From Clostridia bacterium (GTDB taxonomy: Bacteria; Bacillota; Clostridia; Oscillospirales; QAKW01), in assembly GCA_017937065.1 (NCBI GenBank), contig JAGBEI010000009.1:13942-77941 (forward strand): a stretch of DNA of 64,000 nt. The letters run 5' to 3'. Both the position numbers and the translations under genes were made by a program. The stretch's first letter is position 1, and every line of letters begins with the position of its first letter. Shown here piece by piece: positions 1-64,000 of the stretch. Under the pieces are notes generated by a model. The model was not told the origin of the DNA, made no database searches, and saw only the letters and a program-made list of their open reading frames with translations.

Positions 1-2
1 CT

Positions 3-536
3 TTTGCGCTCGGTGCTGTTGTAGACACGTCCGGGACGGATAAAATAAAGATTTTTCCACCGCCTGTTGATTACAGCGCGTCTATATCAACAGCTAAGAC
101 CTATACAGGAGGTAATGTTGAAAAATCTGATACTGTTACAGAGGTAACTGTCACAGCGTATATTATAAGCGACGAGAGACCGGGTGACAATGACGAGTCA
201 ATAGAGTATAACGGCGTTAAGTATAAATATTATACAGATACAAAACACGCTTTAAACCCGAATACTGTGTCAAGCGACCCCGAAAATAAAAAGAAATTCG
301 ATAAGATGTATTTGTGTAATCTCTCAAATGCTCAAACGCTTGCAAACAACATAATGTCGTACTATCAGCGCAGAGATAAATATAATTTCAGGCATGTACT
401 CGACAGTCAAGAGCTTTCCCGAAAATACAGCGTTAAATTACCGTGGGGCGATTTATCAAGCGGAAATATTATTAAAATGAGCGTTATAACATCGGGTATC
501 ACTGCAAGTGATACCGAGATGTTGCTTGATGAATAG
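3..536 (+). CDS. Phage tail-region structural protein, 5'-truncated
   Basis: Frame is open from base 3 (FALGAVVDTSGTDKIKIF...) to TAG at 534-536; lies upstream of tail fibre and lysis genes. Confidence 0.65.
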   Translation, partial: FALGAVVDTSGTDKIKIFPPPVDYSASISTAKTYTGGNVEKSDTVTEVTVTAYIISDERPGDNDESIEYNGVKYKYYTDTKHALNPNTVSSDPENKKKFDKMYLCNLSNAQTLANNIMSYYQRRDKYNFRHVLDSQELSRKYSVKLPWGDLSSGNIIKMSVITSGITASDTEMLLDE

Positions 537-543
537 GGGGGAT

Positions 544-1035
544 ATGGTGAGCTTTGATATTAATACACTTATTACTGACCGCACTGAAACAGACTATTTA
601 CATTGGTTAGAGTTACGCAATAAAGGCTATTTTGCCATGACGGACGAACAAAAAGCGGAATGGAATGCGCAGAATATGAAGGGCGCATACAACGCGCGAG
701 ACTTAAACCGCGTAGGAAACGCTTTGAATTATTTGCGTGACCGTTTGGTGGAGGCAGGATATCTTTCACCGTATGAATTTACTGCAAAGACAAATTGGAC
801 TGTATCCGGTGTGCCGACAGCTGATGACCTAACCGCATATTTGAATTTTGTATCAATAGTACGAGAAGCAATGGCACACTTCCCGAATACACCGTCTACA
901 CCGACTGACAGCGGCGGTCTTGATATAACAGAAGCAAACAACATAGAAAAAATTTTAATCGACGTTGACACGCTTATAAATAATATGCTCGCAGCGCGTT
1001 TTTTCGTTAAAGATTTATTTGCGGGGGAAATTTAA
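544..1035 (+). CDS. Phage hypothetical protein (tail module)
   Basis: ATG 544 after a G-rich RBS; LITDRT...KGAYNARDLNRV motif resembles Firmicute phage tail-module proteins. Confidence 0.65.
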   Translation: MVSFDINTLITDRTETDYLHWLELRNKGYFAMTDEQKAEWNAQNMKGAYNARDLNRVGNALNYLRDRLVEAGYLSPYEFTAKTNWTVSGVPTADDLTAYLNFVSIVREAMAHFPNTPSTPTDSGGLDITEANNIEKILIDVDTLINNMLAARFFVKDLFAGEI

Positions 1036-1036
1036 A

Positions 1037-1942
1037 ATGATAGAAAAAACAATAACAGACCGCGTCCCCACATATCCGGGGCGGGTAAAACTCACGCCGA
1101 CAGGAACGGCGAATATCTATACGCTTGAAAGAGCAGACGAGCCTACCGTACAAGGTACGCCGATTGATAAGGCGATGTTTGACAGCATAATACAAAGCAG
1201 ACTTACAGGGAGGTTCTATATACCTGATGTAAACCAAACGGTGCAAACAGTGCAAACGGGTGCAACCGTTAAACAAACGCCTATACCGTCGAGCGGTTGG
1301 GTACTTGACAGTACACAAACAACGGCGACGTCCGGCAATTATAAAATAACAGTGTCAAGCAATGACGACTCTTTTCATACTTTAGAAAAAGCAGTTGACG
1401 GAGATATAAGCACATTCTGGATGAGCAGCGCAGGTTTAGAGCACTATGTTACTTTTGAAATGCCTGCTGCAATCACTGTCGAAAAAGTGAGATTTGTATT
1501 ACGACCCGACACCTATGATTATGACATAACGACAAAATTTCAAGGCTCAACAAACGGCAGCACATGGACGGATTTGTTAACTACAACAGATAAGTTTGAC
1601 AATCCAAGCAGCCTTACAGAATACACAACTACGACAACAGGATTGTATAAATATTACAGGCTTTCATTTTCGCTTAGCAATTCTTCATCTGTAATACTGT
1701 TCGGATTTGAAATCAGCAAATACGATATTACTTCATACAGCAATCATTTCAGCATCTCGGCGGGTGTTCCGTCAGTATGGACAAACGGACAAAGAATAAT
1801 GATACAAACACCGTTAAATACAAATAGCTTTGCGGTGACGTCAAACAGTTTAAACAACGTGTCGATTAATACAATTTTGCAACCGTCACGACGGTATGAA
1901 TTGATGTATAACGGCACTGATTTTATGACAAAAGAGGTATAA
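1037..1942 (+). CDS. Putative tail fibre/receptor-binding protein with F5/8 type C (discoidin) domain
   Basis: N-terminal DRVPTYPGRVKLTP...RADEP...GTP motif; internal KAVDGDISTFW...FQGSTNGSTWTDL...YKYYRL discoidin signature. Confidence 0.7.
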   Translation: MIEKTITDRVPTYPGRVKLTPTGTANIYTLERADEPTVQGTPIDKAMFDSIIQSRLTGRFYIPDVNQTVQTVQTGATVKQTPIPSSGWVLDSTQTTATSGNYKITVSSNDDSFHTLEKAVDGDISTFWMSSAGLEHYVTFEMPAAITVEKVRFVLRPDTYDYDITTKFQGSTNGSTWTDLLTTTDKFDNPSSLTEYTTTTTGLYKYYRLSFSLSNSSSVILFGFEISKYDITSYSNHFSISAGVPSVWTNGQRIMIQTPLNTNSFAVTSNSLNNVSINTILQPSRRYELMYNGTDFMTKEV

Positions 1943-1945
1943 AAA

Positions 1946-2623
1946 ATGCAGTTAGTTTTATCAGGCAATAGAGTATTGGCACACGGCGAAGATTGTTTTA
2001 TATCTATGGGCGGCACTGTTATTTGTAACGATACCGGCAAGACATACCAAAACGCAACAGTTGCCCAATGTGATAACTGTCCTTCTGATATAGACGAGAT
2101 AGGTTATGAATATCATTCGGGAGTATTTATACCTGTTGCACCGTATGGCAAAACAAACGGAACGGGAAATATATTGGTAGCAGATGAGGACTGTAAAGCT
2201 CCGAAAGACAGCGGTATATCGGTGGACAGCTTACAGCCGTTGAACTGTGAACTTATATTAGATACAGGTGACAAGACAGTTATTACCGAAATGCCCGACT
2301 GGTTTACAACAGACAATTATGTCAGATATAGAGTACACTTATACCACGGCATGAGCGGTCAGGACGGTACAAGTATGTTTATTGATTTTGACATTCTCGA
2401 CATTTTACAGTCCGGAGTACCGGGTTCTGATATAAAAGCATATAAAACATACTGGACGGCAAACAAGTACGACGGCACATTACATGAGACTTACCGCACA
2501 TATACACTCAGTATTTATAAATCTCAAGGTGTATACTTTATGCAAGTATCGCTTTTAGAAGTGGGTGAGGATTTTTCGGAGGAAGCTATCCCGTTTATAA
2601 GGATATGGGGATATAAAAGTTAA
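1946..2623 (+). CDS. Phage hypothetical protein (tail-associated)
   Basis: 225-aa ORF coupled to the previous gene, RBS GAGG. Confidence 0.6.
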   Translation: MQLVLSGNRVLAHGEDCFISMGGTVICNDTGKTYQNATVAQCDNCPSDIDEIGYEYHSGVFIPVAPYGKTNGTGNILVADEDCKAPKDSGISVDSLQPLNCELILDTGDKTVITEMPDWFTTDNYVRYRVHLYHGMSGQDGTSMFIDFDILDILQSGVPGSDIKAYKTYWTANKYDGTLHETYRTYTLSIYKSQGVYFMQVSLLEVGEDFSEEAIPFIRIWGYKS

Positions 2624-2646
2624 AAAAGCGGAGAAAAGGAAAAAGT

Positions 2647-2937
2647 ATGGCGGAAATATTTATAAAATGGGTGATACCGTTTGTGTGCGGCGGTGCTGTG
2701 ACGTTTGCGGGCAGTATGCTGATACGTCTGCACGCTGTGAAAAACGGCATACAGTGCCTTTTGCGCGCCGAGATAATACGCTCGCACGATAAGTATACGG
2801 AACGCGGGTTTTGTCCCATATACGCCAAGGACGCGCTTGAACGTGCATATAAGGCATATCATGCGCTGGGCGGCAATGATGTGGCAACAGCTCTTTACAG
2901 CGACACAATGGAGCTGCCGACAGAGCCTGTGTCATAA
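2647..2937 (+). CDS. Phage holin-like/lysis-module membrane protein
   Basis: One N-terminal TM segment; LLR..I...Y..YHALGGN motif common just upstream of Firmicute phage holins. Confidence 0.65.
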   Translation: MAEIFIKWVIPFVCGGAVTFAGSMLIRLHAVKNGIQCLLRAEIIRSHDKYTERGFCPIYAKDALERAYKAYHALGGNDVATALYSDTMELPTEPVS

Positions 2938-2962
2938 AAAGCAAAGAAAGGAAAGATGAAAA

Positions 2963-3148
2963 ATGAAGAAATGGTTAAAAGCTGCGGGAATACGAGCAAT
3001 AAAGACTGTGGCGCAGTCAGCCGCTGCGGCAATCGGCACGGCAGCCGTGCTGGGAGAAGTCAACTGGACGGCGGTCATAAGTGCGTCGGTGCTGGCGGGC
3101 ATTCTGTCGCTGCTGACCTCCGTGGCGGGACTTCCCGAGCTGAAATGA
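2963..3148 (+). CDS. Holin (phage r1t-type)
   Basis: WLKAAGIRAIKTVAQ...VNW...SLLTSVAGLPE signature, 61 aa. Confidence 0.88.
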   Translation: MKKWLKAAGIRAIKTVAQSAAAAIGTAAVLGEVNWTAVISASVLAGILSLLTSVAGLPELK

Positions 3149-3159
3149 GGTGACGGCAA

Positions 3160-3777
3160 ATGACAAACCTGCCTGTAAGCGGCATATTCACGGTGACGGC
3201 GACCTACGGACAGACGGGCAAGTACTGGGTAAACGGACATCGCGGCATTGACATTACCTGCGGCAAGCGGGAGGTATATGCAACCTGTGACGGAGTTGTG
3301 CGCGTGGTATCATACGACAGCGGCGGCTGGGGCTATTACATATCCGTAGGCGACGGCAGCGGACAGCGGCATATATTCTGCCACCTTGAAAAGGGCAGTA
3401 TAAGAGTAAAGGTCGGACAGAGTGTCGACCGCAGTACGGTGATAGCAAGAATGGGCAGCACGGGAAACAGCACGGGCGTGCATCTGCACTATCAGATAAA
3501 CAATGCTGACAACGTACCCGTAAATCCCTGCCCGCACCTTGGAATACCCAATGAAAAGGGAATATACGACAGCGCGGATTATAAGATAAAGGAGACGGAC
3601 GACATGACATTTAAGGACGCAGACAAAATAGGCAAGTGGGCGCGTGAGGCGGTGGACAGAGTATCCGATAAGGGGCTGATGCTGGGCGACAGCGACGGTT
3701 ACTTTAACCCCAAAAACCCGCTTACAAGAGAAGAGGCGGCGGTTATAATCGAGCGTCTGCTTGATTTGATTAAATAA
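3160..3777 (+). CDS. Endolysin: M23 peptidase plus C-terminal SLH domain
   Basis: HRGID and HLH zinc motifs; FKD...WAREAV...GLMLG...FNPKNPLTREEAA SLH motif. Confidence 0.88.
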   Translation: MTNLPVSGIFTVTATYGQTGKYWVNGHRGIDITCGKREVYATCDGVVRVVSYDSGGWGYYISVGDGSGQRHIFCHLEKGSIRVKVGQSVDRSTVIARMGSTGNSTGVHLHYQINNADNVPVNPCPHLGIPNEKGIYDSADYKIKETDDMTFKDADKIGKWAREAVDRVSDKGLMLGDSDGYFNPKNPLTREEAAVIIERLLDLIK

Positions 3778-3800
3778 AATAAAAAGCAGGATTTATGAAA

Positions 3801-3817
3801 TGCACTCTTAAGGACAG
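3801..3817 (+). repeat. Left arm of 17-bp inverted repeat (partner 5059-5075)
   Basis: TGCACTCTTAAGGACAG versus reverse complement of 5059-5075 TGTACTCTTAAGGACAG, 16/17 identical. Confidence 0.8.
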
Positions 3818-3827
3818 CAAAAAAGTT

Positions 3828-3947
3828 ATGAATGAAACTTTACGCCACTTAGAGCAAAAACGAATTGCCGTTGAGCAAAATATTTAGGCGCTATATGAAA
3901 CCTTGAAAAAAGAAATCAACGAACATTCAAAGATATGTTGTATCTAA
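3828..3947 (+). pseudogene. Gene remnant with in-frame TAG
   Basis: MNETLRHLEQKRIAVEQNI*ALYETLKKEINEHSKICCI*, no clear RBS, ends at a bidirectional terminator. Confidence 0.3.
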
Positions 3948-3955
3948 TATAAGCA

Positions 3956-3993
3956 AAAAAGAAATGAGGGCTTTGTTTTCCCTCATTTCTTTT
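3956..3993. terminator. Bidirectional intrinsic terminator
   Basis: AAAAGAAATGAGGG...CCCTCATTTCTTTT. Confidence 0.75.
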
Positions 3994-4700
3994 TAATAGT
4001 TTGGCATTTGTTCGTATTCGGTAACGGTGCTTTCGTAATAGTCTAATGCATCTGTTACCTGCTTTGAGGTCAATCCTAAATGCTTTAACCACTTTTTATA
4101 TTCAGAATATTGTTCTTCTTTTTCATTATTATCATTTTCGTAAGTATCTTTAATTTGTGCCCATTCATCATTTGTATTGCTGTTTTTCCAAGAATACCTT
4201 TTTCCAATCAATGAGTTAGTGATTTTTTGAAAACAAATTTCGAATTCGGAATCATAAACAAAAATATATCTTGTTGTATATGTACTTGTTGTATATGTAC
4301 GTGTCATTTCGGAAGCTTTAAAATTATATCCATTTTCCTCTAAATAAGAAATAACTTGCCAATCAGAATATGCAGAAACATCTTCATCAAATGATACATC
4401 GCCGGTAATCGAACGATTAATCGTAGGAGTTAATACAATAGAAGTAATTGCAATGGTAAATACAATTAAAGAAACAACTAATTTTGCCAAGTTTTTATTA
4501 TCCCTTGAGTACTTATAACACCAAACACAAAAAACAATCAATGAAACTATTAGTGCCATCAAAGCAAATACCGGTATTATAATTGTAGACGGGTAATTCA
4601 TAGTATCCAATTCCCAAAGAAAAGCAACTATAAAAAATAAACTTATAAAAGAAATTATAGATACAATAACAGTGACGACAATTTTAATCCAATTTTTCAT
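3993..4700 (-). CDS. AT-rich accessory membrane protein (3 N-terminal TM helices plus soluble domain)
   Basis: Start ATG 4700 after GGGGG RBS (MKNWIKIVV...); the longer ORF call runs into the RNA leader. Confidence 0.7.
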   Translation of the reverse strand: MKNWIKIVVTVIVSIISFISLFFIVAFLWELDTMNYPSTIIIPVFALMALIVSLIVFCVWCYKYSRDNKNLAKLVVSLIVFTIAITSIVLTPTINRSITGDVSFDEDVSAYSDWQVISYLEENGYNFKASEMTRTYTTSTYTTRYIFVYDSEFEICFQKITNSLIGKRYSWKNSNTNDEWAQIKDTYENDNNEKEEQYSEYKKWLKHLGLTSKQVTDALDYYESTVTEYEQMPNY

Positions 4701-4721
4701 TTTACATTCCCCCACATTATA

Positions 4722-4892
4722 TAAAAAGTGTGTGCAATCGAAATCGCACACACTGAAAAATGCTCGACTTCGATTTGCTACCACACAAAACTCCACACTC
4801 CACACAGAAATGCGAAATAAGAAGTCAGCACTTTTACCTAAGTAAAATGCCCACTTCCGTGTGGAAAATACATTTTGGAGTTTTATGTGGTG
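4722..4892 (-). ncRNA. Candidate structured leader RNA/attenuator
   Basis: Long nested stems with G-U pairs on the minus strand only, then a UUCG-capped terminator and competing antiterminator; starts just after a sigmaA promoter. Confidence 0.65.
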
Positions 4893-4897
4893 CTTTT

Positions 4898-4926
4898 ATT
4901 ATATCACTATTTAATTTTATTGTAAA
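4898..4926 (-). promoter_or_regulatory. sigmaA promoter of the leader RNA/membrane gene
   Basis: TTTACA-17 bp-TATAAT with TG extension. Confidence 0.7.
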
Positions 4927-5018
4927 GTACCGCTTTAAGTTTGTCGCATACTCTAACAAGCAGGGAAAATGTACGTTATTTTCCAAAATCTTTAGGATAT
5001 CCTAAAACCTTATATAAC

Positions 5019-5052
5019 AAAAAGCAGAAACGAGAAATCGTTTCTGCTTTTT
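5019..5052. terminator. Bidirectional intrinsic terminator
   Basis: AAAAAGCAGAAACGA-GAAA-TCGTTTCTGCTTTTT. Confidence 0.75.
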
Positions 5053-5058
5053 AAATAA

Positions 5059-5075
5059 CTGTCCTTAAGAGTACA
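5059..5075 (-). repeat. Right arm of 17-bp inverted repeat (partner 3801-3817)
   Basis: CTGTCCTTAAGAGTACA. Confidence 0.8.
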
Positions 5076-5190
5076 ACTCTTACGCCATGCTTTTTTATTT
5101 TGCTAAAATAATACTCTATGTATCGCAGAAAATGAAGAATGTTTGCTGAATAATTGTAAACGGCAGTAATTTTCTCGGCGGTTTCGACAT

Positions 5191-5934
5191 TTAATCAAAT
5201 TCGGGCAAACCGTAATTTTTCAGCATATATTCCTTTGCTTGGATTGTCCGGCATTCCTCACAGCACTTCGCTTTTTTGCTTTGTTCAATGCTACCTTCTT
5301 TTACATTGTCTCTATATGCCAAATAACTGCACAGACGATATAAGTGATATTCGTCGCTGTCTTCGGTATAATATACCGTTTTTGAGTTAAGTCCCGTTTT
5401 ACCTTCATCAGCTTCAGTCAGTATCCTTTTTATGTAATCCGTGGAGACAGTTACAGCTCCGCCCGTATCTTGACTTTTAAATTTCTGAACAGTTGCAGCG
5501 GCAAACATAACTATTAAGATAACCGAAAGCAAATAAATACCGTGTCTGCAAAGCCTGTTTACGGCAGACACAGTAAAGTAAAACATATTCGCCTGCCATT
5601 CTTTCCATGTAGATGTATTATGTATTAATTCATTACCGCAAGCAGTATGTTCAAGATAAATGTGACCTTCTTCGTGCAGGAGTAATATTATTTTATCCCT
5701 GTCAGTTAAATTGCTTTTTATAAATATATATTTTGAGGAATTACCAATATAAGTAAAGCAATTATAGTATTTTATGATTTCGGTGAGTTGCAGTTCTTTA
5801 ATTAAAGTATCTTCAAATGAAGAGAATTCTATAACATCGAAACCTTGACTTTTTAATAAGTTATAGCAGCTTTTTAATGTTATTTCTTTTTTGTAAAATT
5901 TGCTCTCAATAAGAAATTTAATAGACCTTTTCAT
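5191..5934 (-). CDS. ImmA/IrrE-family metallopeptidase domain with TM helix and C-terminal Cys/His domain
   Basis: LLHEEGHIYLEH...EWQAN motif; TM segment; VYYT...YH...CSYL...CCEEC. Confidence 0.7.
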   Translation of the reverse strand: MKRSIKFLIESKFYKKEITLKSCYNLLKSQGFDVIEFSSFEDTLIKELQLTEIIKYYNCFTYIGNSSKYIFIKSNLTDRDKIILLLHEEGHIYLEHTACGNELIHNTSTWKEWQANMFYFTVSAVNRLCRHGIYLLSVILIVMFAAATVQKFKSQDTGGAVTVSTDYIKRILTEADEGKTGLNSKTVYYTEDSDEYHLYRLCSYLAYRDNVKEGSIEQSKKAKCCEECRTIQAKEYMLKNYGLPEFD

Positions 5935-6065
5935 TTTTAACCCCCAAAATGTTTGATGATATGAGCTTAACTCTGAAAAGGTTATATTTCTACTGGTAAA
6001 ATTTGGCGGACTGAATTATAGAGCTTAGAAATTTATAGTATATGCTTTGCCATATCTAATTTTAC

Positions 6066-6095
6066 TACACGATTTTTACACGATTTACATGACTA
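6066..6095 (+). repeat. Tandem direct repeats, putative integrase arm-type sites
   Basis: TACACGATTT at 6066 and 6077, degenerate TACATGACTA at 6086; about 100 bp from the tmRNA 3' end. Confidence 0.55.
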
Positions 6096-6140
6096 TGTTC
6101 ACCGATTTTGACCTTTGTTCAACACTGCTAAAAATGGCGA

Positions 6141-6184
6141 AATCCCTTGTATACGCTTGGTTTCCCAAGCGTATACAAGGGATT
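6141..6184 (-). terminator. 20-bp perfect hairpin downstream of tmRNA
   Basis: AATCCCTTGTATACGCTTGG-TTTC-CCAAGCGTATACAAGGGATT. Confidence 0.7.
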
Positions 6185-6190
6185 GTCTGT

Positions 6191-6537
6191 TGGTGTAGGC
6201 GAGGGGAGTTGAACCCCTGTCCGAAAACTTTGTTGCATCGCTTTCTACGGATATAGCTTTATATTTGCATTCCCTCCAAACGCCGTCATAAAGCAAACTG
6301 CGTTTTTCGGTAGCTTCATATTACAGACAGCCGCGCAAAGCTTTGCGGTATCCGTTCACCACTGAATGTGACACCCTCCTGCGCCCGTGGTCCCTCGCAT
6401 TCGGATGACGCCGCTTAAGCAGCGTAAGCTAATTTATTATTGTTAGCGTTTAATTTTAAATTGCACATTTTAAAGCGGTTGTGCGCCGCTATCCGCTTAC
6501 GGTGCCGTCCGGTCCCCGTCGAAACCATTGCGCCCAC
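6191..6537 (-). ncRNA. ssrA: tmRNA; tag peptide (A)ANNNKLAYAA
   Basis: 5' GTGGGCG...GGTTTCGACGGGG; 3' T-arm GGGGTTCAACTCCCC and CGCCTAC-ACCA with G3-U70; tag ORF 6447-6415; smpB nearby. Confidence 0.96.
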
Positions 6538-6569
6538 ATACAGTAAGGAATAACAATTTCCTTACTTTA

Positions 6570-6598
6570 ATTATACGCTGCTTTGCTTAAAAAATCAA
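6570..6598 (-). promoter_or_regulatory. sigmaA promoter of ssrA
   Basis: TTGATT-17 bp-TATAAT. Confidence 0.7.
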
Positions 6599-6634
6599 TA
6601 GCAGTCTTATCCTTTACAGCCTTTGACTGTAAAC

Positions 6635-7495
6635 TCAGTCAAGATATGCGCTTCTTGTGTCCTCTATCCAGTCGCAGACCTCTTTGAGCCAGTTTTTGAG
6701 TCTGTATGTCTCTTTGTTGGTAATCAGGTCTCCCGTTGCCTTTCCGTGCGTGCCCTTTTCGTAAATGTGCAGCTCAAAAGGAACGCCGTTTTTCTTGAGT
6801 GCAGTTGCAAACCGCAGTGTGCTGTCGCACGGTACGCCGGTGTCCTCAAACGTGCTCCAGATGAATGTGGGCGGCGTTGACTTGGATACCCGCCTGTCCA
6901 GACACAGATACTCCAGCATTTCACCGTTTTCGCGGTTTTCCTCTCCCAAAAGGTTGTTGAACGAGCCCTTGTGTATCATTTTTTCTCCGTCAAAATCGCT
7001 GATGATAACGGGATATGCTAAAATGAGACCGTCAGGCTTGAGTGCCTGTGTATTTTCGCCGAAGTACCCGCGCGCCTCTTTTCCGTTCCAAAGCGTGCCG
7101 ACGGACGCTGCAAGGTGTCCGCCCGCCGAAAAACCGCAGACGTAGATTTTATCCCTGTCGGCGTGGTACTGCTCAGCCGTTTCGCGCAGGTATTTAACCG
7201 CCGTCAGCGCCTCCAAAAGCGCGACGGGAAAGACCGCCGGCTTTACGCTGTAATAGAGTATCGCGGCGTTCATTCCGCGCGCTAAAAAGTGCATTGCAAT
7301 AGGCTCCGCTTCCCGCTCCGATGTCATGGCGTACCCGCCGCCGGGAAGAATAAGCACCGTGGGACGGTCGGGCGTATATTTAACGTTCTCGTCGCAGTCG
7401 TTGGGAATAAGCAGCCTGAGCTTCGGCACATAATCAGTATGCGGCGCCGAAATCTTGGAATAGTCAAGCTCGATGTCTTTTGTTTTATAAATCAT
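6635..7495 (-). CDS. Alpha/beta-hydrolase (esterase)
   Basis: PGGGY oxyanion loop, GFSAGGH nucleophile elbow, D and HG; start ATG 7495 after AAGGA. Confidence 0.88.
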   Translation of the reverse strand: MIYKTKDIELDYSKISAPHTDYVPKLRLLIPNDCDENVKYTPDRPTVLILPGGGYAMTSEREAEPIAMHFLARGMNAAILYYSVKPAVFPVALLEALTAVKYLRETAEQYHADRDKIYVCGFSAGGHLAASVGTLWNGKEARGYFGENTQALKPDGLILAYPVIISDFDGEKMIHKGSFNNLLGEENRENGEMLEYLCLDRRVSKSTPPTFIWSTFEDTGVPCDSTLRFATALKKNGVPFELHIYEKGTHGKATGDLITNKETYRLKNWLKEVCDWIEDTRSAYLD

Positions 7496-7520
7496 TTTAA
7501 AAATTTCCTTTCGGATATAA

Positions 7521-7985
7521 TCAATATCTGTTTCTGTCGCGCAGTGTTTTCTGTATGTCGCGGTCAGCCTGCTTTTTTGATTCCACGGCGCGTTTGTCGT
7601 ACAGCTTTTTGCCGCGGCAAAGCCCAACCTCGACTTTAACTTTTGAGCCGGAAAAGTATACGGACAGCGGGATAAGCGACAGTCCGTCCTGCTTTACCTT
7701 GCCGAGCAGCGTCATGATTTCCCGCTTGTGCATGAGCAGCTTTTTGTGCCGCATCGGGTCGCGGTTAAAGACGTTGCCCTTTTCGTAAGGTGATATGTGC
7801 ATGCCTCTGACAAACAGCTCGCCCTTGTCAATGCTGCAAAAGCTGTCTTTAAGATTGACGTTTCCCGCACGCACTGACTTTACCTCGGTGCCGTACAGCT
7901 CAATGCCCGCCTCGTAGGTGCTTAAAATAAAATAGTCGAAATATGCTTTTTTGTTTTTGGAGATTGTTTTTATATGCTCTTTCAT
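7521..7985 (-). CDS. smpB: SsrA-binding protein
   Basis: NKKAYFDY...EAGIELYGTEVKS...GKKLYDKR. Confidence 0.97.
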   Translation of the reverse strand: MKEHIKTISKNKKAYFDYFILSTYEAGIELYGTEVKSVRAGNVNLKDSFCSIDKGELFVRGMHISPYEKGNVFNRDPMRHKKLLMHKREIMTLLGKVKQDGLSLIPLSVYFSGSKVKVEVGLCRGKKLYDKRAVESKKQADRDIQKTLRDRNRY

Positions 7986-8848
7986 CTGATGTCCTTGATA
8001 ATGTTTTCGGGCGGCGTGTCCAAAAGCTCAGGATTGTTGAAAAGCGTTCGCATGTATTTCAGCGCGGACGCAAAATAAAATCCGTCGCATACCCGTTCAT
8101 CCGTTACCACCGCGATGTCGATGTACCGCTTTGTTATCGGCTGACCGTTTTTGTCCAGCTCGTTTTCCCGCCGCTTTGCACCGTATGAAATAAACACCGG
8201 AATGTTGCCGAAATCATACAGATGATGATAAATCGGCGGTATTCCCAGCGAGCCCATAGAGGTGATGGCAAGCGAGGCGTGGAACGGGCTGATGTGCGTC
8301 AAAAACCGCGGCAGCAGTCCGAAATAGTCTATAAACCTTAAAAATCCTACCGTAAATCTCAGCATTACGCCGGGTATGTAGGTGAGAATGCGCGCCGTTG
8401 AGTCAAAGCTGCTCTCGCCGTTTCCGCTTTTGGCTTTGTTCTCCTCTATCAGCTTGTTGAAGTTGTGATAAATTGTCTCTGCGGTGTCGCCGGGGCTCAT
8501 GTAAAACTTGATACATGTGTCGGGCGCTTCGAGGGTCATTTCCTTTTTTATTGTCATCATGACCTCGATGTGGTCGCGCGTGTATATTTTCTGCCCGCGT
8601 ATAAATCTGTTGATACCCGGCTTCTGCGACACGGTTCTTGCGTACACCGCAAGAAATATGTGCAGCATGCCGAAGGAGGAAAGCCCCTCCTGCCTTTTTC
8701 GGCGGATGTATGCCTCCGCTTTTTCGATGTCAATGACGTCTTTTATATAATTCATGGACGTGTTTCTCGTCTTCATGATATACGGCATAACGTATGACAT
8801 GGGCGGCAGCGTTTTGACGCGGCGCCCCTCTTTTGGATATTTACTCAT
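7982..8848 (-). CDS. 2-oxoacid dehydrogenase E2 catalytic-domain-like protein
   Basis: ITSMGSLG and DERVCDG motifs; no lipoyl domain. Confidence 0.7.
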   Translation of the reverse strand: MSKYPKEGRRVKTLPPMSYVMPYIMKTRNTSMNYIKDVIDIEKAEAYIRRKRQEGLSSFGMLHIFLAVYARTVSQKPGINRFIRGQKIYTRDHIEVMMTIKKEMTLEAPDTCIKFYMSPGDTAETIYHNFNKLIEENKAKSGNGESSFDSTARILTYIPGVMLRFTVGFLRFIDYFGLLPRFLTHISPFHASLAITSMGSLGIPPIYHHLYDFGNIPVFISYGAKRRENELDKNGQPITKRYIDIAVVTDERVCDGFYFASALKYMRTLFNNPELLDTPPENIIKDIR

Positions 8849-8996
8849 AAATTTCCCCCAAAATCTGAATATAAACTAATTATATATATAATGATGTGAT
8901 TTGTCAATCAAGTTACATTATTTGATTTTCGGCAGACAAATTATTCTAAAGTTTTCGCGCGCTGCATTAATTTTTTTTAAAAAACCGAAAAAGTGG

Positions 8997-9025
8997 TTGC
9001 AAAATCGGATATAATATTATACAAT
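8997..9025 (+). promoter_or_regulatory. sigmaA promoter of gap
   Basis: TTGCAA-17 bp-TACAAT. Confidence 0.55.
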
Positions 9026-9064
9026 AATCGTTGGAAAATTTTTATTTAAACGGAGGATATAAAA

Positions 9065-10075
9065 ATGGTAAAAGTTGCTATCAATGGATTCGGAAGAATC
9101 GGCAGACTTGCTTTCAGACAGATGTTCGGCGCAGAGGGCTATGAGGTTGTCGCTATCAACGACCTTACAAACCCCGCTATGCTTGCGCATCTTCTCAAGT
9201 ATGACTCGGCTCAGGGCAGATATGCTCTTGCCGATAAGGTAGTTGCCGGTGAAGATTCCATCACGGTTGACGGCAAGACAATTAAAATCTATGCCGAGAA
9301 GGACGCCAAGGATTTGCCCTGGGGTGAAATCGGCGTTGACGTTGTTTTGGAGTGTACGGGCTTCTACACCTCAAAGGCAAAGGCTCAGGCTCATATAGAT
9401 GCGGGCGCTAAAAAGGTTGTTATCTCCGCTCCTGCCGGCAACGACCTGCCCACAGTTGTTTTCAGCGTTAATGAAAAGACGCTTACAAAGGACGACAAGA
9501 TTATCTCTGCCGCTTCCTGTACTACAAACTGCCTTGCTCCCATGGCTAAGGCTCTCAACGATTACGCAGCTATCCAGAGCGGTATCATGACAACCGTTCA
9601 TGCCTTTACCGGCGACCAGATGGTTCTTGACGGTCCCCACAGAAAGGGTGACCTGCGCCGTGCACGCGCTGCTGCCGTAAATATCGTTCCCAACTCCACA
9701 GGTGCCGCAAAGGCTATCGGTCTTGTTATACCCGAACTTAACGGCAAGCTTATCGGTTCCGCTCAGCGTGTTCCCGTTCCGACCGGTTCAACAACAATTC
9801 TTGTTGCCGTTGTTAAGGGCAAGGACGTTACCGTTGACGGTATTAACGCCGCTATGAAGGCAGCGTCTTCCGCCTCATTCGGCTACACCGAGGAGCAGCT
9901 TGTATCCTCTGACGTTATCGGTATCACCTACGGCTCGCTCTTTGACGCCACTCAGACAATGGTTACAAAGATTGACGACGATACCTATCAGGTACAGGTA
10001 GTATCCTGGTATGACAACGAGAACTCCTACACCAGCCAGATGGTAAGAACTATCAAATACTTCGCTGAGATGTAA
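9065..10075 (+). CDS. gap: Type I glyceraldehyde-3-phosphate dehydrogenase
   Basis: [25 protein letters not shown]. Confidence 0.98.
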
Positions 10076-10092
10076 TTTTTTCTCTGAATACT

Positions 10093-10122
10093 CAAAAGGC
10101 TCTGATTTTTCAGAGCCTTTTG
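10093..10122 (+). terminator. gap terminator
   Basis: CAAAAGGCTCTGA-TTT-TCAGAGCCTTTTG. Confidence 0.8.
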
Positions 10123-10231
10123 TTGCATTTTGGCGTCTGATGTGTTATCTTTAATATGTCACTTAACTGAAAAAGCACAGCCCCGTTAACAGTTAATGCA
10201 GTAACCCGATTTACGGAAAGGACGTCAGTCA

Positions 10232-11008
10232 ATGAAAATTTGTACCAAATGCGGAGCATATAATTCGGATGATCGAAAATTTTGCGTAGATTGCAGCGAA
10301 AAGCTGGGCAATGTGTTATCGGCGTCCGAGGAGCGGCAAATGCGCGATAACCTTAATAAAAGAATGGATGAAATGTATAACAGAAACGAGCCGCTTTATG
10401 TAAGTAAATTTGATAAAGCCATCGGTGCGGTATCTATTGCAGGTATTTTATGCAGCATAGTTTTATTGATAATAGGCAAAATCACTCAGCGCAGCTTTGA
10501 GCTTTTGTGGGCTGGAATTATAATTTTCCTGTTGGCGTGCGTTGAGGCGTTTATGCCTAAGGTTACATGGGCTGTCAGAAAGCTGAGGCTAAGGTTTTCC
10601 GTAAGTAATGCACGGATTGCCGAGCCAAGCCGGTTTTATATGTATTGCCGCAAGGCGGCGGTTGTATTTATGGCGGTGATGGGCATTGTGATACTTGCAA
10701 CAAATTTACGTGATTTTAAGCATCCGCCGATTAGGCGGTATATTTCGGACATTGCAGCGACGGAAAGTGTTGAAGCAGGCAGCAGTACAAGAGATTATAT
10801 CAATGCCAACCCCGATAAATGGGAAAAAATTCTGAATGAAGGTGATTATACAATCGGAATTTTTGTCTCCGAACTTGAAAAGGCAGACAGCACGGGGCTT
10901 GACGAGTGGCTTATGATGGAAGCTGTTACTGAAATATCGGGCATAAATGATATGTTTTATACCAATAAGGATGACTTTTTGCTTGTGTACAGCACTTACG
11001 GATGGTAA
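10232..11008 (+). CDS. Zinc-ribbon membrane protein
   Basis: N-terminal CxxC...CxxC, three TM segments. Confidence 0.65.
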   Translation: MKICTKCGAYNSDDRKFCVDCSEKLGNVLSASEERQMRDNLNKRMDEMYNRNEPLYVSKFDKAIGAVSIAGILCSIVLLIIGKITQRSFELLWAGIIIFLLACVEAFMPKVTWAVRKLRLRFSVSNARIAEPSRFYMYCRKAAVVFMAVMGIVILATNLRDFKHPPIRRYISDIAATESVEAGSSTRDYINANPDKWEKILNEGDYTIGIFVSELEKADSTGLDEWLMMEAVTEISGINDMFYTNKDDFLLVYSTYGW

Positions 11009-11081
11009 AAGCAAAAATCGTTTCGGTAAAGTGTTTGTGCACTGACCTGAGATAAACATATATATAAAAGGAGGGGTAACT

Positions 11082-12308
11082 GTGCTTTTTCATATTTACT
11101 GCACGGCGGCGGTGATTTTTTTCGTTATCAGTATAATTTTACTTCAAAAGAACAGGACCGCGGGCAGGGCAATGCTTACCGTAAGTACGGTAGCTTTTAT
11201 ATTTCCCGCACTGTTTTATATGTGGGTTTTGTCCGTTTTTTATTTCATGTATACGGTTTTGGCTGTAATCTGCGGTATTATTACAATATTGCTGGCGATT
11301 ACAATTCTGCTCGCTATATGGGGACAGCTTAAGAAAAAACCGATTATAATCGGTGCGGTCGCGGCTTTTGCAATATGCTTTACCGTGCTTTTCGGGTATA
11401 AAAGCTACCGTTCATGGCTGGTTAAGGTGCCGACGGTGGGAGAGGGCGCGGATTTGCTTTATGAGTATTCACCGCTTAACGATCAGGCAAAAACGGCTGT
11501 TCTTGACTCTCCGTGCGAGCTTAAAATAAATTCGGATTTTCCCCGGCTTGACGGCGCCACGGCGTTGTATCCTGTGTATTCTGCCTTTGCAAACGCCGTT
11601 TATCCCGAATATATACAGCGTGACGAGCAGTATCTGACCTGCTCGACAACAGGCAATGCGTATAATAAAATCGTTTCGGGGAAGGCGGACATTATTTTTG
11701 TCGCCGCGCCGTCCGAAAAGCAGAAGCAGTATGCCGAAAGCCACGGCGTCGAGCTTGAATTTACTCCGATAGGGCGGGAGGCTTTCGTATTTTTCGTAAA
11801 CTCGCAGAATCCGCTTGAAAACATAACTGTCGGGCAGATTCAGGACATATATTCCGGCAAAATCACAAAATGGTCTCAGCTGGGAGTGCAGAAGCTCGGT
11901 AAGATAAAGGCGTTTCAGCGCGACGAGGGCAGCGGCAGCCAAAGCGCGCTTTTGCGTCTTATGGAGGGCAAAACCCTGACGGAGCCGATAAAAGATGAGG
12001 TGTCCGGCGACATGGGCGGCATTATAAATACTGTTGCCGACTATAAAAATTTCAAAAACGCAATAGGCTTTTCTTTCCGCTTTTATTGCACCGAGATGGT
12101 GAACAACAATCAGATAAAGCTTTTGGGTGTGAACGGTGTCAAGCCCACGGAGGAAAACGTGGAAAACGGGTCGTATCCTATATCGAACAGCTTTTTTGCC
12201 GTTACCAGAAAGGATAAAACGGAAAACACCGCGCGCTTTTTGGAGTGGATGCAGGGTGAGCAGGGCAGGGAGCTTGTTGAAAAGACGGGGTATACTCCGC
12301 CAAAATAA
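11082..12308 (+). CDS. Membrane-anchored PstS-like substrate-binding domain protein
   Basis: Four N-terminal TM segments; LDGATALYP, PIGREAFVFFVN, QRDEGSGSQ. Confidence 0.8.
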   Translation: MLFHIYCTAAVIFFVISIILLQKNRTAGRAMLTVSTVAFIFPALFYMWVLSVFYFMYTVLAVICGIITILLAITILLAIWGQLKKKPIIIGAVAAFAICFTVLFGYKSYRSWLVKVPTVGEGADLLYEYSPLNDQAKTAVLDSPCELKINSDFPRLDGATALYPVYSAFANAVYPEYIQRDEQYLTCSTTGNAYNKIVSGKADIIFVAAPSEKQKQYAESHGVELEFTPIGREAFVFFVNSQNPLENITVGQIQDIYSGKITKWSQLGVQKLGKIKAFQRDEGSGSQSALLRLMEGKTLTEPIKDEVSGDMGGIINTVADYKNFKNAIGFSFRFYCTEMVNNNQIKLLGVNGVKPTEENVENGSYPISNSFFAVTRKDKTENTARFLEWMQGEQGRELVEKTGYTPPK

Positions 12309-12333
12309 ACTTGTGTACAGGCAAAAAATGTGT

Positions 12334-12363
12334 GCATAAAATAAACGTGCTTCTCATAATCAT
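12334..12363 (+). promoter_or_regulatory. sigmaE-type promoter of spoIVA
   Basis: GCATAAA-14 bp-CATAATCAT; spoIVA is an established sigmaE target. Confidence 0.6.
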
Positions 12364-12397
12364 GTACAAAAGAAAGTATGATACGGAGGAGCACAAG

Positions 12398-13879
12398 ATG
12401 GCGACGCAAACAGACATATACCGCGACATTGCAACGCGCACGGGCGGGGACATCTATATCGGAGTGGTAGGACCTGTGCGCACGGGCAAATCCACGTTTA
12501 TAAAAAAATTTATGGAGACGCTCGTTATTCCCAATATTCCCAACGAATTTAAGCGCGAGCGCGCGGTTGACGAGCTGCCGCAGTCCGCCGCCGGAAAAAC
12601 TATCATGACCACCGAGCCCAAATTTATTCCCGACGAGGCAGTGGAGATTGTGATGGACGATAATGCGCACTTCAATGTGCGCATGATAGACTGCGTGGGT
12701 TACGTTGTTGACAGCGCGCTGGGCTATATAGAGAATGAACAGCCCCGCCGCGTGATGACGCCGTGGGACGAAAATGAGATGGAGTTTCAGCAGGCGGCGG
12801 AAATCGGCACAAGGAAGGTCATAAACGAGCATTCCACCATCGGTCTTGTAATCACGACCGACGGCAGTATAGGCGAGATTCCGCGTTCCGATTACGAGCC
12901 GGTGGAACGCAGGATAATAGACGAGCTAAAGGCGATAGATAAGCCGTTTGTTCTGCTTGTCAACTCTATGTTTCCCGACAGTGACAGCGCACAGACGCTG
13001 CGTGCGCGGCTTGAGGAGGAGTATGACGTACCCGCTATGTGCGTCAACTGTCTTGAGCTTGACCAGAACCAAATACTTGATATAATCAAAACAGTGCTGA
13101 TGGAGTTTCCGCTCAAACAGATAGAGGTTAATATTCCGGAGTGGATAAACAGCCTTGACAGTACGCATTGGCTAAAGCGCGACATCTGCGCCGCGCTTAC
13201 CGACAGTGCGCGCGACCTGCACAATATCCGCGAGGTTAAAAAGATGGTGACAGGTCTTGCCGATATGGAGCGGCTGGAGAGCTGTCGTCTGTCCGGCATG
13301 GATTTGGGCGTGGGCAGCGCCGATATAAAGCTTGACTTTGATAAAGAGCTTTACTATAAAATACTGAGCGAAACCGCGGGCGTTGATATTGCTGACGACG
13401 GCGAGCTCATCGAGTTTATAACCGCCATGTCCTCTGTGAAGGAGAAATACGATAAAATAAAATCCGCCTTTGAGGAGGCGCAGGCGACAGGCTACGGAAT
13501 TGTAAATCCGGGCATGGAGGATTTGACATTAGACGAGCCGGAAATATTCAAGCAGGGAGGACGCTTCGGCGTAAAGCTGAAGGCGAGCGCACCGTCTTAT
13601 CACATCATTCAGGCAAATATCAAGGCGGAGGTAAGTCCTATTGTCGGAAGCGAGAAGCAGAGCGAGGAGCTCATTATGTACCTCATGGAGGATTTTGAGG
13701 AAAATCCGCAGAAAATCTGGGAGTCCAATATCTTCGGAAAATCCGTTCATGAGCTTGTCAATGAGGGGCTTCAGAATAAGCTTTCCAAGATGCCGGAGGA
13801 CGCGCGCTACAAGCTCCAGGAAACACTGTCGCGTATAATCAACGAGGGCAGCGGCGGACTTATCTGCATAATTCTTTAA
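12398..13879 (+). CDS. spoIVA: Stage IV sporulation protein A
   Basis: GVVGPVRTGKSTFIKKF...GSGGLICIIL; ATG 12398 after GGAGG. Confidence 0.97.
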   Translation: MATQTDIYRDIATRTGGDIYIGVVGPVRTGKSTFIKKFMETLVIPNIPNEFKRERAVDELPQSAAGKTIMTTEPKFIPDEAVEIVMDDNAHFNVRMIDCVGYVVDSALGYIENEQPRRVMTPWDENEMEFQQAAEIGTRKVINEHSTIGLVITTDGSIGEIPRSDYEPVERRIIDELKAIDKPFVLLVNSMFPDSDSAQTLRARLEEEYDVPAMCVNCLELDQNQILDIIKTVLMEFPLKQIEVNIPEWINSLDSTHWLKRDICAALTDSARDLHNIREVKKMVTGLADMERLESCRLSGMDLGVGSADIKLDFDKELYYKILSETAGVDIADDGELIEFITAMSSVKEKYDKIKSAFEEAQATGYGIVNPGMEDLTLDEPEIFKQGGRFGVKLKASAPSYHIIQANIKAEVSPIVGSEKQSEELIMYLMEDFEENPQKIWESNIFGKSVHELVNEGLQNKLSKMPEDARYKLQETLSRIINEGSGGLICIIL

Positions 13880-13897
13880 AAATAATAAAAATTCTGA

Positions 13898-13925
13898 AAG
13901 AGGAGCGAAATTTTCCGCTCCTCTT
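13898..13925 (+). terminator. spoIVA terminator
   Basis: AAGAGGAGCG...CGCTCCTCTT. Confidence 0.65.
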
Positions 13926-13975
13926 AATGTATTTTATGCCCAAAAGTGTTAATAATAAACTGCGGAGGTGATAAT

Positions 13976-14116
13976 ATGACGGATAATGAAAAGAGCATCG
14001 GAGAGTACATGGACAGCCTTCCTGAGTATATACAGGAGAATATTAAGCAGAGCGGTGTTAAAATCGAGAGCGTGGAACAGCTGAAAAAGATTGCTCAGAG
14101 CATACAGGAAAAATAA
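13976..14116 (+). CDS. Small 46-aa protein, not in the ORF track
   Basis: GGAGGTG RBS, MTDNEKSIGEYMDSLPEYIQENIKQSGVKIESVEQLKKIAQSIQEK*, own terminator. Confidence 0.75.
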   Translation: MTDNEKSIGEYMDSLPEYIQENIKQSGVKIESVEQLKKIAQSIQEK

Positions 14117-14128
14117 AAATATAATATC

Positions 14129-14164
14129 AAAATAACCTCCGCACATAGCTGCGGAGGTTATTTT
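14129..14164 (+). terminator. Intrinsic terminator
   Basis: AAATAACCTCCGCA-CATAGC-TGCGGAGGTTATTTT. Confidence 0.8.
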
Positions 14165-14301
14165 ATTTCTGTAATATTTCATAACTCGACTGATTTTTGC
14201 CTGATTTTATGCGGATTCATATAATATTAAGCTAAATATTCCGCTTGATATTTACAATGCAGCAAATAAATTATATACTAAGCTGTGTAAAGGGTGGTAA
14301 C

Positions 14302-16590
14302 ATGAAAAATTTTATTAGGTCACGCCCGCTGTTTTGCATGTGTCTTTGCGGAACGGCAAGTGCGTTTGTGTGCTCGTTTTTAAAAAGCGAGATGATTTTT
14401 GCATGCTTTTGTGCATTTTTGTTTTCGATGCTTTTTGTTCTGCCGCTGAAGTTTGAGCTGCGGCGCGTTGTTTTGTCTATGCTCGCTTTCGCGGCGGTTA
14501 TGTCTTTGTCTTTCTTCGTATATTACGGATTTTCCTATGAAAGGGCGTGCAGGCTTAACGGGCAGACGCTGACCGCCGAGTGTACCGTGCTGTCGCAGTC
14601 ACGGAAAACCTCCGGAGGCGGTCTTACCTTTGATGTCAGGATAAAGGAGATAACAAGCGGAGCCTCCGACCTTCCGACAGGCTGTAAGGTTCGCCTTTAC
14701 TGCGATGACGATGAAAAACTCAACCTTGTTCCGAGTGCGTATATCAAAGCCTCGTTTACTGTATATGAAGCTGAGGACAACAATAAATTCGATTCCGACG
14801 GAGTACATATCAGCGCTTATGCTGCTGACCTTGCGGTGCTCAGCCCTTTTGATTTCGGCTCTTTTGCTTATCAGTGCTTTAAAATCAGAAATTTTGCGGC
14901 AGACAGGATAGAGTTTGAAAACGCGGACGCCTCGGCTTTTGTAAAGGGTATGATACTCGGTGACAAAAGCGGCATTTCCGCTGTCTTTTTAAATAAATTT
15001 TCCGAAATCGGTATGTCCCACGTCATGGCTGTCAGCGGAATGCATCTGATGTTTGCTGTTTTGTTTTTTGACTTTATTCTGTCCGTTTTCGGCGCGGGAT
15101 ATAAGCTGCGCGCCCTGTTCTCCTTTGCTGCGGCAGCCCTGTTTCTGGTGCTCAGCGGGTTTTCCGTGTCCTGTATCCGCTCTGCCGTTATGATATCGGT
15201 GCTTTACGGCGGCAGACTTATCAACAGATTTTCCGACAGTCTGACATCTCTTTCTTTTGCAGTCTTTGTAATACTTTTGCTGTCTCCCTATAATATTCAA
15301 AATCCGTCGTTTCTGCTTTCCGCCTGTGCGACGTTCGGGATAATTGTCTTTTCGCGTATGCTGAGCTTTGCCCGGTTTTTCAGGATTAAAAACAGTGTTG
15401 TAAAAAGGATTGCCGACGCTGTTTTCGGCTCTCTTTCGGTCTCGCTTTCCGCGTGTATCGGGTGTCTTCCCGTATTTGTGCTGATGTTCAAAAAGGTTAA
15501 TCTTCTGTCGCCCCTTTCCAATCTGCTGCTTATACTTCCGGTACAGCTTATGTTTTATACGGGGTTTGCGGCTGTGCTTTTTCCGTTTTTGTCGTCTGCC
15601 GCCGGCGCCGTTATTTCCGTGCTTTATAAATTTGTAAGCTGTGTCGCGGATTTTGAATACGGGCTGAGATATACCTCCGTCACAGCGGAGTATGAATATT
15701 TTTATCCCGTGTTTGCAGTGCTTGCGGTGCTGATTGTCGGAGCTTTTGTTTATAACTCGAATTTACCGGAAAAACGGGTATACCCTTTTGTTTTGGGTTA
15801 CGCAGTGCTCTGCTGCGTGTTGTTTTGCGTGAATTTCGTGCTGAGCAAGGACACAGTTACGGTTGACTTTGTCGATGTGGGACAGGGCAGCTGCACCGTT
15901 TTCAGTAAGGACGAACGCGCGGTCATTGTCGACTGCGGCGGAGAGTATTCCGATAATTTGATTGAAACACTGCGGTTTCGGTCGGTAAAAAGGATTGAAG
16001 CTATAGCCCTGACTCATACCGACTATGACCATATAAAATACCTTGACTACTTGATTAATTCGTATGAAATTGATAAAATAATATATCCGCATTTTGCAGA
16101 CAGTTCAAAAACGGAACAATCGCTTTCCCGCGCCGCGGAAAACGGGACTTGTATTTGCGTGCTTGAAGACGATATTTCTTTTGACGTCTTAAACGGCGCA
16201 CAGCTTTCTGTATTTGTAGAGCTTGCGGACAGGCTGATTTCCGATACGAATGTGAGCGCGCTGTATAAATTGAGCTTTGCCGGAAGCTCGGTTGTGTGTC
16301 CCGGAGACATGGACGTTTATGAGGAACGCCTGTATCTTGATTATGGGGACGCGCTTGACTGTGATATTCTGCTTGCGGCGCATCACGGAGCGAACAACTC
16401 CTCGCTTGCATGGATACTTGAGCTGTATTCGCCGCGGTATTCCGTTATAAGCGTCGGGCGAGACAACGGTTACGGTCATCCGGGCGGCAAGGCGCTTTCA
16501 AGACTTGAGGCAGTGTCTGAAATTTTACGCACCGACGAGCGGGGAACAATTACTTTTAAATTAGATAAAAAAGGATACAGGCTTGCATAA
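14302..16590 (+). CDS. comEC: ComEC/Rec2 DNA-uptake competence protein
   Basis: SHVMAVSGMH competence motif; C-terminal MBL domain (DVGQG, THTDYDH, HHG, YGHP). Confidence 0.92.
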   Translation: MKNFIRSRPLFCMCLCGTASAFVCSFLKSEMIFACFCAFLFSMLFVLPLKFELRRVVLSMLAFAAVMSLSFFVYYGFSYERACRLNGQTLTAECTVLSQSRKTSGGGLTFDVRIKEITSGASDLPTGCKVRLYCDDDEKLNLVPSAYIKASFTVYEAEDNNKFDSDGVHISAYAADLAVLSPFDFGSFAYQCFKIRNFAADRIEFENADASAFVKGMILGDKSGISAVFLNKFSEIGMSHVMAVSGMHLMFAVLFFDFILSVFGAGYKLRALFSFAAAALFLVLSGFSVSCIRSAVMISVLYGGRLINRFSDSLTSLSFAVFVILLLSPYNIQNPSFLLSACATFGIIVFSRMLSFARFFRIKNSVVKRIADAVFGSLSVSLSACIGCLPVFVLMFKKVNLLSPLSNLLLILPVQLMFYTGFAAVLFPFLSSAAGAVISVLYKFVSCVADFEYGLRYTSVTAEYEYFYPVFAVLAVLIVGAFVYNSNLPEKRVYPFVLGYAVLCCVLFCVNFVLSKDTVTVDFVDVGQGSCTVFSKDERAVIVDCGGEYSDNLIETLRFRSVKRIEAIALTHTDYDHIKYLDYLINSYEIDKIIYPHFADSSKTEQSLSRAAENGTCICVLEDDISFDVLNGAQLSVFVELADRLISDTNVSALYKLSFAGSSVVCPGDMDVYEERLYLDYGDALDCDILLAAHHGANNSSLAWILELYSPRYSVISVGRDNGYGHPGGKALSRLEAVSEILRTDERGTITFKLDKKGYRLA

Positions 16591-17608
16591 AATGAGTGTT
16601 AAAACAATTACCGAGAACTTAAAAAGCAAAGACTTTCAGCGGCTGTACTATATCTACGGCGATGAGGAGTACCTTAAACGCCACTATTATTCTCAGCTGA
16701 TGAGCGAGTCCGTGACAGCACTTCCCGAATTCAATGCCGCAGAACTTGACGGAAGAGCGTTTGACCTTGCCGAGTTTGAGAATATCACAAACGGCTATCC
16801 CGCAATGTCGGACAGAAAAGCCGTAGGTGTAATTGACTTTGACAATTCGCTTCTTAAAAAGAATTTCACGGCTGATTTTACCGAAGTGCTCAGACAAATT
16901 CCTGATTTTTGTACGGTAGTGTTTTTAGATACTCAGCTTAAAAGCGGCGTGAGTAATACCGCGCTTTTGAAAGCGATTGACGGCAGCGGCGGAGTCTGCG
17001 CCAAGGTGGACAAGCCGTCGCTGTCCGGGCTTGCCTCATGGGCGGCGCGTCATTTTAAAAGCGAGGGCAAGAGCATTGCCGGGGACGATATACGCTATAT
17101 GCTTGAAATCGCAGATACCGATATGCTGTCGCTGAGCAATGAGATATCCAAGCTGTGCAGCGGCGTGGCAGGTGATACTGTCACACGGCGGGACATCGAC
17201 AGGCTTGTGACAAGGAGCATTGAGGCAAACCGGTTTGAAATTATCGACGCATTCTGTAACGGGGATTACGATAGGGTAAATTCGGTTATTGACAGACTTT
17301 ACCGTCAGAATATCGATGATATAATGATTGCAAACGTATTTTACCGTGCCTTTTTGGATTTATGGCACGCGCGGACGGCGCTGGACAGCGGCAAAACTCA
17401 GAGCGATATGGTTCGCGATTTTTCGATGAAGCCGTTTGCCGCGGCAAAGGCGCTGAAAAACGCAAAAAGCATGAGCCCGCAGTTTTTGCATGACGCGGTG
17501 CTTTTGTGTCTTAAGCTGGATCGTGAGCTGAAAAGCACGCCTTTTAATAAACGTGATTTAATCACCGTGTTTTTGGCTGATGTGACAGGCAGGCGCCGCC
17601 GTGGATAA
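16583..17608 (+). CDS. holA: DNA polymerase III delta subunit
   Basis: LYYIYGDEEYL; conserved comEC-holA order. Confidence 0.9.
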   Translation: MHKMSVKTITENLKSKDFQRLYYIYGDEEYLKRHYYSQLMSESVTALPEFNAAELDGRAFDLAEFENITNGYPAMSDRKAVGVIDFDNSLLKKNFTADFTEVLRQIPDFCTVVFLDTQLKSGVSNTALLKAIDGSGGVCAKVDKPSLSGLASWAARHFKSEGKSIAGDDIRYMLEIADTDMLSLSNEISKLCSGVAGDTVTRRDIDRLVTRSIEANRFEIIDAFCNGDYDRVNSVIDRLYRQNIDDIMIANVFYRAFLDLWHARTALDSGKTQSDMVRDFSMKPFAAAKALKNAKSMSPQFLHDAVLLCLKLDRELKSTPFNKRDLITVFLADVTGRRRRG

Positions 17609-18188
17609 GCTGCATACGGATAAGCTGATTGTTGTCGAGGGCAAGTATGACAAGATACGGCTGGAAAATATAATTGACGCACCCGTTATTGCCGTGGGCG
17701 GATTTCGGGTTTATAATGATAAAAAGCTGCATCGCACATTGAGGGAGCTTTCGAAAAACGGTGTGATTATCATAACCGACAGCGACAGTGCCGGGTATAA
17801 AATACGCGTGTTTTTGTCTAAAATTCTGCATGACTGTGAGATTACCGATGTTTTCGTGCCGAGAATTTGCGGCAAAGAACCGCGCAAGAGCGCGCCGTCC
17901 GCGCAGGGCTTTTTGGGAGTAGAGGGTATTTCCGACGATGTGCTTGTGCGCTGTCTTGAAAAATTCTGTGTGCGTATACAAAACAAAACGGACGACAGCG
18001 GAAAAATCACCGTGTCCGACCTGTACGCGCTCGGATATACGGGTACCGACGGTGCGCGCAGAAGAAAAAGTGCGCTTCTGAGCTATTTGGGTGTGCAGGA
18101 GGGGATATCCAACCGCTTTCTTTTAAGGATACTTAATGGGAGATTTACGCGAAAAGAGCTTGCAGACTTGAAATTGGAAGATAAATGA
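17601..18188 (+). CDS. Toprim/DUF4093 protein (ribonuclease M5-like)
   Basis: IVVEGKYD, IITDSDSAG, LGVEG. Confidence 0.85.
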   Translation: MDKLHTDKLIVVEGKYDKIRLENIIDAPVIAVGGFRVYNDKKLHRTLRELSKNGVIIITDSDSAGYKIRVFLSKILHDCEITDVFVPRICGKEPRKSAPSAQGFLGVEGISDDVLVRCLEKFCVRIQNKTDDSGKITVSDLYALGYTGTDGARRRKSALLSYLGVQEGISNRFLLRILNGRFTRKELADLKLEDK

Positions 18189-18221
18189 TATATACTTGTC
18201 ACAAAAGTGAGGTAAATTAAA

Positions 18222-19670
18222 ATGATGTGTGAAAACAATGTAAGATTCAACATGCTCGCGGATTTTTACGAATTTACGATGAGCAACGGCTATTTTGAAA
18301 AAGGCAAGCGCGATGAAATAGTGTACTTCGACATGTTTTTCAGAAAAATTCCCGACGGCGGCGGTTTTGCTATCGCGGCGGGACTGGAGCAGGTTGTCGA
18401 CTATATGGAAAACCTCAAATTTGACAGCGATGAGATTGAGTTTTTGCGCTCTAAGGGGATTTTCAGCGAGGAATTTCTGAAATACCTTGAGACGTTTGAA
18501 TTCTCCTGTGACGTTTACGCAGTGCCGGAGGGTACGCCGATTTTTCCGGGCGAACCGATACTGATTGTCCGCGGTCCCGCAATTCAGGCTCAGCTGCTGG
18601 AGACAATGGTGCTTTTGACAATAAACCATCAGTCGCTTATCGCTACAAAGGCGTCCCGCATTGTGCGCGCCGCGCAGGGGCGCGCCGTCAGTGAATTCGG
18701 CTCAAGACGCGCACAGGGCTACAGCGGAGCGCTGCTCGGTGCCCGCGCGGCTTATATTGCAGGCTGTGTCGGCACCTCAAACACACTGTGCGATATGCTT
18801 TACGGTATCCCGTCGGGCGGTACAATGGCTCACAGCTGGGTGCAGAACTTTGACAGCGAGTATGAGGCGTTTAAGGCATACGCCGAGATTTATCCCGACA
18901 ACTGCGTGCTGCTGCTCGATACATATAACGTGCTTAAATCAGGCATCGTAAATGCCGTCAGGGTGTTCAATGAAGTGCTTGTTCCCCGCGGCTTCCGTCC
19001 CAAGGGTGTGCGCATTGATTCGGGCGATATAACATACCTCACCAAAAAGCTGCGCAAAATTCTCGATGAAAACGGCTTTTCCGACTGCGGCATAATGGTG
19101 TCGAACTCTCTTGACGAGTATATTATCCGCGACACTATCGTGCAGGGCGCACAAATAGACTCCTTCGGTGTAGGCGAGCGGCTTATAACATCAAAAAGCG
19201 AGCCGGTTTTCGGCGGAGTGTACAAGCTTGTTGCCGTTGAGGATAAAAACGGCAGGATAATTCCTAAAATAAAGGTGTCGGAAAACGTCGAAAAAATAAC
19301 TCTTCCGCATTTCAAAAAGGTTTACAGATTTTATTCCAATGAAACGGGCAAGGCAATGGCAGACCTTGTATCTCTGTTTGATGAGCAAATTGATGATTCA
19401 AAACCGTACACGCTGTTTGATCCTGTTTACACCTGGAAGCAAAAAGAGGTGGACAATTTTACAGCCGTCAATATTCTCAAGCCGGTGTTTATCAAGGGTA
19501 AGCTGATATACAGGAAACCGCGTGCGTGTGACATCCGCGAATACTGCCTGGCGCAGATAGACACTCTCTGGGACGAGGTTAAGAGATTTGAAAATCCTCA
19601 TAAATATTATGTCGATTTAACGCCCAAGCTGTGGCAAATAAAAACCGATTTACTGAAGAAGTACAATTAA
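18222..19670 (+). CDS. pncB: Nicotinate phosphoribosyltransferase
   Basis: DFYEFTM, EFGSRRAQG, GTMAHSW, RIDSGD. Confidence 0.95.
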   Translation: MMCENNVRFNMLADFYEFTMSNGYFEKGKRDEIVYFDMFFRKIPDGGGFAIAAGLEQVVDYMENLKFDSDEIEFLRSKGIFSEEFLKYLETFEFSCDVYAVPEGTPIFPGEPILIVRGPAIQAQLLETMVLLTINHQSLIATKASRIVRAAQGRAVSEFGSRRAQGYSGALLGARAAYIAGCVGTSNTLCDMLYGIPSGGTMAHSWVQNFDSEYEAFKAYAEIYPDNCVLLLDTYNVLKSGIVNAVRVFNEVLVPRGFRPKGVRIDSGDITYLTKKLRKILDENGFSDCGIMVSNSLDEYIIRDTIVQGAQIDSFGVGERLITSKSEPVFGGVYKLVAVEDKNGRIIPKIKVSENVEKITLPHFKKVYRFYSNETGKAMADLVSLFDEQIDDSKPYTLFDPVYTWKQKEVDNFTAVNILKPVFIKGKLIYRKPRACDIREYCLAQIDTLWDEVKRFENPHKYYVDLTPKLWQIKTDLLKKYN

Positions 19671-19684
19671 ATAATGTTTACAAA

Positions 19685-19752
19685 TTGTGCAATATAACCA
19701 AAAATCGCATGACTGAAATTGTAAAAGGTGATTTTTTGTGTAGATTGCACAA
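19685..19752. promoter_or_regulatory. Pair of 17-bp TTGTG-N7-CACAA-like operators upstream of the ABC cluster
   Basis: TTGTGCAATATAACCAA (19685) and TTGTGTAGATTGCACAA (19736). Confidence 0.6.
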
Positions 19753-19852
19753 TTTATTTTTTAATTAAAATAAATAAGAACCCAAAAAAATGCGGATTTT
19801 AAAAAATAACGTGATTTGTACATGCTTTATTCTTTTTTTATTAATATTATTA

Positions 19853-19881
19853 TTGCATTGATTTCGAAATTTTGTTATAAT
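19853..19881 (+). promoter_or_regulatory. sigmaA promoter of the ABC cluster
   Basis: TTGCAT-17 bp-TATAAT with TG extension. Confidence 0.6.
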
Positions 19882-20000
19882 CAACTAATGTAAAGCAGTA
19901 TGTAATTGTGTCGGCTGTCGGAATTGCCGGTTCGGACGGCGGCATTCTGCAAAATACTGCACAATACGACATGTATATTATTGAAGCGGAGGTATCCATA

Positions 20001-23000
20001 ATGTATAACAGCAAAATGCCAAGATTTTTCTTCAGAACAATGCTCATGCTGTTAGCTGTCGTTATGCTTCTTTCGTCTTTCAGCGTTTTTGCTTTTGCGG
20101 AAACGGCGGACGGTGCGGATGAAAATTCCGTGTCGGACGGTGATGTAAGCGGAGCGGAAATCGGTGATGAGACGTCGGACGGTACGGACGATGAGCCTAT
20201 TATGCCGGACGCGGATGAGAACGATTCCATCCTCAACGGAGACGGCGAAGTGGGCGCGGAAGAAGTAAGTGACGAAGAACTGAAAAAGCTCTATATAGAG
20301 GGCTTTGAGCGTACCGGCATGTACGATGATTATTACGAAAAATATGCCGAGTACGACAAGAAGCTGGCGCCGATCGTTATTGATCCGAGAAACTATGTTT
20401 CAACAACGGCGGGTGCGCAGAAGCTTGACTCATACGAGGGTAAAAACGGCGTCGTGAAGATGGATAAAAACGGCGAGTTTGTGTATGAGGTGCAGATTCC
20501 CGAAACGGGTATGTACGCGCTTGAACTTACATATTTCCCGATGGCGGACAAAATCACAAGAGACCTTGAATTTGCTGTCTACATTGACGGAAAAGCTCCC
20601 TTCTCCAGCACGGAGAGCTTAACGCTTAAGCGCAACTGGGCTGACGAGACCGATGAGGCAAGCTATGACTCGGTAGGCAACGAGCTGCTTCCGGCGCAGG
20701 TTTTGTCCCCGAAGTGGCTGACGCTTGACTTTTACGAGCCCAACGGCAACTATAACGATCCTATTAAATATTATCTTGAAAAGGGTACGCATACCATCAC
20801 TTTGAAGTCTGTTTCCGGCACTTTTGCGATGTCGCAGATCAGAATTCACAATGACGGTACCCTTATATCGTATGATGAATATATCGCTCAGAACGATGCC
20901 AAGGGAGCGGCGGACGCGTCGACGTATTTTGAACTTGAGGCGGAGGACTATGTTGACAAGACAGACTCCATCATGCAGAATGCGTATGACAGAAGCGATC
21001 CCAAGGTTACGCCTTACAGTGTAAGCAAAACCACGCTGAATACCTTCGGCGGCGCTAACTGGAATACAAGCCTTGGCAGAGTAAATTATACAATCAATGT
21101 TGAGGAGAGCGGCTATTATGAGCTGTCCTTCAGATACAGACAGTCATTCCAGCGCGGTGCGACGATTTACAGAAGACTGTATATCGACGACGTTGTGCCT
21201 TTCAACGAAGCGCAGTCACTGGCGTTTGACTACGGCTCCGGTTATCAGTATACCGTTGCGGGAAGAACTAAAGAGGACGGTACGTTTGAGCCTTATAAGG
21301 TTTACCTTGAAAAGGGCACCCATACGTTCTCGCTTGAGGCTGTTATCGGTGACATGGCGCAGGCAAGCCGCGATGTTGAGCAGGCGGTATACCAGCTCAA
21401 CTATATCTACCGTAAAATCATTATGATTACCGGTACTTCTCCCGATACAAACCGTGACTATGAACTTTTTGACAGCGTTTCCAATCTGAAAGCCATGCTG
21501 CTTCAGATTTCCGATTCGCTCAAGACTATAAAAGCAAATGTCGATGCGGTTTCTACAAATACCGGCGGCGAAAGCGAAATACTCAATACTCTTGCTATAC
21601 AGATTGACAGCTTTCTCCAGAAGCCGTATACAATTCCTTCGCGTCTTTCTACCTTTAAAGATAATATAAGCACGCTCGGCTCGTGGATGATTGAAATCAG
21701 AGATATCCCGCTGCAGCTTGATAAGATTATTTTTGCCGGTGCAGATGTTAAGACCCCCGGCTATAAGGCGAACGGATTTGAAAAGATAGCTCATGAGGTA
21801 AGAGCGTTTGTCTCCTCCTTTGTTGATGACTATACCGCTATCGGCGGCACCTCCAGCGAGGAGGACAGATCTATCACAGCTTGGGTAGGAACGGGACGTG
21901 ACCAGGCTATCACGCTCAAAACACTTGTTGATAACTACTTTACTCCCGACACGGGTATAAAGGTAAATGTTTCGCTTGTTCCTCTGGGCGTATTGTCAAA
22001 GGCGATCGTTGCCGGACGCGGACCTGACGTTGCACTTCACGTTTCGCGTTCCGAGCCGATGAACCTCGGCTTCCGTAATGCGCTTGTAAACCTCAACGAG
22101 TATGACGATTATGATGAGGTTATCAAGAGATTTACCGATTACGCCACTGTTCCGTATACTATGGATACTGTTGACGCAGACGGCAATGAGGTGCATAAGG
22201 CATTTGCGCTTCCCGAGACACAGAACTTTACTATGCTGTTCTACCGCAAGGACGTATTTGACGAGCTGAAAATCAAAGTTCCCAACACCTGGGACGAGTT
22301 TGACGCAATTCTTCCTATTATACAGGAAAACAATATGTCAGTCGGTATTGAGTCGGCAATCTCGACCAACTTGTTCTTTACATTTATTATGCAGAACGGC
22401 GGCGAGGTTTATTATGAGGACGGCTCTCAGACCAGATTTGAAGAAGAGTATGCCGTTGATGCGTTTACCAAATGGACTAATTATTATACGCTCTATGATT
22501 TCCCGCTGTCTTACAGCTGGTACACACGTTTCAGAAACGGCGAAATGCCGCTTGTATTTGAGTCCTATTCAAATATCACATACCTTGCCGAGTCTGCACC
22601 TGAGCTTAAAGGTCTGTGGGGCGTTGCACCGCTGCCCGGCACCGTAGATTCGACCGGTAAGATTAACAGAACGGAAAGCTCTGTCGGTCTTTCCGCGTGC
22701 TGTATAGTTAAGAACAAAACCCACAGCGCCGAGATTGCAAAGCGCAGAGAGGACGACTCATGGGAGTTCCTCAAGTGGTGGACCTCCACCGATACAATGG
22801 CAGAGTACGGCAACCGTATAGAAATGGCTATCGGTCCTGTCGCCAGATATACAACCGCCAACGTAGAGGCGTTTGAGCTTCTCAACTGGACAACGGAAGA
22901 GGCTTCCGCCATCAAGGAGCAGCGCGAATGGGTTAAGGAATATCCCGAGCTTGTCGGCGGCTACTATGTCAGCCGTTCAATCGTCAACGCATTCAGAAAC

Positions 23001-23123
23001 GTAACAAATAACTATACAAACCCCAGAGAGATGCTGTTCTATTATAACGACCAGATTAATGACGAGATTTGGCGTAAACGTATGGAATATGACTTGTATG
23101 TTCCGGAGGAGGCGAATAAATAA
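20001..23123 (+). CDS. Very large extracellular solute-binding protein (N-terminal CBM-like beta domains plus C-terminal sugar-binding domain)
   Basis: Signal peptide, acidic linker, two YLEKGTHT beta-sandwich repeats, LFYRKDVF...VPNTWDEF; ATG 20001 after GGAGG. Confidence 0.85.
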   Translation: MYNSKMPRFFFRTMLMLLAVVMLLSSFSVFAFAETADGADENSVSDGDVSGAEIGDETSDGTDDEPIMPDADENDSILNGDGEVGAEEVSDEELKKLYIEGFERTGMYDDYYEKYAEYDKKLAPIVIDPRNYVSTTAGAQKLDSYEGKNGVVKMDKNGEFVYEVQIPETGMYALELTYFPMADKITRDLEFAVYIDGKAPFSSTESLTLKRNWADETDEASYDSVGNELLPAQVLSPKWLTLDFYEPNGNYNDPIKYYLEKGTHTITLKSVSGTFAMSQIRIHNDGTLISYDEYIAQNDAKGAADASTYFELEAEDYVDKTDSIMQNAYDRSDPKVTPYSVSKTTLNTFGGANWNTSLGRVNYTINVEESGYYELSFRYRQSFQRGATIYRRLYIDDVVPFNEAQSLAFDYGSGYQYTVAGRTKEDGTFEPYKVYLEKGTHTFSLEAVIGDMAQASRDVEQAVYQLNYIYRKIIMITGTSPDTNRDYELFDSVSNLKAMLLQISDSLKTIKANVDAVSTNTGGESEILNTLAIQIDSFLQKPYTIPSRLSTFKDNISTLGSWMIEIRDIPLQLDKIIFAGADVKTPGYKANGFEKIAHEVRAFVSSFVDDYTAIGGTSSEEDRSITAWVGTGRDQAITLKTLVDNYFTPDTGIKVNVSLVPLGVLSKAIVAGRGPDVALHVSRSEPMNLGFRNALVNLNEYDDYDEVIKRFTDYATVPYTMDTVDADGNEVHKAFALPETQNFTMLFYRKDVFDELKIKVPNTWDEFDAILPIIQENNMSVGIESAISTNLFFTFIMQNGGEVYYEDGSQTRFEEEYAVDAFTKWTNYYTLYDFPLSYSWYTRFRNGEMPLVFESYSNITYLAESAPELKGLWGVAPLPGTVDSTGKINRTESSVGLSACCIVKNKTHSAEIAKRREDDSWEFLKWWTSTDTMAEYGNRIEMAIGPVARYTTANVEAFELLNWTTEEASAIKEQREWVKEYPELVGGYYVSRSIVNAFRNVTNNYTNPREMLFYYNDQINDEIWRKRMEYDLYVPEEANK

Positions 23124-24082
23124 TGGCTACTGTTTCCAGTAAAGAAGTCGAGCTTCTTAAAAAGTCGCGGCTTACATTTGGGGAAAAAGCCCATCTTACA
23201 TGGAAACGTATGAAGGATAATAAAGTAAACTATTTTCTTATTCTTCCGTTTTTAATCTTTTTCCTGTTATTCACGATCATTCCGGTTCTGTCGTCGATCG
23301 TGCTTTCATTCACAAGATACGATATCCTCAACGCGCCGGTTTTTGTCGGCTGGGATAACTATCTTAGAATGTTTCTTGAGGACGAGGTTTTCCTCATAGC
23401 TTTGAAAAATACTTTCCAGTTCGCGGTTATAACCGGTCCTGTTTCGTATTTTCTCTGTTTCGTATTCGCGTGGTTTATCAACGATTTGCCGCCTATTGCC
23501 AGAGCGACGTTTACCGTTATCTTCTACGCACCGACGCTTGCAAATATCTACTTTATATTCCAGTATATTTTCAGCGGCGATATGTACGGACTTTTAAATT
23601 CGTTTTTAATTCAGTTCGGACTTATAAACGAACCTATTCAGTGGCTGACAAATACCGATTATATGCTGAACATTGTTATTTTCGTTCAGCTGTGGTGCAG
23701 CTTGGGTACCGGATTTCTGGCGTTTGTCGCCGGTCTCCAGAACCTCGACCCGTCGCTTGTTGAGGCGGGCGCCATCGACGGTATAAGAAACAGATTTCAG
23801 GAGCTTATTTACATAATTCTCCCGCAGATGGGCGGCTCGCTCATGTTCGGTGCGGTTATGCAGATTTCTCAGGCGTTTTCTGTCGGCGGCATTTCGTCAG
23901 CGCTTGTCGGCTTCCCGTCTATCGACTATGCGGCGCACACGATAGTTTTGCATATTTCCGACTTCGGTAATACGAGGTTCGAGCTGGGGTATGCGTCGGC
24001 GCTGTCCGTTGTTCTGTTTGCTATAATGCTCGGTATTAAGGGCATTGTAAACAGACTGCTCAGACGTTTTTCTCATGATTAA
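23123..24082 (+). CDS. Carbohydrate ABC permease (MalF-like)
   Basis: FVGWDNY, EAGAIDG EAA loop. Confidence 0.9.
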   Translation: MATVSSKEVELLKKSRLTFGEKAHLTWKRMKDNKVNYFLILPFLIFFLLFTIIPVLSSIVLSFTRYDILNAPVFVGWDNYLRMFLEDEVFLIALKNTFQFAVITGPVSYFLCFVFAWFINDLPPIARATFTVIFYAPTLANIYFIFQYIFSGDMYGLLNSFLIQFGLINEPIQWLTNTDYMLNIVIFVQLWCSLGTGFLAFVAGLQNLDPSLVEAGAIDGIRNRFQELIYIILPQMGGSLMFGAVMQISQAFSVGGISSALVGFPSIDYAAHTIVLHISDFGNTRFELGYASALSVVLFAIMLGIKGIVNRLLRRFSHD

Positions 24083-24102
24083 TGGAAAGGAGATTATTGT
24101 AG

Positions 24103-24957
24103 ATGTCAAAGTTAAGACGAAATAAAGTCGCAATAGCAGGCGATATTACTACATATATTCTGCTGCTGCTCTACGGCGCATTTATGGCATTACCGCTGAT
24201 CTATTCCGTTATTCAGGCGTTTAAACCGTATAATGAGCTGTTTATCTTCCCGCCTCGCTTTTTTGCAAGGCAGCCTACTCTCGGCAACTTCTCCCAGCTG
24301 TTTGACCTTACGTCATCTACCTGGGTTCCGTTTTCAAGATACGTGTTCAACACCATTTTGAATACCGTTGTAGGAACGGTTTTGCACATTATCGCTGCGG
24401 CGATGTGTGCCTATCCTCTTGCCAAGAACAACTTCCCCGGCAAAAAGCTTATCTTCAACGTAGTTGTATGGTCGCTTCTTTTCTCGGGCGGTGTTCTTGA
24501 AATCCCCGTATATCTTGTAATGTCTACCTTGGGCATTATAGATACATACTTTGCGTACTGGCTGCCGGAAATCGCGGTTGCAATGGGTACCTTCCTGCTG
24601 AAACAGAATATGTCGGAGATTCCGGACGCCATGATAGAGGCGGCGCGGATAGACGGCGCGGGCGAATGGAAGATACTGTGGCGCATTGCAATGCCCGCCG
24701 TCAAGCCTGCGTGGCTGACGCTGGCAATCTTCGCATTCCAGCGGAACTGGAACGCAACATCGTCTTCCTATATATATACGGAAACTATCAAAACACTTCC
24801 TACCGCACTCAGCCAGATAACGGCTACCGGTTCTGTTGCGCGTGCGGGTGAGGCGTATGCGGCGTCGGTACTGATGCTTGTACCTCCTATAATATTCTTT
24901 ATACTTGCTCAGAGCAGTACGGTTAAGACAATGGCCCATGCGGGTATTAAGGGTTAA
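24103..24957 (+). CDS. Carbohydrate ABC permease (MalG-like)
   Basis: IEAARIDGAGEWKI. Confidence 0.9.
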   Translation: MSKLRRNKVAIAGDITTYILLLLYGAFMALPLIYSVIQAFKPYNELFIFPPRFFARQPTLGNFSQLFDLTSSTWVPFSRYVFNTILNTVVGTVLHIIAAAMCAYPLAKNNFPGKKLIFNVVVWSLLFSGGVLEIPVYLVMSTLGIIDTYFAYWLPEIAVAMGTFLLKQNMSEIPDAMIEAARIDGAGEWKILWRIAMPAVKPAWLTLAIFAFQRNWNATSSSYIYTETIKTLPTALSQITATGSVARAGEAYAASVLMLVPPIIFFILAQSSTVKTMAHAGIKG

Positions 24958-24971
24958 GGGGGTAGAGATAA

Positions 24972-26504
24972 ATGAAAAAAAGTCTGAAAACAATCCTGCT
25001 GTCGCTTCTCATTGTTATAATGTCAGTCACGATGGCAGCTCCCGCGCTTGCATACATACCTTATAATACTTATAACTATAATTACTACGGTGAAACTGTC
25101 GGCAGTCCCTCCGGTTATGTTCCGGAAAAGGTTTACCTTGCCGAGGATCTCGGAATAAGCTCTATCCACAGCCCGACCGATATCTATGTCAGCCCCGATG
25201 AAGAGATTTATTTTCTTGACCTCGGCGGCGATAATGCCCGCGGTCGTATGTGTATCTTTGATAAAGACTTTAAGCTTATCCGCGAGTTCAAAAAGCTGAA
25301 GGATATTGACGGTTCGGATTATTACATGAACAATCCGAGCGGCGTTACCGTTGATAAGGACGGATATATCTATCTCTGCGATACCGATAACAGGGCGCTT
25401 TTAAAGCTTACAAAAGACGGGCAGATTGTCATGAAGTATGAACAGCCCGGCGACGATGTATTTGACGAGTCATATACCTATCAGCCCTTTAAAGTCGTAA
25501 TCGGTATTAACGGTGCGGCGTATGTAATTTCCAAGGGCTGTCTTGACGGTATTTTGGAATTTGACGTTGAAGGCAATTTTGTCCGTTTCTTCGGTGCTCC
25601 TAAGGTTCAGCTCAGTGTCGGCGACTATCTTCTGATGTACTGGCGTAAAATTTTCCGTGCGTTCGGCGGCTCCGATGTTGACGAGAACTTCGTCACCTTC
25701 GTTCCCACCGAGTTTGAAAATGTCGATATAGACGAGCATGGATTTATTTTCTCGACCGTCATTGCCAGTGAGTCATCTGTCGATGAGGTCTCCAAGCTGA
25801 ACTTTACAGGCTCGAATGTTCTGAGTCCTACTACAAAGAGCACAAAGAAAATTTCCGACAGTCTTTCAAGAAACTACGGTGACCTTGAGACGCTGGGTAA
25901 GGACAATGACAACAACTTTGTTGATATCGTTGTCGACGACGACGGATTTTTCTCTGTTCTTGACTCAAAGCTTTCAAAAATATTCGAGTACGACGCCGAG
26001 GGCAACCTTGTATTCGTCTACGGCGGTGCAGGTCAGCAGGCGGGTACAATGATTCAGGGCTCGGCAATGGCAAAGCTCGGTACAAAGACGCTTATAACCG
26101 ATAAAATCGGATGCAGTATCACCGTTTACAGACTTTCCGACTACGGTCAGTATCTGCATGACGCCGTTGTTCTTTACAATAAGGGACTTTACAGCGATGC
26201 AGAACCGCTTTGGCGCGAAGTCCTCAGATACAATGCCAATTCGGATATTGCTCATGTAGGTATCGGTAAGGTTTACTACATGAACGGTCAGTATAAGGAA
26301 GCGATGAACGAGTTCAAACTCGCAAATGACCGTGAGAATTACTCCCGCTCATACGAACTTTACAGAAAAGACTATATAAGAAGCAATTTCGGTCTGTTCA
26401 TGACAGTGATTTTGATTCTGATAATTCTTATCGTGCTTTGGCGCTTCTTCGGCAAAAAGATTATTAACAGCATCAAAGGAAAAAAAGAGGGGGGTGTACA
26501 ATAA
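24972..26504 (+). CDS. Secreted NHL beta-propeller/TPR protein with C-terminal membrane anchor
   Basis: Signal peptide, NPSGVTVDKDGYIYLCDTDN repeats, TPR-like helices, C-terminal TM. Confidence 0.8.
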   Translation: MKKSLKTILLSLLIVIMSVTMAAPALAYIPYNTYNYNYYGETVGSPSGYVPEKVYLAEDLGISSIHSPTDIYVSPDEEIYFLDLGGDNARGRMCIFDKDFKLIREFKKLKDIDGSDYYMNNPSGVTVDKDGYIYLCDTDNRALLKLTKDGQIVMKYEQPGDDVFDESYTYQPFKVVIGINGAAYVISKGCLDGILEFDVEGNFVRFFGAPKVQLSVGDYLLMYWRKIFRAFGGSDVDENFVTFVPTEFENVDIDEHGFIFSTVIASESSVDEVSKLNFTGSNVLSPTTKSTKKISDSLSRNYGDLETLGKDNDNNFVDIVVDDDGFFSVLDSKLSKIFEYDAEGNLVFVYGGAGQQAGTMIQGSAMAKLGTKTLITDKIGCSITVYRLSDYGQYLHDAVVLYNKGLYSDAEPLWREVLRYNANSDIAHVGIGKVYYMNGQYKEAMNEFKLANDRENYSRSYELYRKDYIRSNFGLFMTVILILIILIVLWRFFGKKIINSIKGKKEGGVQ

Positions 26505-27134
26505 ATGGATAAGGCTTTTGCTTTTAAGGGCACTATAAACCCATTTAAAATAGTCAACCATCCCATTGACACTATTGAATCTCTCAAAGAGAAAAAGAAC
26601 GGCTCGATATTTTCCGCGACTATAATCCTGGCACTTTTCACAATCTCGGAAATTATACTTGACGTAATGAAGGGTTTTATACAAAACACTTCGCGTATTC
26701 AGGACTTTAATGTCATTATGGTTCTGGCTCGCTCGCTGTTTATGGTTTTGCTGTTTGTTGTGGCAAACTGGGCGCTGTGTACACTGCTTGACGGCGAAGG
26801 ACGTATGATAGATATTTACGTATCCATCTGTTATTGTCTGATACCGCTTGTAGTTGCGCGTATCGTGGAGACGGTTGCCTCCAATATCCTGACGGCGGAC
26901 GAATATGTATTCGTTGATATGATTGTTCTTTGCCTGAATCTCTGGTTTGTATGTCTTGCGCTTTTTGCACTGAAGACTATTCATAACTACTCACTGGGCA
27001 GAACTATATTTAACGTTATTATTACACTTATAGGTATGGCAATTATTTTCTTCATCATTTTCCTGTTTGTCGTTCTTATGCAGCAGCTGTACATCTTTAT
27101 CGCGACAATTGTTACAGAGCTAATGATGAGATAG
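26505..27134 (+). CDS. YIP1-like membrane protein
   Basis: HP motif, about five TM segments, NWALCTLLDGEG. Confidence 0.7.
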   Translation: MDKAFAFKGTINPFKIVNHPIDTIESLKEKKNGSIFSATIILALFTISEIILDVMKGFIQNTSRIQDFNVIMVLARSLFMVLLFVVANWALCTLLDGEGRMIDIYVSICYCLIPLVVARIVETVASNILTADEYVFVDMIVLCLNLWFVCLALFALKTIHNYSLGRTIFNVIITLIGMAIIFFIIFLFVVLMQQLYIFIATIVTELMMR

Positions 27135-27152
27135 AAAGGAGAGTATTGATAA

Positions 27153-29513
27153 ATGAAATTTAAAAAGGTTTTATCTTTGATACTGACAGCTTGTCTTATT
27201 ATTTCAATGCTCTCGGTATTTGCATTTGCGGAACCTGAGGATGATTATGCCGTCGAAGATACATCAGGCGACACCGCCGATGGTGAGGACGGTACTGCCG
27301 ATGAAAACGGCGGTGACGGCGAAACTACCACTCCCGACGGTGCCGACGTTGTAGTTGACTCCGAGCATATGACCGGTGACGGAACGATAGGAAATGTTGC
27401 CGACCTGTCGCAGTTTACCCTGGCGTCTGAAAATGATAATCTTGCATTTTATGTAAACGATATCAACGGCTTTTTTGCTCTCTATTACAAAAAGACTGGG
27501 GCTATTTGGTATTCCAACCCCATCGACTGGGAAAAGGATGTCATTGCCCAGGCGGCAAATAAGGAAAATCTCCAGTCTCAGCTGATAGTTACTTATCTTA
27601 ATGCCAGCTATGACATCATCAGTGTTGCTTCATGCCAGGCACATATCGTTTCCGAGCATGACGGTAACAGACAGATAATGACTTATGTTTTCAGCGGCGC
27701 TACCCGCAATTTCTCGATACCGGTTGCTTATGAGCTTAAAGAGGACTATCTTGATGTTCAGATTATAGTGGATGATATCGAGGAAAATTCAGATGCAAGA
27801 ATAACTCAGATCACATTGCTTCCGTTTCTCGGTGCAGGCGGTCTGGCTGACAACGGTTATGCCCTGATACCGGACGGCAGCGGTTCTCTTATGGAGTTTA
27901 ATAAAATCTGTAAGAATTTGACACAGTATACCGGATATATATATAACCGTGACGTTACCGCTTCATCAAACAATACATCTTATGTTGACCTTAACGAGAC
28001 GATAAGCCTTCCGGTTTACGGCATTCAGAAAAACGGTGCGGCATATCTCTCGGTGATTACGGAAGGCGCGGGTACAGCGGCTATTAAGTGCAATGTAAGT
28101 AAAATGTACAACTCATATAACAGCGTCAGCTCGCATCTGTTACTGCGTGATACTCAGACGCGCCGCAGCGCTACCGGTACTGCAAATACCGAAAGTATGT
28201 ATTACAGCGACAATATGTGCGGTAATATGTCCATGCGCATTTATCCTCTTGATAATGATAATTCGAGCTATGTCGGCATGGCTAAGCGGTACAGAAAGTA
28301 CCTGATAGACGAAGAGGGTCTGTCTCCTCTTGACGGCACAAGCTCGTATGTCAATTCTCTTAACATCAACCTTTTCGGCGCCGTAAAATCACCTATGCAT
28401 TTTCTCGGTATTCCCTATACCGGAGTTAAGGCGCTTACCACCTTCTCGGATGTAAAGAGTATTATCGACGATTTAAAGGGTAAGGGTATAAATAATTTAG
28501 TTATCACAATGTCCGGCTGGTCCGGCGGAGGACTTGAGTCGTCTATTGATATGGATTTCAGTCCGGAGTCAAAGCTGGGCGGAATGAAGGGCGCAAAGGA
28601 GCTTATTGCCTACGCCGAGGAGCAGGGAGTAAACCTGATTTTTGATAATGACGTTCAGTCGTTCTACTCCGGCTCATCAAAGGTAAAGAAATTTAAGCAT
28701 ACAGCGTATTCGCTGGCGGCAACCCCCGTTACTGTTTATCCGTTTTCCAAATCACTCAACAGGTCGGTTATCAGCGATAAATTCAATCATCTTATACATC
28801 CCAATTATATGGTTGAGTTTGCCAATACGTTTGTTGACAACGCTATGAAGCTTGGAGTAAAGAACTTTTCGTTCAATACCGCCGGTACCGATCCGTATGC
28901 TGCATATAACGATGACAGCATGATTACAAGAGATAAGTCGGCAGACCTCATGAAGGAGCTCTTCAAAAATGTTGCCGATAAGACAGACGGTATTGTCAGT
29001 ACAAGGGTCGGAAACTCATTTGTTCTCGGCAGTGTGGATAATATTGTCGAGGCTCCCGTTTACTCCAGCAGCCTTATCATGGCGCAGACAACGGTTCCGT
29101 TTTATCAGATAGCGCTCCGCGGCTATGTGAACATGTCCGCAGAGGCAATGAACCTCTCCTCCGAGGTCTCTGAGCTTGAACTGAAATGTGCCGAATCGGG
29201 ACTCAGCCTTTATTACCAGCTCATGGACGCCGACTCAACTGCGTTTCAGAATACTTCATTCAGCGATTACTATGCATGCTCATACGATGATTATTTTGAT
29301 ATCATGACTTCTGCTTACGGCAGAATGAAACAGATATATGATGCTGTCGGTGCAAGCAGCATTACAAATCATGAAATTAGAAGTGACACGCTCAGAGTCA
29401 CCACCTTCTCAAACGGTGCCAAGGTCTATGTCAATTACGGCGAGGAGGCTGTGACGGTAGACGGCATCAAGATTGACGCCAGAGCGTACACTGCTGTGGG
29501 AGGTGCTAAATAA
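27153..29513 (+). CDS. Large secreted protein, DUF5696-like
   Basis: Signal peptide; WYSNP, PDGSGSLM, LPVYG, LTTF, GW..GG, VPFYQI, VYVNY motifs. Confidence 0.75.
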   Translation: MKFKKVLSLILTACLIISMLSVFAFAEPEDDYAVEDTSGDTADGEDGTADENGGDGETTTPDGADVVVDSEHMTGDGTIGNVADLSQFTLASENDNLAFYVNDINGFFALYYKKTGAIWYSNPIDWEKDVIAQAANKENLQSQLIVTYLNASYDIISVASCQAHIVSEHDGNRQIMTYVFSGATRNFSIPVAYELKEDYLDVQIIVDDIEENSDARITQITLLPFLGAGGLADNGYALIPDGSGSLMEFNKICKNLTQYTGYIYNRDVTASSNNTSYVDLNETISLPVYGIQKNGAAYLSVITEGAGTAAIKCNVSKMYNSYNSVSSHLLLRDTQTRRSATGTANTESMYYSDNMCGNMSMRIYPLDNDNSSYVGMAKRYRKYLIDEEGLSPLDGTSSYVNSLNINLFGAVKSPMHFLGIPYTGVKALTTFSDVKSIIDDLKGKGINNLVITMSGWSGGGLESSIDMDFSPESKLGGMKGAKELIAYAEEQGVNLIFDNDVQSFYSGSSKVKKFKHTAYSLAATPVTVYPFSKSLNRSVISDKFNHLIHPNYMVEFANTFVDNAMKLGVKNFSFNTAGTDPYAAYNDDSMITRDKSADLMKELFKNVADKTDGIVSTRVGNSFVLGSVDNIVEAPVYSSSLIMAQTTVPFYQIALRGYVNMSAEAMNLSSEVSELELKCAESGLSLYYQLMDADSTAFQNTSFSDYYACSYDDYFDIMTSAYGRMKQIYDAVGASSITNHEIRSDTLRVTTFSNGAKVYVNYGEEAVTVDGIKIDARAYTAVGGAK

Positions 29514-30562
29514 TGGCTGAAGCTGTAAATAACGATGCTTTAAATCCTGCTGAGGAAAACTCAGAAGCTAATGCTCCGAAAAAGGTAAAAAAGATTAAAC
29601 CTGAAAAGGTTAAAGCCAAAAAAGAGAAAAGCACTAAAAAGTCAGAGCCTTCGGATAACTCAAAAAAGAAAAACCGCAAGCGTATGTCATATGAACGTAA
29701 GCAGAGCTTTGTCGGATTTATGTTTACGCTTCCGTGGCTTATCGGATTTCTGATGTTCTTTTTTATCCCGGCGATTAAGTCTATAAACTTTTCGCTTTCT
29801 GACGTTAAAATTTTTGAAGACTATGCCACCGAGTGGAATAATTTTCAAAACTATTCCAACATTTTTAAAGATGCAACCTTCTTGAGAAATCTCAGCAGCA
29901 CTTTCGGCGACCTTGCGATAAACGTGCCCATCATTCTTGTTTTCAGCTTGTTTGTTGCGGTGCTGCTCAACCGTAAATTTATCGGCCGCGGAATTGCAAG
30001 AGCTGTTTTCTTCCTTCCGGTTATCGTTACTACGGGTGTTGTTATGACCGCGTTTAACGGTGCGTCCGATACCTCTGCGGTTTTTGAAGGCGATGTATCA
30101 AACGGTATTATGTTTTCTACGATGAATGCGACTGAGGTCTTGGGAAGTCTGGGACTCGGAGAGCAGATAACCGGATATATGATTGCTATTTCAGACCGTA
30201 TATTCGACGTTGTTTGGGATTCGGGTATACAGATAATCTTGTTCCTTGCGGCACTCCAGAGCATTTCGCCCGCGCTTTACGAAGCGTGTGACGTTGAGGG
30301 TGCTACCGCGTGGGAAAAATTCTGGCTTATCACATTCCCGAGCGTGTCTCCTATCATTCTTGTAAATATTGTTTACACGATAGTTGATACTTTCTCAGAC
30401 CCGTCAAACGCCGTCCTAAGCCAGGTTGACGCTTTGGTAACGACCACATTCAATTACGGAAATGCTGCCGCAATAGTTTGGGTCTACTTCGCAATCGTTT
30501 TGGTTATTATCGGTGCCGTGTTCCTGGTTTGTAAACGGCTTATATTCTATTCGGTAGATTAA
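29513..30562 (+). CDS. Carbohydrate ABC permease (MalF-like)
   Basis: LYEACDVEGATAWEKFW. Confidence 0.9.
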   Translation: MAEAVNNDALNPAEENSEANAPKKVKKIKPEKVKAKKEKSTKKSEPSDNSKKKNRKRMSYERKQSFVGFMFTLPWLIGFLMFFFIPAIKSINFSLSDVKIFEDYATEWNNFQNYSNIFKDATFLRNLSSTFGDLAINVPIILVFSLFVAVLLNRKFIGRGIARAVFFLPVIVTTGVVMTAFNGASDTSAVFEGDVSNGIMFSTMNATEVLGSLGLGEQITGYMIAISDRIFDVVWDSGIQIILFLAALQSISPALYEACDVEGATAWEKFWLITFPSVSPIILVNIVYTIVDTFSDPSNAVLSQVDALVTTTFNYGNAAAIVWVYFAIVLVIIGAVFLVCKRLIFYSVD

Positions 30563-30576
30563 GGGGGTGCAGTTAA

Positions 30577-31584
30577 ATGAATATTACAAAAGCTATTGTA
30601 TCGCAGTTTACTGCACATAAGGGCAAAAAGACAGATAAGCGTCTGTGGCTGAATATTATTTCCAAGTTTATCGGCAAGCTGGCTGTTTCGCTTATACTGA
30701 TAGGACTTGCGTATGTTATCCTATATCCGCTTATTTTCTGTATATCGCAGGCGATACGTCTGCCGGCGGACATGTATGACCCGCGTGTAATTTATATTCC
30801 GCAGCATTTTACATGGCAGAATTTTAAGGATGCTTGGTCTTTTCTTGAGTATCCGAGAATTCTGATGAATACCATAAATGTATCTCTGTGGCCCACACTT
30901 TTGCAGCTCTGTACATGCGCTCTTGCAGGTTACGGTTTTGCGAGATTTAAGTTTAAGGGCAAGGGTCTGATGTTCGGTCTGGTTATCCTGACCTTCATCG
31001 TTCCTCCGCAGACTATTTCGGTTACGACATACACTACGTTCCGTTATTTTGACCCGTTCTATATTTTCTCAGGTCTTAATTTAGTAGGAATAATGCCGGC
31101 AGATTATATAGACATTACGGATACCTTGTGGTCATTTATTTTACCGGCGCTGTTTGCCAGCGGTATTAAGAGCGGTTTGTTCATTTTCGTTTACAGACAG
31201 TTCTTCCGCGGCTTTCCGAAGGAGCTTGAAGAGGCAGCTTATATTGACGGCTGCGGCTCTTTCGAGACCTTCCTTAAGATACTCGTTCCCAACGCTGTTC
31301 CGGCGTTTGTCACGGTATTCTTGCTTAGCCTTGTATGGTATTATAATGACTACTATACGGTTCCGCTGTTCCTGCCTCAGACAGAGGTGCTCTCCAGCTC
31401 GCTGAACGATATGTTTACAAACATGACTACTGTCGGCGGTTTGTACGCGGGTGTAGATGAGGTGCTGATTTATCCTATTTGGCGTGCGGGCATTATATTG
31501 TATATTTTGCCGTTGCTTATCATGTTCCTTCTCTTCCAGAGAAAGTTTACCGAATCTATTGCAAGATCCGGTATAGTGGGATAA
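30577..31584 (+). CDS. Carbohydrate ABC permease (MalG-like)
   Basis: ELEEAAYIDGC. Confidence 0.9.
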   Translation: MNITKAIVSQFTAHKGKKTDKRLWLNIISKFIGKLAVSLILIGLAYVILYPLIFCISQAIRLPADMYDPRVIYIPQHFTWQNFKDAWSFLEYPRILMNTINVSLWPTLLQLCTCALAGYGFARFKFKGKGLMFGLVILTFIVPPQTISVTTYTTFRYFDPFYIFSGLNLVGIMPADYIDITDTLWSFILPALFASGIKSGLFIFVYRQFFRGFPKELEEAAYIDGCGSFETFLKILVPNAVPAFVTVFLLSLVWYYNDYYTVPLFLPQTEVLSSSLNDMFTNMTTVGGLYAGVDEVLIYPIWRAGIILYILPLLIMFLLFQRKFTESIARSGIVG

Positions 31585-31598
31585 TCTTAAATGCAATA

Positions 31599-31631
31599 AA
31601 AAATGTGTCCGGTTTTATCCGGGCACATTTT
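31599..31631. terminator. Bidirectional terminator
   Basis: AAAATGTGTCCGG...CCGGGCACATTTT. Confidence 0.7.
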
Positions 31632-31633
31632 AT

Positions 31634-32419
31634 TTAATTCTTAGTTTTATTGTTTAAACGGTATTCCTTGGGAGAAAGTCCGCACTCTCTTTTAAAAGCG
31701 CGGTTAAAGTTTCGTATCGTTTCAAAACCGCATATGTTTGAAATTTCGGTAATATTCTTATCGGTTGAAGTGAGGTACGCCTTTGCAAGCTGTATCCTGT
31801 AGCTGTTGACATAAGCGGAGAAATTCATGCCGAAATATTTGCTGAAATAGGCGGACAGGTAACTGTAATTATATCCGAAATTCGCTGCCAGCTCTTTAAG
31901 GGTGATTTTTTTCCGATAATTGTTCTGTATATAAAAAGCAAGAGAATTTGTCAGTGCAAAGTGTAATTCATTCGACTTTTGGAGATTGCTGCTGCGATAT
32001 GCTTTGCTGCATAATCGGTATAAAACGGAGCGGATTAAAAACTTGTCGCTTTTTTTATCCTGCAGCACTTTTCCGTAATATTCGCCGTCACAGCTGAATG
32101 TCGGATTTTCAAAATGAAATCCTTTTACCTCGTCGTAAAAGCTGTGAACCCAGTCGTTTGAAAACACGCACAGATAGCTCTTGCTGTACTGCCTTGTTTT
32201 ATAAGAGTGAATCTGTCCGGGAAGAATAAGTATCGCCTGACCGGCATTCAGCTCAAAAACATTTTCTTCAATTTCACACTCAAGCGCTCCGTCACTGACA
32301 AATGTCACCTCAAAGCTTCTGTGCGTGTGCTTTTGAAAGTTCAGATTTATATCATTCTGATTATAAATATATTCGATTTTATCCGACCTGTGATTTTCAA
32401 AGTCAATCATATTTATCAC
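31634..32419 (-). CDS. AraC-family transcriptional regulator
   Basis: Cupin HTH..FE sensor; ISNICGFETIRNFNRAFK...SPKEYR. Confidence 0.92.
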   Translation of the reverse strand: MINMIDFENHRSDKIEYIYNQNDINLNFQKHTHRSFEVTFVSDGALECEIEENVFELNAGQAILILPGQIHSYKTRQYSKSYLCVFSNDWVHSFYDEVKGFHFENPTFSCDGEYYGKVLQDKKSDKFLIRSVLYRLCSKAYRSSNLQKSNELHFALTNSLAFYIQNNYRKKITLKELAANFGYNYSYLSAYFSKYFGMNFSAYVNSYRIQLAKAYLTSTDKNITEISNICGFETIRNFNRAFKRECGLSPKEYRLNNKTKN

Positions 32420-32462
32420 CTGAATTTATTTTCCTCATAACAGGCATCATTGCGTCATCAGA

Positions 32463-32879
32463 TCAGATGACTCCTTTTTTTAACAGAATGTTAGCGTACA
32501 GCGCGCTTTCTCCCGTAGCGATCACTGCATATGCTTTTTTTGAGCGCTCGTAAAAATCAAATCTTTCTAATGTCTCAAATCCCATATCGGTATGATTTTT
32601 GACTATACTTTTATATTCATCCCAGATAGGGGTTTTAACATCGTCTCCTTCAACAACCTTCATAAGAAAAAGCGGCTGCTGGTATGTGTCAAGCGGCAGT
32701 AATTCAAGCACAGCCGATAGAACCTCGGCAGCGCCGCTGCCATTCATGTAAACTACTCTTTGACCAACGCTTGCCGACGGAAAATTACCGTCGGCGATAA
32801 CTATTTCATCGCCGTGCCCCATCTCGCACATTATTTTTAAAAGCTCGGGCGGTATTATTTTCGGTACATTTTTAAGCAT
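32463..32879 (-). CDS. fucU: L-fucose mutarotase (RbsD/FucU family)
   Basis: MGHGDEIVIADGNFP...ERFDFYER...ATGESALYANILLKKGV. Confidence 0.88.
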   Translation of the reverse strand: MLKNVPKIIPPELLKIMCEMGHGDEIVIADGNFPSASVGQRVVYMNGSGAAEVLSAVLELLPLDTYQQPLFLMKVVEGDDVKTPIWDEYKSIVKNHTDMGFETLERFDFYERSKKAYAVIATGESALYANILLKKGVI

Positions 32880-33087
32880 TGCATGTTCTCCTTTTTCGGC
32901 ATTTTAAAAACTCAGGATGCGCAAATTATATCATGTTTGCAAAACGATTTCAATATAACGACAAAAATACATGCATTATAGGCTTAACATCTATATTTTT
33001 GTCTATAATTTGAAAACATATTTCTTGTTTTGGATTTTACTAAAATATATAATTTAGTTATCAATTCAATATAAAGGAGAATTTGCT

Positions 33088-36000
33088 ATGAAAAGGTTAG
33101 TATCCTGGCTGTTGTGTGCGTGCATGATAATTTCTTTGCTGAGCACAACAGGATTGTCATTTTCTTTTGCAGTATCGTCAGATGAAACTGAATTGCAAAA
33201 TGATATGCCCGAGCCGATTGTGACGGGAGCCGATTTTGAATCGGCAGCACAGAGCTTTTATATTAATACGGGAGAAAAAACTGTTTCGGCAATAATCAAA
33301 GAGGGAACTGAATTTTCAAATCCTACCTTTACTGTTGACAGAGAAAACATTACGACTTCGCTTTATTATGATGAAAGCTGTACTCAGCCGGCGGAGTCCG
33401 TTACATATGAGCAGGTCAGCGCCGACGGTATGAAGACGTATTATCTTCTGCTCCAAGGCGACGGCATTGCCGATGTAAAATATAAGGTTGTTATTATTTC
33501 GGAAAATGCTCAGCTTGATTTCAAAAGTACCTTTTTCGACCCGACGGGAACAATTAAAAATACCGCCGCTCTGCTTTTGCATTCCGGCAGCTTTGCTGCG
33601 GGGCAGAGAGTAACGGACACCTTTAACGGAATGAGCTATGTATTTACCGTTGGTGTAAACGCTTTCAGCTCAATATCCGAGGCAAGGGCTGCAAATGTAA
33701 AACAGCTGATTTTAACTGCCGGCGATTATGCCGGAATAACGATTGACGGATCAGTTGAGCTTTACGGTCCCGGCTATGCCGTCAATCCGAATGTGGTACC
33801 CGATGACAGAACGGAGCAGTGGCAGCTCAGCGAAAAATTTGCCGACTCTGCCGCTGTTGCAAAAATTTCCGGTCAGATTGTAATCTCCGAGGCGGCTACT
33901 CCCGAATCTGAGGAGGGCACCGAAATTATCATTAAGGGTGTCTCAATCGGCAGCCGTATCATGGATACCTACCGCAAGGCGTCCGCGTATAAAACAGATA
34001 TTACAATCGAAAATTGCCTGCTTTCCTTTAACAGCACGGGCTTTGTGTACAGATTTGCCAACGGCAATACCGACAATACAGACGCCTCAAAGCCCAATAT
34101 AGATTCGCTTACCATGAAAAACTGCCGTTATAATTTTGTAAAAGGCGACAACGGGCAGCGCGTGTTTACGGAAAACAGCCCTGCCCATGTTACACTGGAC
34201 GGTTTGTATTTTGATAATAAATTTCCGACTCTCGGATATCCCAAGTGGAAGGATTCCGTAATAAACGGCAGCTATGTGGTAAAGAACTGCTATTTTGGGG
34301 ATTATCTGCGTACTCCCGACGAGCGCGGAAACCCAAAGCCGACTATAATCGCGCCCACAGGTCACTCTCAGTACTGCAGTGCCGAGGGCAGGGATACGCA
34401 TTTGTTATTTGAGAACAATATTGTAATTGACGCTGCGAGCGATAAGTATAATACGAGTGATTTTGTATTTGCCGCAATTTATCCCGACGCATTTACCGAT
34501 ATTATCTTCAGGGACAATACGTTTATAGATAAAAATAATTATCTCAGTACACCGTTTGTTGCCGCTTCAAATACATACGCGCCTATGAACAAGGATTACT
34601 CGGACAGAATTATATTTGAGGGCAACCGTCTTATAGGATATACCCCTTTTATTACTGTTAATGATGAGACCGAGACGCTGACAAGAGGCTCAAATAATTA
34701 TTACGCGCCTTTTACGGAGGACTATGCCTTAGCTCAAAACGGAACTGCGCTTTTCGGCGTGCTTGAGGGATGTGATTATTATTTGGATTATGCCAAAACG
34801 ACGCTTGCCTCTCAGATGGATATGGTTATAGACCGAAAGCTTGCTGTTGTCAATAATGCCACACGTGAAGCGTCCCTTGTTATCGGTGAAGACGAAGTTT
34901 ACTATTCGGATATCAAGACGTCTGACGGATTGAACAGGTATAACCTGTATTCGGATGCGGCGTGCCTGCAAAGTATAAGCGCGCTTAACAGCGAAATTGT
35001 CGGAAACGGCACTGTTGTATATGCAAAAACAACCAATGCAAACGGAGTATCCGCTGTGTATAAGGTTTACGTCTCCGTCGGAGATGTCAATGCCGCTGAG
35101 CCCGTGACAGTCGGAAAGGAAAGCATTCCCTCGCCGTACCTTTTCTGTGAGGAAACGGAAAATATGCCGCACGGTACAAAATTTACCGTCTCGTGGGAGG
35201 ATACCGAATATGTGTTTACCGCCGGTGTAAATGCGTTTGCGTCGGTATCTCAGATAATCGCGGCGCACGGCACCGACAGCGTTCCAAACGTAATAATGCC
35301 CGGCGGCGTATATAACGGTGATGTCATAGTCACAAGCTCTGTCAATTTTTACGGCGAGAACGGCAGCACCGTGCTGACAAGCGAGCCTGATGTGACAAGC
35401 CCCGTAAAAATCGCCTGCGTGGGTGATGCCGTTACGGAAGGAAACGGTCTTTCGGAGAATGAGCGCGCGGAAAAAAGCTATCCGGCGCAGCTTGAAAGCA
35501 TACTTGCCGAAAAATACGGTGACGGTAAGTATGAGGTCAGAAACTTCGGCTGTGACGGGGCTACCGTAAACATTCAGAGCAATGCCGAAAGCGGCAGCTA
35601 TAATTACTGGACATATATTTATGCAGTGCAGTATTATATGTCGCTTGACTATAACCCCGACGTAGTAATCGTCATGATGGGCAGCAACGATACGCTGGGG
35701 CAGGCATACAGCTCTCCCGAAATGTATAAAAAGCAGTATCAGTCGCTTATTGACAGCTATACGCAGCTTCCGTCTCACCCGGCGGTTGTTATTGCGGGTT
35801 CGCCTGCAATGAGCAGCGGACTGCGCAGTCAGCTTCTTACCGAAACAATTATTCCCATGCAGAAGCAGGTAGCTGCGGATAACGGGCTTATATATATTGA
35901 TACCTATACGAAAACAAATGAAAAGCTCACCGACACGTCGTATTTCACCGGCGACCTTAGCGACGATATGAAATGCACCGAGAAGGGCTATGGCTTTATT

Positions 36001-39000
36001 GCGGACATAATCGCACAGGGCATTGCACCTATGCTATCGTCAAATCGCAGTATCTTGAAAAACGGCATTACGGTTGACCCCTCTCAGAAAACCGAAGAAA
36101 CCCGGAAAATAAAGGTTGCATGTATAGGCGACAGCCTTACCTACGGCGACAAGTCCGATAAGGGCTATCCTGTTTTTCTTCAGCAGATGCTGGACGGCGG
36201 ATATGAGGTGCGCAATTTCGGCGAATGCGGCGCCGTTGCCTGCGATATGTCAACCTATAATTATTCAGGCGGCGGCACAAGCTGGGTATATCAGGAGACC
36301 CTGCGCTATAAATATTCGATGGAATGGAAGCCGGATATTGTTATACTGATGCTCGGAGTCAACGACGCGGGCGCGCATCTGACAAACTTCCACAGTGTAA
36401 ACTGGGACGGGGGTGCAGGCAGCAGTGCGGCGGCAGAATTTGAAAAGGATTATAAGGCGCTTGTTGAGAGATATCAGGGAAGCGGAGCGCAGGTATACTG
36501 CGTAAACTGCCCGTCCGGGAAAATCGAGGCGGACAGGGACGCAACCTCTGTGAAGATAAGCTGTGTCAATCCGATAATCGAGCGGGTTGCAGGCCAGACA
36601 GGCTGTAACCTTATCGATATATACAGCGAGACAAAAAACTGGGAGGATAGTATCTATACCGATACTGTTCACTTTAATTCAGACGGTTACAAAAAGACAG
36701 CCGATTTTATATTCTCAAAGATATTCAGCGATTTTTCGGACAGCTACAATGATAAATACGGCGAGATATCAAAAAATGCCGTGATACTTGATGCCGAAAG
36801 CGACGGTGCGCTTGCGACAGGCACTAAGGTCAAATACTCGTGGGAGGGCTCAACATACACCTTCACATGGGGAGTAAATGCGTTTCGGTCGATAGACGAT
36901 ATCATAGTGTATGCAAATGAAAACGGTATTTTTGATATTCAGGTGCTTATACCCGAAAACAATTTAAAGACGGAGGATAATAAGTACTTTTTCATAACGG
37001 CTGACGTTACAAATATTAAGTCCATTGAGGTGTACGGACAAAACCGCCTGATTGACCCGAACGATAAGTCAGCCTCTTACAGCGATGCTTCGGCGGATTG
37101 GACGCTGAGTCCGCAGTGGGATAAATATTCCGTGTCGGGCGGCACATCGTCAGTAGGCTCAGTCATTATCAGCAGTAAAAATCTTGCGGGACGCCTTGAA
37201 TTTAAGGGCATTACCATGCGCGATATATTTTATGACAGGTCGCGTACGGCCGGCACCGCAGAAGACCCGCGCAATCTGTCTGTTGTTTTTGAAAACTCGA
37301 TAGCAGACTTTACGGCGCTTTCAAACTACGCGGGATTTCTGTTTGACTGTAAATCACCGCGCGCTGCAAATACCGGCAGCGATTACGGCTATAACGATTT
37401 TCTTACCGTTAAAAATTTCCGCGTGGAGCACTATTTCTATAAATCTGCCTCAAATAACAGAATTGTCAATACGGGCAATATGAATAACATGATTTTTGAC
37501 GGGTTCTACTTTAATGAGGACAATAACCTCTATCCCGGCAACAATGTAAGATTTGCTCTTTCTCAGTTCGGATATGTCGCAAGCACCGCTGCTTCCGCTC
37601 AGACGGGCTCGGTAATTTTCAGCGGCTGTAATTTCAGAAATGCCGAGTCACTGCGCCTCACAATTAACGGCTATACCGATAATGCCGCAGATAAAGGCGT
37701 AACGGAAAAAGTTGTATTTGACAATAATATCGTGTATAATTGCAGCAAGGCGGCAATGGGCGTTAATTTCCAGCCCTCCTATATCACGTCCCTGAGCATT
37801 TGCGGCAATATCTTTATAAATACAGTGAGCGCTCAGCCTGTTGTCGGCAGTACCACCGCTTCAAATGACGTGGACTATGTTGAAAAAATAGGATATACAG
37901 CGCGTGACAATACATTTGTTTTGAGCGATATAACCTCAACAAGATATTTGAAATTCGGAACAGGCACCACCGCTGACAGCACAGGCACCTACCTTGCTGA
38001 AGCGTCGGATAATTATACTGAGGCTATAATGGGTGTCGAGCCGAATTTCGGCAAAGCCGACTATTACTATGTTGATTTTGCGCGTAATGTAAAAAATACC
38101 GATTTTGCCTTGACCTCGGCTTATTTCGGGGATAAAATAGAAAACGTCGAGATAAACGGCGATACTGTCAGTGCAAACGGCACAAACGGTCAGGTTGTCG
38201 ACACGCTTGAATTTGCTTGTGTAAATCCCCTGATTTCTGCTGATGTTTACGCTGACGAGCAGTGTACCGAAAAGCTCGATAAGCTTACTCTGAGCGAGAG
38301 AGATTCCGCCGATATTTATTACATCAAGCTCAGCTATAAAGATTATTCGGGCGCGGTCTTTAAATTAAAATTCAATCTCGGTGAGGCAAAATCCTTTGCC
38401 GAGGCTTATGAGGATAAAAACGGTATAATTAAAAATACCGCGGTGCTGTATGCGCCGGGTGCTTCGGGCAAAAACGCGGGCGATAAGCTGAACGCCGTCT
38501 GGAATGACATTCAGTATGTGTTTGTATACGGTGAAAATGCCTTTGCAACACTTGAAGAAATCCGCGATAAATTCGGCGCCGCTCCGGTGCAGATTATACT
38601 TCCTGCCGGAAGCTATGGCAGGCTTGACATTTACGGAAGCTGGAGCATATTCGGCGAGAGCTTTGCCGTAAACCCCAACGGCAGGGGCGACCAAAACCTT
38701 GACAGCAGCTGGAGCGAATACGGCGAAACGATTATTGACAATGCAGACGTCGTGATTGACGCCTCGGCAACGCCGGGCACGGAGGGCGGCACTGATATTC
38801 TTATCAGCGGCGTAAGGCTTACGGGACGGTTTGTTGACACAAACCGTAATGAAAGCGCGTATGCAACAAATATCACTTTGAAAAATATTGTATATGACCG
38901 CTGCTTTTTGACCGGTGGGGAAAGAGAATTCAATCTTCAGAATGCCAACAGCATGAGCAGCTCGGACACTGCCGTCAACAGTGACAGCTTCAATATAGAA

Positions 39001-42000
39001 AACATGTTTTATATCGGTACAAACGCGTCCGGCGACCACGCACTTTTTGAGGATACGGTAGCGCCGTTTGTTACCATTGACGGGTTTGTTTGCGCCGATA
39101 ATACACCGAGCTTCGGCAATTTTACGGTAAGCAAAACTGCGCGTAAAGTTGAATTCACTTTAAAGAACAGTTATTTTTACGGCTGCAAGAGCAGCGCCGC
39201 ACTCAATGATAACCTCATTTCCTTTGTCGGTCATAATTCCGATGTTTCAAGCGAGCAGCGCAGTACTTTTGATACAAGGCTGAATGTTGAAAACAACAAA
39301 TTTATTAACTGCGGAAACGAGTCCGAGTATAACGGACAGACGCTGCGCACGGTAATTGAGCTTTACCCGCAGTCATTTAACAGCATTAATTTTGTTTCAA
39401 ACGAATTTGTATCGACACGTGATTTCAATTATCTGTTTGTTACAGCAAAATCCGATACATTTTCCGTAAACCACGGGGATTATTCAGACCGCGTAACCTT
39501 TAAGGACAACAGAGTAATCGGTATAATGGCGACCTTTTTCTTAAACGAGGATACGGTTGTAGACCATTCCGACAACTACTTTGCCACATACACGTCCGAT
39601 TATAAAACGGCGGCAAACGGCGACATACCGTCTGATTATAAGGCGGATGTATATCTTGACTATGCCATGACCGTGAAACGCAGTGATATGGCTCCTGTTG
39701 TCAGCAATATCTGCGGATTTACCGTCGATAATGAAACATTCAGCGCGTACGGTTATGCGTCAAGGGATTTTACTCCGATGCCGGGCGAGGGCTGTGAGCT
39801 TTATGCGGATAAAAACTGCACATCAGAGCTTAAAATAATTGACGTTAATGTCGGTCAGGCAACGACGGCTTACATTAAGGTTACACGCGGTAATATTTCA
39901 AAGGTATACACCCTGTATGTAATGGGGGTTAAAGACCTTGCGGATATTGAATATGCAAAGGTAAGTCCGCAGACTGTCGGGGGCATAGAAAATCCTGCCG
40001 TTTATTATCCGACCCTTTACGGCGCGCCGGACGGCATCACGCTTTACACATACTATGATAATATCTGCTACGGATTTGTGACAGGTGAAAATGTAGTTAC
40101 ATCAACCGCCAATATGGCGCTTTACAGCAATGAGCTGCTGGTGCCCGACGATATTTTTGAAATAAACTTTTCCATTGTTGCCGGTATCAAGCTTCACAGT
40201 AAAAATGCAAATATTTCGGGCGTTGAGGTACGCAAGCTTAAAATTGCCTGTATCGGCGATTCTATAACTCAGGGTGTGGGCGCCGGCTCAACGGCGGACT
40301 ATCCGAGCTATCTGCAAAAGTATCTTGGCAGTGAAGAGTATATTGTACAGAATTTCGGCAAGGGCTCAGCCACCGTTCAAAGCGATGAGCGCGGCTATAT
40401 GGTGTTTGCAAAGCAGCAGCATGAAGAAAGCCTTGCGTTTGAGCCGGATGTTGTAATATGTGCTCTGGGCACAAATGATTCGCGTTATAATATCTGGACG
40501 TCAAACAGCAGCTTTATTGATACTTATATTGATATAATCGACACTTACCGTGCGCTTGACAGCAAGCCGGCAATTTATATTACGACAACACTTCAGCGCG
40601 CAGACGATTTGATGAATAACGAGCGTGTTGAAAAGAACACAATATACCTTGACGAGTACATTGCCAAAATGGTAGGCGGCAGGATAATCGATACCCATGA
40701 TGAAATGCGGCAGTATACAAATGATACAAGCTATTTTGCCGACGCTCTACATCCCACCGCAATCGGATATGAGAAAATGGCAAACTATATCGGCTCTTGT
40801 ATCGCGGCAAACATGAACAGCCTGTCGCAGACGGGAATTACACTTGACGGACTGAATATTACAGGTTCTGTCACATCGGATGCCGTTGAATTTCCGCTTG
40901 CCGTATGCAACGCCGATATTCGTGTCGGCGCTCTCGGCAGGGCAAAAATACTTTGTTCTGAAATAACCGAGCTTATCATTGATAATACAACGCTTTCCGA
41001 CGGATCGACTGTCTCAACGGAGCTTGACCTTGGCAGGTTTATTGATTTCGGCGACGGGTTTACTGTCGAAAATGAATCATCGCTTGTAATCGGCAAATCA
41101 GGTGAATATAAAATTATATCCGCTGACGGTCAGACGGTGCCCTTAATTGTAAATCTTAAACCGGACAGCAGTGTGTTAAAAGAACTTATCAATAAGGCGC
41201 TGGGCTATTCCAACGATGATAACTTATACTGCGCTCAATCTTTCAATAATTTGCTTGACGCCGTTTTCCTGGCGGAGCAGAAGCTTGAAAATGCGTCGCA
41301 GTCTGAGCTGGGAAGCCTTGCGGCAATGCTTCAGTCGGCGATAGACTCGCTCAAAATGCATGATTGGGACGAGGGTAATATTGCAGTGGCGCCTACATGC
41401 AAAAGCGAGGGCGTTATAGTCTATATCTGTAAAAATGACCCGACTGAGATGTCGGTTGAGATAGTTCCGGCAGATCCCGATGCACACGTCTGGGACGACG
41501 GCAGTATAACAAAGCCGCCTTCATGTACGGAAGACGGTGAGATTACTTACATATGTGAAAAAGATGAATCGCATACAAAAACAGATACTGTCGGCGCTCT
41601 CGGACATGACCGGGACGACGGAGAGATAACAAAGAGACCCACATGTACGTCAGAGGGCGAGATAACTTACCGCTGCAAACGCGATGGCTGTGATGTTACT
41701 GAAATCAAGATAATTCCGGCAGACCCCAATGCCCATGAGTGGGGCGAATATGTGTATAACAATGACGCTACTTATGAATCGGACGGGACAGAAACCGCAA
41801 AATGTATACGCTGTGATGTAACTGATACAAGAACAGCTGACGGCACAAGGCTTGAAGAGCCGCCGGAAACTGAAATTATCGACAGCTCAAAGCAGTTCAG
41901 TGATGTTAAGGAGGGCAGATGGTATAAAAAGTATATCGACTATGCGGCGACTTATAAGCTCATGAACGGTATGACGTCTTCAAGGTTTGAGCCTGCTGCA

Positions 42001-42453
42001 ACTCTTACAAGGGCAATGTTTGTGCAGATACTTGCAAATCTCAGCGGTATTGATACGTCAAACCGTGAGGTAAGCACACGGTTTACAGATGTCCCTTCGG
42101 GCAAATGGTTTACTCCGGCTGTCAGCTGGGCGGCGGAAAACGGTATTGTAAACGGAGTCTCGCCGACGGAGTTTATGCCTTCAGAGCCGGTACAGCGGCA
42201 GCAGATTTGCGTAATGATTGTAAGATATGCAGAATATGCAGACATAACCCTTACATCTGACCTTGAAAAGGCGGAGTTTTACGACGATTCAGATATACAG
42301 GACTATGCAAGAGAGGCTGTATACACATGTCAGCGTGCGGGTATTGTAAACGGTATGGACGAACATATATTCGCACCGCGCGGCAATGCAACGCGTGCTC
42401 AGGTTGCAGCAATCGTAACAAGGTTTCATGAAAATTTTGTATCCGCTGAGTAA
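33088..42453 (+). CDS. 3121-aa SLH-anchored surface protein: three SGNH domains, probable beta-helix modules, FIVAR-like and Cys/His repeats
   Basis: Signal peptide; GD(A/S) blocks at 35422, 36127 and 40255; five GxNAF-type repeats; three C-terminal SLH motifs. Confidence 0.85.
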   Translation: MKRLVSWLLCACMIISLLSTTGLSFSFAVSSDETELQNDMPEPIVTGADFESAAQSFYINTGEKTVSAIIKEGTEFSNPTFTVDRENITTSLYYDESCTQPAESVTYEQVSADGMKTYYLLLQGDGIADVKYKVVIISENAQLDFKSTFFDPTGTIKNTAALLLHSGSFAAGQRVTDTFNGMSYVFTVGVNAFSSISEARAANVKQLILTAGDYAGITIDGSVELYGPGYAVNPNVVPDDRTEQWQLSEKFADSAAVAKISGQIVISEAATPESEEGTEIIIKGVSIGSRIMDTYRKASAYKTDITIENCLLSFNSTGFVYRFANGNTDNTDASKPNIDSLTMKNCRYNFVKGDNGQRVFTENSPAHVTLDGLYFDNKFPTLGYPKWKDSVINGSYVVKNCYFGDYLRTPDERGNPKPTIIAPTGHSQYCSAEGRDTHLLFENNIVIDAASDKYNTSDFVFAAIYPDAFTDIIFRDNTFIDKNNYLSTPFVAASNTYAPMNKDYSDRIIFEGNRLIGYTPFITVNDETETLTRGSNNYYAPFTEDYALAQNGTALFGVLEGCDYYLDYAKTTLASQMDMVIDRKLAVVNNATREASLVIGEDEVYYSDIKTSDGLNRYNLYSDAACLQSISALNSEIVGNGTVVYAKTTNANGVSAVYKVYVSVGDVNAAEPVTVGKESIPSPYLFCEETENMPHGTKFTVSWEDTEYVFTAGVNAFASVSQIIAAHGTDSVPNVIMPGGVYNGDVIVTSSVNFYGENGSTVLTSEPDVTSPVKIACVGDAVTEGNGLSENERAEKSYPAQLESILAEKYGDGKYEVRNFGCDGATVNIQSNAESGSYNYWTYIYAVQYYMSLDYNPDVVIVMMGSNDTLGQAYSSPEMYKKQYQSLIDSYTQLPSHPAVVIAGSPAMSSGLRSQLLTETIIPMQKQVAADNGLIYIDTYTKTNEKLTDTSYFTGDLSDDMKCTEKGYGFIADIIAQGIAPMLSSNRSILKNGITVDPSQKTEETRKIKVACIGDSLTYGDKSDKGYPVFLQQMLDGGYEVRNFGECGAVACDMSTYNYSGGGTSWVYQETLRYKYSMEWKPDIVILMLGVNDAGAHLTNFHSVNWDGGAGSSAAAEFEKDYKALVERYQGSGAQVYCVNCPSGKIEADRDATSVKISCVNPIIERVAGQTGCNLIDIYSETKNWEDSIYTDTVHFNSDGYKKTADFIFSKIFSDFSDSYNDKYGEISKNAVILDAESDGALATGTKVKYSWEGSTYTFTWGVNAFRSIDDIIVYANENGIFDIQVLIPENNLKTEDNKYFFITADVTNIKSIEVYGQNRLIDPNDKSASYSDASADWTLSPQWDKYSVSGGTSSVGSVIISSKNLAGRLEFKGITMRDIFYDRSRTAGTAEDPRNLSVVFENSIADFTALSNYAGFLFDCKSPRAANTGSDYGYNDFLTVKNFRVEHYFYKSASNNRIVNTGNMNNMIFDGFYFNEDNNLYPGNNVRFALSQFGYVASTAASAQTGSVIFSGCNFRNAESLRLTINGYTDNAADKGVTEKVVFDNNIVYNCSKAAMGVNFQPSYITSLSICGNIFINTVSAQPVVGSTTASNDVDYVEKIGYTARDNTFVLSDITSTRYLKFGTGTTADSTGTYLAEASDNYTEAIMGVEPNFGKADYYYVDFARNVKNTDFALTSAYFGDKIENVEINGDTVSANGTNGQVVDTLEFACVNPLISADVYADEQCTEKLDKLTLSERDSADIYYIKLSYKDYSGAVFKLKFNLGEAKSFAEAYEDKNGIIKNTAVLYAPGASGKNAGDKLNAVWNDIQYVFVYGENAFATLEEIRDKFGAAPVQIILPAGSYGRLDIYGSWSIFGESFAVNPNGRGDQNLDSSWSEYGETIIDNADVVIDASATPGTEGGTDILISGVRLTGRFVDTNRNESAYATNITLKNIVYDRCFLTGGEREFNLQNANSMSSSDTAVNSDSFNIENMFYIGTNASGDHALFEDTVAPFVTIDGFVCADNTPSFGNFTVSKTARKVEFTLKNSYFYGCKSSAALNDNLISFVGHNSDVSSEQRSTFDTRLNVENNKFINCGNESEYNGQTLRTVIELYPQSFNSINFVSNEFVSTRDFNYLFVTAKSDTFSVNHGDYSDRVTFKDNRVIGIMATFFLNEDTVVDHSDNYFATYTSDYKTAANGDIPSDYKADVYLDYAMTVKRSDMAPVVSNICGFTVDNETFSAYGYASRDFTPMPGEGCELYADKNCTSELKIIDVNVGQATTAYIKVTRGNISKVYTLYVMGVKDLADIEYAKVSPQTVGGIENPAVYYPTLYGAPDGITLYTYYDNICYGFVTGENVVTSTANMALYSNELLVPDDIFEINFSIVAGIKLHSKNANISGVEVRKLKIACIGDSITQGVGAGSTADYPSYLQKYLGSEEYIVQNFGKGSATVQSDERGYMVFAKQQHEESLAFEPDVVICALGTNDSRYNIWTSNSSFIDTYIDIIDTYRALDSKPAIYITTTLQRADDLMNNERVEKNTIYLDEYIAKMVGGRIIDTHDEMRQYTNDTSYFADALHPTAIGYEKMANYIGSCIAANMNSLSQTGITLDGLNITGSVTSDAVEFPLAVCNADIRVGALGRAKILCSEITELIIDNTTLSDGSTVSTELDLGRFIDFGDGFTVENESSLVIGKSGEYKIISADGQTVPLIVNLKPDSSVLKELINKALGYSNDDNLYCAQSFNNLLDAVFLAEQKLENASQSELGSLAAMLQSAIDSLKMHDWDEGNIAVAPTCKSEGVIVYICKNDPTEMSVEIVPADPDAHVWDDGSITKPPSCTEDGEITYICEKDESHTKTDTVGALGHDRDDGEITKRPTCTSEGEITYRCKRDGCDVTEIKIIPADPNAHEWGEYVYNNDATYESDGTETAKCIRCDVTDTRTADGTRLEEPPETEIIDSSKQFSDVKEGRWYKKYIDYAATYKLMNGMTSSRFEPAATLTRAMFVQILANLSGIDTSNREVSTRFTDVPSGKWFTPAVSWAAENGIVNGVSPTEFMPSEPVQRQQICVMIVRYAEYADITLTSDLEKAEFYDDSDIQDYAREAVYTCQRAGIVNGMDEHIFAPRGNATRAQVAAIVTRFHENFVSAE
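41359..41850 (+). repeat. Four H.W..G....PTC...G...Y.C Cys/His protein repeats in the giant protein
   Basis: HDWDEG, HVWDDG, HDRDDG, HEWGEY units. Confidence 0.7.
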
Positions 42454-42476
42454 TATTTAATATATAAACAAGCGTA

Positions 42477-42505
42477 AAAAGGACCGGGCTTTTCCGATCC
42501 TTTTT
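42477..42505 (+). terminator. Hairpin/terminator after the giant gene
   Basis: AAAAGGACCGG...CCGATCCTTTTT. Confidence 0.6.
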
Positions 42506-42558
42506 ATGCGCGTTGCGGAGGCTATAAATTTTAATTAAAATAACAGAGAGGTCAATAA

Positions 42559-44853
42559 ATGGAAAAACTGTTTTATTTGCAGCCCGCAAAAAAATTCGAC
42601 GAGGCTTTGCCGCTCGGAAACGGGCACATCGGCGCCATGCTGTACGGAGGGGTGACGGAGGACGTATATTCTCTCAATGATGACACGCTGTGGTCAGGCT
42701 ATCCCAGGGACAGAATTAATCCTATGGCGTCGTCGTATATGGATGAGGTGAAAAAGCTTGTATTTGAAGATAAGCTCATGCAGGCGCAAAACCTTGCCGA
42801 GCAGCACATGTACGGCAGCTGGGGGCAGAGCTACATGCCTGCGGGAAGGCTTACCGTTTCAACAGGGCACGGCGAATTTTCCGATTATAAAAGAACACTG
42901 TCACTTGATGAGGCAGTGCATACGGTGGAATACAGCACGCGGGAGCTTTTTTATAAAAGAGAGGCGTTTATAAGCTTCCCCGATGACGTAATGTGTATAC
43001 GTTACAGCAGTGACAGTGCGGATTTATCGCTGCAAATAGGTCTTGACAGCAAATTAAAATTTGATACCTTCTGTGAAAACGATATGCTGTTTTTGGAGGG
43101 TGAGGCGCCCGGAGACGGCGTGCCGAGTTATATAAAATCAAAGGAAAAAGCGCGTTACAGCGATATCCCGGCTCTGCGCGCAATGACGTATACGATTGCT
43201 GCAGAGGTTAGGGTGCAGGGCGGCAAAACAGTCTGCCGTGACAATAAAATTTTTGTCAGCAACGCCCGTGCTGTCGAAATTTATGTTACAGTCCGTACAA
43301 GCTTTTCGGGATATAACAGGCATCCGTATCTGGAGGGGATTAATCATAGGGAAAAATGCCTTGACGTAATGAAAAATATCCGCGGCATGTCGTTTGACGA
43401 AATTAAAAGGCGGCATACCGACGATTACGGTAAATTGTATAATCGGCTTGAGCTGAATTTGGGCGACGGATTTGACAATGTGCCGAGTGACCGAAGATTA
43501 AACGGTTTCAGTCAGAACAAAAACGATTTATCGCTTTATAAATTAATGTACCAGTACGGACGCTATCTTCTGATAAGCTGTTCGCGTCCCGGAACGCAGC
43601 CGGCGAATTTGCAGGGGATATGGAATGAAGAGCCGGCAGCCGCGTGGAGCTGTAACTATACAACGAATATAAATGTGCAGATGAATTACTGGGGCGCTCT
43701 CGGTGCTAATTTGGCTGAATGCTGTCAGCCGCTTCATCAAATGATTTATGAGCTGAAGGAAAGCGGAACGCAGACGGCAAGGGAGCATTACTCGGCAAGC
43801 GGCTTTTGCGCTCATCACAACGTTGACCTGTGGCGTATTTCAACGCCTATGGGAGCTTGGGGACGCAATACGACCAAATATGCTTATTTCCCACTTGCGG
43901 GCGCGTGGCTTACGCGCCATCTGTTTGAATATTATTCATATACTCTTGATAAGGAGTTTTTGGGCGGCAGCGCTTATGATGCAATCAAGGCGTCTGCACA
44001 GTTCTGCGACGACATGCTTGTTGAGGATGAAAGCGGAAAGCTGATATTCAGTCCTGCAACATCGTCTGAAAACATGTTTGTCCATAACGGTGAAAAATGT
44101 TCACTGAGCAAATCCTCTGCGATGTTTCAGTCTATTGTCAGAGACGCCTTTGAAATCTTTATAAAATGCTCCGAAATTCTTGAAAGGGACACCGAATATG
44201 CGGATTACATTTCAAAACGTCTTGAACGGACGGCGTGGCTTGAATTAGGCTCTAAGGGGCAGATTTTGGAGTGGGACAGAGAGTATGAGGAGGCTGACCC
44301 TCATCACCGGCATTTGTCTTTCCTCTATGCGCTGTATCCCGCGAAAATGATACACACAAAACAGCTGGCGCAGGCATGCAGACGCTCTCTTGAGCTGCGC
44401 GGCGATGCGGGCACGGGCTGGAGCTGCGCCTGGAAAATATGTATGTGGGCGATGCTCGGTGACGGTAACCGCGCGCTGTCCCTGCTGAACCGTCTTATGA
44501 GCCCGGTAGATGAAAGACCGGAAAATTACAATTACAGAGGGGGTACCTATCCCAACTTATTGAATGCATGTCCTCCGCTTCAGATTGACGGCAGTCTGGG
44601 GCTTGTGGCGGGTATAAACGAGATGCTTGCCCGGTGTGATAATGACAGGCTCGTTTTGCTGCCCGCTTTGCCCGATATGTGGAGCACGGGATCTGTCAGG
44701 GGGCTTAAAGTCAGCGGAGGGTATACCGTCGATATGACATGGAAAGACGGAAATCTTACAGCAGTTCATATTGATTCGGTCACAGGAAAAATGCCCGAAA
44801 TTATTTATGAAGGAAGAAACTTAGACTATGACAAATTTATCGGACAGCAGTGA
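42559..44853 (+). CDS. GH95 alpha-L-fucosidase, cytoplasmic
   Basis: ALPLGNG, YGRYLLIS.SR, NLQGIWN, YTTNINVQMNYW, QIDG; no signal peptide. Confidence 0.92.
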   Translation: MEKLFYLQPAKKFDEALPLGNGHIGAMLYGGVTEDVYSLNDDTLWSGYPRDRINPMASSYMDEVKKLVFEDKLMQAQNLAEQHMYGSWGQSYMPAGRLTVSTGHGEFSDYKRTLSLDEAVHTVEYSTRELFYKREAFISFPDDVMCIRYSSDSADLSLQIGLDSKLKFDTFCENDMLFLEGEAPGDGVPSYIKSKEKARYSDIPALRAMTYTIAAEVRVQGGKTVCRDNKIFVSNARAVEIYVTVRTSFSGYNRHPYLEGINHREKCLDVMKNIRGMSFDEIKRRHTDDYGKLYNRLELNLGDGFDNVPSDRRLNGFSQNKNDLSLYKLMYQYGRYLLISCSRPGTQPANLQGIWNEEPAAAWSCNYTTNINVQMNYWGALGANLAECCQPLHQMIYELKESGTQTAREHYSASGFCAHHNVDLWRISTPMGAWGRNTTKYAYFPLAGAWLTRHLFEYYSYTLDKEFLGGSAYDAIKASAQFCDDMLVEDESGKLIFSPATSSENMFVHNGEKCSLSKSSAMFQSIVRDAFEIFIKCSEILERDTEYADYISKRLERTAWLELGSKGQILEWDREYEEADPHHRHLSFLYALYPAKMIHTKQLAQACRRSLELRGDAGTGWSCAWKICMWAMLGDGNRALSLLNRLMSPVDERPENYNYRGGTYPNLLNACPPLQIDGSLGLVAGINEMLARCDNDRLVLLPALPDMWSTGSVRGLKVSGGYTVDMTWKDGNLTAVHIDSVTGKMPEIIYEGRNLDYDKFIGQQ

Positions 44854-46561
44854 TAATATTTATCGAATATGCAAAGGCAAAGCGGACGCGGACACGGAGC
44901 TGTTTCTTGAAAACCTCACTGACAGTACAATAATGCCGGGCGAGGTCTGCGTTGCGTCTTTTACCAATACATATAACGGCGGCAGCAAAATATACGGAGA
45001 GGGCTTTACAATGCTCAGTCAGTATGCGGGGACATTGGACGAACCGAGGTGTATGACAAAATACGATGATTTCCGTCATTATAAATTAAATAAAAATGAC
45101 GGATATAACGCGGTTTACAATCTGTTGGTTGTTGAAAACAATGATAATGCCGATATCTATGCCTTTTCATCGTGCAGGCGTTTTTCCGGGAGGATTGAGT
45201 GGAACAGCGATGAGATAAAGATGATACTCAATCTGGAAAATATATGTGTAAAGCCTCATGAGCGCGTGCGTCTTGAAAATATTCTTGTTTTGAATGATGT
45301 TGACGGCAGTGCAGGCATGAATTTGCTGTCGGACTGTCTTGTGAAAAACCATAGCGTACCGCAGCCGTCGTCTGATATCACGGGGTGGTGCTCATGGCTG
45401 TGCTTCGGTCCCGATGTTACGGCAGATGATATAGACGCCAACATTCTTGCCATAAACCGACATATACCGGAGCTTAAATATATCCAGATTGACGACGGTT
45501 TTCAGGCGCATATGGGCGATTGGCTTACGGTCTCAGAGGCTTTCGGGAGCATGGAGGACACACTTGAGAGCATCAGAAAACGGGGAGCGGAGCCTGCAAT
45601 TTGGGCAGCACCCTTTATAGCTGACAGGGACTCTGCGCTTTTGGCAGAGCATCCCGAATATTTCGTGCGTGACAGCGACGGCAGACCTCTTGCCTCTGAT
45701 AAGTTTACCTTCGGCGGCTGGAGGTGCGCGCCGTGGTATATTCTTGACGGCTCAAACCCCAGGGCTTGCGCATATCTTGAATATGTATTCCGTACAATGC
45801 GTGAAAAATGGGGGATAAAGTACTTTAAGCTCGACGCCAACTGCTGGGGTGCGTTTTCTGCCGGGGTAAGATACAATAAAAGCTGTACATCGGTTGAGTC
45901 CTACCGTCTCGGAATGGAGGCGATAAGGCGCGGGGCGGGAGATGATGCGGTTATTCTCGGATGCAACGCGCCGATGTGGCAGTCGGTGGGCGTTGTAAAT
46001 TCAATGCGTGTGTCGGGCGATATGTGCCGGCAGTGGAAAGCTGTCAGAATGCTCGGACAGGAGATTTGCGCCAGGACATGGACGAATAGGCTTTGGTGCG
46101 TAGACCCGGATGTTATAACCCTCAAAAATCAGACGATTGCCCAGCTGATGCCTGACGGAACAAAATCCGAATGTCTAAAGGACGGACTGACGGAAAATGA
46201 AATTGAGTATCATAAATGTGCCGTTTTCGCCGCAGGCGGATTTATTCTTGCGGGTGATGACCTCAGCAGATATGATAAAGCGGATTTTGATACGCTCAAA
46301 ATTTTTCTTGACGAAAAGCATACGCCGGCGGTATTCAGCCCTCTTGATTTTTCCGTGGGCTACATGAACGGTGACGGATGCAGCTATGCGGTGGCGCTGA
46401 ATCCGAACGACAGTCAGCGCACCGAAATTGTCAGATGCGCACGGAAGGCTTGCGCGTATGATGTGTTTGCAAAACACAGTATGGGAGAGTGCAGTGACAG
46501 CATTGAAATTACAATACAGCCGCACAGCGCAAGACTTATAAAATTTATTTCAGGGGAATAA
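44828..46561 (+). CDS. GH36-like alpha-galactosidase
   Basis: GWCSW, QIDDG, YFKLD nucleophile, RVSGD acid/base, DPD. Confidence 0.85.
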   Translation: MTNLSDSSDNIYRICKGKADADTELFLENLTDSTIMPGEVCVASFTNTYNGGSKIYGEGFTMLSQYAGTLDEPRCMTKYDDFRHYKLNKNDGYNAVYNLLVVENNDNADIYAFSSCRRFSGRIEWNSDEIKMILNLENICVKPHERVRLENILVLNDVDGSAGMNLLSDCLVKNHSVPQPSSDITGWCSWLCFGPDVTADDIDANILAINRHIPELKYIQIDDGFQAHMGDWLTVSEAFGSMEDTLESIRKRGAEPAIWAAPFIADRDSALLAEHPEYFVRDSDGRPLASDKFTFGGWRCAPWYILDGSNPRACAYLEYVFRTMREKWGIKYFKLDANCWGAFSAGVRYNKSCTSVESYRLGMEAIRRGAGDDAVILGCNAPMWQSVGVVNSMRVSGDMCRQWKAVRMLGQEICARTWTNRLWCVDPDVITLKNQTIAQLMPDGTKSECLKDGLTENEIEYHKCAVFAAGGFILAGDDLSRYDKADFDTLKIFLDEKHTPAVFSPLDFSVGYMNGDGCSYAVALNPNDSQRTEIVRCARKACAYDVFAKHSMGECSDSIEITIQPHSARLIKFISGE

Positions 46562-46564
46562 GCT

Positions 46565-47164
46565 ATGATAAGAAATATTGTATTTGATATGGGAAATGTA
46601 CTGGTGCGGTACAATACGGATTTTTATCTGCGCGGCTATTCCGAAGATGAAAAAACACTTCTGAACAGGCAGATATACCTGTCGGTTGACTGGCTGCGGC
46701 TGGACCGCGGAGAGCTTACAGAGGCGGAGCTTATATCAAAGATTAAAAAAAGCCTTCCCGATGCTCTTTGCGGTGATGCTCAAAGACTGGTTAAATGGTA
46801 TGAGCAGTCCGAGCCGATTGACGGAATGGAAAAGCTCATAAGGGATTTACATGAATACGGATATAAGATATATCTTTTGTCCAATACCAGCCTTGAGTTT
46901 CACAGTTTTCGTGAAAAAATTCCGGCTCTGAAATATTTTGACGGCGAGTTTATTTCAGCAGACTGCGGATTGCTCAAGCCCGATGAGAGGATATATCGTA
47001 TGTTTTGTGAACATTTTTCTCTCACTCCGAATGAATGTGTGTTTATTGACGATTCACCTGCAAATATTGAAAGTGCGGCGCGGGTCGGTTTAAACGGAAT
47101 TGTATTTTATTCAGATGTCGCGCTGCTGCGGGAGCAATTAATTGAAAAGTGTATTTTGCCGTAA
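46565..47164 (+). CDS. HAD-family phosphatase
   Basis: FDMGNVL, LSNT, KP, FIDD. Confidence 0.9.
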   Translation: MIRNIVFDMGNVLVRYNTDFYLRGYSEDEKTLLNRQIYLSVDWLRLDRGELTEAELISKIKKSLPDALCGDAQRLVKWYEQSEPIDGMEKLIRDLHEYGYKIYLLSNTSLEFHSFREKIPALKYFDGEFISADCGLLKPDERIYRMFCEHFSLTPNECVFIDDSPANIESAARVGLNGIVFYSDVALLREQLIEKCILP

Positions 47165-47166
47165 CA

Positions 47167-47210
47167 AAAAGCACAACACGGATGCATAAAACATCTGTGT
47201 TGTGCTTTTG
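47167..47210. terminator. Bidirectional terminator
   Basis: AAAAGCACAACACGGATG...CATCTGTGTTGTGCTTTT. Confidence 0.8.
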
Positions 47211-47227
47211 TTTAACGGATAAAAGGC

Positions 47228-47631
47228 TTACAGTGATATCCTTGCGGCAAAACCGCCGAAGAGACAAATCATAGCAATATTTATCCTTTTCGATTTTACC
47301 GCTGAAATGCCGCAATTTTTCAGATATTTTAAAATGTTTTTAAAGGCTTTTTTCCCCAAACCTTTATTTTGAAACCTGTAATCAATCATATATCGGCATA
47401 TTGTCGCTGTCTGCGGCTCTGAATCAGTACGCTTATACATAAAAACCCGATTAATCTTTTATCATTATAAATAGCCTTCGGATACATTTCGGGAAAATAC
47501 TTTGCCTCTGCAATGGAGATTGCATTGCAGCAAAAATACTTCTCCATAATTGTGCCGATTCCGTTTTTGTTTGTGGTTAATTCACATACTTCAAAAATAT
47601 TTTGCGTGTCGATTCCTTTTATGTAAATCAT
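47228..47631 (-). pseudogene. Frameshifted GNAT acetyltransferase (spermidine acetyltransferase-like)
   Basis: N-half ends ...KRLIGF; C-half RYMIDYRFQNKGLGK is in another frame; shift lies in a T5 run near 47441-47445. Confidence 0.75.
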
Positions 47632-47714
47632 TTTTAATTTCTGTTTTTTCCAGTGCTGTTTGGTGCGGGTGTCGTGCTGCGGCATTAAGAGTGTAAAAAA
47701 CGTGTATAGAAATA

Positions 47715-47744
47715 TAAAATCCTTAGCAATAGCTAAGGATTTTA
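47715..47744 (-). terminator. tRNA operon terminator
   Basis: TAAAATCCTTAGC-AATA-GCTAAGGATTTTA. Confidence 0.75.
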
Positions 47745-47750
47745 ATAATT

Positions 47751-47826
47751 TGGTCGGAGTGACAAGACTTGAACTTGCGGCCCCTAGACCCCCAGTCTAG
47801 TGCGCTACCAACTGCGCCACACCCCG
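47751..47826 (-). tRNA. tRNA-Pro(GGG)
   Basis: Cloverleaf; anticodon arm CTAGA-CTGGGGG-TCTAG; CCA end. Confidence 0.95.
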
Positions 47827-47841
47827 AAATGTGTTTAATAT

Positions 47842-47870
47842 ATTATACATACATTGACCTTGCAAGTCAA
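47842..47870 (-). promoter_or_regulatory. Internal sigmaA promoter for tRNA-Pro
   Basis: TTGACT-17 bp-TATAAT. Confidence 0.7.
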
Positions 47871-47887
47871 TATACAATGAAAAATAA

Positions 47888-47964
47888 TGGTGAAGACGAG
47901 TGGACTTGAACCACCGACCCCCTGCATGTCAAGCAGGTACTCTAACCAGCTGAGCTACGCCTTC
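47888..47964 (-). tRNA. tRNA-Val(GAC)
   Basis: CCTGC-TTGACAT-GCAGG; CCA end. Confidence 0.95.
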
Positions 47965-47999
47965 ATAGAAAGCACCGTTATCCGCCGTTTCATAAAATT

Positions 48000-48074
48000 T
48001 GGCTGGGATGGCTGGATTCGGACCAGCGAATGACGGAGTCAAAGTCCGTTGCCTTACCGCTTGGCTACACCCCA
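48000..48074 (-). tRNA. tRNA-Gln(TTG)
   Basis: ACGGA-CTTTGAC-TCCGT; CCA end; atypical T-loop TCCGAAT. Confidence 0.93.
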
Positions 48075-48129
48075 ATATTCACTGACAAACGGTACGGCAT
48101 ACGACCGCTCCGAAATTTAATAAAAAAAG

Positions 48130-48207
48130 TGGGGTGGATGATGGGACTCAAACCCACGACCTCCAGAGCCACAATCTGGCGCTCTAATCAACTGAACTAC
48201 ATCCACC
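48130..48207 (-). tRNA. tRNA-His(GTG)
   Basis: CCAGA-TTGTGGC-TCTGG; G-1; CCA end. Confidence 0.93.
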
Positions 48208-48236
48208 ATATGAGAGATTTTGCCGTAAATTCAAAG

Positions 48237-48313
<77 letters not shown>

Positions 48314-48319
48314 AAAAAA

Positions 48320-48393
48320 TGGAGCGGGTGATGGGAATCGAACCCACGTTATCAGCTTGGAAGGCTGGAGTTCTACCATTGAACCACACCCGC
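48320..48393 (-). tRNA. tRNA-Gly(TCC)
   Basis: CAGC-CTTCCAA-GCTG; CCA end. Confidence 0.95.
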
Positions 48394-48414
48394 ATATTCA
48401 TTTGCCGCCTAAAT

Positions 48415-48443
48415 ATGTTAGCATAAGTTTTATTTGTTGTCAA
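48415..48443 (-). promoter_or_regulatory. tRNA operon promoter
   Basis: TTGACA-17 bp-TAACAT with TG extension. Confidence 0.65.
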
Positions 48444-48939
48444 GCCCTTTATCAAAAATAAAATCTTTGACAATGCTCCATTCTTTTGTCAGCCGCTCTA
48501 AGGACCAACCCGCGTTTGCGGGACTGGTGGAGGGCAGGGGGTGTGCTTCTATTCCCGTGACATTCTGGCAATATTTTTTGTACAGCCGGCTTGACTTTCC
48601 GCCGTTTGTAAAGATTGCTTTAATGTCGGCGGCGTTCAGTATAACGCTCAGGTCGTTTACTTCAACGTTTTTTATACTGCTGTCGCTGGAGTTTTCAATA
48701 TCGCAGCTTTTTATTACATCCCACAGCGCAATGCGGTTGTCGTGTAAAAGCCTGCGTTTTTGTTCTGTTGTTATCGGTGTTTGCTGTCCGAGTACGGCAG
48801 CAATGACTTTCCAGAATCTGTTTTGCGGGTGGTGATAGAAAAAATTACCCTCTCTTGATTTTACAGAGGGAAAGCTGCCGAGAATTAAAACAACCGAATT
48901 TTTATCATATAGCGGTGCTATTGTATGAATTTCTCTCAC
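48430..48939 (-). CDS. DNA-deoxyinosine (hypoxanthine) glycosylase, UDG superfamily
   Basis: LILGSFPSVKS, NRFW, LPSTSPANA. Confidence 0.88.
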   Translation of the reverse strand: MREIHTIAPLYDKNSVVLILGSFPSVKSREGNFFYHHPQNRFWKVIAAVLGQQTPITTEQKRRLLHDNRIALWDVIKSCDIENSSDSSIKNVEVNDLSVILNAADIKAIFTNGGKSSRLYKKYCQNVTGIEAHPLPSTSPANAGWSLERLTKEWSIVKDFIFDKGLDNK

Positions 48940-49054
48940 TGTCAGCCTCCTGCATTAAATATTACTGTTATTTTATCAGAAAATGTAAAAAAATCAAGTC
49001 TGCCTTGACATGGGTCATTGTATAAAATATACTGTTATGGTAAGAAGGTGTATT

Positions 49055-50062
49055 ATGTTTAATTATTTGAATGAAAATAAAATGACCGAACAGGCTCGGA
49101 CAGAGGGCAAAACTTACTCTCCGTTTGCACTGGTTCTTATTTATTTTGCCGTTATGATTATTGTTAATGTTGTGACAAATATTGTAATGACACCCGTTTT
49201 GATGCTTCTGCTTTCCGAAAGTGCGGATTTTAAGCCGTTTTTAACCTCTCTGATGCAGGCGGACTATACATCTGCTGCGGAGATTTTTTATAAGCTGCTG
49301 AACGGACTGCCTGAATGGATAAATGTTTTTTCGCTGTTTTTGCAGCTTGTTTTACTGATTGCCGCAGTCATTTTTTGCAGGTTTGTTGAAAAACGCTCCG
49401 TTGCGAGCATGGGCTTTCGCCGCGGTCAGATCATTCCGGAATATCTCAAGGGTCTGTTTGCAGGCGCTGTAATGATGACGGTTGTTGTTATGCTTATAAG
49501 GCTCAGCGGCGCTGCGGTTTTCGAGGGCTGGCGTAGGTTCAGTGTGCCGACAGTTATATTTTATTTTATAGGCTACATGATTTTCGGCCTTGCCGAGGAG
49601 GCGCTGATTCACGGCTTTTTTATGACAAGCTCCGCCAAAAGCTCCTCTCTTGCATATTCGCTTATTATGAGCTCTGTTCTGTTTTCGTTTACAAATTCAA
49701 TGAATTCGGGAGCGTCTGTTTTATGCAGCGTTAATGTTTTCATGTTAGGTCTTTTTTCGGGTCTTTGTGTTATGCGCCGCGGTAACCTGTGGGGAATGGG
49801 TGCGTTTCATGCGGCATGGAATTTTACTCAAAGCGTGATTTTCGGTTTCGGCATGAGCAGTGAGTCTTCGCGGACAAGCATAATGAAGTTTACCGGAATA
49901 GAGGGATATGACAGCCTGAACGGCGGCATTTATGGGCTTGAGGGCGGTCTGATTGTTACGCTGGTGCTGTTTTTGGCAATCGGCGCCGTGCTGATATCAA
50001 AGCCCAATAGCAGGGAAGCGGTGATAAGGGCGGTGCCTGAGTCTGGAGAGGAGAATAAGTAA
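49055..50062 (+). CDS. CPBP (CAAX/Abi) intramembrane protease family protein
   Basis: AEE motif, FHAAWNF, GG.YGLEGG; multiple TM segments. Confidence 0.8.
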   Translation: MFNYLNENKMTEQARTEGKTYSPFALVLIYFAVMIIVNVVTNIVMTPVLMLLLSESADFKPFLTSLMQADYTSAAEIFYKLLNGLPEWINVFSLFLQLVLLIAAVIFCRFVEKRSVASMGFRRGQIIPEYLKGLFAGAVMMTVVVMLIRLSGAAVFEGWRRFSVPTVIFYFIGYMIFGLAEEALIHGFFMTSSAKSSSLAYSLIMSSVLFSFTNSMNSGASVLCSVNVFMLGLFSGLCVMRRGNLWGMGAFHAAWNFTQSVIFGFGMSSESSRTSIMKFTGIEGYDSLNGGIYGLEGGLIVTLVLFLAIGAVLISKPNSREAVIRAVPESGEENK

Positions 50063-50064
50063 AT

Positions 50065-50739
50065 ATGAGTTTTTTTGCAACCTGGCTTGACAGTACGCTT
50101 GCCGGCTTTGACGGCGCCGTAATTAATTTTATGCACGCGCTTGCCGTATCGGCGGGCACCGTGCTGACGCCGCTTATGAGATTTATCACGCTAATCGGTG
50201 AAAAGGGCTTAATAGTTTTGATTTTGGCTTTAGTGCTGATGTGCTTTTCAAAAACGCGCAGGGCGGGTATATGTGTTTTCGGTGCAGTGTGCTGCGGCGC
50301 GCTGATAACAAGCATCTGTCTGAAGGACGCCGTTGCCCGTATGCGGCCGCTTGAGGCGTCTGAGACTTATCGTGCTTTTTGGCAGTTTGTAGGCGCGCCT
50401 TTTGAGGACGGCTTTTCCTTCCCGTCAGGTCATGTGACGGCGGTTATGGCAGGTCTGAGTGCGCTTTGCGCGTCACTCGGAAAAAACGGAAAAAAGTATA
50501 TAATACCGTGCGCCGTCTTTGTTTTGCTGATGGGCATGTCCCGCGTCTATCTTATGGCGCACTATCCCAGCGATGTTATAGGTGCAATTTTAGTCGGTGC
50601 ATTGTCGGCTGTTATAGCGTTTTTTATTACAAAGCTTATCTATAAGCTGCTTCAAAAATATTCCGATAATGTATTTTGCAGGTTTGTGCTGAAATTTGAT
50701 GTCTGCCGCGCTTATAATAAAAAGCAAAAAACTAATTGA
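50065..50739 (+). CDS. PAP2 phosphatase
   Basis: K...RMRP, SFPSGH, SRVYLMAHYPSDV. Confidence 0.92.
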   Translation: MSFFATWLDSTLAGFDGAVINFMHALAVSAGTVLTPLMRFITLIGEKGLIVLILALVLMCFSKTRRAGICVFGAVCCGALITSICLKDAVARMRPLEASETYRAFWQFVGAPFEDGFSFPSGHVTAVMAGLSALCASLGKNGKKYIIPCAVFVLLMGMSRVYLMAHYPSDVIGAILVGALSAVIAFFITKLIYKLLQKYSDNVFCRFVLKFDVCRAYNKKQKTN

Positions 50740-50755
50740 TTGACGGAGAAAATGT

Positions 50756-51373
50756 ATGAGTGAAGAACAGCGTATTTTTGACGGTAAGCTGTATTGTCCT
50801 GCCGATGCGGATTTAAAGGCAAAAAAGCTGAGAACGCATAATCTTTGTACAAAATACAATGCGACATTTGAAGATGAAACCGAGCTGCGCTGCAGTATTG
50901 TGAGAGATATCTTTTCGCAGCTGGGAGAGGGCTGCTTTTTTCAAGGACCTCTGTTTGTCCATTACGGCTGCCATACCGTAATAGGCAACCGGCTGTTTGC
51001 CAATTTCAATCTGACTATTCAGGATGATGCTTCCGTCACAATAGGCGATGACTGCAATTTCGGACCGAATGTGGCGATTGTAACACCTCTGCATCCGCTT
51101 TTGCCCGATGAGCGGCTGAAGGTTAGGTTCCCCGACGGCATTGAGCGGCGCGTTTGCCGTGCCAAGCCCGTAAGTATCGGCAATAACTGCTGGTTCGGTG
51201 CAAATGTTACCGTCTGTCCCGGCGTTACCGTCGGGGATAACTGCGTTATCGGCGCGGGCAGTGTTGTGACACGCGATATACCCGACAACAGCCTTGCAGT
51301 CGGTGTGCCGTGCCGCGTCATACGTCAAATCGGTAAAGAAGACAGCGTATATAAAAATCCGGAGCTTTTTTAA
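50756..51373 (+). CDS. Sugar O-acetyltransferase (maltose/galactoside type)
   Basis: Hexapeptide repeats, IGAGSVVTRDIP. Confidence 0.9.
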   Translation: MSEEQRIFDGKLYCPADADLKAKKLRTHNLCTKYNATFEDETELRCSIVRDIFSQLGEGCFFQGPLFVHYGCHTVIGNRLFANFNLTIQDDASVTIGDDCNFGPNVAIVTPLHPLLPDERLKVRFPDGIERRVCRAKPVSIGNNCWFGANVTVCPGVTVGDNCVIGAGSVVTRDIPDNSLAVGVPCRVIRQIGKEDSVYKNPELF

Positions 51374-51374
51374 A

Positions 51375-51405
51375 AAAGCGCAGTACCCGTACGGGTACTG
51401 CGCTT
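51375..51405. terminator. Bidirectional terminator
   Basis: AAAGCGCAGTACCC-GTAC-GGGTACTGCGCTTT. Confidence 0.8.
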
Positions 51406-51425
51406 TGTTTATTTCAGACTGATTT

Positions 51426-51950
51426 TTACGGTTTAACCGATGTGTCGCAGTCAAGCGACATGAAGTATTCGGCAGCTGCTTTATTCTTCTCCGTGCAGTC
51501 GTTGCCCTCAAAATCCTTGTCGGCGCTGAAAAACAACACAAACTGATTATTGACGAATGCTTCGTACTCCTTAATGACCTTTCCGCTTGCGTCGTAAATT
51601 ATGTATTTGCCCGTTTCCTTGATTTCCGCGAGCTTTTCTGACGGAGCTCTGTAATAGAAAAGCTCCATGTATACATCGTATGAATTTATCTTGTAGCTCT
51701 CTAACATACTTTCGTCGTCTGATTTTGTCTTTGTTGCGGATTTTATTTTAAATCCGTTTTCGTTCATTGATGCAAGCACCCACAGGGCAGACCCTTGTTC
51801 CACCTTTTTAAGCGACGGCATATCGAAAGGACCTGTGTAATCTTCGCGCTGTTCTAAAATATTTATTCCCGTTTTGTCAGAGCTGCATCCGAAAACCGAA
51901 ACGGAAAGCAGGATTATCATTGCGGCAATCGCCAGTTTTTTTATTCTCAT
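51426..51950 (-). CDS. Hypothetical lipoprotein
   Basis: MRIKK...VFGC lipobox. Confidence 0.65.
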   Translation of the reverse strand: MRIKKLAIAAMIILLSVSVFGCSSDKTGINILEQREDYTGPFDMPSLKKVEQGSALWVLASMNENGFKIKSATKTKSDDESMLESYKINSYDVYMELFYYRAPSEKLAEIKETGKYIIYDASGKVIKEYEAFVNNQFVLFFSADKDFEGNDCTEKNKAAAEYFMSLDCDTSVKP

Positions 51951-52104
51951 ATGTTGACCAACCTTTCTTTTCTGTATTAAAATAATATCATAAAAAAACA
52001 GACTGTTCAATACATATTCGTGATTTATGTTGATTTAAAATATTGAAAGACGGGCGCCGCTGTGATATAATATTAATAATGTATAAAAATAAACGGAGTT
52101 AAAA

Positions 52105-52830
52105 ATGAAATTATTAAAAAAAGTATTATCGGTTGTATTGATGTGTGCCGCACTCGCGTCGCTTTCTTCCTGCTCCGACCTTGAGATTACCGAGCAGATG
52201 CAGGAGGGGATTGATGCATATATTGCAGCGGTCGCACAGAGTGAAAAAAGAGAATCGGGTAGTGTAAAGGTTGTTTCCCTGTCAGAGGATAACGCCATTG
52301 AATTTAAAAATACCGAATCTGTCATCGAGTGTGATTTTACGGTGACGGAAGGAAAAGTGTCGTATACACGCAGCGACTATCTGAACGGTGAAAAAGCCGC
52401 GGAATACAAATGTGACGGAAACACTGTTCTGCATCGCAGTGATGACAGTGAAGCATGGTCTGACAAGACTGAGGAAAATTCAGCATTTCTGTCAGCTCAG
52501 ACAAATCCGCTGACCACGCTTTCTCTCTTCCGTGTCGACAGCAAATACAAAGTGCGCACCGATTATATGACGGATATAAAGTATAACTCCGTGCCCGATG
52601 AGAACGGATATACCTCTGTGGAATTTACGCTTAAGGACAGCACAGTGTCCGATATCCTTGATTATAATAAAGTCAAGGGCATTGTGCGCCGCTCGGCAGG
52701 GCACACAAGAACGTATTATATTGATAGCAGCGGATATATTGCTAAAATTGTCGTTTTAACAAATCAGGTTGTTTTGAATAACGGCAAGGAGGGGAGCTAC
52801 AATACCGAAATGACTGTGCTGTGCAGTTGA
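52105..52830 (+). CDS. Hypothetical lipoprotein
   Basis: LSSC lipobox; beta-rich mature region. Confidence 0.65.
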   Translation: MKLLKKVLSVVLMCAALASLSSCSDLEITEQMQEGIDAYIAAVAQSEKRESGSVKVVSLSEDNAIEFKNTESVIECDFTVTEGKVSYTRSDYLNGEKAAEYKCDGNTVLHRSDDSEAWSDKTEENSAFLSAQTNPLTTLSLFRVDSKYKVRTDYMTDIKYNSVPDENGYTSVEFTLKDSTVSDILDYNKVKGIVRRSAGHTRTYYIDSSGYIAKIVVLTNQVVLNNGKEGSYNTEMTVLCS

Positions 52831-52831
52831 T

Positions 52832-53560
52832 TTATGAGCTTTTTTCTATCTCTTTTCTGAGCCTTATTATAATTTTCTTTTCAAGCCTTGATATATATGA
52901 CTGGGAGATGCCCAAAAGGTCTGCGACCTCTTTTTGGGTCATCTCCTTTTGACCTTTCAGACCGAAACGCATTTCCATAATTTGTTTTTCACGGTCAGAC
53001 AGCTTTGTCAGCGCCTGAGACAGCATTTGCTTTTCTATGTCGTATTCGAGGTCCTTGTAAACGCTGTCGCTGTCCGTGCCTAAAATATCGGAGAGCAGCA
53101 GCTCGTTGCCGTCCCAGTCGATATTGAGCGGCTCGTCAAGGGAAATCTCGTTTTTTCTGATGTTGCTCTTTCTCAGAAACATCAGTATTTCATTTTCTAT
53201 GCATCTTGAAGCGTAAGTTGCAAGCTTTATGTTTTTTTCCGATTTAAAAGTCTTTATCGCTTTTATCAGCCCGATATTTCCTATTGAAATCAGGTCGTCT
53301 GCCATAATCCCCGTATTTTCAAACCGCTTTGCTATATACACGACAAGGCGCAGGTTGTGTTCAATCAATACCCGCTCTGCCTCGGCGCTGCCGTTTTCGA
53401 GCAGCTGTATGTATTCGCTTTCCTTTTCAGCGGAAAGAGGCGGGGGCAGCGTCATGTAGCTGCCTATGTAATAGACATTGTCCTTTATGAAAATATCGGG
53501 AAATTTTTTAAGAAGATATTTTGCAATTAAAATTCTCAGCTTTTTTAAAATAGCGGTCAT
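52832..53560 (-). CDS. sigE: Pro-sigmaE sporulation sigma factor
   Basis: Basic pro-sequence, YYIG...[21 protein letters not shown]; follows spoIIGA. Confidence 0.96.
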
Positions 53561-53583
53561 TGTTCCTGTCCCCCGTTTTTGTT

Positions 53584-54468
53584 TTATACTTTTGAATGAA
53601 GAAGCGCATTGAACGCACCGTCCGCCGACAGCTGTGTGCCGATAATTCCCACCAGCATCCGTTCAATGCTTGTGTTTTTATCCGCGTCGGTGATTTTATC
53701 CGGCTTAAAGGCGTATACAAAGCTCTTATTCCCGGTAATATCCTTGAACGGCACAACCCTGAGCTTCAGCTCCGGGTGCAGCTCATGCAGCAGAGGCAGC
53801 TCGTCTGTGCTGTTTTCCCTTACCTGACGCAAAAGGCTTTCGCTCAGCTTTCCCTTTAAAGCTTCTGCTTCAATCAGCATTACCGGCATCAGGGAAATCG
53901 GGTCGTACAGTGTGTTTCCCGTGTCAAACAGTGCGTTTACCGCTACATGTGTTCCGGAAAAATAAATGTTAAGCCGCCGTATTTGCCGCTTTGCCGCGCG
54001 TCCGCCTGATATTTTTGAAAATATTTTTATTATGTAGTAAAATATAAACGTCATAAGTATGACTGCCCACAGCGGCAGGTCGATGTAATAAACCCCGTTT
54101 GAGGAATTCATTCTCGAGCCGAGCGACGTAAAGTGGTAAAATGCGTACATTCCGCCGCCGTATACTGCGTTTATTACATAATATGTGACAAAAATCTTAA
54201 AATACGAATAGATGTTTATGTATTTGAAGGAAATAAGTATTATTGCTGCGCTTGCGATAATTTTAAAAATAATTATGTTAAGCAGCTGCAGCTGAGGGAA
54301 AAATATAATTACGCTGTAAAGCGCGCCGGCTGCGGCGCCCAGAAGCATGCGCCATTTCACTGTTTCCCTGCCGCTTATCAGCGCGCTGGACGACAGAACT
54401 ATGTAGTCCACTATCATGTTAAGCAGAAACAGGACATCAACATAAATTGTAAGATTCAACGGCATCAC
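53584..54468 (-). CDS. spoIIGA: SigmaE-processing aspartic peptidase
   Basis: [17 protein letters not shown]; true start may be TTG 54459. Confidence 0.92.
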
Positions 54469-54560
54469 TCCGATGTGAAAATTATATTATGCCGAGGGTA
54501 AACTTTGTGTCATTTTTTGTTAAAGATTAATTAATATTTGAAAAGCGGGTCTTTACTTTT

Positions 54561-54567
54561 TTCGACA
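54561..54567 (-). promoter_or_regulatory. Spo0A box upstream of spoIIGA
   Basis: TGTCGAA on the minus strand; TATAAT at 54486-54481. Confidence 0.55.
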
Positions 54568-54656
54568 TCTGTGGTAAACTTGCTTTTGTAATTTTGAAAA
54601 ATGCGGTGTTTTTGTATATATTTTGCCGCATTTACACTTCCAAAGGAATCTGTTAT

Positions 54657-56222
54657 ATGAAGAAAAAGGGCAATATATTTGTCTATCTGGTGCTTGTGTC
54701 GGCGGTGCTTGTTACAAAGGTGCTGGGGCTTGTGCGCAATATGCTGCTTTCGGCAAATTACGGTACGGGCATCGAGGCATCGGCGTTTACCGCGGTTTCC
54801 AACCTTCCGCTGATTGTATTTGACGTCACTTTCGGTACGGCGATATCCGCGGCGTTTGTTCCTGTTTTCAATGAAAAGCTGACAAATGACGGACCGCGGA
54901 GTGCAAACCGTTTTGCCAGCAACTTTCTGAATATTGTTTTGCTTTTCGCTGCGGTGCTTGTGGCACTGGGCGTCATTTTTCCGAAGGCGGCGGTTATGCT
55001 TGTTGCCGGAGGCTTTGGCAATGATGCGCAGGCGCTGTCGCTTGCGTCTTCGCTCATGCGCATCATCATGCCGATAATCTGTTTTGCCTGCGGCACTTTT
55101 ATTTTTGTGGGTATCCTGCAGTCCTACGGAGAATTTATCGCGCCCTCGCTTGTTTCGCTTTTTTCAAATCTGTCAATGATAGTATACCTGCTGTTTTTAA
55201 ACGGGCGTTACGGTATACACGGTCTTGCTGTTGCATTTTGCGCCGGCTGGCTCATGCAGCTTTTGTTTCTTGTTCCGTTTCTCAAAAAGAAGAAGTTTCA
55301 TTACAGTGCGGGACTTGATTTTAAGTCTCCCGATATAAAAAAGGTCGCTGTCCTGACGCTTCCGCTCTTTGTTTCCGCGCTTGCACAGCCTATTAATCAG
55401 CTGATTTCGTCCAATCTCAGCTCAGGCATTTCGGAAAGCGGCGTTGCAACCGTAAACTATGCATATAATGCTTATTTTATTGTTGCGGGTGTGTTTTCGT
55501 ACGCGCTGACCAATATGTTTTTTCCCGAAATGTCGCGCAGGTTTGCGAGCCGCGATACGGACGGCGCCACCGATATATGCAGGGACATGCTGTCAACGAT
55601 TACTGCGGTCATTATGCCGATTATGGTCTTTCTTGCCGCCGTCTCCGAGCCGATAATAAGGATTATATATCAGCGCGGAAAGTTTACGGCGCAGGATACC
55701 GTCAGTGTGGCGCTGCTTCTTACGGTGTATGCCTTCGGTATGATTTTTCTGTCCTGGCAGGATATTCTCAATAAGTTTTTTTACTCGATGCAAAAATCTG
55801 TTGTGCCGATGATTGCGGCGGCGTCCGGGATTGCCGTAAACCTGATTTTGTCGCTTATTCTGAGCCCGTTTATGGGACTGACCGGACTTGCACTGTCCAC
55901 AGTTATAGCAGGCGCTCTCATGACCTTGATTTTATCTCTGTTTACTTTAAAATATACGAGAAATATATTTAAAAAAGACTTTGCCGCGGAGATTTTAAAG
56001 CTCGTTATCGGCGGTGCTGCGGTGTTTGCGGCTTGCTCGCTGATGCTGCGCGTGCTGAATTTTAATACGGCTGTTTTATGGCAGTCGATTATGTATACAC
56101 TTTTAACTTTTGCGGCAGCGTTAGCCGTATATCTGGGCGTTTTGTTTATCCTGCGTTCAAAAAGCATTAATAATATAATAAATTTATTCGGGAAAGGAGG
56201 TAAAACCGATGACATACAGTAA
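54657..56222 (+). CDS. murJ: MurJ/MviN-family flippase
   Basis: KVLGLVR...YG.G, AFVPVF, IYQRGKF; about 14 TM segments. Confidence 0.88.
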   Translation: MKKKGNIFVYLVLVSAVLVTKVLGLVRNMLLSANYGTGIEASAFTAVSNLPLIVFDVTFGTAISAAFVPVFNEKLTNDGPRSANRFASNFLNIVLLFAAVLVALGVIFPKAAVMLVAGGFGNDAQALSLASSLMRIIMPIICFACGTFIFVGILQSYGEFIAPSLVSLFSNLSMIVYLLFLNGRYGIHGLAVAFCAGWLMQLLFLVPFLKKKKFHYSAGLDFKSPDIKKVAVLTLPLFVSALAQPINQLISSNLSSGISESGVATVNYAYNAYFIVAGVFSYALTNMFFPEMSRRFASRDTDGATDICRDMLSTITAVIMPIMVFLAAVSEPIIRIIYQRGKFTAQDTVSVALLLTVYAFGMIFLSWQDILNKFFYSMQKSVVPMIAAASGIAVNLILSLILSPFMGLTGLALSTVIAGALMTLILSLFTLKYTRNIFKKDFAAEILKLVIGGAAVFAACSLMLRVLNFNTAVLWQSIMYTLLTFAAALAVYLGVLFILRSKSINNIINLFGKGGKTDDIQ

Positions 56223-58065
56223 ATATGACGGCTTTTGGCTGAGAATAACCGATATTATAAGCGCGTCATTGTTCGGCAGAGCATTTTTATGGATTGTGCG
56301 GACAATCGGCGGTATGTTTCACAGCAGCTGGATTTACAGCTTTTTTACCTCCAAGGATATGGAGGATTATGCCGCATCTTCTAAAATTGCGGGGTTTTTC
56401 AGGCGTGTTATCTTTAAAAGTAAGTTTTCCGATATGGTTGCACAGAGCGCCATTGTGCGTTCACTCTGCTTTTTCCCCGATTATCTGTTTTCGTCAAGAA
56501 TATCGCTTGTCTCGTTTTATTTGATTCCGAGCGGTATACTGATGTTTATCAGCTCTTTCGGAAATGTCGGGTATATGATAGGCTATGCTCTTGTCATAGT
56601 AATCGGCATGATACTTCTGAGCTTTAAGGTCAGTGTCGGTGATGTTTTGTTCGGCTCTGCACTGCTCGGCGGACTTTGCCGGTTTTTCGGGATAAAGGCT
56701 GATGCGTCGAGAGCCGCGCCGTTAAAAAAGACTGCGGCTTTTGCGGTGATTGCAGGACTTCTGACGGGCGGAGCATCCTTTTTTCTGAACGATGTCTTTT
56801 CGGTTGTACTGTTTGGCGCGGTTCTGCTTTTTCCGCTGCTTGCCGCGTCTCCGATACTGCTTATAACCCTTGCTCTTTTCAGCGGAATGGCTATGTCTAC
56901 AATGCCCGCGTCGGTGCTTGCGGCAATTACGGTGATTATTGTGCTTTGCAGGCTTTTCTGCAAGGCGGAGCAGCTGCCGCGGCTGCGCCCCGTGTATGTT
57001 TTTGCCGTTATGTACTTTGTTCTGACGCTGTTTTACACCCTGTTCGGCTACGGCGGCAGTGACAGCGCGCTTGCCGGTGCCATACAGTCTATCTTTTTGC
57101 TGTTTTTCTTTGCGGTCGTCGTCGTTATAAATTCCGCAGAGAAATTTAAACGCCTTGTTTTTTCCGTTTCCGCATGTACAATATATACGGGGCTTTTGGG
57201 CCTTTACCAGCGGCTTACCGGTCAGGGAGGCACGGGCTGGTCATATACAAACGAATATGTCGGCGGACTGAAAAGAATAAGCGCGACGTTTTCAAATCCG
57301 AATGTTTACGGTGAATTTATTCTTTTTGCCATATGTATTGTAATTGCGGCTGTTTTGTTATCCAAAGGCGTGTGGCAGCGCCTGTTCTTTATCGGGTGTC
57401 TTATGCTCCAGGTGATAAATCTCGGACTTACCTATTCCCGCGGCTGCTATATCGCCGCAGCGTGCGCGGTCTTTCTTATTGTCTGGTGCTGTGATAAGCG
57501 TATTCTCAGCGCCGGAATATTCGGCATTCCGCTTTTGCCTTATGTTCTGCCGCAGAATATTATCACGCGCATTTTAAGCGTCGGATCATATTTAAAGGAC
57601 GGCTCGGTGGTGTACCGTTTCAGTATATGGCGTGCCTGTCTGCGTGTTATTCAAAATCACTGGTATGTCGGTTCGGGCGTAGGAACGGTTGCGTTTACGG
57701 CTTTTTATCAGAACTATATGATAGGCGGGGTTACGGCGCAGCATTCACATAATCTGTTTATTCAGATTACAATAGAATTGAGCATAATAGCTCTCGTGCT
57801 CATGCTGCTTATTATTTTCTTCGGACTTAAGGATGTATGCCGGACTGTAAAGGAGAGCCCTGATATAAGGTCTAAATTCTTTATTATTCCGTTTGTCGCG
57901 GCTCTCGGCGCCGTAATGATAGAGGGTATGGTCGATTATATATTTTATAATAATATAGTTTATATGTTCTTTTGGACGGTGCTTGCGCTTCTCATTGCCG
58001 GACTTAATATAGTGAGTGCGCAGACGGCAAAGTCAGTACGGACAGAAAAAGGAGTAGGCATATGA
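56209..58065 (+). CDS. O-antigen ligase/polymerase family protein
   Basis: RISATFSNPN, TYSRG, G.G.G, HSHN. Confidence 0.88.
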   Translation: MTYSKYDGFWLRITDIISASLFGRAFLWIVRTIGGMFHSSWIYSFFTSKDMEDYAASSKIAGFFRRVIFKSKFSDMVAQSAIVRSLCFFPDYLFSSRISLVSFYLIPSGILMFISSFGNVGYMIGYALVIVIGMILLSFKVSVGDVLFGSALLGGLCRFFGIKADASRAAPLKKTAAFAVIAGLLTGGASFFLNDVFSVVLFGAVLLFPLLAASPILLITLALFSGMAMSTMPASVLAAITVIIVLCRLFCKAEQLPRLRPVYVFAVMYFVLTLFYTLFGYGGSDSALAGAIQSIFLLFFFAVVVVINSAEKFKRLVFSVSACTIYTGLLGLYQRLTGQGGTGWSYTNEYVGGLKRISATFSNPNVYGEFILFAICIVIAAVLLSKGVWQRLFFIGCLMLQVINLGLTYSRGCYIAAACAVFLIVWCCDKRILSAGIFGIPLLPYVLPQNIITRILSVGSYLKDGSVVYRFSIWRACLRVIQNHWYVGSGVGTVAFTAFYQNYMIGGVTAQHSHNLFIQITIELSIIALVLMLLIIFFGLKDVCRTVKESPDIRSKFFIIPFVAALGAVMIEGMVDYIFYNNIVYMFFWTVLALLIAGLNIVSAQTAKSVRTEKGVGI

Positions 58066-58550
58066 GAAAATACAGGTTGTTCGGAAAAATCCCGGTATTC
58101 GATATAATCGTTATAGCGGTTATAATAGTTTTGGGCGTGGTTTTTTACAATGTATTTATGACAAGCAATTCGGGAAATGTTATAGTCAATTCACAGACCA
58201 AAACTATACGTTACACCATAGAATTTATGAATATTTCCGATATGATAGACGGGATTCCCGATGTGGGTGAAAAGGTGTTTGAAACCTCATCTAACTATGA
58301 GATAGGAAAGGTTGTATCCGCTCAGTCAAAACCGTTTGTAAATTACAGCTTCAGCGAAATAACGGGTGAGGCTGTACAGACGGAATATAAGGACCGCTCC
58401 ACCGTGTCGGTGGTGGTTGAGGCGAAAGCTGTTGTGTCCGAGCGTGCTACCGAGGTAAACGGAGTTCCGTTGGGCTTGGGTAAGGTTATGACCTGCAATA
58501 TGCCCAGCCTCTGCGCTCAGGGCGTTATCGTGGATATGGAAGAGGTGTAA
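58062..58550 (+). CDS. DUF4330-like protein
   Basis: RLFGKIPVFDII, single TM, beta domain. Confidence 0.7.
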   Translation: MRKYRLFGKIPVFDIIVIAVIIVLGVVFYNVFMTSNSGNVIVNSQTKTIRYTIEFMNISDMIDGIPDVGEKVFETSSNYEIGKVVSAQSKPFVNYSFSEITGEAVQTEYKDRSTVSVVVEAKAVVSERATEVNGVPLGLGKVMTCNMPSLCAQGVIVDMEEV

Positions 58551-58553
58551 GCT

Positions 58554-59051
58554 GTGAAAGTAATAGATAAAAACGGAAAGCTGTTTGGCAAAATCAGCGT
58601 GCTTGATATTATTATCGTGGCGGTAATCGTCTTTCTTGCTGCTGTTTTTGTTGCGGGCAGGTTCGGTCAGGTTAAGCTGCCGATAGAGACAAAGGCGAGC
58701 ACCGAATATGTGGTAAAGCTAAAGGCGTATAATGTGGAGAAAACCGAAAAGTCTCCGTTTGAGGTAGGCTCCGTCATATACGGTAAGACAGGCGAGTTCA
58801 TCGGCACTGTCACCGAGGTGGAGCGCAAACCGATGGTTACAAAGGAAAAGCTGGAGGACGGAACATATTTCGATTATGAGAGCCAAACTGCATATGATTA
58901 CTTCTTGACGGTTGAGGGCACGGGCACTTCGACGGAAAAGGGTATTTTTGCACAGGGTACGTTTGCGCTGTATCCGAATAATTCGGTGACGGTTTCCAGC
59001 AAGTATTTTTACGGCGGCGTTGTTGTTTTAAGTGTTGAAAAAAAGGTTTGA
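58554..59051 (+). CDS. DUF4330-like protein
   Basis: IDKNGKLFGKISVLDII, single TM. Confidence 0.75.
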   Translation: MKVIDKNGKLFGKISVLDIIIVAVIVFLAAVFVAGRFGQVKLPIETKASTEYVVKLKAYNVEKTEKSPFEVGSVIYGKTGEFIGTVTEVERKPMVTKEKLEDGTYFDYESQTAYDYFLTVEGTGTSTEKGIFAQGTFALYPNNSVTVSSKYFYGGVVVLSVEKKV

Positions 59052-59180
59052 TTTAGGCGCGATTATGTCAAACTATCCAAAAGTTGATTTTTCCTATTGA
59101 CTTGCGCCGCTCAATCGGGTAATATTAAGTCAATTTCAATTAAATTTCGGTAATTATATTATGTTTTAGGAGGATTACCT

Positions 59181-59444
59181 ATGTACTCCAAAGAGGTAAC
59201 TGTAACAAACAGTGTGGGCCTTCATGCAAGACCCGCTACGTTTTTTATTCAAAAATCCAATGAGTTTAAAAGCTCAATCTGGGTTGAAAAGGGTGACAGA
59301 CGAATCAATGCGAAGAGCCTGCTGGGAATTTTGTCACTCGGAATCATCAAAGGTACGGAGATAAGAATTATCGCCGACGGTGTGGATGAAGAGGCCGCGG
59401 TTTCATCGCTTATCAATCTTATTGAAAACGAATTGACCGATTAA
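59181..59444 (+). CDS. ptsH: HPr phosphocarrier protein
   Basis: GLHARPA (His15), NAKSLLG (Ser46). Confidence 0.93.
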   Translation: MYSKEVTVTNSVGLHARPATFFIQKSNEFKSSIWVEKGDRRINAKSLLGILSLGIIKGTEIRIIADGVDEEAAVSSLINLIENELTD

Positions 59445-59507
59445 ATGTATCGGACGGTCCTGAAATGACCGTCCTTTTTAATTTTGAAAAAAGCGGAGGG
59501 GATTTTT

Positions 59508-60164
59508 TTGAACTATCTTTCACCGTCTGTGCTGGCAGCCGATTTCGGAAATCTTTACGCCGACTGTGCCGCAGCCGTTTCAAACGGCGCGCGATGTTTG
59601 CATATAGATGTGATGGACGGCGTGTTTGTTCCTAATATATCCATGGGGTTTCCCGTTATCGAAAGTCTGCGCCCGCGGCTTGACTGCGTGTTTGACGTTC
59701 ATCTTATGATAACGGAGCCGGAGCGGTATATAGAGCGTTTTTCAGAGTCCGGCGCCGATATAATTACCTTTCATGCCGAAAGCACGAAGGATATAGGCGC
59801 AGTTATCGGTCTTATTCACGGCTGTTCTAAAAAAGCGGGGCTTTCCGTAAAACCGGGAACAGATATAAAAAGTATCGAGAAGTATCTCCCGTACCTGGAT
59901 ATGGTGCTTGTAATGACGGTTGAGCCGGGCTTTGGCGGACAGAAATTTATGCCCGATATGCTTGATAAGGCACGCCGTCTCAGGCAGTACAAAGCCGAGA
60001 GCGGCTTGACGTTTGACATTGAGGCGGACGGCGGAATCAATATCGGTAACGTGCGTCGGGTGATTGATGCGGGCGTTAATGTTGTCGTCGCCGGTTCAAG
60101 CGTATTTTCGGGCGGGGATATTGCCGGCAATACCAAAGCCTTTATGGATATTATTGCAAAATAA
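59508..60164 (+). CDS. rpe: Ribulose-phosphate 3-epimerase
   Basis: SPSVLAADF, HIDVMDG, MTVEPGFGGQ, DGG; TTG 59508 after GGAGG. Confidence 0.95.
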   Translation: MNYLSPSVLAADFGNLYADCAAAVSNGARCLHIDVMDGVFVPNISMGFPVIESLRPRLDCVFDVHLMITEPERYIERFSESGADIITFHAESTKDIGAVIGLIHGCSKKAGLSVKPGTDIKSIEKYLPYLDMVLVMTVEPGFGGQKFMPDMLDKARRLRQYKAESGLTFDIEADGGINIGNVRRVIDAGVNVVVAGSSVFSGGDIAGNTKAFMDIIAK

Positions 60165-60179
60165 CTGGAGCTTAAAAAT

Positions 60180-60869
60180 ATGGAATTATCGGATTTTTCA
60201 CGCGTTCTTACTCACCTAAGAAAGGAAAAGGGAGTTTCACAGCTTAAGGCGGCTCAGGCGCTGGGGGTTTCCCAGTCGCTTCTGTCTCATTATGAGCGCG
60301 GAATACGTGAGTGCGGGCTGCTTTTTCTTGTACGTGCCGCCGATTATTACGGCGTCACTGTCGACTATCTTCTCGGCAGAAGCTATGAAAAAAACGGCAC
60401 CACCATCACGGTTGACGAGCTGGCGGACGAGGATGCCGCGGGCAGGGGAAATACAGGCGTGCGCAGCATGCTCCCGACTCTTAATAAGAAATTGATTTGC
60501 AATTCCGTGTCGATAATCATGGACACGCTTGCCAAGATAAACGATAAAACGCTTATCAACGAGGTGTCCGGTTATCTGGGGATAAGCGTATATAAAATGT
60601 ACCGTATGCTTTATAATGCAAATCCCGAAAACTCGCCGATGCTTTTCGGCGCGGATGAGAAAAGCTATTCATACATGTCCGATGCCGCGATGAATACGGC
60701 TCAGGCAAAAATCCAAGAACAGCTTTCGCGCATATGCGGGGACGACTGTACCCGCGGTGCAATCGACTTATCACAGGAAAATATCAAAAATATTTATCCT
60801 GTTCTTTCCACTTCTCTGTTTAATTTGCTGCAGAATGCCGAAAATAAAATCGGTGCAAGAAAAAAATAA
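60180..60869 (+). CDS. XRE-family HTH regulator
   Basis: LRKEKGVSQ...LSHYERG...DYLLG. Confidence 0.85.
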   Translation: MELSDFSRVLTHLRKEKGVSQLKAAQALGVSQSLLSHYERGIRECGLLFLVRAADYYGVTVDYLLGRSYEKNGTTITVDELADEDAAGRGNTGVRSMLPTLNKKLICNSVSIIMDTLAKINDKTLINEVSGYLGISVYKMYRMLYNANPENSPMLFGADEKSYSYMSDAAMNTAQAKIQEQLSRICGDDCTRGAIDLSQENIKNIYPVLSTSLFNLLQNAENKIGARKK

Positions 60870-60965
60870 TGATTATACAGATAAAAGCCGCAGTGTAAAG
60901 TAATAAAAGTACGTGCCTGAGAATAAGATGTATCAAACTATAACTTTTAAAGGTCGTGCTTTTGT

Positions 60966-61430
60966 ATGTATATTGTTTCGGTAAAGCTCAATAAAAGGAA
61001 AATACTCGGATTTATCGCCGCGCTGTGTATTGTGACGGCAGTTGTATGCGTTGCTCTGCCGAAACGTGCCAGCGATGTTTTGAGCAGTAATATCAGCACC
61101 TCTGCAAAGTCCGTAGAAGAGCATGTGGCGTTTTTGAACGCCCACGGTTATCAGGTTACTGAAAAGCCGGTTCAGATACAGGAAATAGTAATTCCCGAGG
61201 AATTCAGCGCGGAGTATGAAAAGTATAACGAAATGCAGAAGCTGTCCGGCTTTGACCTTTCCAAATTCAAAAGCTACCGCGTCAAGAAATATACTTATAA
61301 AGTCACAAATTACGAAGCGTCGCCGGACGAGGTGGTCGCCAATGTCATTGTTTATAACAATAAGGTTATCGGCGGGGATATTTCGTCTACTACGCTGGGC
61401 GGGTTTGTTCACGGTTTTGTAAAGGAGTAA
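60966..61430 (+). CDS. DUF4830-like protein, probably sporulation-related
   Basis: IPEEF...YNEMQ..GFDL...VIGGDIS; sigmaE-like promoter upstream. Confidence 0.75.
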   Translation: MYIVSVKLNKRKILGFIAALCIVTAVVCVALPKRASDVLSSNISTSAKSVEEHVAFLNAHGYQVTEKPVQIQEIVIPEEFSAEYEKYNEMQKLSGFDLSKFKSYRVKKYTYKVTNYEASPDEVVANVIVYNNKVIGGDISSTTLGGFVHGFVKE

Positions 61431-61469
61431 GAGGAGAAGTCTGAAAAACGACTTTTATTTTATCCGTTT

Positions 61470-62189
61470 ATGAGAATAGATAAATATATTTGTGATACTA
61501 TAAATATTACAAGGTCTCAGGCACGTCGCAGGATTTCCTGCGGGCGTGTCTTTGCAAACGGAGTCAGGGTTCGTTCATCTTCGCTTCAGGTTGATGAGAA
61601 TAGCTGCACTGTGACAATGGACGGTCAGCCGATTAAGTATACGCGATATGTTTACTTTATGATGAATAAGCCCGGGGGAGTGCTGAGCGCGTCGTCGGAC
61701 AGGCATGCAAAAACAGCGCTTGAGCTGCTCCGAGACGAGGACAGGCGTGCCGACTTGTTTATTGCCGGCAGGCTGGACAAGGATACGACGGGATTTCTGC
61801 TTATAACAAACGACGGCGATTTTGCTCACGCTCTGCTGTCTCCGCGAAAGCATATATATAAAACTTATGAGGTACTGCTAAAACACGGTGATTTTGACGG
61901 TTACCGCTCGGCATTCGAAAAGGGCGTGGAGCTTGAGGACGGGTACGTCTGCAAGCCTGCCGAATTTATTCCCTTTGGGAATAACCGCTGTCTGCTTAAA
62001 ATAAGCGAGGGAAAGTTCCATCAGATAAAGCGTATGTTCAGGGCGCTGGGAAATGAGGTTTTAAAACTGCGCCGCACGGCGATGGGTGACGTGATTTTGG
62101 ATGAAAATCTGAAACCAGGAGAGTACCGCCCCTTAAAACCGTCGGAATATGAACTTTTTTTGAACAAAATAACCAAAAATGACCCGTGA
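61470..62189 (+). CDS. rsuA: RsuA-family pseudouridine synthase
   Basis: S4 domain, GRLDKDTTG, EGKFHQIKRM. Confidence 0.88.
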   Translation: MRIDKYICDTINITRSQARRRISCGRVFANGVRVRSSSLQVDENSCTVTMDGQPIKYTRYVYFMMNKPGGVLSASSDRHAKTALELLRDEDRRADLFIAGRLDKDTTGFLLITNDGDFAHALLSPRKHIYKTYEVLLKHGDFDGYRSAFEKGVELEDGYVCKPAEFIPFGNNRCLLKISEGKFHQIKRMFRALGNEVLKLRRTAMGDVILDENLKPGEYRPLKPSEYELFLNKITKNDP

Positions 62190-62227
62190 AAAATTTACAG
62201 ATAGCTTATTTAGTGTATTTTGCACAA
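62160..62227. promoter_or_regulatory. Pair of 17-bp operator-like sites upstream of the ABC ATPase
   Basis: TTGAACAAAATAACCAA (62160) and TAGTGTATTTTGCACAA (62211). Confidence 0.55.
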
Positions 62228-62337
62228 AAAACAGGCGGTAATTTTGTAGGAAAAAACATTTGATTTTTTTAAATTATATGGTATAGTTATAAGGTACATG
62301 ATTTTACACACAAAAGTGTATGGGAGGAACAATTTAA

Positions 62338-63447
62338 ATGGCAGGTTTATCATTAAAAGGCATTTATAAGAGATATCCCGGCGGCGTTGTCGCCGTCTCG
62401 GATTTCAACCTCGAGATTGAGGATAAGGAATTTCTCGTACTTGTCGGTCCTTCTGGCTGCGGTAAGTCAACAACGCTCAGAATGATTGCGGGTCTTGAGG
62501 AAATTACGGAGGGCGAGCTTTACATCGGCGACAGAATTGTAAACGATATTGCGCCGAAGGACAGAGATATTGCGATGGTTTTCCAGAACTATGCTCTGTA
62601 TCCGCATATGACCGTGTTTGACAACATGGCATTCGGTCTTAAGCTCAGAAAAACTCCGAAGGACGAAATAAAGCGCCGCGTTGAGGAGGCTGCTAAAATT
62701 CTTGATATCAGCCATCTTCTTGACAGAAAGCCGAAGGCTCTCTCCGGCGGTCAGCGTCAGCGTGTTGCTCTCGGTCGTGCTATTGTCCGTGAGCCTAAGG
62801 TATTCCTTCTTGACGAGCCGCTTTCAAACCTTGACGCTAAGCTCCGTGCACAGATGAGAACAGAGCTTTCCAAAATCCACCATAACCTTGAGACAACCTT
62901 TATTTACGTTACTCATGACCAGACCGAGGCTATGACAATGGCTACCAGAATCGTTGTCATGAAAGACGGATTTATTCAGCAGGTTGATGTACCTCATAAA
63001 CTTTACAAGTATCCCTGCAACATGTTTGTTGCCGGATTTATCGGTTCTCCGCAGATGAACTTTGTCGACGCAACTATTGTTGAGAAGTCGGGCGACCTTT
63101 ATCTTGAGTTTAAGAATAATTCGCTTAAGCTGCCTGAGTCCAAAATCAACGACGATGTTAAAAACTACATCGGCAAGGAGATCGTTTTCGGTATCCGTCC
63201 CGAGCATGTTCATGACGAAGAGAGATATCTTGAGTCCATGCCTGAATATGCAATTGACGCCAATGTTGAGGTTACCGAGCTTATGGGTGCCGAGACATTC
63301 CTGTATCTTGATGTTGACGGTGAGAAGCTTACCGCAAAGGTTGCTCCCACGACTACTGCGAAGGCTGACGAGAAAATTAAAATTGTTCTCAGCCTTGAGC
63401 ATATTCATCTTTTTGACAAAGATACCGAAAAGACAATTATCAACTAA
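62338..63447 (+). CDS. Multiple-sugar ABC ATPase (MsmX/MalK/UgpC type)
   Basis: [29 protein letters not shown] domain; no adjacent permease. Confidence 0.95.
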
Positions 63448-63456
63448 ATCGGTTTT

Positions 63457-63490
63457 ACCGGACGCCTTTTTAACGGCGTCCGGTTTTTTT
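63457..63490 (+). terminator. Intrinsic terminator
   Basis: ACCGGACGCC...GGCGTCCGGTTTTTTT. Confidence 0.8.
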
Positions 63491-63550
63491 CTTTATTGAC
63501 AAATTTGAATTTGTGCACTGATAAGCTGAAACAAAGAAAATTGTCGTAAT

Positions 63551-63641
63551 TTGGTCATATTGCACGTTTTATTTTCAGCAAAAAATCAATAAACAAGTTA
63601 AAAAACGCTTTGTTTTTAGCGCCGTTGTGCAGGTTTAACAA
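63551..63641. promoter_or_regulatory. 17-bp operator-like sites upstream of the CdaR/PucR gene
   Basis: TTGGTCATATTGCACGT (63551) and TTGTGCAGGTTTAACAA (63625). Confidence 0.55.
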
Positions 63642-63723
63642 AAAATTTATAAAATAACTGTTGAAATCGCGGACGATTTGTTATAAAATATTGTACAGTA
63701 AGTTAATATAGGGGGATAACCAA

Positions 63724-64000
63724 ATGTCCAACAGATTTTTTCAGGGTGTAGTATACCAGCTCAGGGAGAGTATCGACAGAACGGTGGGTGTTCTTGACGA
63801 CAGCGGAACCGTCATTGCGTGCAGCGATCTTATTAAAATCGGTGAAAAGCACGACGGTGTATTGTCGTCTGTAAACTCGACTCTTGATACTGTCAAGGAG
63901 GACGGATATACATACAAACCGCTTTCACCCGCGCCCGGCTTTGAGTATATTGCGTTTATTGAGGGCTCGGACGAGCTTTCGGACAAGTTTATTTCTCTTG
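63724..64000 (+). CDS. CdaR/PucR-family regulator, 3'-truncated
   Basis: MSNRFFQGVVYQLRESIDRTVGVLDDSGTVIACSDLIKIGE resembles the sugar-diacid recognition N-terminus; GGGGG RBS. Confidence 0.75.
   Translation, partial: MSNRFFQGVVYQLRESIDRTVGVLDDSGTVIACSDLIKIGEKHDGVLSSVNSTLDTVKEDGYTYKPLSPAPGFEYIAFIEGSDELSDKFISL

Follow-up and report, generated by a model that had tools for sequence, protein, structure and literature searches.

A promoter-anchored leader RNA family of gut Clostridia with five competing helices, a probable transcription attenuator

Introduction

In the pyr leaders of B. subtilis, a helix located upstream ties up the antiterminator strand and thereby lets the terminator form, as described in the available part of PMC4347634. 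The leader RNA analyzed here resembles them in possessing such an anti-antiterminator tier, a helix between an apical segment X and a tail segment (X:tail), but differs in having two more upstream tiers and in an anti-antiterminator that spans from a rod apex to the tail. According to the portion of PMC12667848 at hand, fluoride, ZTP, lysine and TPP riboswitches likewise have a 5' structured domain sharing strands with a terminator platform, the overlap of aptamer and platform can co-vary, and covariation of the whole switch has been modelled for known riboswitches. Unlike those riboswitches, the leader has no Rfam match, few invariant unpaired bases, a platform as conserved as its 5' domain and no metabolic theme in its genes. 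In the P4 CI RNA, one segment is complementary to sequences both upstream and downstream and governs premature termination (excerpt of PMC4825925), an arrangement that the leader shares. By contrast, pairing in the leader is in cis and copy-specific, an intrinsic terminator is accompanied by a co-varying antiterminator, the location is mostly chromosomal, and there is no evidence of processing or trans action. The drum, skipping-rope, FuFi-1 and DUF3800-I motifs also place an intrinsic terminator after a structured RNA, but they seldom occur in 5' UTRs and are associated with DUF3800-type genes (as far as the available text of PMC5737381 goes), whereas the leader family resides in 5' UTRs. Finally, the ANTAR element consists of two hairpins with six-base loops carrying A at position 1 and G at position 4 (available section of PMC3369931). 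In a few copies, the first part of the tail looks like a single small ANTAR hairpin, and the source genome encodes one ANTAR protein, but the dual hexaloop hairpin was present in 0 of 168 copies (a single one in 3 of 168), and this class was rejected.

The locus lies in a window of 64,000 nucleotides, the whole stretch of DNA that was analyzed. We assign a probability of about 0.72 to the reading that its ~170-nt promoter-anchored leader is a cis-acting, five-helix transcription attenuator with PyrR-like logic, in which termination and switching are predicted. The helices, the way in which they co-vary and overlap, promoter spacing and gene context are properties of the sequences themselves, while the folding order and the near-equal energies of the alternative folds are computed.

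Results

A promoter-anchored rod followed by a predicted terminator

The leader unit is composed of the following features, all on the minus strand.

4898..4926, minus: sigma-A-type promoter, with −35 at 4926-4921, a 17-nt spacer and a TG-extended −10 at 4903-4898; predicted +1 at about 4891
4876..4891, minus: P1 5' strand, from the predicted +1; 97.9% of cells paired, double changes at 4 of 13 pairs
4867..4875, minus: A-rich asymmetric bulge at the P1/P2 junction; two A columns conserved in 81 and 79 of 82 homologues
4852..4866, minus: P2 5' strand, variable in sequence with pairing preserved; top shared with Y
4842..4857, minus: Y, upstream partner of X in an extended apical hairpin that includes the P3 5' arm
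4821..4837, minus: X, apical segment pairing alternatively with Y or the tail
4798..4812, minus: P2 3' strand, predicted to displace the lower part of Y:X
4780..4795, minus: P1 3' strand, placed by fold, base-by-base check and alignment
4755..4778, minus: tail, antiterminator strand against the terminator core at 4747-4734, or partner of X via 4771-4756
4723..4754, minus: predicted intrinsic terminator, a 12-bp stem at 4754-4727 (1 G-U) with a UUCG loop and a U run to 4723
4709..4713, minus: G-rich ribosome-binding site, read from the sequence

Base-by-base inspection bore out the elements put forward in an earlier, sequence-only reading: a sigma-A promoter with a 17-nt spacer and TG extension, the P1-P2-P3 rod (also recovered by folding), a 12-bp UUCG terminator with a U tract about 20 nt before the ATG at 4700, and an antiterminator strand at 4778-4761 complementary to the terminator core, which forms part of the minimum-energy fold. 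The U run ends 22 nt upstream of that ATG. The terminator is thus located between promoter and first gene, as in an attenuator, and is accompanied by a conserved, mutually exclusive antiterminator.

With 11 of 12 consensus bases plus the TG extension, the promoter ranked top of 12 sites in 3500-6000. Because 9.8 such sites are expected there by chance, the promoter call rests on family spacing. In 61 of 78 homologues, 6 nt separate the end of the −10 element from P1 although the promoter sequences differ, while only 7 of 307 control windows showed a promoter at 4-9 nt. Given that this spacing is held despite differing promoters, P1, and with it the rod, likely begins at the predicted +1. A perfect 15-bp hairpin is also located upstream of the promoter at 5019-5052.

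P1 pairs 4891-4877 with 4794-4780 (14 Watson-Crick pairs and 1 G-U, extendable to 16 bp), and P2 pairs 4865-4852 with 4812-4799 (12 Watson-Crick pairs and 2 G-U, for a helix of 14-15 bp), with P3 as a hairpin with a single bulge at 4850-4828. Two further helices compete with these. The extended apical hairpin joins 4857-4842 to 4837-4821 at the expense of the top of P2, and Y can also pair, in its 5' part, with the P2 3' strand. The apex-tail helix joins X at 4835-4821 to the tail at 4771-4756 over 15 bp (−16.5 kcal/mol, predicted); it is modelled to act as an anti-antiterminator and would constitute a pseudoknot if the rod stays closed. The alternatives therefore overlap in a chain: P2 with Y:X, Y:X with X:tail, X:tail with the antiterminator, and the antiterminator with the terminator. 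Both helices had been missed when a two-state switch was first proposed, so that the terminator/antiterminator part of that proposal stands within a scheme of more tiers. A U run in Y, an A run in X and a U run in the tail (4821-4850, 4755-4762) are conserved together, and a U-A-U triple helix of these three homopolymer runs within the pseudoknot is possible.

Covariation of the competing helices

A set of homologues was collected by pattern matching (129 matches; 117 complete, distinct copies; 91 after limiting identity to under 90%, with a mean of 62%). Alignment used 82 of the 91, with the 9 longest left out, and the swap test used 90, one copy being without an anchor. In the swap test, each segment's own partner is compared with partners taken from other copies; it was adopted because MAFFT misaligns the variable rod. 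A second set of 78 was found with a covariance model that contained neither the X:tail nor the antiterminator pairs (88 matches, from which 2 antisense, 4 pattern-matching, 3 near-duplicate and 1 short one were removed).

In the pattern set, own partners were strongly preferred for X:tail (z −11.3), tail:terminator (−11.6), Y:X (−14.3), P2-3':Y (−18.3), P2 (−37.4) and P1 (−24.6), while six control pairings stayed at |z| < 2. The model-found set gave −14.5, −12.3, −12.1, −16.8, −36.2 and −27.3 for the same pairings, again with all six controls at |z| < 2; here P2 is given from centred z and rank counts, its raw means being inflated by a failed duplex. Kinship was handled by swaps between nearest relatives rather than by a tree: in 72 pairs, own partners were better, worse or tied in 26/8/38 cases for X:tail, 40/10/22 for the antiterminator and 32/6/34 for Y:X.

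Of its own accord, RNAalifold picked X:tail together with the terminator; three of the pairs carry 34, 20 and 14 double changes. P1, X:tail and terminator jointly showed 96% of cells paired and 200 double-change cells, compared with 58.8 in shuffled alignments and 4-45 in slid controls. For the antiterminator helix, 87.3% of cells were paired with a double change at 7 of 12 pairs, but in alignment A1 its variation was mostly one-sided G-U and its double-change pair count was reached in 41 of 500 shuffles, and so did not go beyond shuffling. Extension of the antiterminator into P1 showed no covariation (z −0.5 in the model-found set). In the divergent copies of locus L176, X, tail and terminator are altered together. 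The results support the earlier claim of a switchable leader with a predicted, mutually exclusive terminator and antiterminator. Transcription from the minus strand had been deduced from mismatches that read as G-U on that strand and A-C on the other; among the 82 aligned homologues, G-U exceeded A-C in all four counted helices (23:2 cells in P1, 102:25 in the apex-tail helix, 126:14 in the terminator and 151:44 in the antiterminator), consistent with that deduction.

Near-invariant unpaired positions are few: two bulge As, the GG before X and three loop positions. The spacing between X and the end of P1, on the other hand, varies little, at 55-62 nt in 76 of 90 copies. A long subtype of about 200-225 nt carries extra 5'-strand sequence (L144, L184, L190, L191, L194, L195, L213, L128 and L016), and in it, as read by eye, the A run of X is looped rather than paired in the apical hairpin.

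As a rival reading, a leader peptide could start at an AUG or GUG inside X, with the translating ribosome blocking X. An AUG, GUG or UUG is present there in 115 of 168 copies, and this copy has a frame of 17 codons that runs from 4833 to the stop at 4782-4780. The other 53 copies, however, carry other triplets (28 ACG, 7 AUA, 4 GCG and others), the frames vary from 1 to 30 codons or run without a stop inside the element (31 cases), and the tail compensates for a U-to-C change (6 C-G cells, columns 82-170). Neither a conserved start codon nor a conserved frame was found; such a ribosome-controlled attenuator is highly improbable and was rejected.

Energetics and a proposed folding relay

The 181-nt stretch folds at −72.2 kcal/mol, compared with −39.5 +/- 3.8 for shuffled sequences (z −8.58; 0 of 200 shuffles were as stable), and its minimum-energy fold includes the antiterminator. 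In this copy, terminated and antiterminated folds are both predicted at −72.4 kcal/mol, and the predicted gap between them has a median of 0.25 kcal/mol over 90 copies; by a second measure, the folds are no more than 3 kcal/mol apart in 103 of 168 copies. The fold locked by Y:X is 0.5 kcal/mol above the minimum. In predicted nascent folding, Y:X is best at 75-90 nt and its lower part is displaced by P2 by 100 nt. In 150 of 168 early folds the 3' half of X is engaged with upstream sequence, and once the rod has closed it is unpaired in 108 of 168. Opening X within the rod costs about 6 kcal/mol versus about −15 gained, the pseudoknot penalty being excluded from this sum. A 15-bp helix in a closed loop exceeds one turn, and it may form incompletely or require opening of the rod.

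These predictions can be arranged in a relay. The apical hairpin Y:X would form first and hide X. Closure of the rod would then allow the P2 3' strand to take the lower part of Y, freeing the 3' half of X, which could pair over 15 bp with the tail as it emerges, making a pseudoknot with the closed rod. With the tail lost to the terminator core, the terminator would form and the gene would be OFF. Alternatively, persistence of Y:X would leave the tail free for the antiterminator, and the gene would be ON. Because all tiers co-vary, the whole folding relay is directly testable by compensatory mutants.

The near-equal energies would also suit a fixed dimmer, in which equal-energy folds give constant partial read-through that, in the absence of any signal, limits how strongly newly acquired envelope genes are expressed from a strong promoter. 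Consistent with this, many copies have folds within the 3 kcal/mol counted above, the predicted balance of the nested folds is unmoved from 20 to 50 C, the target genes are unrelated and invariant unpaired positions are few. However, a one-helix weak terminator would suffice for that task, and it is difficult to account for five competing helices that co-vary unless control is conditional, making the dimmer quite unlikely.

Given a conditional attenuator, the favoured trigger, held tentatively, would be a host protein that reads the shape of the rod and biases folding toward the rod-pseudoknot OFF fold, by analogy with PyrR and its anti-antiterminator. Polymerase speed alone and a small ligand are rated nearly as likely, in that order. 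The few invariant unpaired positions, combined with the little-varying X-P1 distance, would fit recognition of shape or timing better than a metabolite pocket. A new riboswitch class, in which the apex grips the tail, the pseudoknotted pocket receives a signal and the regulon comprises up to a dozen surface or accessory genes per genome, is doubtful; if true, it would include genomes such as the source genome that are without a c-di-GMP synthase. Discovery of the trigger would bring to light either a novel RNA-binding regulator or ligand, or a natural transcription-speed sensor.

Several known classes were tried and rejected. The PyrR binding-loop consensus was present in 0 of 168 copies with no pyrimidine genes downstream, and the T-box bulge consensus in 1 of 168 (relaxed) or 0 of 168 (strict) with no Rfam match. 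For BglG/SacY RAT, the consensus was found in 0 of 168 copies and no PF03123 (CAT_RBD) in the 99.7%-complete genome. TRAP and GEMM were likewise rejected by pattern in the 168 copies. A c-di-GMP riboswitch had no Rfam match and the genome no GGDEF domain; a cold-shock protein as trigger was rejected with no such domain in the genome; and for LoaP the sole model match was below the cut-off and is probably NusG. Autoregulation by a recurring small downstream protein was rejected as well, since the source genome yielded no member of the three non-zinc-ribbon families (8, 4 and 3 loci). The genome encodes RNase III and a mini-III-sized protein, which is neutral on rod cleavage. Its ANTAR protein (G000:C23:64675-66501) is encoded directly after a glutamine-synthetase-like gene (named by eye).

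Downstream genes and action in cis or trans

An ORF led by a ribosome site follows within 160 nt in 146 of 169 copies, and within 35 nt in 113. By heuristic prediction, lipoproteins make up 24 of these 146 downstream proteins versus 53 of 1789 crude ORFs in the genome background, and exported or membrane proteins 84 of 146 versus 518 of 1789; the remaining 62 of 146 look soluble, and no pathway is common to the downstream genes. Their Pfam families (102 and 55 proteins scanned) include BspA LRR, SHOCT, zinc ribbon, SPFH, SLH, TerB, HTH, AMP-binding and others, and many have no family. Upstream neighbours are assorted and largely housekeeping genes (64 of 131 scanned).

At this locus, the promoter-RNA-terminator-gene layout in a prophage accessory slot, with a hydrophobic and uncharacterised protein, had suggested a toxin-antitoxin or abortive-infection arrangement, in which the RNA is the antitoxin of a toxic membrane protein. 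That suggestion is not supported. The downstream genes are many and mutually unrelated, which argues against a toxin-antitoxin pair with a fixed partner toxin gene; the 3993-4700 protein matched no family in Pfam (at the cut-off), PADLOC or PHROG, with an Atlas best score of 0.77, below chance level; three relatives and two paralogue-linked genes were without a PADLOC match as well; and the RNA has no internal repeat array. We consider an antitoxin RNA hardly credible.

Whether the RNA works on its own transcript can be judged from partner preference. The X of this copy pairs at −16.8 with its own tail versus −7.1 to −8.2 with the tails of its three paralogues in the genome, the preference that a cis switch should show. 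The centred X:tail energy is −4.2 in cis, −0.97 for same-genome pairs (n=92) and 0.07 for other genomes; one paralogue's X pairs slightly better with another copy's tail (−15.8 versus −14.0). This bears on an antisense immunity of the P4 CI/C4 type, in which X of a mature RNA pairs with the tail of new transcripts in trans and silences its own and sister copies. X is indeed complementary to upstream and downstream segments, as CI is with seqA and seqC in the available part of the P4 report (PMC4825925), and a superinfection-immunity domain occurs in 1 of 102 downstream genes. By contrast, same-genome copies cross-pair poorly, X of the terminated RNA would be occupied by its own tail, and the family is rare in viral contigs, so that such immunity is very improbable.

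Tandem arrays of 2-3 divergent copies occur at L176:277-833, L177:1012-1354, L178:2798-3169, L204:1291-1669, L216 and L218, the downstream members having their own promoter directly after the preceding terminator. At least 16 of 168 copies are gene-less and 7 are upstream members of tandem arrays, and they retain the X:tail helix. The antiterminator looks weaker in gene-less copies, significantly so in the pooled data (p 0.026 and 0.004) but not in the model-found set by itself (p 0.059 and 0.135). These copies raise the alternative that the terminated RNA is itself the product, a stable trans-acting small RNA, with read-through merely setting the downstream mRNA side ratio. The start of P1 at the predicted +1, tandem copies each with promoter and terminator, the X:tail helix kept in gene-less copies and the tight X-to-P1-end distance would all fit, and drum, skipping-rope, FuFi-1 and DUF3800-I are precedents of structured RNAs ending in terminators (PMC5737381, available text). 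However, the antiterminator co-varies and no partner protein family travels along: upstream genes are assorted and the commonest small downstream family (8 loci) is not found in the source genome. We therefore regard a small RNA as unlikely and retain the cis-acting attenuator.

That small family comprises recurring, helical-looking proteins of 38-70 aa directly after the leader (L032, L069, L086, L161, L173, L176, L192 and L221); the members scanned had no Pfam match, and the search found none in the source genome.

Distribution of the leader family

DNA search found matches in 11 of 61 related genomes, two of them to the promoter only. An exact pattern matched at least 120 loci, for an estimated total of about 310, labelled Clostridia, Acutalibacteraceae, Oscillospiraceae, Ruminococcus and similar. 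The covariance model found 4 copies in the source genome and matched at least 50 of 151 genomes of the order, at least 39 of 151 of the class (where a single genome carries as many as 13) and at least 2 of 151 of the phylum, both Clostridia; these counts are lower bounds, as 18 candidates were scored per genome. An element tied to prophages, as originally supposed, is at odds with this distribution: viral contigs contained 1 match to the first exact pattern and 2 to a second pattern versus the ~310 estimated in genomes for the first, and among the 20 of 35 matches listed, annotated phage genomes gave just 29-nt chance matches (E 0.8). The family is widespread in gut Clostridia and mostly chromosomal, not prophage-specific.

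The sequence-only reading could match the element to no known RNA, and the catalogues agree. Rfam 15 on 3500-6000 gave a best E of 0.54, the sole overlap with the element being LPR10 at E 2.1, below the gathering threshold, and Rfam on 40 homologous loci gave 0 matches on the element. We found no published description, and an unnamed candidate may be present in the alignments of Fremin 2021 (PMC8040213), Weinberg 2017 (PMC5737381) or the 2023 viral set (PMC10690425). Judged from its sequences, the leader family is real, conserved and uncatalogued. Carried by a quarter to a third of the Clostridia genomes sampled, and missing from Rfam, such a leader would represent a major and so far overlooked level of regulation for surface proteins of uncultured gut and rumen bacteria. 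The Gut-1 RNA (RF01706) is located beside tRNA genes in two leader-bearing loci (L012:678-756 and L024:1989-2062).

Relatives of the element were present in contigs of 7 of 7 RNA runs (among the runs listed, 13 recorded as RNA contain a small share of the stretch), none of them being this locus, and one 758-nt RNA-library contig, about 98% like L009, spans the terminator into downstream genes. Such contigs give no strand, ends or level and may derive from DNA, and thus speak only for the occurrence of homologues in RNA libraries. In 4 of 4 RNA runs, contigs end 4-29 nt inside the predicted +1; because contigs also break at strong hairpins, these ends are not start-site evidence.

The cassette and its prophage setting

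The element is part of a 31% GC cassette (genome 46%) located between a holin/endolysin pair and an ImmA-like gene beside the tmRNA, as follows.

2963..3777, plus: prophage holin and M23/SLH endolysin (context)
3802..3817, plus: cassette right boundary site, inverted copy of a repeated 16-nt motif
3956..3994, no strand assigned: perfect 15-bp hairpin carrying runs of A and T; the unit probably ends here in a bidirectional terminator
3993..4700, minus: downstream gene, 235 aa with a hydrophobic N-terminal half; 7 database matches including itself
5059..5074, minus: cassette left boundary site, the same 16-nt motif inside a small palindrome
5191..5934, minus: ImmA/IrrE-like metallopeptidase gene (context)
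6191..6537, minus: tmRNA, likely prophage attachment site

Inverted 16-nt motifs bracket promoter, RNA and gene with the same polarity at three loci: this one, L058 (2194/3574) and L195 (1023/2261). The motif is a separate repeat, with 56 matches in 25 of 151 genomes versus 5 for a reversed control. It follows the A run of a split terminator and is often near contig ends, and at two motif loci the adjoining ORF reads by eye as a REP-associated tyrosine transposase. The leader RNA was found in 0 of 19 motif loci, and the 8 motif matches in viral contigs fall in unrelated viruses, none with the leader RNA. The motif may mark the ends of a mobile cassette that brought the unit into the prophage. 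After the right boundary site, an interrupted coding-like stretch at 3830-3950 (plus strand) points, by eye, at the bidirectional terminator.

Phage head- and tail-like ORFs, read by eye, are located upstream on contig C3, and the 3' end of the tmRNA recurs with 29 of 31 bases at G000:C18:5315-5345 (L226), beside a tyrosine-integrase-like ORF also read by eye. Together they make a prophage likely, with the repeat on C18 as its likely other end. The ImmA/IrrE-like peptidase has a hydrophobic segment and a Cys/His-rich C-terminus and is located at the prophage lysis end, not beside a repressor. A perfect 20-bp hairpin follows the tmRNA at 6141-6184.
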